DNA of 63,536 nt, counting the filler, from Asterionella formosa (Eukaryota): assembly GCA_002256025.1 (NCBI GenBank). It is 21 parts of 21 records of this genome, joined end to end, with 100 filler letters (N's around TTAATTAATTAA, not from the genome) between each part and the next. Parts side by side here need not be neighbours in the genome. Positions count along the whole stretch, not along the records: positions 51,557 to 54,479 come from NKIB01014650.1; 20 more parts are not named here. The stretch is one strand, 5' to 3'. Of the stretch, positions 1 to 63,536 are shown in pieces. The position numbers were made by a program, and so were the translations under genes. Under the pieces are notes generated by a model. It was given only the letters and a program-made list of their open reading frames with translations. It did no database searches and was not told where the DNA came from. Position 1 is the first letter of the stretch. Each line of letters begins with the position of its first letter.

Positions 1-1139
1 GAACATGGAGAGTGTGCACGCACAACAAGGGATTGTGGTCGATTTCAAAAAAGCAAGGGCTGGCTTTCTCAGATTCGCTCTCACTCAACATGCTCAAAAT
101 GCTCAAAATACTTTCGTAGCCAGCCAGCAGTGCGCGCATGAAAGCAATAGCTGGCTGTCTGTATCGATATTGTGAATTTTAGTCACTCTCAATCTCATCA
201 GAGCGAGTTGAGGAAAACATACAGTATGTTCCCATGTTCCCATGCTTCTTGTCAAAGCAACTTGAGCCAAAAAAACTGAGTCCACTTGCCATCTTTGCTT
301 GGTGGCCTGGACTGGTTACATTTGTATCATCAACTCTGTTTACCTTATTCCCAGTCCAATGTGACGTTATTTTCTGCCAAGTTTGAGCTGCTTTACCACG
401 AGAGAGCTGATGACAAGACAAAAACAATGACAATGTGCGTACCAAGCGAATGAACTGCAGATTGCAGTGCACAAGTGGCCAACATCTACCCATTGTTTGC
501 TCGTCTCAGTCTGGAATGAAAAGAACAAGGTAGGTGGTACCTAGTTTACCATACCACGCCCGTGCTACCTATACAATATATTATTCATACCGGTAGTACT
601 ATATGCATATCATACTCTCATGTGCACTTTGGTATCAATTTGGCTGCATACGCTGGCTTCCTTCGACCTGTTAGTATCTGACTCGATATGGACAGTCAGA
701 ATACAACATTCTGCAACATTCTGGGTAAGATATGTGGAGACTCCGGCCTCAGCGAAAAATGAAAGGAATACTAGCTATACTTAGCTATACCCGCCTTCTG
801 GCCAAGAAGTTCGCCAATGACCATGCATATTATCATGACGGACGATAAGATTTGCCAAGCAGGTTGCTTAGATTCAGCAAATTTCTCATCAGCAACTCCA
901 CCTCGAGAAGCTGCGGCACCCCCACACCACCCACAGGACCAGCAGATCAATTTAAGTCAAAGTCAACAAAACATTTTTCATTTTCCATTGGAGGGCGGAA
1001 TTTCTCGTACTCGCTCTTCTTGAGGCTAAATTACTTACCGGTACTACGACTGGTACTCATTTACTGGGACCTTGTCCCGTACTACATAAGAACAAAGCAA
1101 GCAAACTTTCGGTGTACCAGTACATTATTGACGAATGCT

Positions 1140-1375
1140 ACCAAAGTAGTATTTTTCTGTAGGGCTCCGGTAGTATTCTACTCTGGACAGGTCAATACTG
1201 TCCGGTATTCCTCCCTTGCTTGACCGTGGTGAAAATATGGTATAGAGAAAGGCAAAAATTCTACCCAGTAGTACTGGGGGAAGAATTTTTTCACATTTTG
1301 GTAGAATATTCTACCAACGGACCGATGGAACCCTGCAGTATGCCATGGTATTGTCCAAGAAATTCTACCAGGGGT
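1140..1375. repeat. Dispersed repeat with AAATTCTACC/GGTAGAAT motifs (probable DNA-transposon subterminal region)
   Basis: Several AAATTCTACC/GGTAGAAT copies in both orientations. Similar sequence (GTAGTATTTTCT(T)GTAGG...GGACAG...AAATTCTACC) occurs at about 34630-34760 and 35325-35365 on another contig. Confidence 0.45.
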
Positions 1376-1510
1376 ATCTGGTACCTCGTACTGGAGTACC
1401 GGTAGTTGCACCAGTACCAGGTACCAGGGTTCCTAGAGTACTGCTACTGGTACCTGGTGAGTACTTTTGGGCACGACTCGTACCTGTACCTGTACCTGTG
1501 TACCTGGTGC
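1376..1510. repeat. TACCGGTA/TACCAGGTA/TACCTGGTA/TACCTGTA-rich cluster
   Basis: Dense concatenation of TA-CC(W)GG-TA-type units. The same motif recurs throughout the window. Confidence 0.7.
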
Positions 1511-2940
1511 ACTGGCTGTGTTGTGTTATGTTGAGGGATTATACTACTGGTAAAACATCATAAATTAAAATAAACTTAAACATCAGTACAATTAAACATC
1601 AGCATGGCAACAAGCAATGTTGACCAGGAGAGTAAATGAACTAACACATTCCCATGCTTACAAAAATGTACTTATTTCCATGATGTTGTACAGAGGTTAT
1701 GGCAAATAGCCAATGATAGTACTACAAGTTGTGAGTTTAGTGTAGAGGAGCATGGGGAAAACAAGGATGATAACCAAACACTTGGCCAGTATTATTCCAT
1801 TAACTATCACTGCAAAAAAGGCATTGTAGTACTTTATGCCACATTGTCTTTTCACTTGGAATGTAATTACCCACAGTGGAAATCCAACAAGGTATGGTTG
1901 TGCCTGTCAATGACCTTGTCATTAAAAAGGCCATAAAACAGAACAAGTCTGCAGACAAGACAAGGGAAACATTACAAGTAAGGCAGCCTCTAGAGTCTCA
2001 CATTTAGCAAGAGTTCAATCATGATGGTCATCCTTTTCTCATTCAAGTATAAAATATCCAATTCATCAATGGTATAAGCTTCCTGTATGTGTGTGTGTGT
2101 TGTGTCTGTCAGTTCCAAGTGGTCAGCCAAATTGACAATTGCTTCCAACTAACAAGAAACCAACTGCAAATATTCGGTTCCTTGTCGCTCTGATGGCCAA
2201 GCTGCATCTGTATTGAACGCAAATTCTAAGGACAAGAGGGATGCGCCAAGCCAGGTTCTCATTGACGGCATCCCTGTCAAAAGGCAGTTGTTTTCTTGTT
2301 TCCTTGGCCATTATCCTGAGACGGAGTGTATGGACCAATGCACTAACCCAAAAAACAGTGGGTTTTCTGCTAAGAACTGACAATCCAGCAAATGCTAAAG
2401 AAAGACTTAGAAAATTCTGCAAGATGATGTGTATGCAGGAAAATGATGAGTTTTGACAATTGAACAATGGTAAATTGTCAAAACAGGATCTCTAAGTAAT
2501 CATTAACACATACAAGTTGAAATGAATGCTCCTGAGATGATATTGTTGGAATGAGGGTCGCATATATCGTGGTGGTCAGCGTTGGGCAGTGTTCCTGACA
2601 AAGTTGCTTTTGCTGCAACAAATGCCAACAGCAACCCAAAATGGAAATATCAGCCATATGCTATCAAGGCGATCAATCCTAAACAATTTCAGAGGTAACA
2701 AACAGAGTTGAACGATTAAAACGAGTGAGCTAAAAAGTTTTTTAATCTATTTTCGATCGCTTGGTTGAGCTGGGCTTGAAAAAATGATGATGTGAGCCCT
2801 GTATGTCATTGTAAACCTTTCTAGTCACCTAGCCAGAGTACCCATGATGTGCAAGACATCGGGGATTATAGTCCACTCTTAGTTTATTTATTTCAAGTTC
2901 AATGCTGACTTTGAGACTGACTAAGTATAGATTACTCATG

Positions 2941-3040
2941 NNNNNNNNNNNNNNNNNNNNNNNNNNNNNNNNNNNNNNNNNNNNTTAATTAATTAANNNN
3001 NNNNNNNNNNNNNNNNNNNNNNNNNNNNNNNNNNNNNNNN
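2941..3040. other. Artificial contig linker (first of 20)
   Basis: N44-TTAATTAATTAA-N44 (stops in all six frames). Identical linkers start at 2941, 5981, 9016, 12054, 15098, 18135, 21170, 24205, 27240, 30270, 33300, 36331, 39359, 42390, 45418, 48443, 51457, 54480, 57503 and 60525. The contigs are about 2.91-2.94 kb, roughly size-sorted. Confidence 0.99.
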
Positions 3041-3110
3041 GGGCAATCTGTCTGGGGCACATCGAATGTTTCGGCATTATTGAAAATTGCAGATTTTAGG
3101 ATGACAACCT
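3041..3110 (+). mobile_element. Fragment of the MITE family seen at 27495-27807
   Basis: GGGCAAT..TGGGGCACATCGAAT.TTTCGGCA...AAAATTGCAGATTTTAG.ATGACA matches about 27737-27795. Confidence 0.55.
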
Positions 3111-4540
3111 GAACAATGGTAAAAGTCGGTTTTTTAGAATTGGTTCAAAACACCATAATCAGGGAGAGTGGAAAATATTGGTCAATGATATTTTCAAATT
3201 GCTTCAACATCGCGAAAAATTTACTCTCTGTTTTCTTTCTATCAGTGCATCAGAAGTTTTCTTTTCAGAAAATGGATTGTTGAAGATTATGGAGGAGGAG
3301 GTGGGGAAATTGTGTATGCAACTGGATGCTGAGGATATGGTGGATGGGTGGGTGCTATTGTTGGATTCGGGTGGTGGTAGTAGTAGACCGGTTAACTGAC
3401 GGGAGGCTGTTATAATGATGGTATCCTTGAGGAGGAGGAGCATGGGAGAATTATATTTGCTGTGGTCGTGGCAATGGCTGATGATGAATTTTATGATTGC
3501 TGCTGCTGATAAGAACATCCACCAGTGTTGGGGCTGATGGTAAAGTATGTGTTGAGGACAAGTTTACGGCAGATGGTAATAGTAGTGGACTGGAGCTGGG
3601 GAAGCCTGAGGAGATGAAGAGGGCAAAACAGCATTACAATCAACAATATGATGATCAGAAGGAATCAGAATAGCAATTGGTTTGACATCATCGCCAGAAG
3701 GAAGATGTACTGCAATGTCGAAATATTTTTCCGGGAGTAAGTGGCCTTACTTGGCAGCATCTTCAGACTTTTTAAAACTGCTGCAAGTCTTGCTTAATGT
3801 TGCATCTGTTCTAATGGCAGCTGATAGAATCTCGCATTTATTTCAATTCATACATGCCTGGTGGATCTGTCAAGGATTATTTTGGTACTAGGTAGTGAAA
3901 ACTTGAATTGACGAGGCAAGAAGTCATACTCTTCCTCCTCCCATGGGCAGTACAGTGAGCAGCATTATCCATGACTGCTGCTGTTGCTAGTAGGTCAACA
4001 AATAGCTATCCTTACTATAGCATAGTTGCCTTTCCCAAAGTAGTCTTGTCCCTTCTTGTGTCCTTACTCATATGCATGTTAGTCCTAGCTAGCTTGGGTC
4101 AGCTAGTATTAGTGGCAAGTATACCGGAAGCAATATAAAAAAGCATACAATGAGTTAGAACATGTACATGTGCAAAAAGAATTACCGATATCAGTGCACA
4201 TGTAAAGTAAATACCCTGAGTACCTTCTCAGGAGCACATCGCCAAAAGAATGGTTGGTTGCTAGTTCTTAGTACCCCCATCCGAGGAAACAAAAAAGATA
4301 TCCCTGATACATGAGTGTCACTACCGGTAGTATCATCAGAAGTTGCAGTGGATATAATTGTCCCATGGAAAATAGCAGTGGCTGCACAAGTGATAAAAAA
4401 ATTTGTAATTTTAAATGCATTGGTACAGTCACTTTTCAATGAACTACACTACCAGTATGCATATTATATATTTGTCACATCAAACCTTTTCGTAGTGTGG
4501 GAGAGTGAGCGATCCTGCACAATGATCGTATGGGTACCAG

Positions 4541-4828
4541 AGAGTTGAGGTAATTTTGCTTCTTCGTGTACTCATTCCCAAAACTAACAAATATTTCCCA
4601 ACTCGCCAACCATTGAAAAATCAAAGTATGAAACTTCTAACGGCTTGCGCCTGCAGGGCGTATAAAGACGACTGGATAAAATTTGATAAATTCAGATAAT
4701 TATAGACGAAAAAGGCTCTGACAAATTGTAATTTTGGGTTAAAGTATTTAGAAACTATGTTAGTTTAAGCAAATGTCAAGCAAAATTTCGCTTAAACAAA
4801 ACAAAACATACCCTGTAATCCTTAATTC
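4541..4828 (+). mobile_element. Diverged left end of the GCAAGTTGCGGTAATTTTGCTT-TIR non-autonomous DNA transposon
   Basis: Colinear similarity to 31150-31455, starting at AGTTGAGGTAATTTTGCTT and including GGGTTAAAGTA and TTTAAGCAAA motifs. Confidence 0.65.
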
Positions 4829-5268
4829 TTTTGTACATGCTGCCAATGTCATTACGGAAGTAAATTGAGTTACCGGCCCCCAGCCATACCGGGGTTTTCC
4901 TGTGGGCACATGCATGCATGGCTTGCGAGGTAGTATCAACCCGGTTTCATATGTAGCGTTACATAGGAATGGGCTGCTGCATATTAATACGACTACAGGG
5001 CATGACCGACAGTTTTGACGAAATCATACACCGGAGCAAATGCTTCACATTTGCCGGCATCTACAAGGAGTATATACAAATTGCCTATTCGCAATCAATC
5101 AATTCTCAGTAGATAATAGCCTTATTTCACATCTTTTGCTTCAATTATTCATTTTAATACTGTAGTTGTAGTCTCATCTGTTGTGTAGCTACTCTAAAAG
5201 AGTTGTATCTGCTCATAGCATCGTCGTTTAAAGATTGCGCATCTCTAAATTAGATGAAAATGTGCCAG

Positions 5269-5598
5269 CGGCGACTTCAATTTTCGTTGTCAATATTAGT
5301 GCTATTAGTGATTAATTCTTTTACGATTGTTCTATCCATGTCGTATTTGATATATATATATCAAAATTGAAAGCATTGTTCTGATTTTTCGTTGAGATAT
5401 TCGCTATTTTCATCATGGTCAACGCTGCGACAACATGTCACAACCTTGACCATGACGAAAATACGAATTATCTCCACGAAGAAAATAGAGAACGACGCTT
5501 TGAAACTTGCTACCTGTACTAAGAACGACATGGAAAATACAATCGTAAAAGAAGTGAAGTAACAACACTAATAATGACAACGAAAATTGAGATCGCCG
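5269..5598. repeat. About 330-bp imperfect foldback palindrome
   Basis: CGGCGA..TCAATTTTCGTTGTCA pairs with TGACAACGAAAATTGA..TCGCCG; TTCTTTTACGATTGT with ACAATCGTAAAAGAA; TCATGGTCAA with TTGACCATGA. The loop is only about 3 nt at 5433-5435. Confidence 0.85.
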
Positions 5599-6080
5599 AT
5601 AACAACACGAAATCGCGTTTTTCTTGCAAGGTGAAGAATTCTCTCATTTTTCACACCACAGAAATAATTGTCGTATCAATACATCTTAGAAAAATGTGCG
5701 CGATCCTGTAGAAACTAATGAAATTTACTTAGGTTCAGTATTAGGAAAATCTCTTCATTGTCCTGCCCCCCCCCCCTAAGTAAAACCAGTCAAATTCAGT
5801 CACGACAGTGTACATTGGGGGGTCCAGGACAAAGAAGTATACGGTATCCCTTGTACCAGGTACCAGGTTTTTTCGCCGACCTCTGCTAAGAGCAACATGG
5901 TAATAATAAGGTTATTTATTGAGTTGTGTAATCTACAAGGGTTTACGTGACCGTATAACTGTCCTGGAATTTCCTAGAAGNNNNNNNNNNNNNNNNNNNN
6001 NNNNNNNNNNNNNNNNNNNNNNNNTTAATTAATTAANNNNNNNNNNNNNNNNNNNNNNNNNNNNNNNNNNNNNNNNNNNN

Positions 6081-6448
6081 GGAAAAAAGGTAGTTTGAAT
6101 CGTGCTGATTATTTCACTAAACATCATCCCGCTTCCCATCATATGTTGATGCGCCCGCACTATCTCCATTGCCCTCCATCCCTCCCTAGTCCTCCTAACT
6201 ATTATGCGTGCTTGGCTTCCGATGCTGATATCATCTCCACCCCCGCTCCTGTTCTTCTGCCTGAATCTGCTGGTGAGGGTGTGTTAATATCTGCATATGA
6301 TGCTCCATACATGCGCCGTACAAACCATACCGGCGCAGCCACCAGATTAGGTACATGCGTGAGTGCTAACAACGATGTACTTGGAACAGCAATAGAATAG
6401 TCATAATATTGTAGTTCACCTTTATTCACGATAAGGTTCCCCTCAACA
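6081..6448 (+). mobile_element. 3' end of Ty1/copia retrotransposon: RNase H tail, PPT and 3' LTR (6282-6448)
   Basis: NRADYFTKHHPASHH...RPHYL RNase H tail; purine tract GGTGAGGGTG; LTR TGTTAA...TCAACA. Nearly identical to 45640-45892 (minus). The LTR end is confirmed by the fragment at 36495-36544, whose homology stops at CCTCAACA. Confidence 0.9.
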
Positions 6449-6857
6449 GAATGGATTGACCATTGGAGATCATTTCCATTTTTCACAGTTTATATCATAA
6501 TTTTAGTTTACGTTTTACATTTTAACCTTTTTTATCCGGTACTGCCACTGAGAATATCGTCACTGTTTAAGACGGTTTCTGGTTAAGAAGGTTAGCCAGC
6601 CCCCATTTTCCCTCCACTACATAATATGTCATAATAGGAGAAAGTTATAGTGATCACGTTTTTACTATTTACATAGCAAAATACTATGGCCCATATTTCG
6701 ATTCATGACGTAAGTTTGCAATATATTAGCTTTTTGGATGAAAATGTAACTTCGTCAAGGCATAGAATTTCTGGCACCGGAAGCGATTTCAGGGATGAAG
6801 TCTCTGGCTCATTATCGAAGAAAGTATACAATTGAGGAAATGGTAAGTTGTCCAAAA

Positions 6858-8390
6858 TCATGATGTCATAACTTCGGCAAGACCATCATCATCGTTGTAA
6901 CTGTTGATTGTTATTTGCACTAATGTCCTGTCGTTGCTCTTGTAAGCACAGCGGATGATGCAATGTGGCTGGAGGAGGAACGGCAGGGGAGACGCCGACT
7001 TGATGGGGAGGGGGGCATCGAACTGAATGCAGGAAGAAATAATCAGCAATCAGCCGCATGTGACAGGGTCGATTTCAAGGAATAATGAGGCAGCAAGCAA
7101 TCTCCGGTGTTAGGGATCCAAAAAGTTGAGATCCCAAAGGGGCAAAGCTGTGATGTCTGTCCTACCGTCGTTGCAATCAGTGTTATCCCGATCACAAAAA
7201 TTATATTCAGAAGCAGTTCCATTATCATGCAACCATGATTCGCCTGAAAGGAGATCACCAGTCGCATAATTAAACACCGCCAGCACATAGAATTGCAAAA
7301 CAACATAGTCTGTGGCACTATTATAAAGTGTCGACTTGCTTCTCCAACCTTGTAAGTGCCTTTTTTGTGAGGAGGCAGTAGTTGAAAGTGCTGTTCCGTT
7401 ATCAAACGAATGTTCAGCCAAGAATCCAAACAAACTTTGAGATGGGCTTACTGATGGAGTTTCTGATGGAGCCAATGTTTTGAGTGATGGTTTTTTTAGC
7501 TGAATTGGGATGGAAACGAAGATGTCAATTACCAAAAATATTAACAAAGCAGTCTTCACTTGACGTTGACATTGGGCTGTTTCTTCTGCTTCAACGTCAA
7601 CAAGAGAGGCACTGCTGGCAAGTTCGGAATCAACCACAAGTTCAGCATTGAATAGTGTTGCAGGTTCCAGCTGGCCTTGTTCACTTCTGAATCTCATGGG
7701 TGGCAAAATCATTGTCACCATTCAAAAAGGAATCATGCTGTGGAGTGATTCTTGATCCCCGTACTGGAAATGCGCCAGGATGTGCCTGTTGTGGTGATGA
7801 TGCCACATGAAGCTGTTGATGAGAGTGCAGTGACAAAGATATCAGAAGAGAGGTTGTCATCTTGAGGCACCTCCCCTTTCACTTTCGTTTCCTTCCTCTG
7901 CAAACAGGATTTCATTGCTGTATTCAACAGAACTTCTTGGCAACTTTAGGGCCTGCTGCCAGGTCATGGAATATAGTAGCGTTGTCCTACTCATCCTCCT
8001 TTGCTTCATCTGCAAAAGGATGAGCATGATCTAGGCCAGCAGTAGCAGGAGTAGCAGCAATTGCATTTTACCCACACTCTTTTGCTTGTCATGGAGAGTA
8101 ATGTTGTTGGAATCAGACATGATGGAATCTGGATCATCCTTTCTGAGGATCTGGGTGCCAACTTCTTTTCCATTTGCCTTGGTACACGACTTCTCTCAGC
8201 AATAAGGCGCTTCTCTGCGAGGAACGACGATTCTTCTCCATCACAATGAGTTCCTTCTTGGAGAATCGACAAAGCTGGGGGCTTCTTCTCATCGGAACCT
8301 CCATTATCAAGGGTGTCACTGGGTTCCTTCTTCTTGCCTCAACCATCATCATTATTCTTGTTATTGTTGCTTGACAACATGGTCTGCCAT
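6858..8390 (-). pseudogene. Degenerate diatom-type membrane-anchored LRR/receptor-like gene
   Basis: Broken frames contain a hydrophobic TM-like segment (TALLIFLVIDIFVSIPI), a PSETPSVSPS stalk and an LQFYVLAVFNYAT..W..C LRR N-cap typical of expanded diatom LRR proteins. Multiple stops and frameshifts. Confidence 0.55.
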
Positions 8391-8870
8391 GTTATGAACA
8401 GTCTCGAAGACGAAGAGAGGACAGAATCAATGTGGTCGATGAGATAAATATAATGACACAGAAATTTAAGAATCGTACTGATGGTTCTATCATTATTCCT
8501 GGTACGCGTGTGAAAAGAACTTTCTTCAATATGGATTCACAAATTAATCACTCTCAGTGTGATCATCAACCCAGCGTATGCAGGAGTGTTCAACGTGTCT
8601 ACAATTGCCAGACATTTAAAAAGCACTCGTCCTAAGAGCATGCATAGAAGCAAAGAAGATCTCAAACACCAAAAAATTCCATTGGACAGATGTGCCTGGC
8701 CCACTTGAATATAACTACTACCGGTAATAATACGGTATATGGTTCCATCGGAATTATTTGAAAAAATGAAATTGGCGCTTGGACATCATATGATATATCA
8801 TATACAGGATATTTCCAAATAGAAATTCACTCTTCGCAAGGACTCCTATTCTGATGAGGATCCAATACCC

Positions 8871-8926
8871 GAATGTGCTACTCCATAATAAGTACCAGAA
8901 GCAGAATGTGCTACTCCATAATAAGT
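8871..8926. repeat. 33-bp-period tandem duplication
   Basis: GAATGTGCTACTCCATAATAAGT at 8871 and 8904. Confidence 0.85.
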
Positions 8927-9252
8927 CCAAGGACAATTCAAAGTAGAATAATCAGCATTCAAGTGATATTTAATAGGACAGTTGCACTGATGATGAATAG
9001 TGCCGGTAATGTATANNNNNNNNNNNNNNNNNNNNNNNNNNNNNNNNNNNNNNNNNNNNTTAATTAATTAANNNNNNNNNNNNNNNNNNNNNNNNNNNNN
9101 NNNNNNNNNNNNNNNATGATTTCATCAGAAGATATGATGATAATAAAACAGCTAAAAAGTGATTTCAATGGGTCACGGCAGTATATACTTTTTTCTCGAT
9201 AAACGTATATAAATTTATATACATTTTCGAGGACGGATTAGGTCATGTGTTA

Positions 9253-9392
9253 AAGACTTTTTCATGCGTGTTATTAGAAAGGTGCGATGAAAACCTGGTA
9301 TGTACTCCCTACTACCTGGCATAAGACTTTTTCATGCGTGTTATTAGAAAGGTGCGATGAAAACCTGGTATGTACTCCCTACTACCTGGTAT
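9253..9392. repeat. 70-bp tandem duplication (one mismatch)
   Basis: AAGACTTTTTCATGCGTG...CTACTACCTGG(C/T)AT at 9253-9322 and 9323-9392. Confidence 0.95.
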
Positions 9393-9753
9393 ACCCGTAA
9401 TCATACATAACGCATTTGGCTGCATGATGATGCCGTGCGCCTAAATAATTTGCCATCTCCATAGAAGTCAATACCACGACAAGATATACTATATTGTCGC
9501 AAATGAGGTGAAGGTTCAAATCAATATCGAAATTATTATATTGATTATCTTATATCATATGATGCGGTGACTTCTAAACTTACCCTAATCCGTGTTCTCA
9601 TTTCAGCCAGGCAATCTATCGAGATGAACAACTTGCTCCAAATCTCAATTTAATTACATAGCTGACTAGCCTTTATGCTCGGGAAGGAGCCAGAACTCTC
9701 AAAATAATAAACACGGCAGTATTTTACTGGTAGTAGCTACCATTATGTTAATA

Positions 9754-9867
9754 GGTGTGATGGTAGTTGTCATTAAAGGTTGATACCAAAAAAAATTGCT
9801 ACTTTAAGCAAAGCTAGTTTCAGCAAATTGGTCCTTCTTTAAGCAAAGAAATCAATGGAAGCAAATG
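9754..9867 (+). mobile_element. Internal fragment of the GCAAGTTGCG-TIR family
   Basis: GGTGTGATGG...CTTTAAGCAAA...GGTCCT...TAAGCAAA...ATCAATGGAAGCAAATG matches about 31822-31926. Confidence 0.6.
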
Positions 9868-10179
9868 CCACAATCATTTAGATTTTGATCCCACTATGCT
9901 TTGGTAATAAATGAAGCAAGCTACAGCCAAATATGATACTCCAGCATGCATCAGTCATGGTGTATAAATATGAAGAATCTGGATAAAGCAAAATTACCAC
10001 AGACCAACTTGCTTGGCTGCAAGAAGTAGATATCGGTAATGCTGGTTGCATCAAAATAATAATTATAGTAGCCCACGAGCAAATAGTTCCAACTCTGGAT
10101 ACCTCCCATTGATTCAGAATCTCAACCATATTAACCAAGAAGATGACATCACCTATCATCACAAGTGGAACATCCAACT

Positions 10180-10550
10180 TGCAAAAGAAAACATGAATAT
10201 ATGGACATCGGAACATTGTTGCACTGTCGCTGTTAAGAGATGCATTGATGTTCTCAAAGTACGTACCCTCCTATCGATTTCTTGTTTCTATTTGATCACC
10301 CTTGTGGGCATGACCGTCAGAAAGAAGATGGCTTAATTGTTGAACGAATGACTAATCCCTATGGAGGCTGCAGGTGCCCCAAAACGGTTGAGAAATACAA
10401 TAATAAAGCAAACACATGGTTACCTGGGACCTCACTTACCTAAGCTGGAACCAGGACAAACGCAATCAATGTTGTTCAGAGTAGATGACATCGGACCATT
10501 CTGGATGACTCAAGCTGAACGAGATGAAAAGCGCCATGACTTGCATTTAA
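10180..10550 (+). pseudogene. Frameshifted remnant of a DDE-type (IS630/Tc1/mariner-like) transposase
   Basis: Stitching frames gives WTSEH...CIDVLKV / DFLFLFDHPCGHDRQKEDGLIVERMTNPYGG / KRLRNTIIKQTHGYLGP...GQTQSMLF..DDIGPFWM. This resembles the FD(H/N)S.GH....DGL....M....GG.Q block of a transposase-like family. Recognised by eye only. Confidence 0.5.
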
Positions 10551-10551
10551 G

Positions 10552-10905
10552 CCGTGTATTACGTGAAGTGACCATCACGTAAATAACCCTAGTTGATTTT
10601 GAATGGATCACATGAATTATTTGAATACATCAAAATGCTTACTTGAATGTATCTATATATTATCTGAAAACATCACGTGAATTATTTGATCAGCGTATCA
10701 TGCATGCATTCCTGATCATCACTATATTACGTGATCACTTCACATAATTATTTGAAATACTTCACGTAATTATTTGAAATACTTCAATTAATTCTATAAT
10801 TTAGTTCACATTGCCTTATAATTTTGTTCACGTAATTCTATAATATAGTTCACATAATGTATTAAATTTTTTTACGTTATTCTGTAATTTTGTCCACGTA
10901 ATTTA
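10552..10905. repeat. AT-rich minisatellite (about 21-22 bp units with TTCAC(G/A)TAAT core), probable TE subterminal repeats
   Basis: More than 10 copies of TCACGT(G/A)AT-like cores, e.g. CTTCACATAATTATTTGAAATA CTTCACGTAATTATTTGAAATA. It starts abruptly where the transposase remnant stops. Confidence 0.7.
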
Positions 10906-12339
10906 AAAGTACTATCAAATATGTTGATTACTAATTCAACTACAGGTATTTCACATTACATGGGAAACAAATCTCGATATGCAATCAAACAAAGCAGTTC
11001 TTTCAGAATGGCATCTTCAGTCTTGAGAAGGCAGGCATTATGAGACGTCTGTAAGGACAATTCAAGACAAACAGAAGCCGTTCATTCTGAATGAACAAAT
11101 CATTCATTCTTGAACAGGCATCATGATGCGAAATAGCAACAGGAATGCATCACACTGACTTCCTTCTTGTCCTTGAAATGACTTCTTCATTGACCTGCAA
11201 AGATTTACATAACAGCAGTGTGTCAGTAATTCATTTAATAGAACTAGCAATAGCAGAAAGCAACACACACATGTGCTATTCAACTGTTTCACGAAGAAGC
11301 AGTCAAATTGACAGCAAGACACCGGCATTAGCCACCAGGCAGCACCGCAACTCACTGATGCATTCAAAAGAATGCTCTTGTTGTGAAATGGACGGCTAAA
11401 ATGTAAAATAAATGTATAGAATAATAACAAAAGCGTGTGATTTATCGCTCGCTTTGCTGATGTGATGACAAAAACTGAGGATTAAACGTACCTTAAAAAA
11501 ATCTTCCATTGCGGGTCTCCATATTGAATCATTTCACTTTCTATCACTCTTGCTTTCAAAACAACACCTATTTTCTGAAAAGGCCTGTTCAAAGGTCAAA
11601 TGATTGTTGAGAACAGCAGCATATCATTATGAATTATCACTCACTTGGTGATATGATAGCAATAATAGCACCCATTGCGGACGATCTCAATGTTGCATCA
11701 CCACTCCACTTTTTGTTGGTGCAACAAACCATATGTGAGCTGATAAAAGATTCATTTATAGTAAGGCAGATGAAAATCTGGAAGGGGGATGCTAGTTGTA
11801 AGGGTCGTCCCCATGTTGAAAATATATTGTTCACACTTTTGTTGAATGTTGGTTTTTTAATGAATTCAGAGGGTCAAAAATCCTGGCGCAGCCATGACTT
11901 CCTCTTTTTACCAACAGAGCCTACATTCTACACGGAAAAATCTGGCGCAGTCTTGTTAACAATTTCGCCGGGAAAAATTTCTGAGACTAGAAGTGTGACT
12001 TGAACAAATATGACAAGAGGGAGAGGACACAGCCAATAGTTTCTACTCCTAATNNNNNNNNNNNNNNNNNNNNNNNNNNNNNNNNNNNNNNNNNNNNTTA
12101 ATTAATTAANNNNNNNNNNNNNNNNNNNNNNNNNNNNNNNNNNNNNNNNNNNNCGGTCGCTAAGGGCTTGAATCGCAACAAGTGTCGTTCACTATATTCG
12201 TGTCTAAAACCCTAAAACCCAATGATGATGATTATGTCATTCCAGACTACCGGTACCAGTATTTCGAAGTGTACAAATGTTTGTTACCGACTAACGCAAA
12301 TGCACCTACAATGCAGAATGTAGAGATGAATATAAGATG

Positions 12340-12515
12340 TAGCTATAGAGTCACTATAATGAAATAAGTCCAATTGTTCTATAGCTATAGCGATAGCTAT
12401 AGCTTCTATAAGACAAAGTAATCGTCACACCCGAAAATAAGTTAATGCCTTCTACTATAATACAAAGTAGTCATCAACGAAAAGAAAAGCTTCATAGCTC
12501 TATAGCTCTATAATA
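12340..12515. repeat. Cluster of CTATAG/GCTATAGC palindromic motifs
   Basis: About 10 CTATA(G/A) units, e.g. CTATAGCTATAGCGATAGCTATAGCTTCTATAAG. Confidence 0.6.
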
Positions 12516-12713
12516 CATTGTTGTAATTCGCCGCCTCATTGGTTTGTGAGAACGGTCTACCTGTTGTGAGATCAGACCAGAAGAAGACAATTGAACTCGA
12601 GGGCGTACCCCCGTAGGGGTTACTGGGTCCCAAACCAGTTGTTACTTGAACGATCGAGTGTGTCTTCTAAGGAAACATTTCACAGCGAGCAAACCGAACT
12701 TGATAGAATTTCA

Positions 12714-12750
<37 letters not shown>
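12714..12750. repeat. (GTT)n microsatellite
   Basis: About 12 perfect GTT units just 3' of the 718-aa ORF. Confidence 0.95.
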
Positions 12751-12751
<1 letters not shown>

Positions 12752-12776
12752 TCGCTGTATTTGTTGTTTTTGTTCT

Positions 12777-14933
12777 TCATTTAGTAGTTTTGTTCAGTTC
12801 AAGTGGTGCAGACGGTACATTTACAATAGCAGTCACACTGATATCTTTCTTACAAACTTGCCTTTTGTCTTCATTGTCGGAAATGTATTTAGCAACCTTT
12901 GTTGCAACCACACCATCTAGCATAGCCTTAATCTCCATCTTTCTTGATTTCCATGATTTGCGACAAAAGTAGCAATGTAAGACCCATAAATCGTCTCTTC
13001 GCATGTGCCATTCCTTGGCTGGTCTGTAATCCACCCAGTAGTTCGTATGTAGAGGACGAGGATGAGATGACCCCCTGTAGACTTTCGGAGCAGCAGAAAC
13101 AGAGCTGGCTTTCACTTGAGGTACCATTCCGTCTCCAGGTGCATAGTAGGGATGCAGGGAGACAGTCGGCAGCCATGTAAGCTTGAATACTTTCGCTGGC
13201 GATTCCTCGGCGGGATGCTCACTCAGATGAGGGGACTTCATATTTTGCACAGGGTAAGAACAGATTGACAACTTTGTACTTTCCAGTACAAGGTCTGACA
13301 TTGCATTTACAATAGCAGTCACACTGATATCTTTCTTACAAACTTGCCTTTTGTCTTCATTGTCGGAAATGTATTTAGCAACCTTTGTTGCAACCACACC
13401 ATCTAGCATAGCCTTAATCTCCATCTTTCTTGATTTCCATGATTTGCGACAAAAGTAGCAATGTAAGACCCATAAATCGTCTCTTCGCATGTGCCATTCC
13501 TTGGCTGGTCTGTAATCCACCCAGTAGTTCGTATGGAGAGGACGAGGATGAGATGACCCCCTGTAGACTTTCGGAGCAGCAGAAACAGAGCTTGCTTTCA
13601 CTTGAGGTACCATTCCGTCTCCAGGTGCATAGTAGGGATGCAGGGAGACAGTCGGCAGCCAAGTAAGCTTGAATACTTTCGCTGGCGATCCTTCGGCGGT
13701 ATGCTCACTGAGACGAGGGGACTTCATAGTTTGTACAGCAGGGTAAGGACAAATTGACGACTTTGTACTTTTCAGCACAAACTCTGGCATCGCATTTACA
13801 ATAGCAGTCACACTGGCATCCTTCATACAAACTTGTGTTTTGCTTTCTTTGTCGGAAATGTATTCAGCAACCTTTGTATCCGCTAAATTCACCCCCAACA
13901 TGAGCAACACTTCAACTTTCGCCCCCAACCTGGCCCTCGACACATATGCAAACAAGTATGACAAGAACGAAGCCCTTGACAAGACGAACACATACACAAG
14001 CACATACACAAGCACAAGCACCAACAACGTGGTCCCCGACACATATGCAAACAAGTATGACAAGAACGAAGCCCCCGACAAGATGAACACAAACAAATAC
14101 CCAAGCACTTGCACCAATAACGTGGCCCTCGACACAGATGCAAACAAGTACGACAAGAACGAAGCCCTTGACAAGACGAACACAAACAAATACCCAAGCA
14201 CTTGCACCAACAACGTGGTCCCCGACACGTCCCCCAACACTTTTGCCAACCCATCCTGTGACGCATCCAGTATGTCCGTCAATGATGGTGTTGGAAAGAA
14301 CAAGATCAACTTGTCATACTGATAGTAGTTAATTGGTAACCACCAATCCAAGTTACCGGTACTCCATGTACTGTTAAAAGCAACACATTTGATGCAATCG
14401 TGGACTCGAAGGAACATGAGCCACTTGTCATAGGCATACCGGTAGGCATAGTAGTCAAATGCATGCTCATCCCAGACATGGAGTCGTTCACTTGGTTGGT
14501 TGGTTGTTGCTGCTGCTGTCTTGATAATGCTCCTGGTAGCAGGTGGAGCACTAATAAGCAGCAACTCTGTTCCACTTGTCTTCCAGCTGAAATTCTCGGA
14601 AAGTATAATGGATTCAATGGGCGTTGCACTTCTGCACTCATGCACCCATTGCATGCCAAGCCTCTCTGCAAAGTCTTGTTGAAAAGCCACATTTTGTTCC
14701 CCGAACTTGGAGTTCGAGTAGGCATACCGTGGCGAAGACAACATTGACTTTCCTAGAAAGGACAAGGCGAAAAGTAAAAGTAAATGTAGATTCATTTTAT
14801 TCGTTTCTGTTGAGCACGGAAACAGAAACAGAAACGGAAACGGAAACGCAAAGACATGGAACGACAATGGAAGAAGTGGCTGGTGTGAGCAAGCGAAATG
14901 GAATTGGAAGTGCAGTTTACTTCTCCTTCCCAT
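12777..14933 (-). CDS. Hypothetical membrane protein with 28-aa hydrophobic repeats and a 162-aa tandem duplication
   Basis: Uninterrupted 718-codon ORF. An alternative start, MNLHLLLLFALSFLG, looks like a signal peptide. About 3 copies of SGTTLLVQVLGYLFVFVLSRASFLSYLFA (84-bp unit) and a 486-bp near-identical duplication. Confidence 0.55.
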   Translation of the reverse strand: MGRRSKLHFQFHFACSHQPLLPLSFHVFAFPFPFLFLFPCSTETNKMNLHLLLLFALSFLGKSMLSSPRYAYSNSKFGEQNVAFQQDFAERLGMQWVHECRSATPIESIILSENFSWKTSGTELLLISAPPATRSIIKTAAATTNQPSERLHVWDEHAFDYYAYRYAYDKWLMFLRVHDCIKCVAFNSTWSTGNLDWWLPINYYQYDKLILFFPTPSLTDILDASQDGLAKVLGDVSGTTLLVQVLGYLFVFVLSRASFLSYLFASVSRATLLVQVLGYLFVFILSGASFLSYLFAYVSGTTLLVLVLVYVLVYVFVLSRASFLSYLFAYVSRARLGAKVEVLLMLGVNLADTKVAEYISDKESKTQVCMKDASVTAIVNAMPEFVLKSTKSSICPYPAVQTMKSPRLSEHTAEGSPAKVFKLTWLPTVSLHPYYAPGDGMVPQVKASSVSAAPKVYRGSSHPRPLHTNYWVDYRPAKEWHMRRDDLWVLHCYFCRKSWKSRKMEIKAMLDGVVATKVAKYISDNEDKRQVCKKDISVTAIVNAMSDLVLESTKLSICSYPVQNMKSPHLSEHPAEESPAKVFKLTWLPTVSLHPYYAPGDGMVPQVKASSVSAAPKVYRGSSHPRPLHTNYWVDYRPAKEWHMRRDDLWVLHCYFCRKSWKSRKMEIKAMLDGVVATKVAKYISDNEDKRQVCKKDISVTAIVNVPSAPLELNKTTK

Positions 14934-15197
14934 GGTGATGGAAGCAGAGGAGTCGAAAGGAACGAACGATCACGAACGAGCCGAGCCGAGCCGAGCCGAG
15001 CAATTCAATTGACGTGACGAAAACTTACATTATTTGTTTGGCATAAAACACAGTTCGTCGTATTCTATGAGCAAAGCCGTGGCAAAGCAAAAATTGANNN
15101 NNNNNNNNNNNNNNNNNNNNNNNNNNNNNNNNNNNNNNNNNTTAATTAATTAANNNNNNNNNNNNNNNNNNNNNNNNNNNNNNNNNNNNNNNNNNNN

Positions 15198-17738
15198 CTG
15201 GCTGCTACCTCCATTTTCCTACTTTTGCCCTTCCGGTTGAAGACTCCTCTGATTGTCTCCTTCCTTTTCTCCCTGCCCCATTAGCCTCCTCTTTCTTGTG
15301 TGTCTACTGATTACACTCTTGATTCCACTTGTGCTATTGCAGACCCCTTTCCTACTACTATTGTGTATGATAATGGACTCCACCTGCGCCTGTACACCAA
15401 TCCTACCACCTCTGCATCCGAAGCCTACCCTCCTGGTAGTGTTGTCTTTGTCCGCCTCAATTCTGCTGGTGATATCTCTGAGGGTATTGTCAATTCTGTC
15501 CCCACCTCCATACATGACTTTCATCTCATTGACCTCCTTGAGGGGGGCTCTCTTTCTGCCGCATTTGGCTACCTTATCTCCCCTGATGAGGCCCTTAATC
15601 CTGCCTTTTCCCATCTTCCTACTGATGATTCCAGTGGGGATCCACTTGCCCCCCTCCTCCCTCCTTGGATGGTTGTTGGTACCAAACTGATCCTTGCCCT
15701 TGATGGTACCTTTATCCGCGGTTCCTTGGATCTTGATGACGACCTTGACTGGCTCTTTGTCCGCCGCAATTCTGCTGGCCAAATCATCCACCAGACTAGC
15801 TTAGTTGATCTCCCTTACACCTGGCGGCAACGCCTCCATGAAGAGACACTCTTCGTTGGCTGGACTTGACCGTGCCCTCCTCCCCACTTCCCCTGATCGT
15901 CTCATATGGCTGGCCTCTTATCAGGAGGAATACGACTCTTTAGTCGCTCAGGATACCTTTCATTTAATTGATGCCTCTCAGTTATCACTCCTTGGGTGCA
16001 CCGTCATTCCCTCCATGACTGTTCTCACCATCAAATGTGATGAACTTGGTCACCCAGTCCGTGCCAAATCTCGCATTGTGGTCCTCGGCAACTTGGAAAC
16101 CACCTACTGGTCCAAGTCTGACACTTATGCCCCTGTTTTAGGCCAACTCTCCCTCCGCCTCCTGGTCTCTCTTACCGTTGAGCGCCGCCGCCTTTTAAAA
16201 CAGGGCGACTGCAAGAAAGCCTTTGCCATCCTGTTCTACCCCCTCTGACGAGGTGGTTGTCATTAAACCCCCTCATGGTCGCCCCATTTCCAAGCCTGGT
16301 ACCTACTGGCGCCTCCATAAAACTCTCTATAGTCTCCGTCGGAGCCCTTGCCATTGGTTCACTTGTTTTCGGGACGTTCTCCTGTCCCTGGGCTTATCCC
16401 AGTGCCCTCATGAACCCTGCATTTTCTTTGGTTCTCCTATGCTTAGTTCCCCTCCCCTTTATGTGGGCATATATGTGGACGACTTTGCCTAATTCTCTGT
16501 TAGTGATGAGGTTGCGCAGTGGTTTGAGGCCGCTGTGGCGGCTTGTCTTTGGGTTGACTTCATGGGTCCCATCTCATGGTTCCTTGGTATCTACTTTGCC
16601 TGGCAACCCAACACCTCCACTGGTCACCTCAGTGTTCATTTATCCCGGGAGGCTTACCTTCGCAATCTCCTTGATCGGTTTGATATGGTGGATTGTCGCC
16701 ATGCCCCTACCCCTTTATTGCTCTGGCCTGGTCTATGACCGCATTGTGCCTGATGGTGCTGAACTTTCTCCCAAAGCTTGCGCGGCCATGCATTATTACA
16801 CAATACCAGTCACTCATTGGGGCTCTCAATTGGCTGGCTTTCAGCACACGTCCTGATGTCTCCTCTGTTGCCCTCACTCTCCTGGATCAGCACAACTCCT
16901 ATGCCACCCCCGCTTACCTTTTAGGTGCCAAGTATGTGTTACAATACCTGGCTGGTTCTGCCAATCATGGCATCGCCTTTACCTCGCAATTTGCTTCCTC
17001 ATACCTCTCCACCACCATGGGTGGACCCAAGGACACTCCCACTCTCATCACTTACACCCATGCCAACTGGGGCCCCCAAGATGCTTCCAAACCCAACCCC
17101 ACCAACATCATCTCTCTTGCCAAGTGTTGCTCCCTTCTTGGTTTCATCAGTACACGTACAGGTGGCCCCATTGCCTGGCATGTCATTTGTGAACCTCGGG
17201 TGAGCCAATGTACCTGCGAATCTGAAATCAAATCTGCAGATGAGGGCACCAAGGTTACCCAATTCATCCGCCATCTCCTTAGTGACCTCCACATGCCTGG
17301 TGTCACTCTCCCCACCCCTCTTTGGAATGATAACAGAGGTGCTGTGGACTGGTCCCACAACTGTGCTAACAAAAAGATGCGCATATTAATATCCGCAACA
17401 TGGCTGTGCGTGATGCTCACTGGTTTTCCGAAATCTTTGTCATCCACCTCCCAGGGGATACCAATGTTGCTGATCTGTTCACCAAAGAACATAAAGACGA
17501 TGCCCATTTTCTCCGCCTTCGCAATATTATTGTCCCATCTCATGGGAATTTTCTCACTTGATGGGGGTGTTGGTACCATATACTCGTTACTCCTTATATC
17601 CTACCAAGATTCCTGTAAGTGCTTAATTCCCATGAGTACTGGTCCCTCTACAGCTAGTTAAATACTAATTTAGAATCTCAGTTCCTTGTTAATGTAGCTG
17701 CTGCTGGCACCCGTTGCAAGCGTTTCTCCCTCTCAACA
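15198..17738 (+). mobile_element. Degenerate Ty1/copia retrotransposon, 3' half (RT, RNase H, PPT, 3' LTR)
   Basis: RT motifs RAKSRIVVLGN, TYAPV, LKQGDCKKAF, LHKTLYSLRRSP.HW, YVGIYVDDF. RNase H motifs YT.ANWG, GPIAW, ESEIKS, NDNRGA, NVADLFTK. Many stops and frameshifts. Confidence 0.93.
17568..17738 (+). repeat. 3' LTR (171 bp)
   Basis: Follows the purine tract GATGGGGG and has TGTTG...CAACA termini. Confidence 0.75.
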
Positions 17739-17792
17739 CACACAGTATCTACATTGTAGAATACGATATCGACAACCGGTACCGGTACCTGG

Positions 17793-17960
17793 TGAAGTAT
17801 CTAACTAGAAGTAGTAGTATTTGTTGAATACATGAGCTTATTTGTTAATCCTTGTGTGTAACTCATTCTCTAAGTCGACACCAAAGTATACAATGAGGGT
17901 TAGTCAAGTTCTCTCATTATTGAGTTCTGATACATATATGATATAACACTAACCCCATGT
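17793..17960 (-). repeat. LTR-like fragment of the gypsy family at 49221-51456
   Basis: TGAAGTATCTAACTAGAAGTAGTAGTATTTGTTGAATA is the reverse complement of 49351-49388. Homology ends at the ...TCA terminus. Confidence 0.7.
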
Positions 17961-18236
17961 TCCTGGTGAAAATACACAATGTACTATAAATAGTAGCTCG
18001 AACTGCATATGATGCAGCAAACTGGTATCCACAATAATTCTGAACTTGAAATTCCTTGATTGGAGGATGAGCCTTTAACATAACTCGTACATAGACTGTT
18101 ACTGATGGTTTGATGTAAACTATGATGATTTACTNNNNNNNNNNNNNNNNNNNNNNNNNNNNNNNNNNNNNNNNNNNNTTAATTAATTAANNNNNNNNNN
18201 NNNNNNNNNNNNNNNNNNNNNNNNNNNNNNNNNNGT

Positions 18237-20069
18237 GGCGCTGCCGCAAAGCCAGTCCCTGTCAAGTCTTGCTTCGGAGGTCTAACCATGTATAGAGCAA
18301 GCAAGTGGCTTGACCAACGCTGCTCATACAAGAACCAAAAACCTGGTATCAACGCAAAGTACGCCAACCGTTTCGACAATGCCCCTTGCGAGCACGTTGT
18401 TTTCCACAACTGCCTCCAAGAGGTCGATCCTAAGGTCGTTGTTGCGGTTCAACCAGATATGCATACTCTATGGCGAACTTCAGCCGGTCCTCAGTATGCA
18501 CTATCCAATTATTCCGATATTGCCGCTGATTTCCTCCGTGAGCGCCTCAAGCTCGTACCATCAAGTGCTCACGATTTCCGTCACTTGCAAGTTGCAATTG
18601 AAAGCGCATCATTGATCGACGCAACTAGCAATAACTCTACCAACTCAACTAGATTTATGGTCGCTTCCATGCTTGAAGTTGTTCAAGAAATATTCAACGT
18701 ACATTGTCCCGACTGCACTGAAATCCCACCGGAGAGGCGTTTGGCTGGAACGAACGAGTTGATCCGCTTCCTCTACGAAGGACCGGTTGATTGCGTCAAT
18801 ACTACGGCAAACTGCACTACCGGTACCCGATCCATCGCGGAAATCATTAAATTTGAATTTGTTTTTGCAAACAATAGTAGCATTGGGAACGGAACAAACA
18901 CGACAACTGGATCTGCTCGAGACCTTGAGTACGGTAAAACATCTGAGCTAGATTTTCATGAGCTCACTGTCAGTAGCAACGCGGCAGAAACGAACATGAA
19001 TCAGCTTGGTAAAACATCTGAGTTAGATCTTGATATTCTCACTGTAAGCAGTGACGCGGCTGAGACGAACAGGAATCTTAAGCTTGATTTCTTCATTGCC
19101 GGATTTCCAAAGTGCGGAACCACTTCCTTGCTTTTCGCTTTCAATAGCAACTCAGAAACAGCCGTAGGGGAGAACGAGCATTGCTCGATTGCAAGCGATG
19201 GCCTTTCGGATGAAGCGGCATTGGAACATTTAGACCACGAGCTTTCTCAGCTAACCCAAGACTCGTCTGTCAAGCGTGGACTGAAATGCCCTCTCGGAAT
19301 CTCCAATTATAATGCCCTTCACCGCCTTACACAACATTCTCCGGAGACAAAGCTACTTATTGGATTACGTCACCCTGTCGAGTATTTCCAATCTTACTAC
19401 AACTACCGAATTACTGAGATGTACGACAAAAACCTTCCGCTTGACGAAATACCTGCAATTGAATCTCTTGTTGGGCAAAATGAATGGAAAGGAGTATCCA
19501 CTGATACCGCACGCTTCGAGCTATACTTGACGCAACTTAGCAAAACCGACGTTTCTGCTGCAGAAATCATTGAAATATCAGAACGGCCAAACTTGGCTTT
19601 CAAGACAAACAAGTTCAAGGTATTTCTGTACACGCTTGCCCAAATGGAAGACGAGACCGAAGAACGAAAATCTAAGTTCAATTATCAGATGAGCAGCTTT
19701 CTCAGTCTTGAAAAACCATTGGAAATGGAACATCGCAACAAAAATAATTTTGTTGGAGACCACGCATATAAGGAAACGGTGGATATCTGTGAATCCAAAT
19801 ATGACGGTCTAAGAGCATTGCTCATCGAGCAAGGAAAGTACACGCAAAAGTGGATTCGGGAGGAGTTTATCCGAAGTCCCGATGTATTCATTGCCAATGA
19901 GGACCATTTCTTAGCTATAATTGATACATGGAACAATGATCCTTGCCACAACGACATAGTTGGCGACAACAACAGCATTGGTGCTGGAAATTGGACCGGA
20001 CGATTATGGCTGTTTATCACGGAACTCATCATGTATCTCATAACCATGATTGATTCCATTTTCCGTTAG
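18237..20069 (+). CDS. 5'-truncated glycosyltransferase-like / PAPS-dependent sulfotransferase fusion protein
   Basis: The frame is open from the contig edge. PVKSCFGGLTMYR...C.Y...CEHVVFH resembles a GT-A/CAP59-like C-terminal motif. It is followed by LDFFIAGFPKCGTTSL (5'-PSB loop), IGLRHPVEYFQSYYNY (3'-PB) and a hydrophobic C-terminal tail. A 25-aa internal duplication (GKTSELD...AAETN) lies in the linker. Confidence 0.8.
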   Translation, partial: GAAAKPVPVKSCFGGLTMYRASKWLDQRCSYKNQKPGINAKYANRFDNAPCEHVVFHNCLQEVDPKVVVAVQPDMHTLWRTSAGPQYALSNYSDIAADFLRERLKLVPSSAHDFRHLQVAIESASLIDATSNNSTNSTRFMVASMLEVVQEIFNVHCPDCTEIPPERRLAGTNELIRFLYEGPVDCVNTTANCTTGTRSIAEIIKFEFVFANNSSIGNGTNTTTGSARDLEYGKTSELDFHELTVSSNAAETNMNQLGKTSELDLDILTVSSDAAETNRNLKLDFFIAGFPKCGTTSLLFAFNSNSETAVGENEHCSIASDGLSDEAALEHLDHELSQLTQDSSVKRGLKCPLGISNYNALHRLTQHSPETKLLIGLRHPVEYFQSYYNYRITEMYDKNLPLDEIPAIESLVGQNEWKGVSTDTARFELYLTQLSKTDVSAAEIIEISERPNLAFKTNKFKVFLYTLAQMEDETEERKSKFNYQMSSFLSLEKPLEMEHRNKNNFVGDHAYKETVDICESKYDGLRALLIEQGKYTQKWIREEFIRSPDVFIANEDHFLAIIDTWNNDPCHNDIVGDNNSIGAGNWTGRLWLFITELIMYLITMIDSIFR

Positions 20070-21269
20070 GAGAAAATACCATTTGGATAAATAGCAGCAG
20101 CAAGCAGCAAGCAGCAAGCAGCAGACACAATTTACTCATTCTGGAGCGAAGTGTATAAATTGAAATTGGTCCTTGCAGAAAAGAAAGGATTTAGATGAAG
20201 GAAAAAGGTAAAGGAACGTTCATTTACACTTGATGGAATGGACTGCACAAGGGCTGTCAGGTAAAAACAACAACAACGAGTTGCTACTTCTGGAGTCAGG
20301 TAGAGAGGAGAAAAATCGAGTCTGGTCATTTGAGAGGGGTTTTTTAATTCAGAGAATGTTCGTATACGTGCACTTGACGGAATATACTTTAGTGCACAAC
20401 GAATGTCAAGGGGTGCCAAGTGATTTCGAGATGCAATTATTATTTGTTTCGGATTGTGAAGTATGCGCAGAAAAGAGGATACCGATGACTCATTCATTTG
20501 AGCAATGAATTCAATAATTTTATGTTGTGTGAAAAAATATGTGTAACTTTATGCAATAAATAAAATAAAATAGGACCGTTTAATTTAATCATCAATCAGT
20601 TAAGCTAGTCTATGCTCCATCATCTTGCTGCTGTTCATCAAGCATATCAGCTGCAGTTCATAGAGCGGATTGAAGGTGTAGATGTAATCGGGATTGTAGA
20701 TATGGACACTCAATGTCGTCGAGCAGCAAAGTGCTGTGGATATGCATGTTTTGCCCAAGAACCGGGTTCCACAGTTGAAATAAATCTGGGGTGGAACATC
20801 AAATCGACGAGACAACAGGACATGAGTAAGATTGGATTGGAGGCGATGGATATTTGTGAAATTGTCTCGCTTGTGTTTAACTTTTACGTACGGAGAGCCA
20901 GAAGTTTGAGATTATTGTGGGGAGATTGGGCAGGTTTTACCAAGGCGTGGCTTCCCATTATTTGGCATCTACGGGTCGTCTTGGTCACTTTGTTCATAGG
21001 GTCCCTTGCTCAGTATCAATACCAACTAACTGAAGACCCTGAATTTCTTTCTTGTGCTCTGCATCTGTAGCGAGCCGATCGAGGAATGCATTGTGACCCC
21101 TTCCGCAAAACCAGAGTCCCAGGTTAAATATCGCAACCAATCCCGTAACATATCCAGCACCTTCATAGANNNNNNNNNNNNNNNNNNNNNNNNNNNNNNN
21201 NNNNNNNNNNNNNTTAATTAATTAANNNNNNNNNNNNNNNNNNNNNNNNNNNNNNNNNNNNNNNNNNNN

Positions 21270-23551
21270 GCGTTGAAGAGGATTCTTGAGTTGGGGCAGA
21301 TGTCAGGAAAGCAGTAGGCACATCTTGCAAAGTATTTTTCGTCACGGGTGAGGTCGGTTCTGTTGATGGACGAATGGATGGAGTGCTCAAGGGAATTGAC
21401 GGATTGTGTGTTGAAGACGTTTCCTGAGTTGGCGTAGATGTCGGAGAAATTGTACGCACATCAACAAAAGTATTGTTCGACACGAAGGAGGTTGGACCTG
21501 CTGTTAGACCAACGGATGGCGTGCTAAAGGGGGTTGCTGATGGTCTAAATGTTGAAGAGCTTTCCTGAGTTGGGGTAGCTGTCGGGAAAGGTGTAGGTAT
21601 ATCTACCAGAGCACTTGTCGATACGAGGGAGGTCGGATGAGCTGTTGGACCAACAGATGGTGCATTGAAGGGAAAAATTGATGGTCTGCGAGCAGGAGCA
21701 AGCAAAGGTAGACTGCTTGGGAAAGTTAGATTCTGTGTTGTTCTCATTAGTGGAGGTTTAGCTGGAGCAGTGGTAACTGGGTCACAGACGCATCCACAAT
21801 TGAGGAGAGTGATGTCAAACCTAGCTCTATCCTCAGCATTCTCATCTTCGGCAAGTACGAAAAAATCTGTGCTGATGCCGTCCAAAAATTGCAAATAAAA
21901 CTCATCACTTTTAATGAAATCATCGTCCATATTTATCGTCAAGGTCTCGGCCTCATCGCAACCCGGAGAGAACAGCGCGGCAAATGGAGGTACCAATGGG
22001 ACCAAGCAAGAAGTATGTATGGCTGCTGAGTGGAGCGTGTCGTCCTTGTTATCTGCAATAAAATAGATCTTTGTATTATTTGACATTTGCTGGCCATAGA
22101 GGAATCGCTGAACAAGTTCATTCCAAACACCAAAGCATAGCTCATCGCCGGGAACCACTGCCGCACTTTGTGACATCGATGAACAGGCGATATCATTGTA
22201 TGGATCAAGCAGGCAGTTATCGTCACATGCGACGAAACGAATGTCTCTGGTTTCCACACGCTCGTCTAAAGTTTGCGAGGATTTTTTGGAAATATTTTCG
22301 TTGTTGCCCGTACGCGGTTTGCAATTCTTATGAGGCAGAGGCATCAACGCCTTATTGAAATAGACATTGCCCCTAGAAGCACCTCGAAATCTCATTTTGA
22401 GGAAAGAAGCTCCCCCTTTACAGCATTGGATGTTGGGACGTTCTATTGGGCACGATGACAAGGTCACCTCTCCATCACTTGAAACCGAGGTGGCATCGAC
22501 AAACCCTAAAAGGTCGATATCGCTGGCATTAATCAACGAGAGGTTGACAAGAAAATCATTTGCATTCTCACAAACGCCGAGACGGACCCCGAAAGGTTGA
22601 AAAATGGGTTTGGTGCACGAAGTGCGAATTGTAGTCGAGACAACCTCGTCAATGAAATGTCCCGTGGCTCGAAAGAGCACAAGGTCAGTAGGGAGCGATT
22701 TTTCTGGTGCAATGGTGTTGTTCCCGCCATGAAAGCTGACCAAGCAAATCTCGTCGCCAGGCTGGACAATGATGCGTGTATGTAGATCAATCGGATTGCA
22801 CAATGGGTTTGAAATGGGAAAGCAATGTGTGCATGTAGCAAACCTGACTCGTGAAAATGCATCCGTCGAACTGCCGTGACGTATACTAACTTGCGTTTCT
22901 CGGTCTTCGCATGGGTCGACTTGCCAATAGATGTCAAGGTCCGGATCTTTGTCCAAGAAGAATTCACTGGGCTGAGTAGCGCGATATCGCAACTTCAAGG
23001 AGGAAAGTCCACCAATGCTGCAACAAGGAGGGATTCCTGTAGATTCTGACGCCTCGGCTTTCATCTCATCACATGATGCCATGCATCCCGCCGGTTTGGA
23101 ACGAATTTCCCCCTCAACGATTACGCTACCCACAATGGAACTTTGGTCTAGATGGTTGCTTTGGCTGCCTCTGCTCTTCGAATCCTGTTTCAGAATCGAA
23201 ACGAGTCTATAAAATGAGAGTGACTATTATCGTGAAACCAGCATCGGAAATAACCGAAATTGGAACTTACAGTTCTTCCATAACTCATGGCGAATGATTG
23301 CGAGGGCGAGGAAGTGGTCGAGAATGGACCTGTTGGAAATCTCTTGTTCTTGGTAGATCGCTTATGAATAGAGAAAAACAGAGAGAATACATTGTCATGT
23401 GTTGTTAGGACGACAAAAATGTTGTTGTTGCTTCCATTCTGAAGAACAAACGTACCAATGCTAATTTCTTCGAAGCCCGCTTTGACGATGCTGTAGATAC
23501 AGTTACCATCATAGACACCACAGCAACGACCATGACGTAGTGAGGGCGCAT
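21270..23551 (-). CDS. Secreted Cys-rich protein with two (H/R)TSC..P domains (DUF7467-like) and Pro/Thr/Ser mucin-like repeats, 3'-truncated
   Basis: Phase-consistent spliced model join(23551-23456, 23360-23271, 23184-<21270) with GT..AG introns. The N-terminus MRPHYVMVVAVVSMMVTVSTA looks like a signal peptide. Two CC.GG.S.LK...TSC..P domains and TPSVGPT..PTS repeats. Confidence 0.75.
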
Positions 23552-24304
23552 TGCAGATGACTATGGATTCCTTTATATGGGATCAAATGCAGCAACTGCA
23601 ATTAATTTGATGCGCCGCTGCTACTTCGGCGACATGTGAAAAAGTGATCTCTCTGCTGGAATGGAAGCAATTTTTCATGGTCGTTTTATCTTGTTATCGC
23701 GTCCTCATAGTAGATTCGACCGACAGCATGCAAGCATGCAGATCATGTCGTCATTGACATCACAGTTGCTGGTGTGATGCACAGCATGATGACTGGGAAA
23801 CAAAGGAAAATTAAGGTGCGAATAATGATTTTCGACCATTATCTATATTCGACGTGCTTACGATATGTATACTGTACCTGGTACCAGGTCGCTCAACAAG
23901 ATGAGAAATATATTCTTCCTAAAACCAGTGCTATATATAGTACAGTATAATCAGGATCGAATGCTTTCTGAATTGGGATCAAACCCAAGTAATCTTCATA
24001 CGAGCGAAGCAAGGGGAATAATGATAAATAGAGTGGGCAGTACCAGGTACCGGTATACGGACTCGAATAATGTACATTGTTGAAATGGTCCGTACTCCTT
24101 CCCGCGGGTTGGGTCTCTCTTCACGTAGACTCTTACGTGATCGTAGTACTACCTAGTACCACTCACTTTCTCTCTTGTCTCTGCTTCTAGCCTTCCTGCT
24201 AGATNNNNNNNNNNNNNNNNNNNNNNNNNNNNNNNNNNNNNNNNNNNNTTAATTAATTAANNNNNNNNNNNNNNNNNNNNNNNNNNNNNNNNNNNNNNNN
24301 NNNN

Positions 24305-27239
24305 TTGAGACTCTTCCAGACCTTGTAGTTCTAACATTTGGGTCTGAGTCATCCTGAGTGCTTGGATTGACTTCTAACATTGCCTCTTCATTTTCAGTTT
24401 CATTTGCTGGCTCTTCATCCTCATCTTGGATTTCATCTGAATTCATTTCAATATTATTCTCATTGTTGCCCTCGTCAGGTTCAGGGTCATCCTCTTGAGT
24501 ATTGTCATTTAATTCGAGCTGTTCTGCTTCATATATTTCATCCGGAGTCATTTCGTCATAGTCTTCTTCTCCAAGAATTTCATCATTGCTTTCGTTGTCA
24601 CTAGCATCTTGATCTTCATAATCTTCATCTTGTGCATCTTCAAATGCTTCATTATCATAATCCACTCCTGCAATCCAAGCACTATCATAAAATAGTTGCC
24701 CCGTTCGATTTGCTATCTTGAGACCATCTGGCATATTTTCCTGCACAGCAAGGGCGTGTACTTGATTCATGATTGCTGGGGTAAGTGGTAGAGGAGTAAT
24801 TGTTCGTCTAGTGATCAATGAATTTGTAGGTAGGTGTAACAATTCATGACCTCCTTGCACATTGTCATTGTAGCGTAGAAAAATGCAATCTAGGCTGCGA
24901 GGTGCATTTGTGTTTGAAAACACAGGTTCTTCATGTGCTTGGACATAAGTGCCAAATGTATACTGGCAATGTCGAGCATAGTCCAGGTTTCGTTGATGTA
25001 AAATCATACGAGGACTGTAATACGGGGATATCCCGTTCTTTGCCGGAAAGAAATTCAGTTTCCTTGCAGATTCTGTCACTAGAATCTTAATCATCAGTCG
25101 CGGCAAATGTTTGAAAGGTAATCGATGATAAGCTGCGCGCACGCGTTCTTTAATCACTCGATTATTTCGCTCCGCTTCGGGAACATGTTCTTGTGGGTTT
25201 GCGTAGTTCATAGTGACTTGAAATTCATTGGAAATTTGTTCCATCAAAGGTCGAAACTCGTTGTCACAGTGGATTGTTGTAATTTTAAATCCTCCGGTAT
25301 TATAAACACGGAATACTTGAATCAAAGCATCTCGATAGACTTCAGCTGTCTGATTCTTGACCCATTGCGCTGTCCTATACATAATGTTTCGAGAAATTGT
25401 GGTGAGAAATGATTGTCCATTGACTTTCATTCCGTCCATGCAAAGAGTCACTTCGCGTTGAGCTTGAATAAGCTCCTTAGGAATCTCGATGTAGTCGTTC
25501 ACGACTGGCAGCGGCTTGCGACGAGTTGTCTTGCCTTTTAGTGTTCCGATGTCAGGCCCAAAAATTTTCTCTGCAATTTTGATATCATCGGTAGTCACTG
25601 GATTATTGTTGATCGTATTCATACGAATTATTGCCTTGAAATCATTAATTGATGGTGTACCCAAGGCATGAAATAGATCACGAGCTCGCTTAGCTCTCTG
25701 AAATTGACGTTCAGTGTAAAATGTTTTGTTTTCTTCAAGTGTATTTAACATTTGAGCATTCTCCGCTCTCATTCTTGTAGTTGGCTTGAAAACATAAGTT
25801 CATCCCAATTCTTTCAAATCGAACTGTTTTGTCAGGCAAATGAACAATGAATGCATCTTCTTTCTCAGAGTCATAGGTAATTCTGTACCTATCTGCCATT
25901 TCGGCATAACTGAAGATGTTTGTGATTGCCTTTTCATTAAACCATACTTCTCCCCATTCTGGAAGATCAGCCTTCATATTAGTTACCACGGATCCACCAT
26001 TTGTGGCCAGGTGCATGCTTCCGTTGGTTGACATTCGAATGTTATTAACCATTTTTGGATTGCAAAAGACTGTGACACTTGATTGATTATCCAATAGTAT
26101 CCAGTCACGCATCTCAGATGCTTGGTAAAATTGTAGTTTCATATGAGCTCCCGTCCATCCAAATTGATTGGCATTTGCTTGCTGTGAAGCTTGTGATGAC
26201 GGCGGGTTGTTGGAATTAACAGAGGTAACTGTACTCGTGTCGGATGTATTATTAGCCTGTGCCTGTGCATGGCTTTGAGCCTTGTTGATAGCCCATTCCT
26301 CTTTGGGTTTATTCTTGTCTCGGCACGAAGGAGATTTGTGACCTGCTTTTCCGCAGCAGTAACATTTTCCTTCTAACTGTGCAAACGATAAGTTCACATC
26401 TTCGTCTTCCCTGCCTGCATCCTTATGTTTCCTCTCTTTATCATTATCTGGTTTCTTGTAGACAGATTTATTTGTTACGTCAAACCGATGGTTGCTGAGA
26501 ACATTATTTGATTCGGTGATGCTCTTCGGGTATTGATCGTTGCCGAGTGACTGTTGAGTGTTCAGCCCGGTCATAATTGAACCGTATTTAGCTTTATCGG
26601 CATTATCGAGATATAAATATGCCATAAATTGACTGAAAGCCTGTTCGCGAAATTTATCTCGTTGTTTGATGTCATTCTCATTGTATCCATCCATGGCTTC
26701 AACGAACTTGGTGAGGATAATGGGTCCTCCCATGTGTGACTTGAGCACATCTCGTGCCACACGAAATCTCTTGGTGTAGTCTTGTAGACTTTCTCCTTCC
26801 TTTTGCTTCGTGAACAAAAGCGTTCTCATCGCATCTAAAATGATCGACATTGAATATCGATTCTCTTGAAAATTTAATGCGTGTTCTTTAATTGCCATAA
26901 GCAATGTTATTGGGTTATTTTTGATCCTATTGTAATCGGATCTCGCTTCAATCTTGTTCTTCATGGCTTTGTTGCATCTTTCCCAGAGCAACGCATAAGC
27001 CTTGGTATTATTATTTTCGTAGGCCTGTACCCTTTTACTGTAGTTGTCATAATCAGCCTTAAACTCGATCTCAAATTGTCGATTCTCTGCAGCGCGATCT
27101 TCTTCTGTTGTCGCAATGCTCACTTGCATTCTTGGCTTCCATGCCGATGTGTTGATTGGTTCTAATGACTTGAGTGCGCTTCCAATGTCGCTGCCATAAT
27201 CAAACACTTTCTTGATATGATTGATGAGGTACTCAGTAG
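24305..27239 (-). mobile_element. Ty1/copia (diatom CoDi-like) gag-protease-integrase, nearly intact
   Basis: Zn knuckle CYCCGKAGHKSPSC; protease WILLDNQS; integrase MDGM, HCDNEF, EHVPEAERNNRVIKER. A single frameshift near 25795 is a 2-bp deletion relative to the copy near 63480. Confidence 0.95.
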
Positions 27240-27494
27240 NNNNNNNNNNNNNNNNNNNNNNNNNNNNNNNNNNNNNNNNNNNNTTAATTAATTAANNNNN
27301 NNNNNNNNNNNNNNNNNNNNNNNNNNNNNNNNNNNNNNNGGAGCTTTCTTTTCTCCTCCGCGGCGCTGCTCTCCATAGCCCCTGAACAACGATTGTTTCC
27401 AAACGTCGACTGGTATGCACTTGATGGTGAATGGATGGTTTTCACAGGATTCCGAGGGTGAAAGAACGTTTCATGTACCGGTTGGAATATGATA

Positions 27495-27807
27495 CTGCAG
27501 TTTTGGCATACACCTCATCTCTTTCAAATGGTGCAGTACATCACGTTTTACTGTAGATTTGGATGCTAATCCCCTAGAATGTGCTCTCCAAATTTTGTGA
27601 GTTTTCAAATAATTGGGGGGTCTCATTCAAGCATACGAGTTATGAAAATTCTCAAGTTCCCAGCTATCGCCTTGCCATTCAGGTACTTTTACTAATTTTT
27701 AGTCTCTAAGAAAATTCTTAACTACTTTTTATTTACGGGCAATATGGGGCACATCGAATTTTTCGGCAATAAAATTGCAGATTTTAGCATGACAGCCAGA
27801 ATTACAG
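27495..27807. mobile_element. Tc1/mariner-type MITE with TA target duplication
   Basis: TA|CTGCAGTTTTGGC ... GCCAGAATTACAG|TA: imperfect 13-bp TIRs with TA on both sides. A second partial copy lies at 3041-3110. Confidence 0.6.
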
Positions 27808-28849
27808 TACTATAGTATATGTATGCATAAAATACATATTTTGTGTTGGTGATGGTGATGGTACACTGAGCATCGAACACACAAGAATGATTGTAACATA
27901 CAATCAAAGTATGATATACAATCGAATTAGTAGAGTCATGTGGGAAAAAAATGTTTTGGGTTAGAAATGAAGTAAACCTCATCAGTTTCTGAGGAGATGT
28001 ATGTATTGTATGCACTAGTGCTTACACCACAGGAAGCATTGACTTTCCATCCCACAATCGATGGAAAAAATAACTCAGCAATGAAATAGAAAACCTGAAC
28101 CCAATTGAAATGCATCTGTATCGTACTATAGAGTAGCTGATCTGGTTCTTGGAACCATAAAAATAGCTGTCGCCTGATAGTACCAGAAGACAGGTAGTAG
28201 CAGTCTCCCCCAAACAACCCTGATCGATCCATTCTGTGTGTGATCGCCAGGCTGCTCCTCTATCAACTCCCTCTATGTGGTTATTCCTGAATATTGAAAC
28301 ATAGCTTATGATTCAAAGCAACTTGGTGTTGAAAGCTAGCAAACTGAGTTAATAAACAAGAAAAGCATTGCTTGGTGGCAATATTGAAATCATGGTCAAT
28401 GACTATACAATCAACAAATAAATTCAAACAATATCTCTTCAAAGAGTATGTGCTAGTACAAACATTTGCCTGTATACAAATAGATACAATCCAACCGAAG
28501 CAACAGTATAGAACGACTAAAAATGACGAAAGCAATCAAAATGGCAAAAAGAAGCAATCAAATAGCAAATTGGACCAAAAGCATCTACATACCACATTCT
28601 GTGCTTCGGTGTTATACTCACCAGTCCGCTCTAACTACTAGCATAACAAGCAGCAGAAGACGGGATCAATCGAAAGTCGAAAGTTCCCTGGTGGAAGCCC
28701 AAATCTCAAACAAGTCTCCAATTGCTTGAATTCTGGTCCACTGACTCAAGTAGCTAGTTCCATTCTGTGAATGACGATGTTCTTTGAATTGCAAACATTG
28801 TTGCACATGCAAGATGGCGAAGAAGGAAGGTGGGAATCACCAGAGGCCA

Positions 28850-29330
28850 CCAATTGACAAATCCAAGAACAGTTTGTTGATTTCTATCCTAATGTGAGTC
28901 GGAATGACGAGACGAATCTGCTATTTTTTGCTGTCCCAGAAGTCGCAGTTTCATATATTGATGCTTGGGTGTGTCATCAACTTTGCGGAAATGACAGCAA
29001 TGGTGACATTGTCTCCTCCCACCACACAATTGCTTTGCAACACATGTATCCACCCACAAAGAAGTATTCTTTCCAGATGGAAACTCAGGCATAACTCCTC
29101 CATCCATTAGTAGGTACACAAACTTACGCCAACCAGTTCCTTTCGCATGATGACCATGCCAATACAAGTCAACCAAACTTTTTTCCGCCACAACCACTTT
29201 ATTTACCCTTTTTCCAGTCTTTCCATTAATTTTAGAGACCGTTCTTGCTAACATATTCTTGATGAACTTCATGTCATCTTCGAAATTGATTCTGAGGTGC
29301 ATTTGTTCATACAAGAGCTCGATCGGAGTC
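28850..29330 (-). pseudogene. Degenerate KolX-like (Kolobok accessory / P2X7 C-terminal-like) ORF
   Basis: RRQCHHCCHFRK...LRLLGQQK then, after a frameshift, QIRLVIPTHIRIEINKLFLD. This resembles the KolX/P2X7 tail pattern RH..YR.....LG...R.VIP.C....IR..FP. It lies about 550 bp inside a GG..CC-type terminus. Confidence 0.4.
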
Positions 29331-29662
29331 CATTTTTGTTAATAGGAACTTTCTGTGCAGATAATGTCAAAATAGCTCAAAATTAAATGAAAATGACTAC
29401 CCTCGTAGATCCATCAACTCATTATATATGACCAGACATTTGTGATGCTCAAACTGGTGTTGGATTCACAAATCTCGCAATAAGGTACAAATAAAAGTAA
29501 CGGTCGAAGATAGCCATTGTGATGGCAAAACTACAAGCATTTTTGCGTGGTATTAATAATTTAAAAGGGTTACCATTACCGGTATCCATTTTGCCATACA
29601 CGAGCCTACCCTACGTCGTCAAAATTTGGACCTAAAAATTCCTATGTAGGGGGGCGGCAGCA

Positions 29663-29867
29663 GGTCCTTACCATATCTGACGATGGAACACACATGAATA
29701 CTCAATGGCTGTATCGAACGATTTGCAAATCGGTGGTTTTCTTGGTGAAAGCTAGTTTTACCTTTAACTAGTTTCGGTTCACGTAAATAGAGTGTGGGTT
29801 GAGGTACATCAACGAAATAGTTTGGATAAATTCAGACCTCGAACTCTATAAACATGGGGGCGCAACC
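29663..29867. mobile_element. Terminal region of a Kolobok-like DNA transposon
   Basis: About 205 bp colinear with 41766-41970 (CCTTACCATATC, TTGGTGAAAGCTA.TTTTACCTT, AGGTACATCA, GACCTCG). It ends GGGGGCGCAACC, compared with GGGGCCACAGCC|TTAA in the other copy. Confidence 0.6.
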
Positions 29868-31149
29868 AATAATAAAATTTCCTGCAGCCAGAAGGAAAAC
29901 ATTAGTTGAAGGAACTAGATATTGTTGATTAAGATGGGAAGTTATAAGTGCATCTTCAAACACATCAACTCTTCCATAAATATCATAAGTAGAATTTTAC
30001 TAGGTATACTGTTAGTCTGTTATTCTGAAGAAACGGGATAGAGGGATGTTTTTAAGGATCAGGATGTCCAGGAAATCAGGGAACAGTCAAAAACAAGAAG
30101 ATGAGGACTATAAATGTAGTGAATAATGAACTCAGTCATCAAATTACTAACTACACAATGACGGATTTATCGGCAAAGAAAGGAAGTGCATCAGACGCTT
30201 CTTCACTTTCTCTGAAGTCTTTGACGAAAGCTTTGATCCCATTGGGGCCATCAGCTCGTGCAATAATCTNNNNNNNNNNNNNNNNNNNNNNNNNNNNNNN
30301 NNNNNNNNNNNNNTTAATTAATTAANNNNNNNNNNNNNNNNNNNNNNNNNNNNNNNNNNNNNNNNNNNNCATTGTCATCATCATTGTTACCCTTGTTGTT
30401 ATCTCGTTCGCCTTGATTGGTTTCATACAGCATCATATAACTTCACTTTTATGGTCCCTTAGCTAAGACTATTCAATTGCTAATAGTAGAATAACCAGCA
30501 TGGCTCTTCCTGGCGTTCTTAGCATCCCTGGATACTCATAGATTACCCAACCCAGGATCAACCCAACAGGCGCGGTGATGGTGAGTGCTATAAAGCGGGG
30601 AAAGAGGTGGTTACACTCCCTCGAATGGGATTCGAACTAGTACACTGAGGTTTTGCAACGGTGACACACCTGTTGGCTGCATTGTCTTGAATAGAAAATC
30701 CAAATTGCTTCTATAGAGAGCTTCTTTTAAGTATGTGGATCGAGCAGGCGAATTAAAAGAATTGTTGCAACTACAGTTGAACAGAGGGAGAACTACTAGC
30801 TAAGGTAAAGGACCCGAGTAAAACAGTTCTTGACTGGAACCACCACCAGGTCATTTTGGGAGCTGCCAACGAGCAACTCCAGGAGGGTAATCCCAAAAAA
30901 CTAGCATGGACCCAGATACTGGGTGGAAGGCTAGTGTACTCTTAGTTTATGATATGAGAATTATCGGTAAAGATAGGAACACCCACAAGAAGCTATGACA
31001 AATGTAAAAGAAGCCAATCATCATCATCCTGATACCTGGTAGGAGTGTACCTGTTATGTCTACTCCCTCTTGTTGAAAATAATTGCGGTGATTGTTAAAT
31101 TTCTCAGGTACCTTACCTGGCACTCCTCGTTGTTGTTACTGAATACTGT

Positions 31150-32126
31150 CAAGTTGCGGTAATTTTGCTTTTTTGTGTCATTCCCCAACCTGACAGATGC
31201 ATCCCGACTCGGCAGCCATTGAGAAATCAAAGTTCAAAACTTATAACGGCTGGTAATGCTGGCCGAAATAAACAAAGACTATGCAAAATTCGATATTTTG
31301 AGATAATTCAGAAAAAACAGATTTGACAAATCGTCATTTCGGGTTAAAGTACTGAAGGACTATTTTAGTTTAAGCAAATGGGCTCTACTTTAAGCAAAAC
31401 TACCAGTACTTTAAGCAAAATTTTGCTTAAACTACCGGTAGAAGTCCTTAATTCATATTCTGGCTGCTAAAACTACATACCGGTAGACAAACACATCTTC
31501 ATGGAACTCTGTGGACTGAGACCAAAGAATGAACAAAATTGTCGAAGTTTTGTTGCATCGCAAGTTCTTTCATTCCTATTCTCATTAAATCCTGCATGAT
31601 GAAGGCCCAGATCAAGAAAATCGGAAACAGAGAGAGAGAGCATGGTGTGTTAGAAGGAAAGGACAGGCGATTTTGTTTCGTTCAAATTGTTCATGGAATC
31701 ACTGATGCATTATGGGTTTGTTTGAAAATATATTTTGTTTGACTCTATTATATCACTGTTACCTGTCTTGTGTTTGCCGGTATAATATGATTATATTACG
31801 ACAGGTACTGGTAGTAGGTGGGTGTGATGGCAGTGAAGGGTCAAAATGGTGACATCACACATTAAGCAAAATTGCAACTTTAAGCAAAACGGTCCTACTA
31901 TAAGCAAAATCAATGGAAGCAAATGGCAGAATAAGCAAAACAGATTGGTCTCAATATTTTAGGCTTAAAATAAGATTAATCTAAATATAATTTGGAACAA
32001 CAAGCCGGCCGGTTGATTAATCGAACAGCTGTCAAAGATATGCACAAGTGTCAACTTGCAAGTGGAATCACCATATTGCTGGGACGACGACGTACATAGC
32101 ACAGTAAGCAAAATTACCGCAACTTG
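31150..32126. mobile_element. Non-autonomous DNA transposon (about 977 bp) with perfect 21-bp TIRs
   Basis: CAAGTTGCGGTAATTTTGCTT (31150-31170) and AAGCAAAATTACCGCAACTTG (32106-32126), with many internal TAAGCAAA repeats of the TIR core. No clear TSD. Confidence 0.85.
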
Positions 32127-32628
32127 CATGTTACCACGTACCAGGTACCTGGTACCTGGTACCATGTCATCTGTGCATACATTATTTGACCTGAAGTCAT
32201 TCTTGCAGATGCCGCTTTTTCATAGGGGGACTAGCAATGGTACCGATAATGGCCAAATGTGTTTGTTAGGCTGTTGATATCGAAAAAAAGACTGGTGTCT
32301 GAGGAAGAGAAGCAGACAACACAGAGGACATTTTTATAAATATGTGTACCTGTAGTCTGTACAGTATTTGGAGGCACTTATGTAGAGAAATTTGACGCAA
32401 CGAGCGGCCTGCGAAAGAGCTGGACCGATGCATCATTCTGGGGCAGTTTTCTTGAGAGCGCAAGGAAGAGCAAATATTATTCTTACAAACCGGATTACCT
32501 GTACAAAGCGGGTGTTAAACGTGGTCACTATTTTGTAAGTACCTGGTAGTGTGCAGTACCGGTAAATACTGAAGAGCAGAAGTCTACAACGTTTTCATCC
32601 GAGCACCAGGCGTCTGTTGGAAATTTCT

Positions 32629-33142
32629 ATGAAACTCGAAGTAGAGGCTTTACCTAAAGAAAAGAACAGACTAAAACATCCCGGCGACAACGGGAGGCTG
32701 CATGTGGACCAGAGAGTTTATCTTTTTCTGTGTTTTACGAGGTACGAGCTCCAGATTACTTCTACATACATATTATTCAACGTTACCCAGTTAGTAGGCT
32801 TTTTGTTTTTCAGCATTTTTTTAATCAATATATATATATAGCACTGAGGAAGCATTTATCAATCGTACAATGGCGCGGCTGGCTGCAAATATCAACAATT
32901 TTGGCGAAGTCGCGGACTATTTGCTCTCTGTAAAAGACCCACCTTTTCGGGCCTGTTGTTTTGAGCGATTACATGCGATAATTTCATCGCAGGTGGGCAG
33001 AGATGCAAACTTAAATTCTGTTCTTGGTCGTCGTCATTGTCACTGACAGCGTTTCATTCCTCGTACACACATGAAATTCTCAAAAGAGTCGACTTTGCCT
33101 CCCAGAATTCATTCGAAGAAGATACCTGTTCCTCCCAATTGA
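32629..33142 (+). CDS. Hypothetical spliced gene (further 5' exons possible)
   Basis: Phase-consistent join(32629-32741, 32842-32992, 33050-33142) with GT..AG introns, one with a CACTGAC branch site. No recognisable domain. Confidence 0.35.
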
Positions 33143-33399
33143 ATTCATTCATCGAAAAAGGACTCTTAATAGTCTCCGACAAGAACACGTGTCGACATGT
33201 CTCCTCCAGCAGAATGGGCTGCCTTGCCGCCACCACCTCCTCCTCCAGGACCACCTCCTAAACGAAAACCCACCCAAATGACGTTCAAAGTAGGAGCTGN
33301 NNNNNNNNNNNNNNNNNNNNNNNNNNNNNNNNNNNNNNNNNNNTTAATTAATTAANNNNNNNNNNNNNNNNNNNNNNNNNNNNNNNNNNNNNNNNNNNN

Positions 33400-34430
33400 G
33401 TTCTGTTGAGGAGTATGGGGGGCAGTATACTCAATCTGAATACCCTGCGTGGTGCAGACGATACTTAGACTGGTCATGTTTTCACCGGCATTTTCCAGCG
33501 TAGGAAGCGTGCTACATAGCCCGCTGACTTGAGTGTAGTCAATAGGGCATCCGCGATGCTCGCCAAAAGACTTTTCTTGTTAACAAAATAACTCCATGCC
33601 TTGCCTGTGTACTGATCCACGAATAGAATCCAATAGTTGCTTCCAATTAGAGATTTCTTGTAGGGACCTGAAATGTCCACGTACAATCGTTCAGCAGGAG
33701 TAGAGGCCTTGAGGGTCGTGACTTTAGGTACCGCTTTGGCCTTTGCCTTAGCTAGTGCGCAGCCTTCACACGACTGAATCTTGCCCGTATGTTCAATACC
33801 GAGGGACTTTAGCGTTGCGCGAAGGGATGCCTCCCTGATGTGGCCGTATTTGTCGTGGGCCTCGTTGATGTCAATTTGCGTTGGTTTCTTGGTAGTTTAT
33901 GTCGTAGGAAGTTGCGTCACTGTCTTGGTATTCGTTGGAGTAGGATCAGGTGTACGGTTTGTTGTCGAGTCGTGAATAGACAAGACCGTTTCGGACTGTA
34001 GGGTACGTTTTCCCTTGAAGTAGTAAAGGACGCCTTGATCCTCACAAGAAAAGGTTAGTTCGTTGTCGTACCCTTCCTTATGTAGACTCAACTCAGACCC
34101 CTTCATGCGTGCCTCGCACCCTCCGTTCTTGACAAATTGCCCGATACTGAAGATATTCTTGTGGAAGTGAGGAGTGTAGAGTACCTTGCGTAGTAACATG
34201 GAGCACGTCTTGTTGGTAATCAGAATATCACCTCGTTTCGTGCATACCACCTCTTTACCGTCACCGACAATGACCGAGACGTTGACATTTTCGACGTTTG
34301 TCATGTATTCGTCAGTCTAGTGATGTGCGTGGTAGCCCCAGTGTCCGCGAGCCAGCGCTCCGTTCCGTTGCTTGATGCGCAGTATTGGTCTTCGTACCAC
34401 TCGTCTTCCATTGTAGGGACGAAACACACG
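33400..34430 (-). mobile_element. Degenerate canonical Ty1/copia fragment (protease, GAG-pre-integrase, integrase)
   Basis: WLADTGATTHIT; AHDKYGH...CEGCALAK (HHCC); LYVDISGP, YWILFVDQYT, IEYTAPHTPQQN. Frameshifted. Confidence 0.9.
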
Positions 34431-35639
34431 CGTACCGGTACAGGTATACAGCTAGCTTTCCAGCATTCTAATGATAAGAGGTACTCCGAGTACCACGTAC
34501 CTGGTACCAGGTACAAGGTGCCGGCATGTTGAGCTACGCATGATCTATGTAACAATACAGCTGGTACTGTAGCAATAAGACATACCAGTTCCAGGGACGT
34601 ATATATTATACCGGTATACCTATAGTAGTCACGAAATTCTACCAAGGTAGTATTTTCTTGTAGGCCTCGGTAGGCTTCTACTGAGGACAGAAAATACCTC
34701 CAAGGTACCAGGTATGTATGTACCAGGTGAAAATTCTACCTTGGAGAATTTTTAGCCATATGTGATCAAGGTTTAAAAATTGCTTACCGTTATGTTCATT
34801 ATTTTCGCAATAGAGCGTTGTTGCACTGGTAGGTAACTTTTGTTCAAATTGTGTACATACCATCGTACTGGGTACCTGGTACCGGTCGTCAGTATCCATA
34901 CGTATTCAGTATGCAAGGTAAAAATCACATGATATACCGGGACTTACTACCGGTAAATTAAAAATATTTATTACTCTGGGGTATCATGATAAACCCTCAC
35001 ATAGATCACCACCCCTACCTCCAAACCAAACCACCAACTGAAACATGGTCAAATGCATATGAATATGGCGACATATGACTGTGCCAGTTACCATACCAGG
35101 TACCGTGTGATGTCGGCAAGATAGTCTACGGTACCGAGGTATTTATAATGGTCCTCTTGTCCTTGTCATGCATGATGATTTTATTATTTTATTATATTGT
35201 ACACACTTATCTGCTACAGGAGGTATTCTTGATTCACAAGGCATGATGGTTGATAACAATACAATGGAAAGAATTTTCGCCCTGTAAAATATCACTGTTA
35301 ACCCTAACCTCATTATAATGATGAGGTAGAATGTACTCCCCAAACGAGGAAAAAAAATTCTACCGGTTTGATTAAATATTTATGGACAAATATTCGCAAT
35401 ATTCGGACTTTCCCGGAAATCTCAGGGAAATGAGCGGAGTGCATTATGTATACTGGTAGAAGTCCACGATGACAAGAGTACCATGACAGCAACGAAAGCA
35501 AATACTGCCGGTAGTAGAATTGTTTCAGTCACAACATTCCTCACTCTTGTTGAATGATTGACAGAAGGTTCTCCTCCTCTCCTCTCCTCTCCTCTCACTT
35601 CCATTGTCTTGTACTCCCTACCAGGTACCCACCATCATC

Positions 35640-35924
35640 ATGTCGACAACAATAAAGGTTTGGTTCCAGTTGTTTCTTGGAGACACAGCCCTAGATCCCT
35701 TTAAAGTTACTTTGAATCAGAATGATGACATTGCTGACTTGAAGATTGAATGTGAAAATATTCTGAGTGCCATAGATTCAGCGCAGCTCCGTGTGTACCC
35801 ACCTGGAACTCAAGTGCCGGTTCCTGAGGGAGCTGATGATCCAAACCTGATACCTGAAGGTCCGGTTGCTCATCTGAATTGGGGAACTAGCAGAAAAAAT
35901 GCGTTCGTGATTTTTATAGAATGA
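35640..35924 (+). CDS. Crinkler (CRN)-like N-terminal ubiquitin-like header, short or truncated
   Basis: MSTTIKVWFQL...DDIADLK...LSAIDSAQLRVY resembles CRN/RHS header domains. No effector domain follows in frame. Confidence 0.5.
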   Translation: MSTTIKVWFQLFLGDTALDPFKVTLNQNDDIADLKIECENILSAIDSAQLRVYPPGTQVPVPEGADDPNLIPEGPVAHLNWGTSRKNAFVIFIE

Positions 35925-36494
35925 TTCTGATTAGAATGCATTTCATTTTCATATCGCTCGCTCGTTTCTGCATTTGGCATACTGTACTTGAATTAACTAT
36001 TGAACTTGTCCACATCTTTGATACCATCAAGAGAGCGAAAGCAAGTGGCTCTTTTCTCTGTTGTTTGCTCGTAGGAAGAATTTGATATCTGTATCGTCAT
36101 TTGCTTGTTGGAATTGTCCGTTGCCTCAAACTTGCTTGCCGTGTGCGTGCACACACTGTCGACTGGTTTTCAATGGTATGTTGTTCTTTGTATTCACTGT
36201 TGAACTTGTCCGCATCTTTGTTACCATCAATAGAGCGACGCAGACGAAGTGGGTCTCTTCATTGTTGTTTGCTCCTGGAAAAGTCGGTGTCCGTGTCATC
36301 CTCATCAATAGAGAGACAAGTTGCTTCTTTNNNNNNNNNNNNNNNNNNNNNNNNNNNNNNNNNNNNNNNNNNNNTTAATTAATTAANNNNNNNNNNNNNN
36401 NNNNNNNNNNNNNNNNNNNNNNNNNNNNNNAGAAAAATTATCAAGAGGTTGCTACATGGACACGAAGGCGATATGATCTATGATAGGTGCAGGT

Positions 36495-36544
36495 TGTTGA
36501 GGGGAGCCTTGTCATTAACAAAGGTGAGCTACAATATTATGACT
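36495..36544 (-). repeat. LTR 3'-end fragment of the copia family at 6081-6448
   Basis: The reverse complement GTCATAATATTGTAGCTCACCTTT...CCCCTCAACA matches 6400-6448. Confidence 0.75.
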
Positions 36545-36587
36545 TCACCGGTATGTTCAATGGCTGTCGTTCGATTTTCGCAACACT

Positions 36588-36822
36588 TGGTACCCGGTAG
36601 CAGGGTACCGGTACCCTGGTACATCATTCCCACGGGTCTCACACATATTACCTGGTACCGGTACGGTACCTGGTGGACCAGCTATTTGGAACGGAGTACC
36701 GGTAACTGGTACCAGGTACCATGATACCTACCTGTAGAACCAGCAGTATACCGGTACTGGTACTTACTATGTATTGGCCGAACAATATATACCGGTACCT
36801 GGTACCAGCACCTGATACCGCT
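36588..36822. repeat. TACCGGTA/TACC(A/T)GGTA-rich cluster
   Basis: More than 10 TA-CC(W)GG-TA-like units, e.g. TACCTGGTACCGGTACGGTACCTGG. Confidence 0.7.
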
Positions 36823-38039
36823 ACATATGTGCAGATGACGACAAATGATTCACAGGATCAAACAAACAAGCGGTTTGTTCAAGCGTCCTCTTTTCTTGAT
36901 AGTACAATTTTTGGGGAGACAAAACTCCCCATTTTTCTGCCCTGATTAAGCAGCCTGATATGATCTGGCAGGAGACCATCACAACTATGGGTGCTATGCT
37001 GGTCAATCAATTGTTGTCCAAGAATGCAAGCTTGCAGTGATGAGTGTTAAGCTCACTTCTACCTCAACAACCACTGCAAAAAAATCTAGCACAATACTAG
37101 CTTTTAACCTTAGTTCATCAATCATTTTAGAAGACAGCTTGTAATGAATATGCCATTGTTGATATGAAAATTTTCTATAAAGAAATGTTTATATTTCAAT
37201 TGCATCCTTACTAATAGGGTTCTTATCATCCAGCAGATGCGATTTTCTGCAGCATTAGAATGGAAGATTGCCGGCCATGTTTCCACTTTGCAATTATTTC
37301 TTTTGATACTTCCCTTCCCTTGTTGTGTTCCCATTCCATTCTATTCTGCAGTGCGTAATTGAGATATTGACCAGATCTTTCAGAACTATAAGCTTCCAAC
37401 ATTTCAATATAAAACAGCTTATTTCATTTGCAAAATACATGATTTCAGCAACTCTTTTGTAATTATTAAATTCTACGAATTCCGGTTTTTCTTTCATCAA
37501 TAGAGCGTTTGGCAGACCACTTAAATGCGAAATGAACGACGACTTCAAAATTTCGATATCATAACAAGCAAAGTGATCACCAAAACTATTAAAATGATTC
37601 AACCAGCTACGATGTCATGCAATCAATATGTTCATCTATGAATATAAATTAAATATATGTATGCATTTGAGTGTTGTGTGATCATGAGAACTCATGAATA
37701 TTTTTTGCACATAGCTTTAACTTTGATTCCTTCTCATTTTTGTTGCTTGCTGAAGCAATGCATCAGTTAGCTGCTTCAATTTGTTGTGGTATGTAAAGAT
37801 GGAATGGAACTGCATGCTGTGGTGGCTGTAACCAAAACATGACTAACAATCAATTGATTCTCATTGTTAGTATGCTTAGGACAACAATGAAAGAGATTTA
37901 CAAATTGAAAAATGCATGTGGACTCAGAATCGGAGTAAAAGATTGAAAAGGGGATAGAAAGCAACCAGTGAGATGACATACCTTGATCCTATGTACATGA
38001 TAATCTTAATTTGCAGACATTTTCATCCACTGATGAAAG

Positions 38040-38500
38040 GGGAATGCAAGGTGCGAGAGATAAGGAAATGTGATACAAATTTAAAAAAAGAACGCATTTG
38101 TAAATTTGATGAAGCCTTGATTAATGAAGCATTCATTAATGACAACGATGAACCCTTTATCTTTCACCCTCAAGAAACCAATGATGATCCTTATGATCAT
38201 GTCACGGCTAAAAATATAAGCTCTGATCAGGTTCATGTTCCAGATGAAATGATTTATACTCTGGTAATGCTCCCACATGGTGGGGACCGCCATGAACTTG
38301 CTAAAGTCATTGGATGAAAACACACCAAGCAACCCTATTCTTGACTCAACTGATTGAATTTCCAGATGGAGAAACCCGAGATATTGCTTTTAACACATTG
38401 GCTGCACAAATTTTTTTGGAAATAGATGAAGAAGGGAAACCACACCACATCTTTAATGAAATTCTAAACCACTGTGAGGGACAAACATACAAAGAGTAAA
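38040..38500 (+). mobile_element. Old remnant of a diatom-type copia pol (integrase-RT linker region)
   Basis: VMLPHG....AKVIG / NPILDS / IEFPDGE.....NTLA.QI..EIDEEG......EILNH resembles the NPILDTR..EFPDG block of diatom copia elements. Confidence 0.6.
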
Positions 38501-38693
38501 CACCCAACAGGTATCTGGGCGACTCAATCTTGCTTCGTAATTTATGGGGCATTGGAACATACCAGTATATTATGTACACCATTCGATTTGGAATTAATTT
38601 TAAATAGTAGGGGCTGTTACTAGCCAGAGAATTTTTTGGAGCTTTGTGCTTCATGATCGGCCAACAAGCCGCAAAGTTTGGTTGCAACTACCT

Positions 38694-38783
38694 GCAAGTT
38701 GCGGTAATTTCGCTGAAACTAAAAGTTTAGCTTCCTTTATGCTATATTGAATTGTTTGTTTAAGCAAAATGACCGCAACTTGC
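38694..38783. mobile_element. 90-bp mini-MITE of the GCAAGTTGCG-TIR family
   Basis: GCAAGTTGCGGTAATTTCGCT ... AAGCAAAATGACCGCAACTTGC. Confidence 0.8.
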
Positions 38784-39052
38784 TTTAACATCCCCAGTAT
38801 TCAAATATCATGATGATGCGAGTATCTTTAGGTATCACCTCGGCACCGGTAGTATGTAGCGTACTACCGGCATGTATTGTACCCAAGAATCATATGTACA
38901 TGGCAAAATTTCAGATGTGATGGGAGGAGCGGATTCTAAATGGTCGGTCCTCGCTTCCCCTCCTCATGATCAACAATAGCTTACCGGAACTGGTATCTCA
39001 ACTCCATAATCCCATTATTGCGAGAATGGTGGCGAAGAGACGACATCCAACG

Positions 39053-39358
39053 ATGCGTCAGCTTTTTAGTTGGGCTGCTCAGTTGTGGTTGTTGAGTTCT
39101 GTTGTGTCCTGCTGCCAAGGCTTTTCTTTCCCAGCTGTTGCAACAACAACAAGGACGTTGTTCCAAACGACTGCTGCCACTGCTACTGCTACTGCTACTG
39201 CTAGTACGGATACTAGAGAAATAACGTTTCTCAACTTTTGGATTGCAACAGACGCCAATTGGACTCTCTGCGAGGCACCTAACGAGGCGATATCACCGAA
39301 CTTCACCTCCAAAAGTGGTTCGTCCTACTATGACTTGGGACATGGGATTGTTCGGACC
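39053..39358 (+). CDS. 5' part of a putative plastid-targeted protein
   Basis: MRQLFSWAAQLWLLSSVVSCCQG|FSFP: signal peptide with Phe at +1, then a Thr/Ala-rich transit-like stretch. The ORF runs off the contig. Confidence 0.55.
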
Positions 39359-39458
39359 NNNNNNNNNNNNNNNNNNNNNNNNNNNNNNNNNNNNNNNNNN
39401 NNTTAATTAATTAANNNNNNNNNNNNNNNNNNNNNNNNNNNNNNNNNNNNNNNNNNNN

Positions 39459-39573
39459 GAATGCCGGCGCCGCCTCCTGAATCCGAGCCAGCAATGGAAT
39501 AGACAACGGGAGGTGGAGGCGTCATGCTGGAAACGCAGGAACTTGTAGTCACCAATAGGAGGAAGCGAAGCAT
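39459..39573 (-). CDS. thiD: 5' end of hydroxymethylpyrimidine/phosphomethylpyrimidine kinase (ThiD; possibly bifunctional ThiD/ThiE)
   Basis: MLRFLLLVTTSSCVSSMTPPPPVVYSIAGSDSGGGAGI contains the ThiD N-terminal signature IAGSDSGGGAGI(QAD). Truncated by the contig edge. Confidence 0.8.
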
Positions 39574-40582
39574 GCGGAGCAAAAAGAGTACCAGATACCC
39601 TGTAGCAGACGGAATACCGGAAAGCACAGTTGCTTGTTTGTCGGCACTTTTGATCGAGGTTTGAACTTCATACGCCGCGGGGATAAAATTATGTGACGGC
39701 GAACGGCAAGGTATGAACAAAATTTACTATGATGTCACTAAAGATGCGTCTAGACTGCGGTACTGCTATTTCGTACGGTACTTGGTACCAGGTAAGCATC
39801 TCATACGTACGTATGAAGATATAGATATCAAATATATATACCGGAATAAAGAATACTATGCCGGTAGCAGGAACGTGGCAAGAAACTCGTTGCACTCCAA
39901 GGATTTCCTGGTCCAGCATCCTCTCATCATTGATGTCTAGACGTGTGGATAGTGTAAGTTACAAATATGCACGAATACATTCACACATGAAATAAACCTT
40001 AAAGCATGCTTTTATCGAAACACGAATCTAATGGAGGACACAGTGAGTTCATTGTGCAACTCTTAGGAGTTGCAGTTTGGGGATAAAACAACCATAGAGA
40101 TGGTGAGCCAGGGCAAGGAGCCCATTTTGGGGTTCTCAGAGCATTTGAATCATGTGCAGAACAGTTTAGAGAAAGAGAGCAGAGAGGAAGGTCTATCAAG
40201 AAATGGAAAGCTAGTATGAAAAATTCATGGCCATGTTGGGAGATTTTTAATTGAAAATCTGGGAATTGGAAGGACCAAATATAATTGTAGCCTGATGAAA
40301 CCATAAAATGAGAGCAAGAGAGAGTGGGCCTTGGGAAACACAGAAAATATAGATGGCAAATTGCTTGGTAATTTCTGTTACTTTGAATTGAGAAGACTGG
40401 CAGTCAATTGCCAGGATATACTTGTGGTATCAAAAGGACATATGTATGTTAAATTGGTTTCGAATAATTTATTTAGATGCAATTAATTTAATTTGTGATT
40501 AAGAGATCATTCTCACATGTAAGTATCACATATAAAGGCATTTTTCAAGAAAGCCGATCCTCATGTAAAAAAGCGGTACTTC

Positions 40583-41196
40583 GGTACCTGGTACCGTGCT
40601 GATCTTTATTAAACCAACATCCAGCAGCGTAGCTAGATTCAATATAACGCAAAAACACGAACCATGAGCATACATGTTGGCATACTCCTGATTTATATAT
40701 GTGTTTTGGCATTGAGAAAAATCATGTCTACATACAGCAATGTAGATATAGTATTAACGTTTAAAAATCATTTTTGTTTGTTTGAAATGTAACTCTGTCA
40801 ATCTGGCACCGATTCCTATTTAAGGTTGCGGCCCCGGCTTAACCCTAGTTTGGAGAAAATATCGCTAGGGTTGTAAAAACGGCGTGGAACAGGGAGTTTC
40901 CTACTATGAATTCCCATGATTTGAGTGTCCATTTGAATATTTGAATTAAATAGGAATCGGCGCCAGATTGACAGAGTTCCATGTCAAACAAACAAAAATC
41001 ATTAAATCATTTTTAAACGTTAATGCTATGTCTACATTACTGGATGTAGAAATGATTCTGCTTAAGTCCAAAACACACATATAAATCAGGAGTAGCCCAA
41101 CATGTACGCTCATGGTTCGTGTTTATATGTTATATTGAATCAACGCTGCTGTATGTAGGTTCAATAAAAATCAGTATGGTACTGGTACCAGGTACC
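40583..41196. mobile_element. Foldback element: two ~240-bp inverted arms split by a 122-bp insertion
   Basis: 40583-40819 is the imperfect reverse complement of 40950-41196. Removing the insert restores the perfect palindrome GATTCCTAT-TTAA-ATAGGAATC. A further arm copy lies at 45518-45640. Confidence 0.9.
40824..40945. mobile_element. TTAA-bounded one-ended module with GGTTGCGGCCCC terminus (Kolobok-like)
   Basis: TTAA at 40820-40823 and 40946-40949. A highly similar inverted copy lies at 41975-42092. Confidence 0.8.
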
Positions 41197-41641
41197 AGAG
41201 TCGGTTCATGACGATGGAAGACAGGATGAAACTAGTACCGGTGTAACGGTACTGATTTTGCCTGCTGGTATGGTATGGTACGTCTGTCTAATACGTGTGG
41301 TTCAAGTGTGGCTGGCGTGATTTTACAAGAACGGAGTACCGGTACTTCAGCCAATCTGGAGCACGTGAGTAAATTCAATTCAACCAATCAGAGTATGTGT
41401 AGTGACGCGGCAACGCACCCTGGAGTCTTGTCGGACTGAGAATTAAGCAACAAAACATACCTACGCAAGACTCCAAGTCTACGAGAACGTTTTGCATATA
41501 CAAATTCCGATTCCAATATTTTGGCGACTGTTGAAAAAGCCGATTGGGTCGACTTTTAGGATGAGGATTGCTCTACATCTGCGGGTTTCATCAAGATTAA
41601 AGTACATAGCCGTGTACCCTATAACGTCAGGAGTTAAGAAC

Positions 41642-41761
41642 TTCTGGAGAGAAACTGCAGTTATTTATCGTAGATTTTTAGAAAAGCTTCGTTGCCCCTT
41701 TTTTGACTATTTTTGCGATAGTTACGATTCTACAATACATAACTGCAGTTTCTTTCCAGAA
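41642..41761. repeat. Inverted repeat with ~35-bp arms
   Basis: TTCTGGAGAGAAACTGCAGTTATTTATCGTAGA pairs with TCTACAATACATAACTGCAGTTTCTTTCCAGAA. Confidence 0.8.
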
Positions 41762-41765
41762 ATGA

Positions 41766-42096
41766 GGGCCTTACCATATCCGTAGATAGAACATACCCCT
41801 AAGTCGACCCATGACTGTATCTAAGCATGTGCAAAGTGGTCGTATTGGTGAAAGCTAATTTTACCTTAAACTATTTTATGTACTTGTTCGTAATGTGTGG
41901 ATGAAGGTACATCATAGAATTATTTTGGGAAAAAACGGACCTCGCAATGTGTAACTGCGGGGCCACAGCCTTAATTCAAATATTCCATTGGACACTCGAA
42001 TCATGCGAATTCATAGTAGGAAACTCCCTGTTCCACGCCGTTTTTACAACCCTAGCGATATTTAGAACTAGGGTTAAGCCGGGGCCGCAACCTTAA
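41766..42096. mobile_element. Tandem Kolobok-like right ends: ...GGGGCCACAGCC|TTAA|118-bp module...GGGGCCGCAACC|TTAA
   Basis: Two related termini, each followed by TTAA (41971-41974 and 42093-42096). The inner part is homologous to 29663-29867. Confidence 0.7.
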
Positions 42097-42489
42097 AGCT
42101 AATACATATACGGCGAGCTTAAATCTGAAATGTGGCCAAGATAGGCTGAAAGATGAAGAAGTTGAAAATCGCGAAGTAACAATGGTAATTTTTTTCGGAG
42201 TTTTAGCGCTGCTGGTATGTTTCGACGTAGTAGTAGTAGACACATCATGTAGAAGTAGTTTCATCACGATGAAGCTAGACAAAACTGCTCATTTATACAA
42301 AGGATTGTCACAACGAGGATGAGCTTGATGATTCAAGCGACAATCTCTACTGCTAACTGGGATGTTTTGCTCCACTTTTCCACAGTGATNNNNNNNNNNN
42401 NNNNNNNNNNNNNNNNNNNNNNNNNNNNNNNNNTTAATTAATTAANNNNNNNNNNNNNNNNNNNNNNNNNNNNNNNNNNNNNNNNNNNN

Positions 42490-45417
42490 TGACATTCGTA
42501 GTCACCTTGTGTCCTTGTGCTTCAATAAATAATTTCGTCCACAACACCTTTGATATGATGTCATCGACACCAACCAATTCTGCTTCAGTCGAACTTCTAG
42601 TGTTCACTTTCTGTTTCGTAGACATAGAATAGATAATTCCGTTTCCAAGTGACATTGTAGCTCCTGTGTGATTTTTAAAATCTTTGTGCACTGCAAACGC
42701 CACATCAATGTACCATTTAATTCTCTGAGTGTCATCAGCATTCATAAATGCAACCTCGTTCTGAGTTGCTTTCAAGAAATTCATGATCTTGACTAATTTT
42801 ACCCAATCACCTTCATTCGGTTTGGTAGTTTGGGTCGCCAGAAATGCAATTCCCGGTTGAATGTCCTGTCTTCCTCGCTTACATAGGAACATTCCTTTCA
42901 TAACAAAAGTATGAAATATTTTTGCTTTTTCATGTTCAAGCTTCTTTGATTTCGTATCAACTGTGAACAGTTTATCTGTCCAAGGAAATTTTCCAACACC
43001 TTCAAGTTTATCCGGAAAATCATTAATCATTGACTTCACATATTTGGTCATGTCCACCCTCAACACTCCTGGAATAGAGTAATCTAGCATCATAGCCAAA
43101 TAATCATGCTTCTTTTCACGCATGACCTTGACTTAACCAATTTCGTCAGAAGCGTATTTCTTTTTGAGCCATTCCAAAAATTGATCATTCACTTTCCTGT
43201 CCACGTGACTTGATTTCAAATCGTCTACGTGCCAAGTAACTGTGTGCTGTTTGCCATTAACAATGCGATTTGCAACACATGGATCATATGGGTTTACCTT
43301 GAATCCAATTGACTCAATATCCTTCCGAAATTTCTTGTAATATAATAGTGATGACTGTAACATGGCATATAATGCCTTGATCATCCTAACATATAGGACC
43401 TTGTTGTTCCCTTCATAAACAACATGTTTTTCATAAGTCTCGGGGCTGAGTTCTGTCAACATATTGACAAGTAAACCTATAATCTTCATAATGATTTGTT
43501 CCCCTTTTTCTTTCTCATCGATATCCACTTTCACAAATGCATTGGGTATATCTGCAGTCATAACATCACGATTTTGCTTCGCATCAATTGTTGCTGTTAT
43601 CATAACAGATTCAGTCATGGTAGTTGGACTGGCTGCTTCATCTCTTTCCATGTATTCACTTTGCGAACTGCCATTGGCACAAGCTCTGCCTTTAATGCTC
43701 TTGTCTCTCTTTTCAACCAAAAAAATTAGACTTTCCATTGCACGTCACTTTTCGATATCGGTTAGGTCTTCAATCCTAATCGGTTCAAACACAACTCTAT
43801 CATGTAGTTGTTTCATTTCCTTATAAGCAGCGTCTCTTCCTTTCTGGCCAAATTTCTTGAGGCCTTTCCTTAAGCTGTATGACTGAACAAAGTTAAATGC
43901 TTCTTTATCGATACACATCTCATTCATATAACACATTGTCTTTGCGATCACTTTCGCATTATCAGTCGTGTATTCTTCTCGACAGTGTGCTTGGGTATGC
44001 AAATGATTTTGGACCATAGTTAGTTTTGATGGTGGTCTTGAGACTCTTCCAGACCTTGTAGTTCTAACATTTGGGTCTGAGTCATCCTGAGTGCTTGGAT
44101 TGACTTCTAACATTGCCTCTTCATTTTCAAATTCATTTGCTGGCTCTTCATCCTCATCTTGGATATCATCTGCATTCATTTCGATATTATTCTCATTGTT
44201 GCCCTCGTCAGGTTCAGGGTCATCCTCTTGGATATTGTCATTTAATTCGAGCTGTTCTGCTTCATATATTTCATTCGGAGTCATTTCGTCATAGTCTTCT
44301 TCTCCGAGAATTTCATCATTGCTTTCATTGTCACTAGCATCTTGATCTTCATAATCTTCATCTTGTGCATCTTCAAATGCTTCGTTATCATAATCCACTC
44401 CTGCAATCCAAGCACTATCATAAAATAGTTGTCCCGTTCGATTTGATATCTTGAGACCATCTGGCACATTCTCCTGCACAGCAAGGGCGTGTACTTGATT
44501 CATGATTGCTGGGGTAAGTGGTAGAGGAGTAACTGTTTGTCTAGTGATCAATGAATTTGTAGGTAGGTGTAACAAGTCATAACCTCCTTGCACATTGTCA
44601 TTGTAGCGTAGAAAAATGCAATCTAGGCTGCGAGGTGCATTTGTGTTTGAAAACACAGGTTCTTCATGTGCTTGGACATAAGTGCCAAATGTATACTGGC
44701 AATGTCAAGCATAGTCCAGGTTTCGTTGATGTAAAATCATACGAGGACTGTAATACGGGGATATCCCGTTCTTTGCCGGAAAGAAATTCAGTTTCCTTGC
44801 AGATTCTGTGACTAGAATCTTAATCATCAGTCGCGGCAAATGTTTGAAAGGTAATCGATGATAAGCTGCGCGCACGCGTTCTTTAATCACTCGATTATTT
44901 CGCTCCGCTTCGGGAACATGTTCTTGTGGGTTTGCGTAGTTCATAGTGACTTGAAATTTATTGGAAATTTGTTCCATCAAAGGTCGAAACTAGTTGTCAC
45001 AGTGGATTGTTGTAATTTTAAATCCTCCGGTATTATAAACACGGAATACTTGAATCAAAGCATCTCGATAGACTTCAGCTGTCTGATTCTTGACCCATTG
45101 CGCTGTCCTATACATAATGTTTCGAGAAATTGTTGTGAGAAATGATTGTCCATTGACTTTCATTCCATCCATGCAAAGAGTCACTTCGCGTTGAGCTTGG
45201 ATAAGCTCCTTAGGAATCTCGATGTAGTCGTTCACGACTGGCAGCGGCTTGCGACGAGTTGTCTTGCCTTTTAGTGTTCCGATGTCAGGTCCAAAAATTT
45301 TCTCTGCAATTTTGATATCATCGGTAGTCACTGGATTATTGTTGATCGTATTCATACGAATTATTGCCTTGAAATCATTAATTGATGGTGTACCCAAGGC
45401 ATGAAATAGATCACGAG
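42490..45417 (-). mobile_element. Ty1/copia pol (integrase, RT, RNase H), same family as 24305-27239, with nonsense mutations
   Basis: 44039-45417 is near-identical to 24305-25686. RT motifs ADIPNAF, KALY.MLQS, WHVDDLK; RNase H motifs YID.AFAVH, KQKVNTRSSTEAELVG. In-frame stops at about 44990, 44705, 43745 and 43133. Confidence 0.95.
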
Positions 45418-45517
45418 NNNNNNNNNNNNNNNNNNNNNNNNNNNNNNNNNNNNNNNNNNNNTTAATTAATTAANNNNNNNNNNNNNNNNNNNNNNNNNNN
45501 NNNNNNNNNNNNNNNNN

Positions 45518-45640
45518 ACGAGCGATGAGCGTACATGTTGGCGTACTCCTGATTTATACATGTGTTTTTGCGTTGAGTAGAAAAATGTCTACATTCACCA
45601 ATGTAGATATACCGGTAGTATAAACGTTTAAACATCATTT
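45518..45640 (+). mobile_element. Arm fragment of the 40583-41196 foldback family, abutting a truncated copia LTR
   Basis: ATGAGCGTACATGTTGGCGTACTCCTGATTTATA...AACGTTTAAA.ATCATTT matches about 40657-40773. Confidence 0.8.
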
Positions 45641-48442
45641 ATGGTTCGTACGGCGCATGTAGTATGGAGCATCATATGCAGATATTAACACACCCTCACC
45701 AACAGATGCAGGCAGAAGAACAGGAGCGGGGGTGGAGATGATATCAGCATTGGAAGCCAAGCACGCATAATAGTTAGGAGGACTAGGGAGGGATGGAGGG
45801 CAATGGAGATAGTGCGGGCGCATCAACATATGATGGGAAGCGGGATGATGTTTAGTGAAATAATCAGCATGATTCAAACTACCTTTTTTTTCAGTATACA
45901 AGAAATTGGCCTTCGCGAACCCGATCGCGTACCCAGTAATAACGCATATCCATAGCTTTGGAACGTTTTTGTCGGACAGTATCATTGGCGATGCCACTGG
46001 CAGTGCTATTATCGGTGACAATACGGGTAGAAGGTTGGGGATGACCAAGCTCAACAAGAATGGTGCGAATAGCATATGCCTCTTTGCCATTGTGGAACAA
46101 AGCAGCTAATTCAGCCTCAGCAGCACTTGATACAACCTCCTTAAGAATTTGACAGTGGACGTAAATAGCACCGTTAAGAGGAGGGATGGATGTAGTGAGG
46201 CTAGGTGGAGACACGGGTTTACAGCTGAGAAAGTGAATGCCAGCAGCGCGGGAGCGACCACGTGTTTCAGAGAGATAGGAAGCATCGCTTTCAACATGGA
46301 GGACCATGTCACTGGCAGTAAAGCGAAGTGTGGCCTCAGGATGAGTTGCACAATAATTGAGAAGGTGAGTAATAGCAGTCAAGGTAGCCACAGCGGGGGT
46401 TAGGGTAGCGAATGTACCAAGGGCCGGCAACATAGTACAATCAATAGCACGGGCATAATACAATAAAGTACCAAGAATGTCTTGCACACGTGTTTTATCA
46501 TGGAGGTCAAGGACAGGGGTGACATCAGAAACAACAAATTGCTGGCAAGCGCCATAACTAGGTGCAGTCCAGGCAGGGGGGGGAATGTTGTGGGTGTGTT
46601 GGGGTGGAGTTCGTGAATCGTTGTAGAGCACGAACAATGTAACCAGGCATAGTGAGGTCAACTGTGCGATGTTCGTAGTCCCACGTCAGTGTAAGGCCAA
46701 TGTATCGAGAGCCAGTCCAATCAGTTGTGAGTCGGTATTTGGTACGTAAAGTGGTGAGGAGACGGTCCACGTCACTACGTTTGGTGTAACGTACACCAAA
46801 ATCATCAACAACAAGCGTAAACATGAGATCACTGGTGGTATCCATCCATAGGCCAGGGGTGACTGGGCAGGGGAGGTAATGATGTGGGAGCAAGAACTGA
46901 GCAAGTTGATCATTGGCAAGTTTACCAGCTTGAGGCAGCCCATACATGCCACGACGGATTTCGGCATAGATGTGCCTATCAATGATTTTGGGAGCTAGGT
47001 TGTAGAGGGTTTGAATGTGTGGGGGAATCATCCATATAGGGATGCGCACGTATTCATACTCGGCAGGTGCAAGATGACTTTCCAGATAAAAATCAGATAA
47101 ATCCAGACTCATGAAGCGGCCATCGGGGGTACTGATGGTGCTGTTGAACAAACATTTTGCAGTAGTGAGATCAGCAGTCTTGGTGCTGACATTGCCAGTG
47201 TAAATGACACGATCACCCCCAGCAGTCCAATGAACGCGTTGGGGAATGGTTTTTTCAGGGCGATCGGCACACACAATGCGGATGTAAGTGGCGCGTTTGT
47301 GTGAGGGCATTTCATGCTTATGAATGAAAAAACAGCAATTAGTACCCGTTGGCATGTCAGAATGGGGTCCCAAGCCCTGAAATAACCGGCCAATTTCTAA
47401 GCCATTGGCAGTGGCCCACAGGGGGCAGTGCTGCAAGTCAATAATTCTCGATAGCCAGCAATTTTGCCATTGTCAGGGTTGATAGCGGTGCCATGGAAAC
47501 AAAAATTAGTGGCCAGGGGAGTAGCACTGGTTTGAGGAGGGGCGGAGAGAGCGCAGTTGGCAAGCAAAGATTGGGTGTGGCAGGGACGGCTGGCATGTGG
47601 TGCATCACGTGGTGTGTTTTTATGGCGACGACGGCTCTTGGGCACAGTGGTAGTGTCATAAGTGTCCGAAGGGGAAGGTGGTAGGGGACTGGGCAGCACA
47701 ACAGCATCGCAATAAGTGTGAGGGGGTGCCAGAAGGATCGTGCTGCCACTGGCAGGAGGGGCCCTAGGAGTAGGGTTAGGGGTTGGGTTAGGGTTACCGG
47801 CGAGGTGAGGGTTAGGGTTAAGCACCCTCAGTGGTTGGGCAGTGCCATCGAGGGCGGGAGAGACCGGGAAAGGTGTACAGGCATCAGGATCAGGGAGAAG
47901 GGGGATGGTGGATGCTGTGGTTGTACCGGGCACCCTCAGTGATGGAATGGGGTGATGCAGGAGGGGAGCAATGGGTAGTTGGGTGAGCTCAGGCGGTGAG
48001 AGAATTTCAAGGAGCTGCTGGAGAGCAGCTTTGTGGGTTGCAGTGAGTGGTGCAACGGGAGACCGAGTGGTGGGATGTAACAAGGCATAGGCAATGTCCT
48101 GCAAACTGGTTGTGATGAGGTCAGTAGATGAATGACAGGGTAGGTGGACTTTGGTTGGAAACCACGAGACAGTATCGCAGATTCTGATTGAACGTGTGTC
48201 CCACATCCAGATGCGGTAGCAGCGATAGGAATCCACAGCAGGGCCGACATACCAACCATCGAGAGCATGCGGAGCCCATGTGGTGCGGTGTTGGGGCTTG
48301 GCATGAACAAGGACCCGACAGCCAGGTGGAGCAAGGGGGACACGGTTGTAATCATAGGTTCCATTGACCTGTGCCCAAGCAGACAGTTTGGGGTTGATGC
48401 GTGAGCCACGGAGGAGGTTAAGAGTAAGTTCAGCTTGAACTA
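45641..48442 (-). mobile_element. Degenerate Ty1/copia (diatom-type) 3' half: integrase tail, RT, RNase H, PPT, partial LTR
   Basis: PLAPPGCRVLVH, GWYVGPA..SYRCY; RATY.RIVC..RPEK, GMYGLPQAG, LVVDDFGV; SDASYLSE, SAAEAE, TDNSTA, KAMDMRYYW, ADYFTKHH. The LTR begins at 45690. Confidence 0.95.
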
Positions 48443-49220
48443 NNNNNNNNNNNNNNNNNNNNNNNNNNNNNNNNNNNNNNNNNNNNTTAATTAATTAANN
48501 NNNNNNNNNNNNNNNNNNNNNNNNNNNNNNNNNNNNNNNNNNCTAGCATCATACAAGAGGAAACTACTGCAGGTAAAACCAAAACGACAGAGTTTGTTCC
48601 AAACGGCAACTGCGCTGATGAAAGCCAATGCATCAATGAAAGTGAACGATAGTATCAGTACTAGTAGTACTCATGAAAATGTTCCTTGGTAGAAATGGAT
48701 TGCGGCTAGTCCTAGATTTTACTTTAGGTTGTTCCATTCAACTAGCAATACCACTTCATAGATTAGTGCTCAGGGTGTGCGCTACAGTAAATTTTTCTTG
48801 CAGAAGCTTTTTTGCTGTGTTAGTATAATTTAGTTACTCTCGATTATTTCGTAATAAGCTTCAAAAGGCTTCGAGCTGTTGCTGTGTTGCTGTACCAACT
48901 ACTTTCCTTACTTTTAGGTTGGCGTATGAAGTAAGCTCTACATAGAGCTCGAATGTTCCATCAGTTCTCTCTGTTGCACCTGTAGATAAAGTGCTTATTG
49001 GGTAGTCTAACCCCAAGTAGGAGTAGCAGATAGTCTACCTATGTAATAAACCGACTCGCGAAAAAGTTATGTGCTCTTAGTATATTACTTACTTACTTAC
49101 TTACACCGGTTGAATACATGGTGCTCCTCCAAGTTGGTCGTACACATCATAGACAGCATTGTAAATAATATGAACGGTGTGTTCACGAATAAATACCGGT
49201 ACTACATACGACCAGGTACC

Positions 49221-51456
49221 TGTTGAGCGATCCTGCACATCGATATAGATGTATATAGGGTTAGGGTTATATCAAATATATCAGAACTCGACTAACACCT
49301 ATTGTATCCTTAAATGTCAACTTGGGATACATAAGATTAATTAGCTCATATATTCAACAAATACTACTACTTCTAGTTAGATACTTCACTTTGAATTCAA
49401 AAAGAGTCCAATTAGAAGAAAACAAACATGGCAATGTATTCAAGGGTTCCTGTCATTCCTTTGATCAAAGATTACAATGTATTGACTATCAAGACTAAAA
49501 CATTCAGAGTTGCTTTAACCGGTGGAAGGTTTGAATCTTTTGATCAAGATATAATCAATGGAAGCTCTGTGGAAGCATTGTTGATTGGAGTGAATCAATT
49601 TCGTGACATGGCTAACACATGTGCCTTTAGCCCTGCAGATACCTTTTCCTACTTTAAAAGGTGTTTAACTGACATTGCCTTATCAGATTGGTTGAATGTG
49701 GAAGTACACCCAGAAGATCAATCCTACGATAGTTTTGATGAAGCAATGACTTTATTGTTAGATGATCGTTTACCAAACAAGAGTTTTCAACGTCAACGAC
49801 AATGGATGCTATGCTACTTGTCTAAACCCTTTTCTACGAGTATTATTTGATAGTGGAGGATCCTTATCCTTAATAAATGAACGGGTTGTGCCTCAAGGTA
49901 TTTCTTTGTCTAACGACACTTCCCAATTAATACATACCATAGCTGGTACTTATTCATCTCATGTCAGTGTTATTTTATATGACCTGATTCTACCTGAATT
50001 TAATCGATCTGCTCGTGTTTTACAACAAAAGTGTCAAGTTTTTAATGGTCTATGCACATTTGATGCTATTTTAGGACGTGATTTCCTTCGTCAAGTTGGT
50101 TTAACCATTGATTTCGTAAATAACACCATGTCCTGTATGGATATGACTGTTCCTATGCATTCTCTCACATTCTTTGATGATGGAGAACGTTTACGTGATG
50201 TATCATTATATTTTGATGCACCTATGATTGTGGAATCTTCATATGCGCTGGAAATTAAAGCTGCTGAATATAATTATGTGAATATTGATACAGTGGTGAA
50301 TAAACAGATGCATTTAACAACAATGCAACGATCATGTTTGCGAACTATATTGGTTACATATCAAACATTATTTGATGGAAAATTAAAAGTGTATGCTCAT
50401 AAACAGGTACATTTGGAATTGTTATCAAATGCCATCCTTCGTCATCAGCGAGCGTATCCTGTCGCTCATATTCATTTAGAAGTTTTCAAAACCGAATTAC
50501 AACGGTTGTGTGATATTCTTGGAGTCCTACAAAATGTGGTGCCTCTAAATGGGCGTCTCCCACTTTTATTATTCCTAAAGGGATGGAAGTGTCCGATGGG
50601 TATCAGATTTTCGTGAACTCAATAAATTCATCAATCGCAATATATATCCGTTGCCTCGGATACAAACTATTCTCACTAAACGTTCTGGATATGTATTCTT
50701 CACCAAATTGGATGTTTCTATGCAATACTATGCTTTCGCTTTAATTGTGGAGAGTCAAATTTATGCGTTATTTCCACTCCATTTGGTTTATATAAATATT
50801 TACGTCTCCCTATGGGGGTGAAACAATCATCTGATATAGCACAAGAAACTATGGAACAGATTCTTAGTGATTTAGATGATGTGGAAATTTATATTGATTA
50901 CGTGGGTTGTTTTTCAATGAATTTTCCGGATCACATTCATTTATTGGATACTATTTTACATCGTTTACAGGCAATTGTTTTACAATTAATCCATATAAGT
51001 GTGAATGGGCAGTCCAAGAGACAGATTGGTTAGGCTATTGGTTAACTCCTAATGGACTGAAACCTTGGTCTAAAAAGGTCCAAGCATTGATTAATATGTC
51101 TTCACCTACCAATCTTAAACAAGTCAGATCATTTCTTGGTGCTGTTACGTACTATCGAGACATGTTTCCTAGACGATCTCATGTTCTTGGACCACTTACA
51201 GATTAAATCGGAACTAGTCCATTTGTTTGGTTACCTATACATCAACAAGCTTTTGAAGAAATTAAAGCGTTGTTGGTTGCAGATACACTCATGCGTTATC
51301 CTGATCACAATCTTCCTTTTCATGTCTTTACTGATGCCTCTGATTATCAATTAGGGTCGGTCATTATGCAAAATGATCTCCCAGTTGCTTATTATTCTCG
51401 CAAATTATCTGCTGCTCAAAAGAATTATACTACTATTGAAAATGAATTACTTTCTG
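49221..51456 (+). mobile_element. Degenerate Ty3/gypsy retrotransposon (putative 5' LTR 49221-49388, partial gag, protease, RT, RNase H)
   Basis: Protease LFDSGG..S / [40 protein letters not shown] (mutated YIDD); RNase [27 protein letters not shown]. The LTR start is tentative. Confidence 0.93.
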
Positions 51457-51556
51457 NNNNNNNNNNNNNNNNNNNNNNNNNNNNNNNNNNNNNNNNNNNN
51501 TTAATTAATTAANNNNNNNNNNNNNNNNNNNNNNNNNNNNNNNNNNNNNNNNNNNN

Positions 51557-51973
51557 AGCATGGCCATAAAAGGAGAGCAAGGTTTCTCTACTCACAACAA
51601 GTACAATTTTGGGTTTTATCTTTCTCAGATTCCAGCAAATCGCAAAATTATTGCGATTCGTACCGAACACTTGAACGATGACTGGAATTCGGCAGAGAAA
51701 GCTTTAGGAGGAAATCATTCAATCCAAACTCCCTTTGAAAAAAGGAATGTTTCTGCGAAAAAGGAAGATCCCTTGTCACCACTTGCAATCGCCAATCTCT
51801 GTGAAGCCTTATGTGAAGAATTTCAGGTCTACAAAAGGATTCTTAGACAAGCCGAGAATATCACTCCGGAGCAAGAAGCCCTCTCAATCGCCGAAGTTCA
51901 AGAAAGTTGTCCCCTTGAGCCAAGGAAGATTCGGTCTTGTCAACGTACTGCCCGGTCTGACTCAGAATCTTAG
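51557..51973 (+). CDS. C-terminal fragment of a diatom-type protein (sulfotransferase-like family tail)
   Basis: Open from the contig edge. IRTEHL.DDW..AE..LG and LS.....NLC.ALCEE.QVYK.IL..A.N recall diatom sulfotransferase-family C-termini. Confidence 0.45.
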   Translation, partial: SMAIKGEQGFSTHNKYNFGFYLSQIPANRKIIAIRTEHLNDDWNSAEKALGGNHSIQTPFEKRNVSAKKEDPLSPLAIANLCEALCEEFQVYKRILRQAENITPEQEALSIAEVQESCPLEPRKIRSCQRTARSDSES

Positions 51974-52403
51974 GGTCTATTCGTTGCTCGAAAACGAACA
52001 GATTAAGACACGATACAGATTAATTTAGTTCTTGCGTCCTGCCTCTACCTGCGGGTTTCCTACAAAGTTGAATTACTATGTATGCGTGTTGGCATCGTCG
52101 AATCAAAAGGTGGTTGCGGCGCACTCCGAAATTCATACATTACTTCAAGGATTACTGAAAATTCCGCAGGTTTTCTATGGTTCTTGCTGGAAGGTTGGAT
52201 CCTAAAGCATTTCCTCTGGGCGTAAAATACTCCAAGGGAGGGATTAGTACAACCAACACTATCGTGAACCCTGTAGACTAGTAGGCATCCCTATAGGTAG
52301 ACAATTACTAGTCGTGGCTAATAGTTAGGGAAAGAAGAGTGTTGGATCAATGTTCTTGATTAAAGCTGCACAGGATGTCGATGCTGGAGAGCCAATAGAC
52401 GCA

Positions 52404-54302
52404 TCAACCAGTGCCAGCGCTAGAATCCAAGCTAATGCTGGCACCTCCGAGCGCTGTCATTCTGTCAGTTTCCCACACCATGGCTAATGAGTGGAACTCC
52501 CCGTTTTCTCCAAAACTGTCAATAGTTCCTCCCTGCTGTAAGCTTGAGTAGAACTCCCTCGTAAAGACAGTTCCAGTTTCAACTTCATCCGTTGAACTTG
52601 CGCTGACAATACAAGGGACGCGTGAGGCTTCCAAATCCTTCATCAATTCATTGTACGCGACTTGCCAAAGCGGAAACTCCATCTGGTATCCAAGAGTTCC
52701 TAATTCTGTCTCCCTCCATCCTCGAATATTTCCAAGATGCAAGTCACCAAAGACCAATGTAGTTATGGGCCGCTTGTAAGCATCTTCAATAACTCGTAGG
52801 CCACGGCGCAGTCGATCAATATATTTTTCTCCGCCTGCCCGTTGTAAGGGAATCCCAAGAAGACTGATTTGCAGGTGCTCTGCTTGCCGTTGGATGTCTT
52901 GGATATGAATGTCTTGGTGTGCAATCACTCTCGATGTTGCATCAAAGGTAGTAAGCAAGATAACAGTAGCTGGCTCAGAATTTCTCGTCAAAGCACGCAG
53001 TGCCAAGAAAGAATCCTTGCCACCACTAAAGAACAGGATCTTGATGGGTGCCTCTTCCTCCGTACAGCTGGTTGGAGATCGGTATAAAAAGGCTGGCTGC
53101 TGAATCTGTGATGCCTTATCCTTGACGTTTTCGTGATTGAAGGGGCAATGCCGACAACCACTTCCACAGCACTTTCCACGTTTTTTGTGTGCCACTTCTG
53201 TGAAAACAAAATAACCAGTCTCTGGATCCTCGTATTGCAATTCGCCATGGGAGCAAGCTTCTTCGTGTCGCTTGGAAAATGATTCCATTACATCTTCCAT
53301 ATCACTAATTTCATGCTCGTCTCCACCGATGATTCGATCCCATCCCACTCCTCGCTTTGGTGAAAATTCTAAAGCCTGCAATGCTTTTGTAATTTCCAAC
53401 TGATATTCATAAGAACATTGCGCCAAAATTGATGCTCCGCCTCGTAGTTTGGGTCCAGGTCGTGCAAAGTATTGATCCCCATTCGCCGCATAAATACGAC
53501 AGCCTTTTTGCGCCAATTTCTCAAAATGCTCTTTCCATATGGCTTTGATGTCCTTGATATTTCTGTTCAGATCAAATCCACAACATGCCACCACCAGGAC
53601 ATCAGGTTTGGAAGCAAAAATGTCGTTCCAAAGAAGAACTTTGGATTTTGTTTCTGTCTTTGGAATCGCATTCTCACATCCTGCCAAAAGGACCATCTCC
53701 GGAATCCAATGACCACCATCAAAGGGAGGATCGAGCCATTCCAATACAAGTACCTTGGGACGATGGGTGGCTTCATGACTGCAATGAGTAACAATGGTTT
53801 GAATCTCGTCCATTTGAGATGAAAAGTAACTCTGGAGAGCAACACCCTTCTCCTTGACCCCACATGCTTCGGCAATTTGAACAAATGAATTACCAACTTC
53901 TATCAAATTTTTTGGAGACAAGGATACAATCTCAACAGATGGATTGATGAAACAAACATCGCTACTGGATGGTCCACACACAGTGCAAAGATCTTGAGTG
54001 AGCACCAGATTTGGTTTCGCTTCTTCCCACTTGTTTTTCAATATTGGATACAAAGAATTGATGTCTACTGCTTCTTGGACTGCCTTGTGAATAGCACCTT
54101 GGCCCAGATTATGGGCAAGTCCAGTCGCAGTCAGAATCACTGCATTGGATGGTCGTTCACATTCGTGGGTCACTCCCACGACGACATCGTCCAATCCAAG
54201 TTCATGACATATATCAGTCGCAGCTGGCAAGAGACTGGCAATGCGGAGACCACTACCGGAAGTAGTATTTGACAAAGTATTCTGAAATGAAGTGTCCGCC
54301 AT
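52404..54302 (-). CDS. Three-domain fusion: BtuF-like cobalamin-binding protein + DUF5522 Cys/His domain + diphthine-ammonia-ligase-like PP-loop ATPase
   Basis: Intact, intronless 632-aa ORF. RIASLLPAATDI...VGVTHEC, LTQDLC.VC, LEWLDPPF.GGHWIPEM, YFARPGP (BtuF/TroA-fold family); YEDPETGYFVFT..AH..RG.CCGSGCRHCPF (DUF5522); FSGGKDS, FGDLHL..IR.WRE, FPLW, D.FGENGEFHS (Dph6/MJ0570-like). Confidence 0.9.
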   Translation of the reverse strand: MADTSFQNTLSNTTSGSGLRIASLLPAATDICHELGLDDVVVGVTHECERPSNAVILTATGLAHNLGQGAIHKAVQEAVDINSLYPILKNKWEEAKPNLVLTQDLCTVCGPSSSDVCFINPSVEIVSLSPKNLIEVGNSFVQIAEACGVKEKGVALQSYFSSQMDEIQTIVTHCSHEATHRPKVLVLEWLDPPFDGGHWIPEMVLLAGCENAIPKTETKSKVLLWNDIFASKPDVLVVACCGFDLNRNIKDIKAIWKEHFEKLAQKGCRIYAANGDQYFARPGPKLRGGASILAQCSYEYQLEITKALQALEFSPKRGVGWDRIIGGDEHEISDMEDVMESFSKRHEEACSHGELQYEDPETGYFVFTEVAHKKRGKCCGSGCRHCPFNHENVKDKASQIQQPAFLYRSPTSCTEEEAPIKILFFSGGKDSFLALRALTRNSEPATVILLTTFDATSRVIAHQDIHIQDIQRQAEHLQISLLGIPLQRAGGEKYIDRLRRGLRVIEDAYKRPITTLVFGDLHLGNIRGWRETELGTLGYQMEFPLWQVAYNELMKDLEASRVPCIVSASSTDEVETGTVFTREFYSSLQQGGTIDSFGENGEFHSLAMVWETDRMTALGGASISLDSSAGTG

Positions 54303-54801
54303 GACGATTCTATCACATGTTGTGTAATTTGCTTGCGGTATACCAAGTGTATAAGCCGATTCTTTCCAGCTATTAGGCTGATTTCAGTCTAATTGATTGG
54401 ATTCAGAATGGGTTTTCAATCCCTTGCCCCTAGATTATTTCAATGGATATTTCATTTCTGAAAAGTTAATCTAAATCTANNNNNNNNNNNNNNNNNNNNN
54501 NNNNNNNNNNNNNNNNNNNNNNNTTAATTAATTAANNNNNNNNNNNNNNNNNNNNNNNNNNNNNNNNNNNNNNNNNNNNATACACGGTAATAAATTTCAA
54601 GATGATATCTAATTTTTTAAGAAACCATTTTAATATAAATATATAAATAAAATATCCTAGTTTTATTATTAATAATAATGTAGTAATAAGTATTGAAAAG
54701 ACAGCCGCCCAACGCCACACTCTCGTCACATGAAGCAATCATCCTCATTTGCACCTCCTCCTCCTCCTCCCAACCACACTGTCATTTTTTTCCCAACCAC
54801 C

Positions 54802-55962
54802 ATGGAAGACGAGTTATGGCAAGTCCAACGTGATGCTAACAAGGCTTTAGGTGACAGTGCCTTCCGTTCTGGACAGTATGCCGATGCGATTCATCATTAC
54901 ACAACTGCCTTGACGTTGGATCCAACTCACCACGTTTTATTGTCCAATCGATCTGCAGCGTTTTTGAAACAAAACGCCACATCCAAGGCACTTCATGATG
55001 CACAAGCATGTGTCAATGCTGCTCCATCGACCTTTGTGAAAGGACATTCGAGATTAGGAGCGGCATTGCAAGCGTTGGGACGATGGGGACCAGCCAAGGA
55101 GGCGTATGAACATGTCTTGCGATTGGACAAAGACAATGCAGCGGCGACGCAGGGAGTGCAAGACTGCGAGAAGAAATTACAACAATTAGTGCAAATCCAA
55201 CAACAGGAACAAGAACAAGAACAGCAAGTGCAACAAGAAAGCAAACCAAAGGATGAAACAGACCTTTTGGATGACTTCTTTGATGAACTCGAGACTGTGA
55301 CAGCGGCCAAACCAACAGCGACGACAGATGAGGTAGTAGGAACAACAACAACATCTCTGTTGACCATTCATAAAAAGGATTTGGGAACAGCGCAATCTCA
55401 ATCTCAACGATTATTGGAAAAGAATTATAAATGGCGGAATTTGAATCCATTTTATGTTTTGGATCTGCCACCTACAGCCACCAAGGATGATATTGGACGA
55501 CGGTATAAGGCATTGTCCTTGTTGTTACATCCAGACAAGTGTTCTCTACCACCAGAAGCATATGATGAAGTACAACGAGCCAAAAAACAATTGTTAGATG
55601 ATGATGATAAACTAAGACATGTTCGAGCCTTGGCAGACGAAGGAATGAAAGCAGGAGCGACGTTGTTTCAGAAACAATCAAAGTCAATGACGACTATGAA
55701 CACAGTGACGTTGTCATTAGAAGAATTGCAAACAAGAGAAACATTGCGAATATTTGCGGAAGTGGAAATGAAACGAAAAGAAGTAGAAGAACGAGAACGG
55801 AAATATGAACAACGGGAACGAGATCAAGAAGAGAGTGAGCTCCACAAAGAAAAAAAGGAACGAGCCTTTGACAAGTCATGGCGACAAGAAGAACGAGTAG
55901 GAAAACGTGTTGGGAATTGGAGGGATTTTGAAAAAAAGGCCAAGAAAAAGAGTAAAATATAG
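54802..55962 (+). CDS. TPR + J-domain protein (DNAJC8/Spf31-like C-terminal half)
   Basis: Three STI1-like TPRs (KALGDSAF...SNRSAAFL...KGHSRLGAAL); NLNPFYVL...YKALSLLLHPDK J-domain; coiled coil ending KRVGNWRDF. An upstream in-frame ATG at 54730 is possible. Confidence 0.88.
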   Translation: MEDELWQVQRDANKALGDSAFRSGQYADAIHHYTTALTLDPTHHVLLSNRSAAFLKQNATSKALHDAQACVNAAPSTFVKGHSRLGAALQALGRWGPAKEAYEHVLRLDKDNAAATQGVQDCEKKLQQLVQIQQQEQEQEQQVQQESKPKDETDLLDDFFDELETVTAAKPTATTDEVVGTTTTSLLTIHKKDLGTAQSQSQRLLEKNYKWRNLNPFYVLDLPPTATKDDIGRRYKALSLLLHPDKCSLPPEAYDEVQRAKKQLLDDDDKLRHVRALADEGMKAGATLFQKQSKSMTTMNTVTLSLEELQTRETLRIFAEVEMKRKEVEERERKYEQRERDQEESELHKEKKERAFDKSWRQEERVGKRVGNWRDFEKKAKKKSKI

Positions 55963-56042
55963 TTGTGTGCTGATGATGATTGATTGTGCATGACATGCGT
56001 AGTATAAATTTTTTGAAACAAATGGGTCAATTATATTTTTTT

Positions 56043-57497
56043 CTATTCAGACTTCTTCTTCTTGGCCTGAACTTGATAACATATTTGAATTGTTGGGAAT
56101 GGGGTGCGCCGATATTGACTTTCTACTTCAGTGGCACCCACATATTCTGGATGAAGAAGTTCTATAAACATTGTTCCAGCAGTAATCTTTTTCAATACTG
56201 CATTGACCGTAATAGCAAACCGTTTGAAACGCTGTGCATGGTAGGTATGGAATTTGGGGGCCACAAACATGGAGGTCATCATGGCGTGTTGTCGACGGTC
56301 GGAAAGAATATTGGTCCATGCCAATGGATCAATCGGAATAGACTCCCTTTGTTCCCATGCCACATGATCCGCATGCTGACCCAACAAGGACAATTCATGA
56401 ATGGCCTTCCAAATGCTAGCATAGACTTGTTCTCCCATGGCGGAATCCGTCACTGTCCAGCGGTCCCCGCTGGTGGAAGCACTTAATAGTCGTTCATTGT
56501 TTCCCTCCATCCAATCCACTGTTTGTTGTCGTACAGCCTCTGGGGACAAGGTTTGTTCCAAATCAAGAAGAATGGGAGTATCTGCCGCTGCGGAGCGAAA
56601 TAATAGCTCCAGGGTCCTTCGCCGCTCATGAATGTTGGGGATGTAATCTCCTTCCATGTCTCCATGGTACTCATAGGATGTGGTGGTCCGTTCGTCCTCC
56701 TCGGTAGCAGCAACCTCACCCAGTCGCGGTTTGGTGATTCGCTGCAATCCAGCCGTTGGAAATGGTGCATGTCTCGCAGGACTCATCATTTTGGGAGCAT
56801 TCTTGTATGTGGGATGAAAGAGCGTCAATGTCCATGTTCTTCCCAAGTGCGTACACAGCCCTTGAGAAATTTCCATGGCAGCCGTCAACATGGCCATGCG
56901 TTTGTAGTGGTACAACAACGGACAATCGGGAAAGACCAGCAAGGAAACTTCACTACGACTCCGTGGGCGCTCTGAGTCTGTATCGTTTTGCAAGACTGTC
57001 ACGATGGTTTCCCAATAAGACGCCAAGCACCCAATGAGAGTATCAGATCGACACAGTGTCATTCCCAAGAGATTCTCGTAAAGTTCATCTCCATACGCCT
57101 GGCCCACCAGGCCCGATCGGTCCGCCCAAAGGGAAACTTCATCTATGATCTCACTATCCGTCAAGTCCGACGCCGTAGCGGCATCGTGTCCTGTTAATAG
57201 CGCTTTCAAGGCGAAGGCTTTTTCTTCTGTGTACGTTCGGTTGGTCAGAAAAGACCTCCATTCTCCTTCTTCAGACGAAGGCAGAAAGTCCATTGTGGAC
57301 CTTGATATATCGTCAAAGTAGCGTCGTTGCGTGCTACTGCCAGCACCAAGACCACTACAGCAACTGCTGCTAGATGGAGCATGTGTTCGTCGAACCATAT
57401 AACGGAAGGACTGCATTTTACCGAAGGCTTTTGTCCTTTTGATGACAAGGAAATGGAAAACAAGTATGGACACGAATGCGGACAATAGAAGCTTCAT
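56043..57497 (-). CDS. Putative plastid-targeted protein with two DUF1415-like motifs
   Basis: Intact 484-aa ORF. Signal peptide ...RTKA|F plus a Ser/Arg-rich transit peptide. Repeated motif LFHP.Y...RHAPFPT / LLHPEY...RRTPFPT. Convergent with the TPR-J gene. Confidence 0.75.
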   Translation of the reverse strand: MKLLLSAFVSILVFHFLVIKRTKAFGKMQSFRYMVRRTHAPSSSSCCSGLGAGSSTQRRYFDDISRSTMDFLPSSEEGEWRSFLTNRTYTEEKAFALKALLTGHDAATASDLTDSEIIDEVSLWADRSGLVGQAYGDELYENLLGMTLCRSDTLIGCLASYWETIVTVLQNDTDSERPRSRSEVSLLVFPDCPLLYHYKRMAMLTAAMEISQGLCTHLGRTWTLTLFHPTYKNAPKMMSPARHAPFPTAGLQRITKPRLGEVAATEEDERTTTSYEYHGDMEGDYIPNIHERRRTLELLFRSAAADTPILLDLEQTLSPEAVRQQTVDWMEGNNERLLSASTSGDRWTVTDSAMGEQVYASIWKAIHELSLLGQHADHVAWEQRESIPIDPLAWTNILSDRRQHAMMTSMFVAPKFHTYHAQRFKRFAITVNAVLKKITAGTMFIELLHPEYVGATEVESQYRRTPFPTIQICYQVQAKKKKSE

Positions 57498-57602
57498 GAT
57501 TGNNNNNNNNNNNNNNNNNNNNNNNNNNNNNNNNNNNNNNNNNNNNTTAATTAATTAANNNNNNNNNNNNNNNNNNNNNNNNNNNNNNNNNNNNNNNNNN
57601 NN

Positions 57603-60524
57603 CAGCTTCTTGCACTTCAGCTTTTGATAAATGAGTCTTCATTGCAATCAGAATCATCGCAATACCTCCTGCATCAGCAATCATCACCCTGTTTTTGTCA
57701 TTATTGTAAGACAAGACAAAAATTGTTCCACAACAAACTTCTTGCACAAAAAAATTGGATGAATGAGTCATCATTGCTGACAGAATCAAAGTTATACCTC
57801 CTTCTTCATCACAAACACAATTGCACTGATACCTCCTGCTGCAGCAATCATCAACTTGTTGTTTTCATTATTATCAGCCAAGTTCGAAAGTGCTGCACAA
57901 CAAAGGTATTGAACTTTAGAATTGAATGAATGAGTTTTCATCGCTGACAGAATTGTAGTGATACCTCCTGCTTCAGCAATTGTCGCATTGTTGTTGTCAT
58001 TATTGTAAGGCAAGACAATAAGTGCTCTACAACCAGCTTCTTGCGCAAAAAAATTGGATAAATGAGTCTTCATCGCAGACAGAATTAAAGTTATACCTCC
58101 TTCTTCAGCAATCGTCACCCTGTTCTTGTCATTATTAACAGCCAAGTTTCTAAGTGCACAACAAACATACTCTTGCACATCATCATTGGGGGAATGAGTC
58201 TTCATTGCAAACAGAATCGTAGTGACATCTTTTGCTTCAGCAATTGCCACCCTGTTCTTTTCATTCAAAGCCAAGTTCTGAAGTGCTGCACATCCATAGT
58301 GTTGCATATCGATATTATATGGATGACTTTCCATCTGAGACACAATCATAGCAGTACCTCCTTCATCATCAATCATCACCTGGTGGTTGTTGTCATTCTC
58401 AGCCAACTTCCAACAACAATGTGATGATTGTTAAAGAAGATCATATAGAGAAAGCTATCAATGTTTAGAAAATATGATCCTACTTAGACTTTTCTTTCTT
58501 TTATATGATAATACAATTTGTAATTGATACAAAAAATATTAATCAATCCTCATAAATAAAACCATATTGACTACTTCCCATGTTGGGTCAATATGAAAGG
58601 TGCTCCATAACCTTTTTCTTGCACACCAGCATTAAAAAAATGATTTTAAATAGCACACTCAATTGCAACTTTTTCACCAGCATTGGAAATCATTGCCTGG
58701 TTGTTGTCATTTTTATAAGCCAAATTCTGAAGTGCTGCACGACCATAGTGTTGCACATCCACATTAGAGGAATGATTATTCATCACAAACACAATTGTAC
58801 TGATACCTCCTGCTGCAGCAATCATCACCTTGTTGTTTTCATTATTATCAGCCAAGTTAGAAAGTGCTACACAACAAAGATATTGAACATTAGATTTGAA
58901 TGAATGAGTCTTCATCGCAGACAGAATTGTAGTGATACCTTCTGCTTTAGCAATTGTCACCTTGTTGTTGTCATTATTGTAAGACAAGACAATAAGTGCT
59001 CTACAACCAGATTCTTGCACAAAGAAATTGGATGAATGAGTCTTCATCGCAGAAAGAATCAAAATTATACCTCCTTCTTCAGCAATGATCACCCTGTTCT
59101 TGTCATTATTAACAGCCAAGTTGCTAAGTGCACCACAACCATACTCTTGCACATCATCATTGGAGGAATGAGTCTTCATTGCAAACAGAATCGTAGTGAT
59201 ACCTTTTGCTTCAGCAATTGCCACCCTGTTCTTTTCATTCAAAGCCAAGTTCTGAAGTGCTGCACATCCATAGTGTTGCATATTGGTATTATATGGATGA
59301 CTTCCATCTGAGACACAATCATAGCAGTACCTCCTTCATCATCAATCATCACCTGGTGGTTGTTGTCATTCTCAGCCAACTTCCAACAACAATGTGATGA
59401 TTGTTAAAGAAGATCATATAGAGAAAGCTATCAATGTTTAGAAAATATGATCCTACTTAGACTTTTCTTTCTTTTCTACGAAAATACAATTTGTAATAGA
59501 TACAAAAAATATTAATCAATCCTCATAAATAAAACCATATTGACTACTTCCCATGTTGGGTCAATATGAAAGGTGCTCAATAACCTTTTTCTTGCACACC
59601 AGCATTAAAAAAATGATTTTAAATAGCAGACTCAATTGCAACTTTTCCACCAGCATTGGAAATCATTGCCTGGTAGTTGTCATTTTTATAAGCCAAATTC
59701 TGAAGTGCTGCACATCCATAGTGTTGCACATCCATATTAGAGGAATGATTATTCATCACAAACACAATTGTACTGATACCTCCTGCTGCAGCAATCATCA
59801 CCTTGTTGTTTTCATTATTATCAGCCAAGTTCGAAAGTGCTGCACAACAAAGGTATTGAACTTTAGAATTGAATGAATGAGTTTTCATCGCAGACAGAAT
59901 TGTAGTGATCCCTTCTGCTTCAGCAATTGACACCATGTTCTTGTCATTATTGGAAGACAAGACAATAAGTGCTCTACAACCAGCTTCTTGCACACAAAAA
60001 TTGGATGAATGAGTCTTCATTGCAGACAGAATCAAAGTTATACCTAAATCTGCAGCAATAGACACCCTGTTCTTTTCATTCTTAACAGCCAAGTTGCTAA
60101 GTGCACCACAACCATACTCTTGCACAGTAGCATTGGAGGAATGAGTATTCATTGCAGACAGAATCAAAATTATACCTAATTCTTCAGCAATAGTCACCCT
60201 GTTCTTGTCATTATTAACAGCCAAGTTGCTAAGTGCACCACAACCATACTCTTGCACAGTAGCATTGGAGGAATGAGTCTTCATTGCAAACAGAATCGTA
60301 GTGATACCTTTTGCTTCAGCAATTGCCACCCTGTTCTTTTCATTCAAAGCCAAGTTCTGAAGTGCTGCACATCCATAGTGTTGCATATTGATATTAAATG
60401 GATGACTTTCCATCCGAGACACAATCATAGCAGTACCTCCTTCATCATTAATCATCACCTGGTTGTTGTCATTCTCAGCCAATTTCCAAAGTGCTGCACA
60501 ACCATTTTCTTGCACATCCGCCCT
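57603..60524 (-). pseudogene. Armadillo-repeat gene 3' segment triplicated in tandem (973-bp period)
   Basis: ARM repeats (GGI..IL.AMK.H.....VQ..GC.AL.NLA) in ORFs 59619-60515, 58646-59281 and 57792-58406. Each unit also carries the stop codon and an AT-rich 3' flank. The premature TAA after E(S/C)AI is shared by two units. Confidence 0.8.
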
Positions 60525-60624
60525 NNNNNNNNNNNNNNNNNNNNNNNNNNNNNNNNNNNNNNNNNNNNTTAATTAATTAANNNNNNNNNNNNNNNNNNNN
60601 NNNNNNNNNNNNNNNNNNNNNNNN

Positions 60625-61009
60625 TCTTGCTGCTACACTGGAACGGAAGCGAATTTCAGACATTGTCATTAGTACAAAAGAAACAAAAAGGCAACAAGAA
60701 TTCAATACACTTCGCGGAAAAGTACTTACATTGAAGGAACAGAACAGAACAAAAGAACAGATGTCTGTGCCAGAATTGAAATTAATGGTGCGTTGGTACA
60801 AAAGATCAGGTGATTTGCCAGTTCCGCAAACAAGGCAAGCTCTGATTACAAGATTCGATGACACCAATCACCGTGGTGACCAGCAGCCGCCATTCCCTCT
60901 CCATACACCTCCTATTGCTGTGGTTGTTGTTACTGCACCTCCTCCTGTTGCTATTCCCTCTCCTTCTACAACTGCTACTGCCGATCCACCATTCCGTGAT
61001 GAAGTTTGA
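60625..61009 (+). CDS. C-terminal fragment of a hypothetical protein, possibly transposon-encoded
   Basis: Open from the contig edge. ELKLMVRWYKRSGD.PVP..R..LITR (SAP-like helical motif) followed by a Pro/Thr tail. Confidence 0.3.
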
Positions 61010-61205
61010 GACTTCGCCAGCAAGTAATTGGATGCAAAAAAGCTTGAGATTTTTATAATGCATCAGAAGAATTCTCCGACGATGATGCTGCCCTGCAAAA
61101 GTGTAAAACGTAAAGTAATAAGAAAATAATTTTTGCAGTATTAACGGAGAAAAAATAAACACAGTTTGGGGGGAAAATGTATACATGTACAGATAGAAAA
61201 ATATG

Positions 61206-61426
61206 CACTGGCTGTAAGCCACCGCTATGCAGTAATATTAGTGACTTTGGAAAAATTATTTCTTCATGGCTAGATACACTGAATCAAAACTGATTCCTTA
61301 ATAGTATAGCAGTGAGCATTGCCTAGCATAAGCTTTGTGCTTGCATCAAGTTTTGATCGTTGAATTACATAAATATTTTTAGTCGAAAGATAGAGTAAAA
61401 TAGCGGTGGCTTACAGTTTTTCAGTG
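61206..61426. mobile_element. MITE-like element with CACTG...CAGTG ends
   Basis: CACTG.CTGTAAGCCACCGCTAT (61206-61228) and ATAGCGGTGGCTTACAG.....CAGTG (61400-61426) share a 17-bp perfect inverted core. No clear TSD. Confidence 0.7.
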
Positions 61427-61552
61427 TTACCTGGTACCGGTGCGACCGTTATAACAAAATCAGGGTTGGAGTGGTGCTGGTTACTAAAAAGGCCGCCCAG
61501 GCGCAGTCTAGTCTCCGGCAAATGTAACTGATGTCGATTCGCATGGTACCAA

Positions 61553-63536
61553 TGTTGGAGAAAATATTTTAGGAAAGAAAATCCCGGTATGAATTACCTA
61601 TTACGTATGGAATCGAATGAATCAAGAAAGAATATGGTACCAGAGAATTCGAAAACAATCTACGTCAACAGTAAAAACCCATAATTCTTTTAAAACTCTT
61701 AGGAACGATTACAATCAATCACGGAGACATCGTTGTTCATATCTACAGCCTATTTGGTCCCTGACGTGTCCTTACAGGATACAAGAAAGCATAGAGTGCT
61801 TCGGGACGCAATTTCAACAGTTTTAATAGAATTAGCCGGCCAGGAAGAGCCGTGATACCACAATCAACAACAGGCGGACCATTGAGAGTCCGGAGACAAG
61901 ATCTGAGGGTACCAGACCATCCAGAGTCTGAAGAAGTCGCAAAGGGCGCATCATGAGTGGCAAAGGAAAGTTTACCAAGAAGACTCAAGCCAAGGGCAAG
62001 TTTCAAGCCAAGGGAGGGAGCAATATTGCTTCTCACTCAATCAAGAAGTCAGTCAATGACTATAACTACTACCTCGGATCATCAAAGCAGGCATCTGACT
62101 ATGAGACTACTACTGACTACCTCATCAATCATATCAAGAAAGTGTTCGACTATGGCAACGACATATGAACCGCGCTCGAGTTATTAGAACCAATGAGCAC
62201 ATTGGCATGGAAGCCGAGAATGCAAGTGAGCATTGCAACAACAGAAGAAGACCGCGCTGCAGAGAATCGACAATATGAGATTGAGTTCAAGGCTGATTAT
62301 GACACCTACAGTAAAAGGGTACAGGCCTACGAAAATAAAAATACCAAGGCGTATGCATTGCTCTGGGAAAGATGCAACAAAGCCATGAAGAACAAGATTG
62401 AAGCAAGATCCGATTACAATAGGATCAAAAATAACCCAATAACAGTGCTTATGGCAATTAAAGAACACACATTGAATTTTCAAGAGAATCGATATTCAAT
62501 GTCGATCATTTTAGATGTGATGAAAACGCTTTTATTTACAAAGCAAAAATAAGGAGAAAGTCTACAAGACTAGTACACCAAGAGATTTCGTGTGGCACAA
62601 GATGTTCTCAAGTCACACATGGGAGGACCCATTATCCTCACCAAGTTTGTTGAAGCCATGGATGGATACAATGAGAACGACATCAAGCAACAAGATAAAT
62701 TTCGTGAACAAGCTTTCAGTCAATTAATGGCATATTTATATCTTGATACTGCCGATAAAGCTAAATACGGATCAATTATGACCGTGCTGAACACTCAACA
62801 ATCACTCGGCAACGATCAATACCCGAAAACCATCAACGAATCAAATAATGTTCTCAGCAACCATCGGTTTGACACCACAAATAAATCTAACTACAAGAAA
62901 CCAGGAGATAATGATAAAGAGAGGAAACAAAAGGATGCAGGCAAGGAAGACAAAGATGTGAAGTTATCGTTTGCACAGTTAAAAGAAAGAGTTACTGCTG
63001 CGGAAAAGCAGGTCACAAATCTCCTTCGTGCCAAGACAAGAACAAACCCAAAGAGGAATGGGCTATCAACAGGGCCCAAAGCCATGCACAGGCACAGGCT
63101 AATACATCCGACATGAGTACAGTTACCTCTGTTAGCTAATTCCAACAACCCGCCGTCATCACAAGCTTCACAACAAGCAAATGCCAATCAATTTGGATGG
63201 ACAGGAGCTCATATGAAACTACAATTTTACCAAGCATCTGAGATGCGTGACTGGATACTATTGGATAATCAATCAAGTGTCACAGTCTTTTGCAATCCAA
63301 AAATGGTTAATAACATTCAAACGTCAACCAACGGAAGCATGCACCTGGCCACAAATGGTGGATCCATGGTCACTAAATGGCAGATAGGTACAGAATTACC
63401 TACAACTCTGAGAAAGAAGATGCATTCATTGTTCATTTGCCTGACAAAACAGTTCGATTTGAAAGCATTGGGATGAGCTTATATGTTTTCAAGCCAACTA
63501 CAAGAATTAGAGCGGAGAATGCTCAATTGTTAAATA
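61553..63536 (+). mobile_element. 5' part of Ty1/copia (LTR from 61553, gag from 61953, protease), same family as 24305-27239, inactivated
   Basis: TGTTGG start, with a CAACA end at 61819 (or 61869/61872). Gag MSGKGKFTKK...; highly similar to 25743-27239 (reverse complement). Carries stops, frameshifts and a deletion of about 75 bp near 63377. Confidence 0.93.

Follow-up and report, generated by a model that had tools for sequence, protein, structure and literature searches.

Asterionella formosa carries a real, conserved and misannotated gene, the 632-aa product of which joins a binding-protein fold and a DUF5522 domain to a PP-loop domain of the DUF71-B12 kind. The product may be a cytosolic ATP-dependent enzyme that acts on complete B12, a tentative assignment in which it is predicted to bind a cobamide and possibly re-amidates its side chains. 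A B12 salvage role for bacterial PF01902 homologues has been in print, as a prediction, since 2012. Literature searches found no paper on the triple fusion and none on DUF5522, and the family terms had no match in the supplements of PMC12538271 and PMC10861871.

Results

The triple-fusion gene is transcribed without splicing

The features of the window, that is, the whole stretch of 63,536 nucleotides that was analysed, are collected in Table 1. The triple fusion is encoded in a single open frame on the minus strand, and the assembled RNA contigs crossed this frame without a joint in any of four runs (three studies, at most three samples; one of the four runs is RNA by guess only). Three contigs covered the whole ORF and one ended at 54109. 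Two contigs started 8–10 bases ahead of the ATG, and one was terminated by a poly(A) run. The unspliced contigs, their 5′ ends and the poly(A) run indicate that the gene is intronless, eukaryotic and devoid of an upstream leader exon; such an exon was considered as a candidate and found to be unsupported, in view of the transcript 5′ ends.

In a hydropathy scan of the whole protein, no hydrophobic leader or membrane segment was found: the 10-residue maximum ahead of the domain was −0.24, and the 19-residue window maximum was 1.26. The sequence-only reading had described an intact, intronless ORF without a signal peptide, and the jointless contigs confirm the former, as the low hydropathy maxima and the transcript starts close to the ATG confirm the latter. 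The possibility that the contig is a bacterial contaminant, which had also been raised, was dismissed on the basis of the poly(A) transcript, the composition (GC/GC3 of 0.45/0.40, inside the range of the neighbours and of DPH6) and the eukaryotic surroundings, which comprise a TPR-DnaJ gene, ARM-repeat genes and retroelement remnants.

Table 1. Features of the window, with positions counted along the whole stretch
Feature	Position	Strand	Evidence or remark
Triple-fusion ORF, 632 aa	52404..54302	-	ORF translation, Pfam domains, homologue search
Transcribed span without splicing; 5′ ends around 54310-54312, terminal poly(A) run at 52298	52298..54312	-	Assembled RNA contigs, ends approximate
Class III binding-protein fold, signal-less cysteine subfamily (residues 17-325), with H46-E47-C48, C106-x-x-C109, C241-G242, W189 and W199	53328..54254	-	Pfam, fold search, alignments
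Linker, low confidence, likely flexible (residues 328-339)	53286..53321	-	pLDDT <50
DUF5522 (residues 346-392), predicted metal-binding module, with invariant H346, C378, C379, C383, H385, C386 and H390	53127..53267	-	Pfam, alignment
DUF71/PF01902 PP-loop ATP pyrophosphatase domain (residues 417-615)	52458..53054	-	Pfam, fold searches
PP-loop SGGKDS (residues 426-431)	53010..53027	-	Kept in 160/166 triple fusions
GENGEFH, DUF71-B12 signature (residues 598-604)	52491..52511	-	Sequence motif; definition of PMC3541065
Neighbour, a fragment next to an assembly gap, transcribed separately	51560..52317		RNA contigs, which extend to the 3′ end of the triple-fusion gene; no clear Pfam match
TPR-DnaJ gene, divergent	54730..55962	+	
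484-aa ORF	56043..57497	-	Weak DUF1415 match
Retroelement remnants	49762..50616; 46558..47355	+; -	Retroviral-type aspartyl protease, RVT_2-like reverse transcriptase fragment
ORFs of 460-720 aa	12777..14933; 18288..20069; 21214..23082; 24249..27129		No Pfam match above cut-off

Domain architecture and predicted structure

The three Pfam domains that had been proposed from the sequence were all recovered above cut-off: Peripla_BP_2 at residues 136–252 (27.9 bits against a cut-off of 27.5, which is marginal by itself), DUF5522 (PF17653) at residues 346–392 (81.1 bits, gathering score 25), and Diphthami_syn_2 (PF01902) at residues 422–607 (47.7 bits). The motifs CCGSGCRHCPF, SGGKDS and GENGEFH lie where that reading had placed them. 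The AlphaFold model, built from 70 homologues, had a mean pLDDT of 89.5. In fold searches, residues 13–329 matched class III binding proteins (Z 20–22) and residues 417–615 matched the Dph6-type PP-loop fold (Z 17.0, rmsd 2.5, 172 aligned), and phmmer against the PDB gave almost no matches for the 632-aa protein alone. No fold match was obtained for DUF5522, which was included with the PP-loop domain in a search where the latter filled the list. The four Cys and three His residues of DUF5522 are invariant, and the domain is predicted to be a metal-binding module.

The PP-loop domain belongs to the DUF71-B12 kind

DUF71/COG2102 has been split into Dph6, which carries an EGGE/DxE motif, and DUF71-B12, which carries ENGEF/YH (PMC3541065; de Crecy-Lagard et al. 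2012). According to the accessible text of that paper, 75 of 102 DUF71-B12 genes adjoin B12 transporters, the subgroup was proposed to act like CbiZ in pseudo-B12 salvage, and the Glu-to-His change in its signature was read as an altered reaction; PP-loop enzymes of the DUF71/Dph6 fold adenylate their substrate, and Dph6 then amidates it. In the accessible part of PMC5041015, DUF71-B12 is still given as "function unknown".

The GENGEFH motif of the 632-aa protein satisfies the ENGEF/YH signature. Among 166 triple fusions, the PP-loop was kept in 160, as was G-E-x-G-E-F/Y-H, and the exact signature form was present in 85, whereas the Dph6 form of the motif was present in none. With the archaeal model TIGR03679, the 632-aa protein scored 28.6 bits against a cut-off of 197.3. 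Elsewhere in the genome (L001) there is a canonical DPH6, which has GEGGEYE and the RidA domains; BLAST gave 21.6 bits to this DPH6 domain, whereas the median score to bacterial fusions was 150. A quick maximum-likelihood tree was built from 105 domains, unrooted and with a single Dph6 sequence on a very long outside branch; in it, the query fell in the bacterial-type group, inside a clade of DUF5522-fused sequences (SH-aLRT 99) that also holds riboswitch-controlled bacterial genes. The domain thus groups with bacterial DUF71 and away from Dph6, and the earlier claim that it is not Dph6 is borne out by the signature, the tree and the TIGR03679 score, along with the separate DPH6 that was to be looked for.

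These results make it highly improbable that the protein is a second diphthine–ammonia ligase with eEF2 as its substrate, the function given in many database names. The PF01902 match, the archaeal Dph6 as the closest solved fold and the automatic names all agree with such an activity, whereas the score far below the TIGR03679 cut-off, the absence of the Dph6 motif from all 166 triple fusions, the separately encoded DPH6 and the weak similarity to its domain argue against it. In addition, diphthamide is, to our knowledge, absent from bacteria. The names "diphthamide synthase" and "ABC transporter substrate-binding protein" are therefore wrong for many protist and early-fungal proteins.

The domain shares with Dph6 the fold and the ATP-binding loop, so that Dph6 serves as a model for adenylation followed by amidation, but neither the EGGE/DxE motif nor the RidA domains are present in the 632-aa protein. 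With the DUF71-B12 subgroup, it shares the PP-loop and the signature, with linkage to B12 uptake genes seen in a minority of its bacterial loci; however, DUF71-B12 proteins as described in the accessible text of PMC3541065 are prokaryotic, stand-alone and often encoded beside cbiB, whereas members of the triple-fusion clade carry a DUF5522 fusion, joined in eukaryotes by the binding fold, and the carriers of this clade are mostly without CbiB.

The first domain is a signal-less, cysteine-containing subfamily

In the profile search with the first domain, V. cholerae BtuF (89.8 bits) ranked at the top together with one uncharacterised protein, followed by two heme-binding proteins (72.5 and 68.3 bits), and binders named for hydroxamates or siderophores scored about 45 bits or below. 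In the fold searches, heme-binding proteins were equal to or above BtuF (Z 20–22, 13–21% identity). Atlas clusters similar to the domain are auto-named "cobalamin-binding protein", which is a label and not evidence.

Among 97 stand-alone bacterial relatives, the extension before the domain had a median of 0 and a maximum of 22 residues, and the H-x-C, C-x-x-C and C-G motifs were present in 90–97 of the 97. Across 70 sequences, conservation was 0.99 for C48 and 1.00 for C106, C109 and C241, and a His was also near-invariant. The domain resembles BtuF in its class III binding-protein fold and in having BtuF as its best named profile match, but differs in the missing signal peptide, the conserved Cys/His motifs and an identity of 14–18%, and FecCD-type permease genes adjoin the binding-fold gene in only one locus (L119), beside a separate secreted binder. 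The domain is therefore not the BtuF-like domain of the sequence-only reading in the canonical sense: it forms a subfamily of its own, signal-less and with four conserved cysteines, bacteria included, and is no transporter subunit. Judging from the alignment with BtuF and from the BtuF structure, these cysteines would line the ligand cleft.

The algal protein CBA1, as described in the accessible text of PMC10828217, likewise combines a BtuF-like fold with an algal host and a link to B12, but has a signal peptide, whereas the 632-aa protein has none. The A. formosa genome also encodes a secreted CBA1-like protein (L207:1126-2238, minus strand; G000:C12513), which has a hydrophobic leader and is 30% identical over 236 columns to the bacterial binder of a riboswitch-led operon. 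No sequence similarity was found between the 632-aa protein and this L207 protein, which was identified via a bacterial query and represented CBA1 in the comparison.

The fusion is present in many eukaryotic groups

The full-length homologue search gave 472 matches among 7999 candidates. Of the 120 matches listed, most were full-length, and the named ones were mostly from diatoms (Fragilaria 55%, Cylindrotheca, Nitzschia, Chaetoceros, Thalassiosirales) and included a "Skav" gene model, which we take to be that of a Symbiodiniaceae dinoflagellate. A profile search with cluster look-ups, in which the architectures were checked, also found three-domain proteins in Achlya, Phytophthora kernoviae, Chytriomyces, Rhynchopus, Rhodosorus and Creolimax. 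The groups with the triple fusion in this survey, which records presence only for eukaryotes, thus include oomycetes, chytrids, red algae, a diplonemid and an ichthyosporean, as well as one bacterial MAG (L034). Two-domain DUF5522-DUF71 proteins were found in Gracilariopsis, Chromera and many bacteria; among 301 genomes of the family of G001, only G001 carried this double fusion. One homologue (P0057) continues at its C terminus into an additional spermidine synthase domain; this arrangement was seen in one sequence only and is possibly a gene-model join.

Sequences from chytrids, oomycetes and the diplonemid occupy deeper positions in the tree than the bacterial fusions do, and the bacterial L034 lies among the eukaryotes; the tree therefore gives no direction of transfer. 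The earlier suggestion of an acquired, fused operon is accordingly too narrow if applied to a diatom only, as the triple fusion extends over many eukaryotic supergroups.

Chytridiales retain B12-dependent genes, according to the accessible text of PMC8085122, which fits the presence of the triple fusion in chytrids. A list of horizontally acquired diatom cobalamin genes is given in bioRxiv 10.1101/2020.01.24.918219, in the accessible text of which the triple-fusion gene is not mentioned and "diphth" and "BtuF" have 0 occurrences.

Some bacterial loci are under cobalamin riboswitches

The double-fusion set comprised 79 bacterial loci, 48 of them with full DUF5522-DUF71, and 26 of the 79 were scanned for RNAs. 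A binding-fold gene lay directly upstream of, or was fused to, DUF5522-DUF71 in nine of the 48 full loci. Cobalamin riboswitches were found in two of the 26 scanned loci (L008 and L011), both in the order riboswitch, DUF6580, binding fold, DUF5522-DUF71. The genomes of L008 and L011 have only two and three cobalamin riboswitches in total, and in L011 a TonB receptor is under a second one. A FecCD-type transporter adjoins L031 and L042 and CobT is near L028; most loci had nothing of this kind.

For the binding fold, 110 further loci (30 alphaproteobacterial and 80 metagenomic) formed an independent set, in seven of which a plain DUF71 gene was in the same locus. Riboswitches were found in none of 20 alphaproteobacterial loci (20 of the 30 scanned, 1.5 kb flanks), in two of 20 metagenomic loci (20 of the 80, picked for length or a DUF71 neighbour) and in two of 20 plain DUF71 loci. 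At L119, a riboswitch is followed by a secreted CBA1-like binding protein, the signal-less binding-fold protein, FecCD and an ABC ATPase; the sharing of one transporter operon by the secreted and the signal-less binder suggests that they have different jobs. A cobalamin adenosyltransferase gene is beside the binding-fold gene in L144, and a riboswitch with DUF6580 is present at the binding-fold locus L104. In all three locus sets, the neighbours were mostly unrelated to B12, and those of stand-alone DUF5522 genes showed no pattern in the eight loci scanned.

The link of the bacterial context to B12 is thus real but thin: as regards the proposed clustering of the bacterial homologues with B12 genes, the riboswitch operons L008 and L011 are examples, whereas most loci have no B12 gene nearby. 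A ligand other than a corrinoid, such as heme, another tetrapyrrole or a metal chelate, with the B12 context of a few bacteria being secondary, would agree with this scarcity of B12 genes and riboswitches and with the heme-binding proteins that head both fold searches. Such a ligand is unlikely, however, as the binding-fold and DUF71 halves each appear independently under cobalamin riboswitches, no heme or siderophore genes recur among the neighbours, and the binding fold was seen in no genome without B12-binding domains (all 44 carriers had one; see below).

Several further regularities were observed in these loci. DUF6580 recurs 3′ of cobalamin riboswitches in L008, L011, L016 (cut at the contig end), L104 and L212, which makes it a candidate B12 transport protein; no literature pairing DUF6580 with cobalamin was found. 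A glutathione peroxidase gene adjoins the cysteine-type binding-fold gene in four of the 30 alphaproteobacterial loci (L177, L185, L187 and L198), and btuE of the E. coli btu operon encodes a glutathione peroxidase. In the Gemmatimonadota MAGs L003, L005, L007, L027 and L029, the double fusion is near a multicopper oxidase and mostly amidohydrolases, a neighbourhood that is probably lineage synteny.

Carriers of the double fusion use B12 and mostly lack CbiB and CobQ

In an alphaproteobacterial sample of 401 genomes, the binding fold was found in 45 and DUF71 in 26 (strong E-values). Of the 44 binding-fold genomes compared, 12 also had DUF71, versus 12 of the 355 others (p 8e-7, uncorrected for kinship; the seed and one unpublished genome excluded). 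A B12-binding domain was present in all 44 binding-fold genomes versus 22 of 36 controls, these being the first 36 non-carriers by handle (kinship again uncorrected), and, among genomes of at most 2 Mb, in four of four carriers versus four of 17 controls. CbiB was present in 30 of the 44 binding-fold genomes.

For the double fusion, 40 genomes from the 48 loci (few lineages, all at least 2.7 Mb, often incomplete MAGs, taken without a matched control) had a B12-binding domain in 40 cases, CbiB in two, CobQ in two and the binding fold in 16. The binding-fold gene was not found in the other 24 of the 40 genomes, suggesting that the parts also work apart. The A. formosa genome encodes METH, METE, the CBA1-like secreted protein and a CobS-CobT fusion, and searches of its fragmented assembly gave no CbiB, CbiZ, CobU or CobQ. 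The CobS-CobT fusion (L083:187-2556; G000:C2410) is a 789-aa protein with the B12 lower-ligand remodelling enzymes in one chain.

According to the 2012 DUF71-B12 proposal, the PP-loop domain would stand in for CbiZ, cleaving pseudo-B12 to give cobyric acid, which would then be rebuilt. In bacteria, an anti-correlation exists between DUF71-B12 and CbiZ (accessible text of PMC3541065), and P. tricornutum, as reported in the accessible text of bioRxiv 10.64898/2026.08.07.738727, remodels pseudocobalamin with no CbiZ identified; the presence of CobS-CobT without a detected CbiZ in A. formosa points the same way. Rebuilding from cobyric acid, however, requires CbiB, which is as rare in the bacterial carriers as noted above, and hydrolysis does not require an intact ATP-activating loop, so that a CbiZ-like activity appears quite unlikely here. 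For carriers that use B12 and are mostly devoid of CbiB, a cleavage step ending in cobyric acid would lead nowhere, and, with CobQ mostly missing as well, they have no known route to restore lost side-chain amides. The rarity of both enzymes thus argues against the published CbiZ-like idea, suits an action on complete cobamides and favours their repair.

Discussion

The ligand of the triple-fusion protein is probably a cobamide. Re-amidation of the B12 side chains by the protein is a more tentative proposal. In such a mechanism, the first domain would hold the cobamide inside the cell, and its conserved cysteines would bind a metal or the cobalt of the cobamide. The PP-loop domain would adenylate a free carboxylate of the cobamide, and free ammonia would displace AMP, as in Dph6, giving back the amide in organisms without CobQ/CbiP; DUF5522 would be an accessory metal-binding module. 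The side chains of cobalamin deamidate spontaneously. The reaction proposed is the ATP-dependent amidation of a corrin side chain that the cobyric acid synthase CobQ/CbiP performs, but CobQ/CbiP, a family with its own glutaminase that is unrelated to the triple fusion, was found neither in the A. formosa assembly nor in more than two of the 40 bacterial carriers.

Against repair, a His stands in place of the catalytic Glu of Dph6, no ammonia-supplying (glutaminase) or RidA domain is fused to the protein, and literature searches gave nothing relevant on cobalamin side-chain repair. The same Glu-to-His change would fit a protein that acts on B12 by other chemistry, in which a metal, an Fe-S cluster or cobalt would be bound by the cysteine-lined fold and DUF5522; the protein could then be an intracellular B12 chaperone or processing enzyme that exchanges ligands, carries out a reduction, or uses ATP to transfer sulfur or adenyl groups in the manner of LarE/TtuA-type PP-loop enzymes. 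The near-invariance of four Cys and one His in the binding fold, kept in nearly all of the stand-alone relatives, the further Cys and His residues of DUF5522, and the glutathione peroxidase and adenosyltransferase neighbours are consistent with such chemistry. However, the closest fold to the PP-loop domain is Dph6, with a Z of 17.0 versus 8.7 or less for LarE and thiolases, DUF5522 is missing from most DUF71-B12 proteins, and the putative clustering of the cysteines in the cleft comes from the alignment. We regard other chemistry as the main rival to re-amidation, somewhat less likely than the latter and ahead of a ligand other than a corrinoid.

Re-amidation of complete cobamides may be the more attractive reading, and a hitherto undescribed B12 damage-repair enzyme could possibly be spread across diatoms, dinoflagellates, red algae, oomycetes, chytrids, diplonemids and ichthyosporeans. 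In this enzyme, a transporter-type fold would have become a cysteine/metal-lined holder of cobamides in the cytosol and would supply an ATP-dependent amide ligase with them. The known algal B12 toolkit consists of uptake (CBA1) and lower-ligand remodelling (CobT/CobS), and no eukaryotic enzyme for corrin side-chain repair was found in the literature. The fusion carries the DUF71-B12 family into genetically tractable eukaryotes and links to it the signal-less "cobalamin-binding protein" and DUF5522, which are both orphan families, and one soluble protein becomes a means to test the 2012 prediction. The growth of phytoplankton is limited by B12, and repair, if true, would allow organisms that consume B12 to regain deamidated vitamin, which they are unable to remake.
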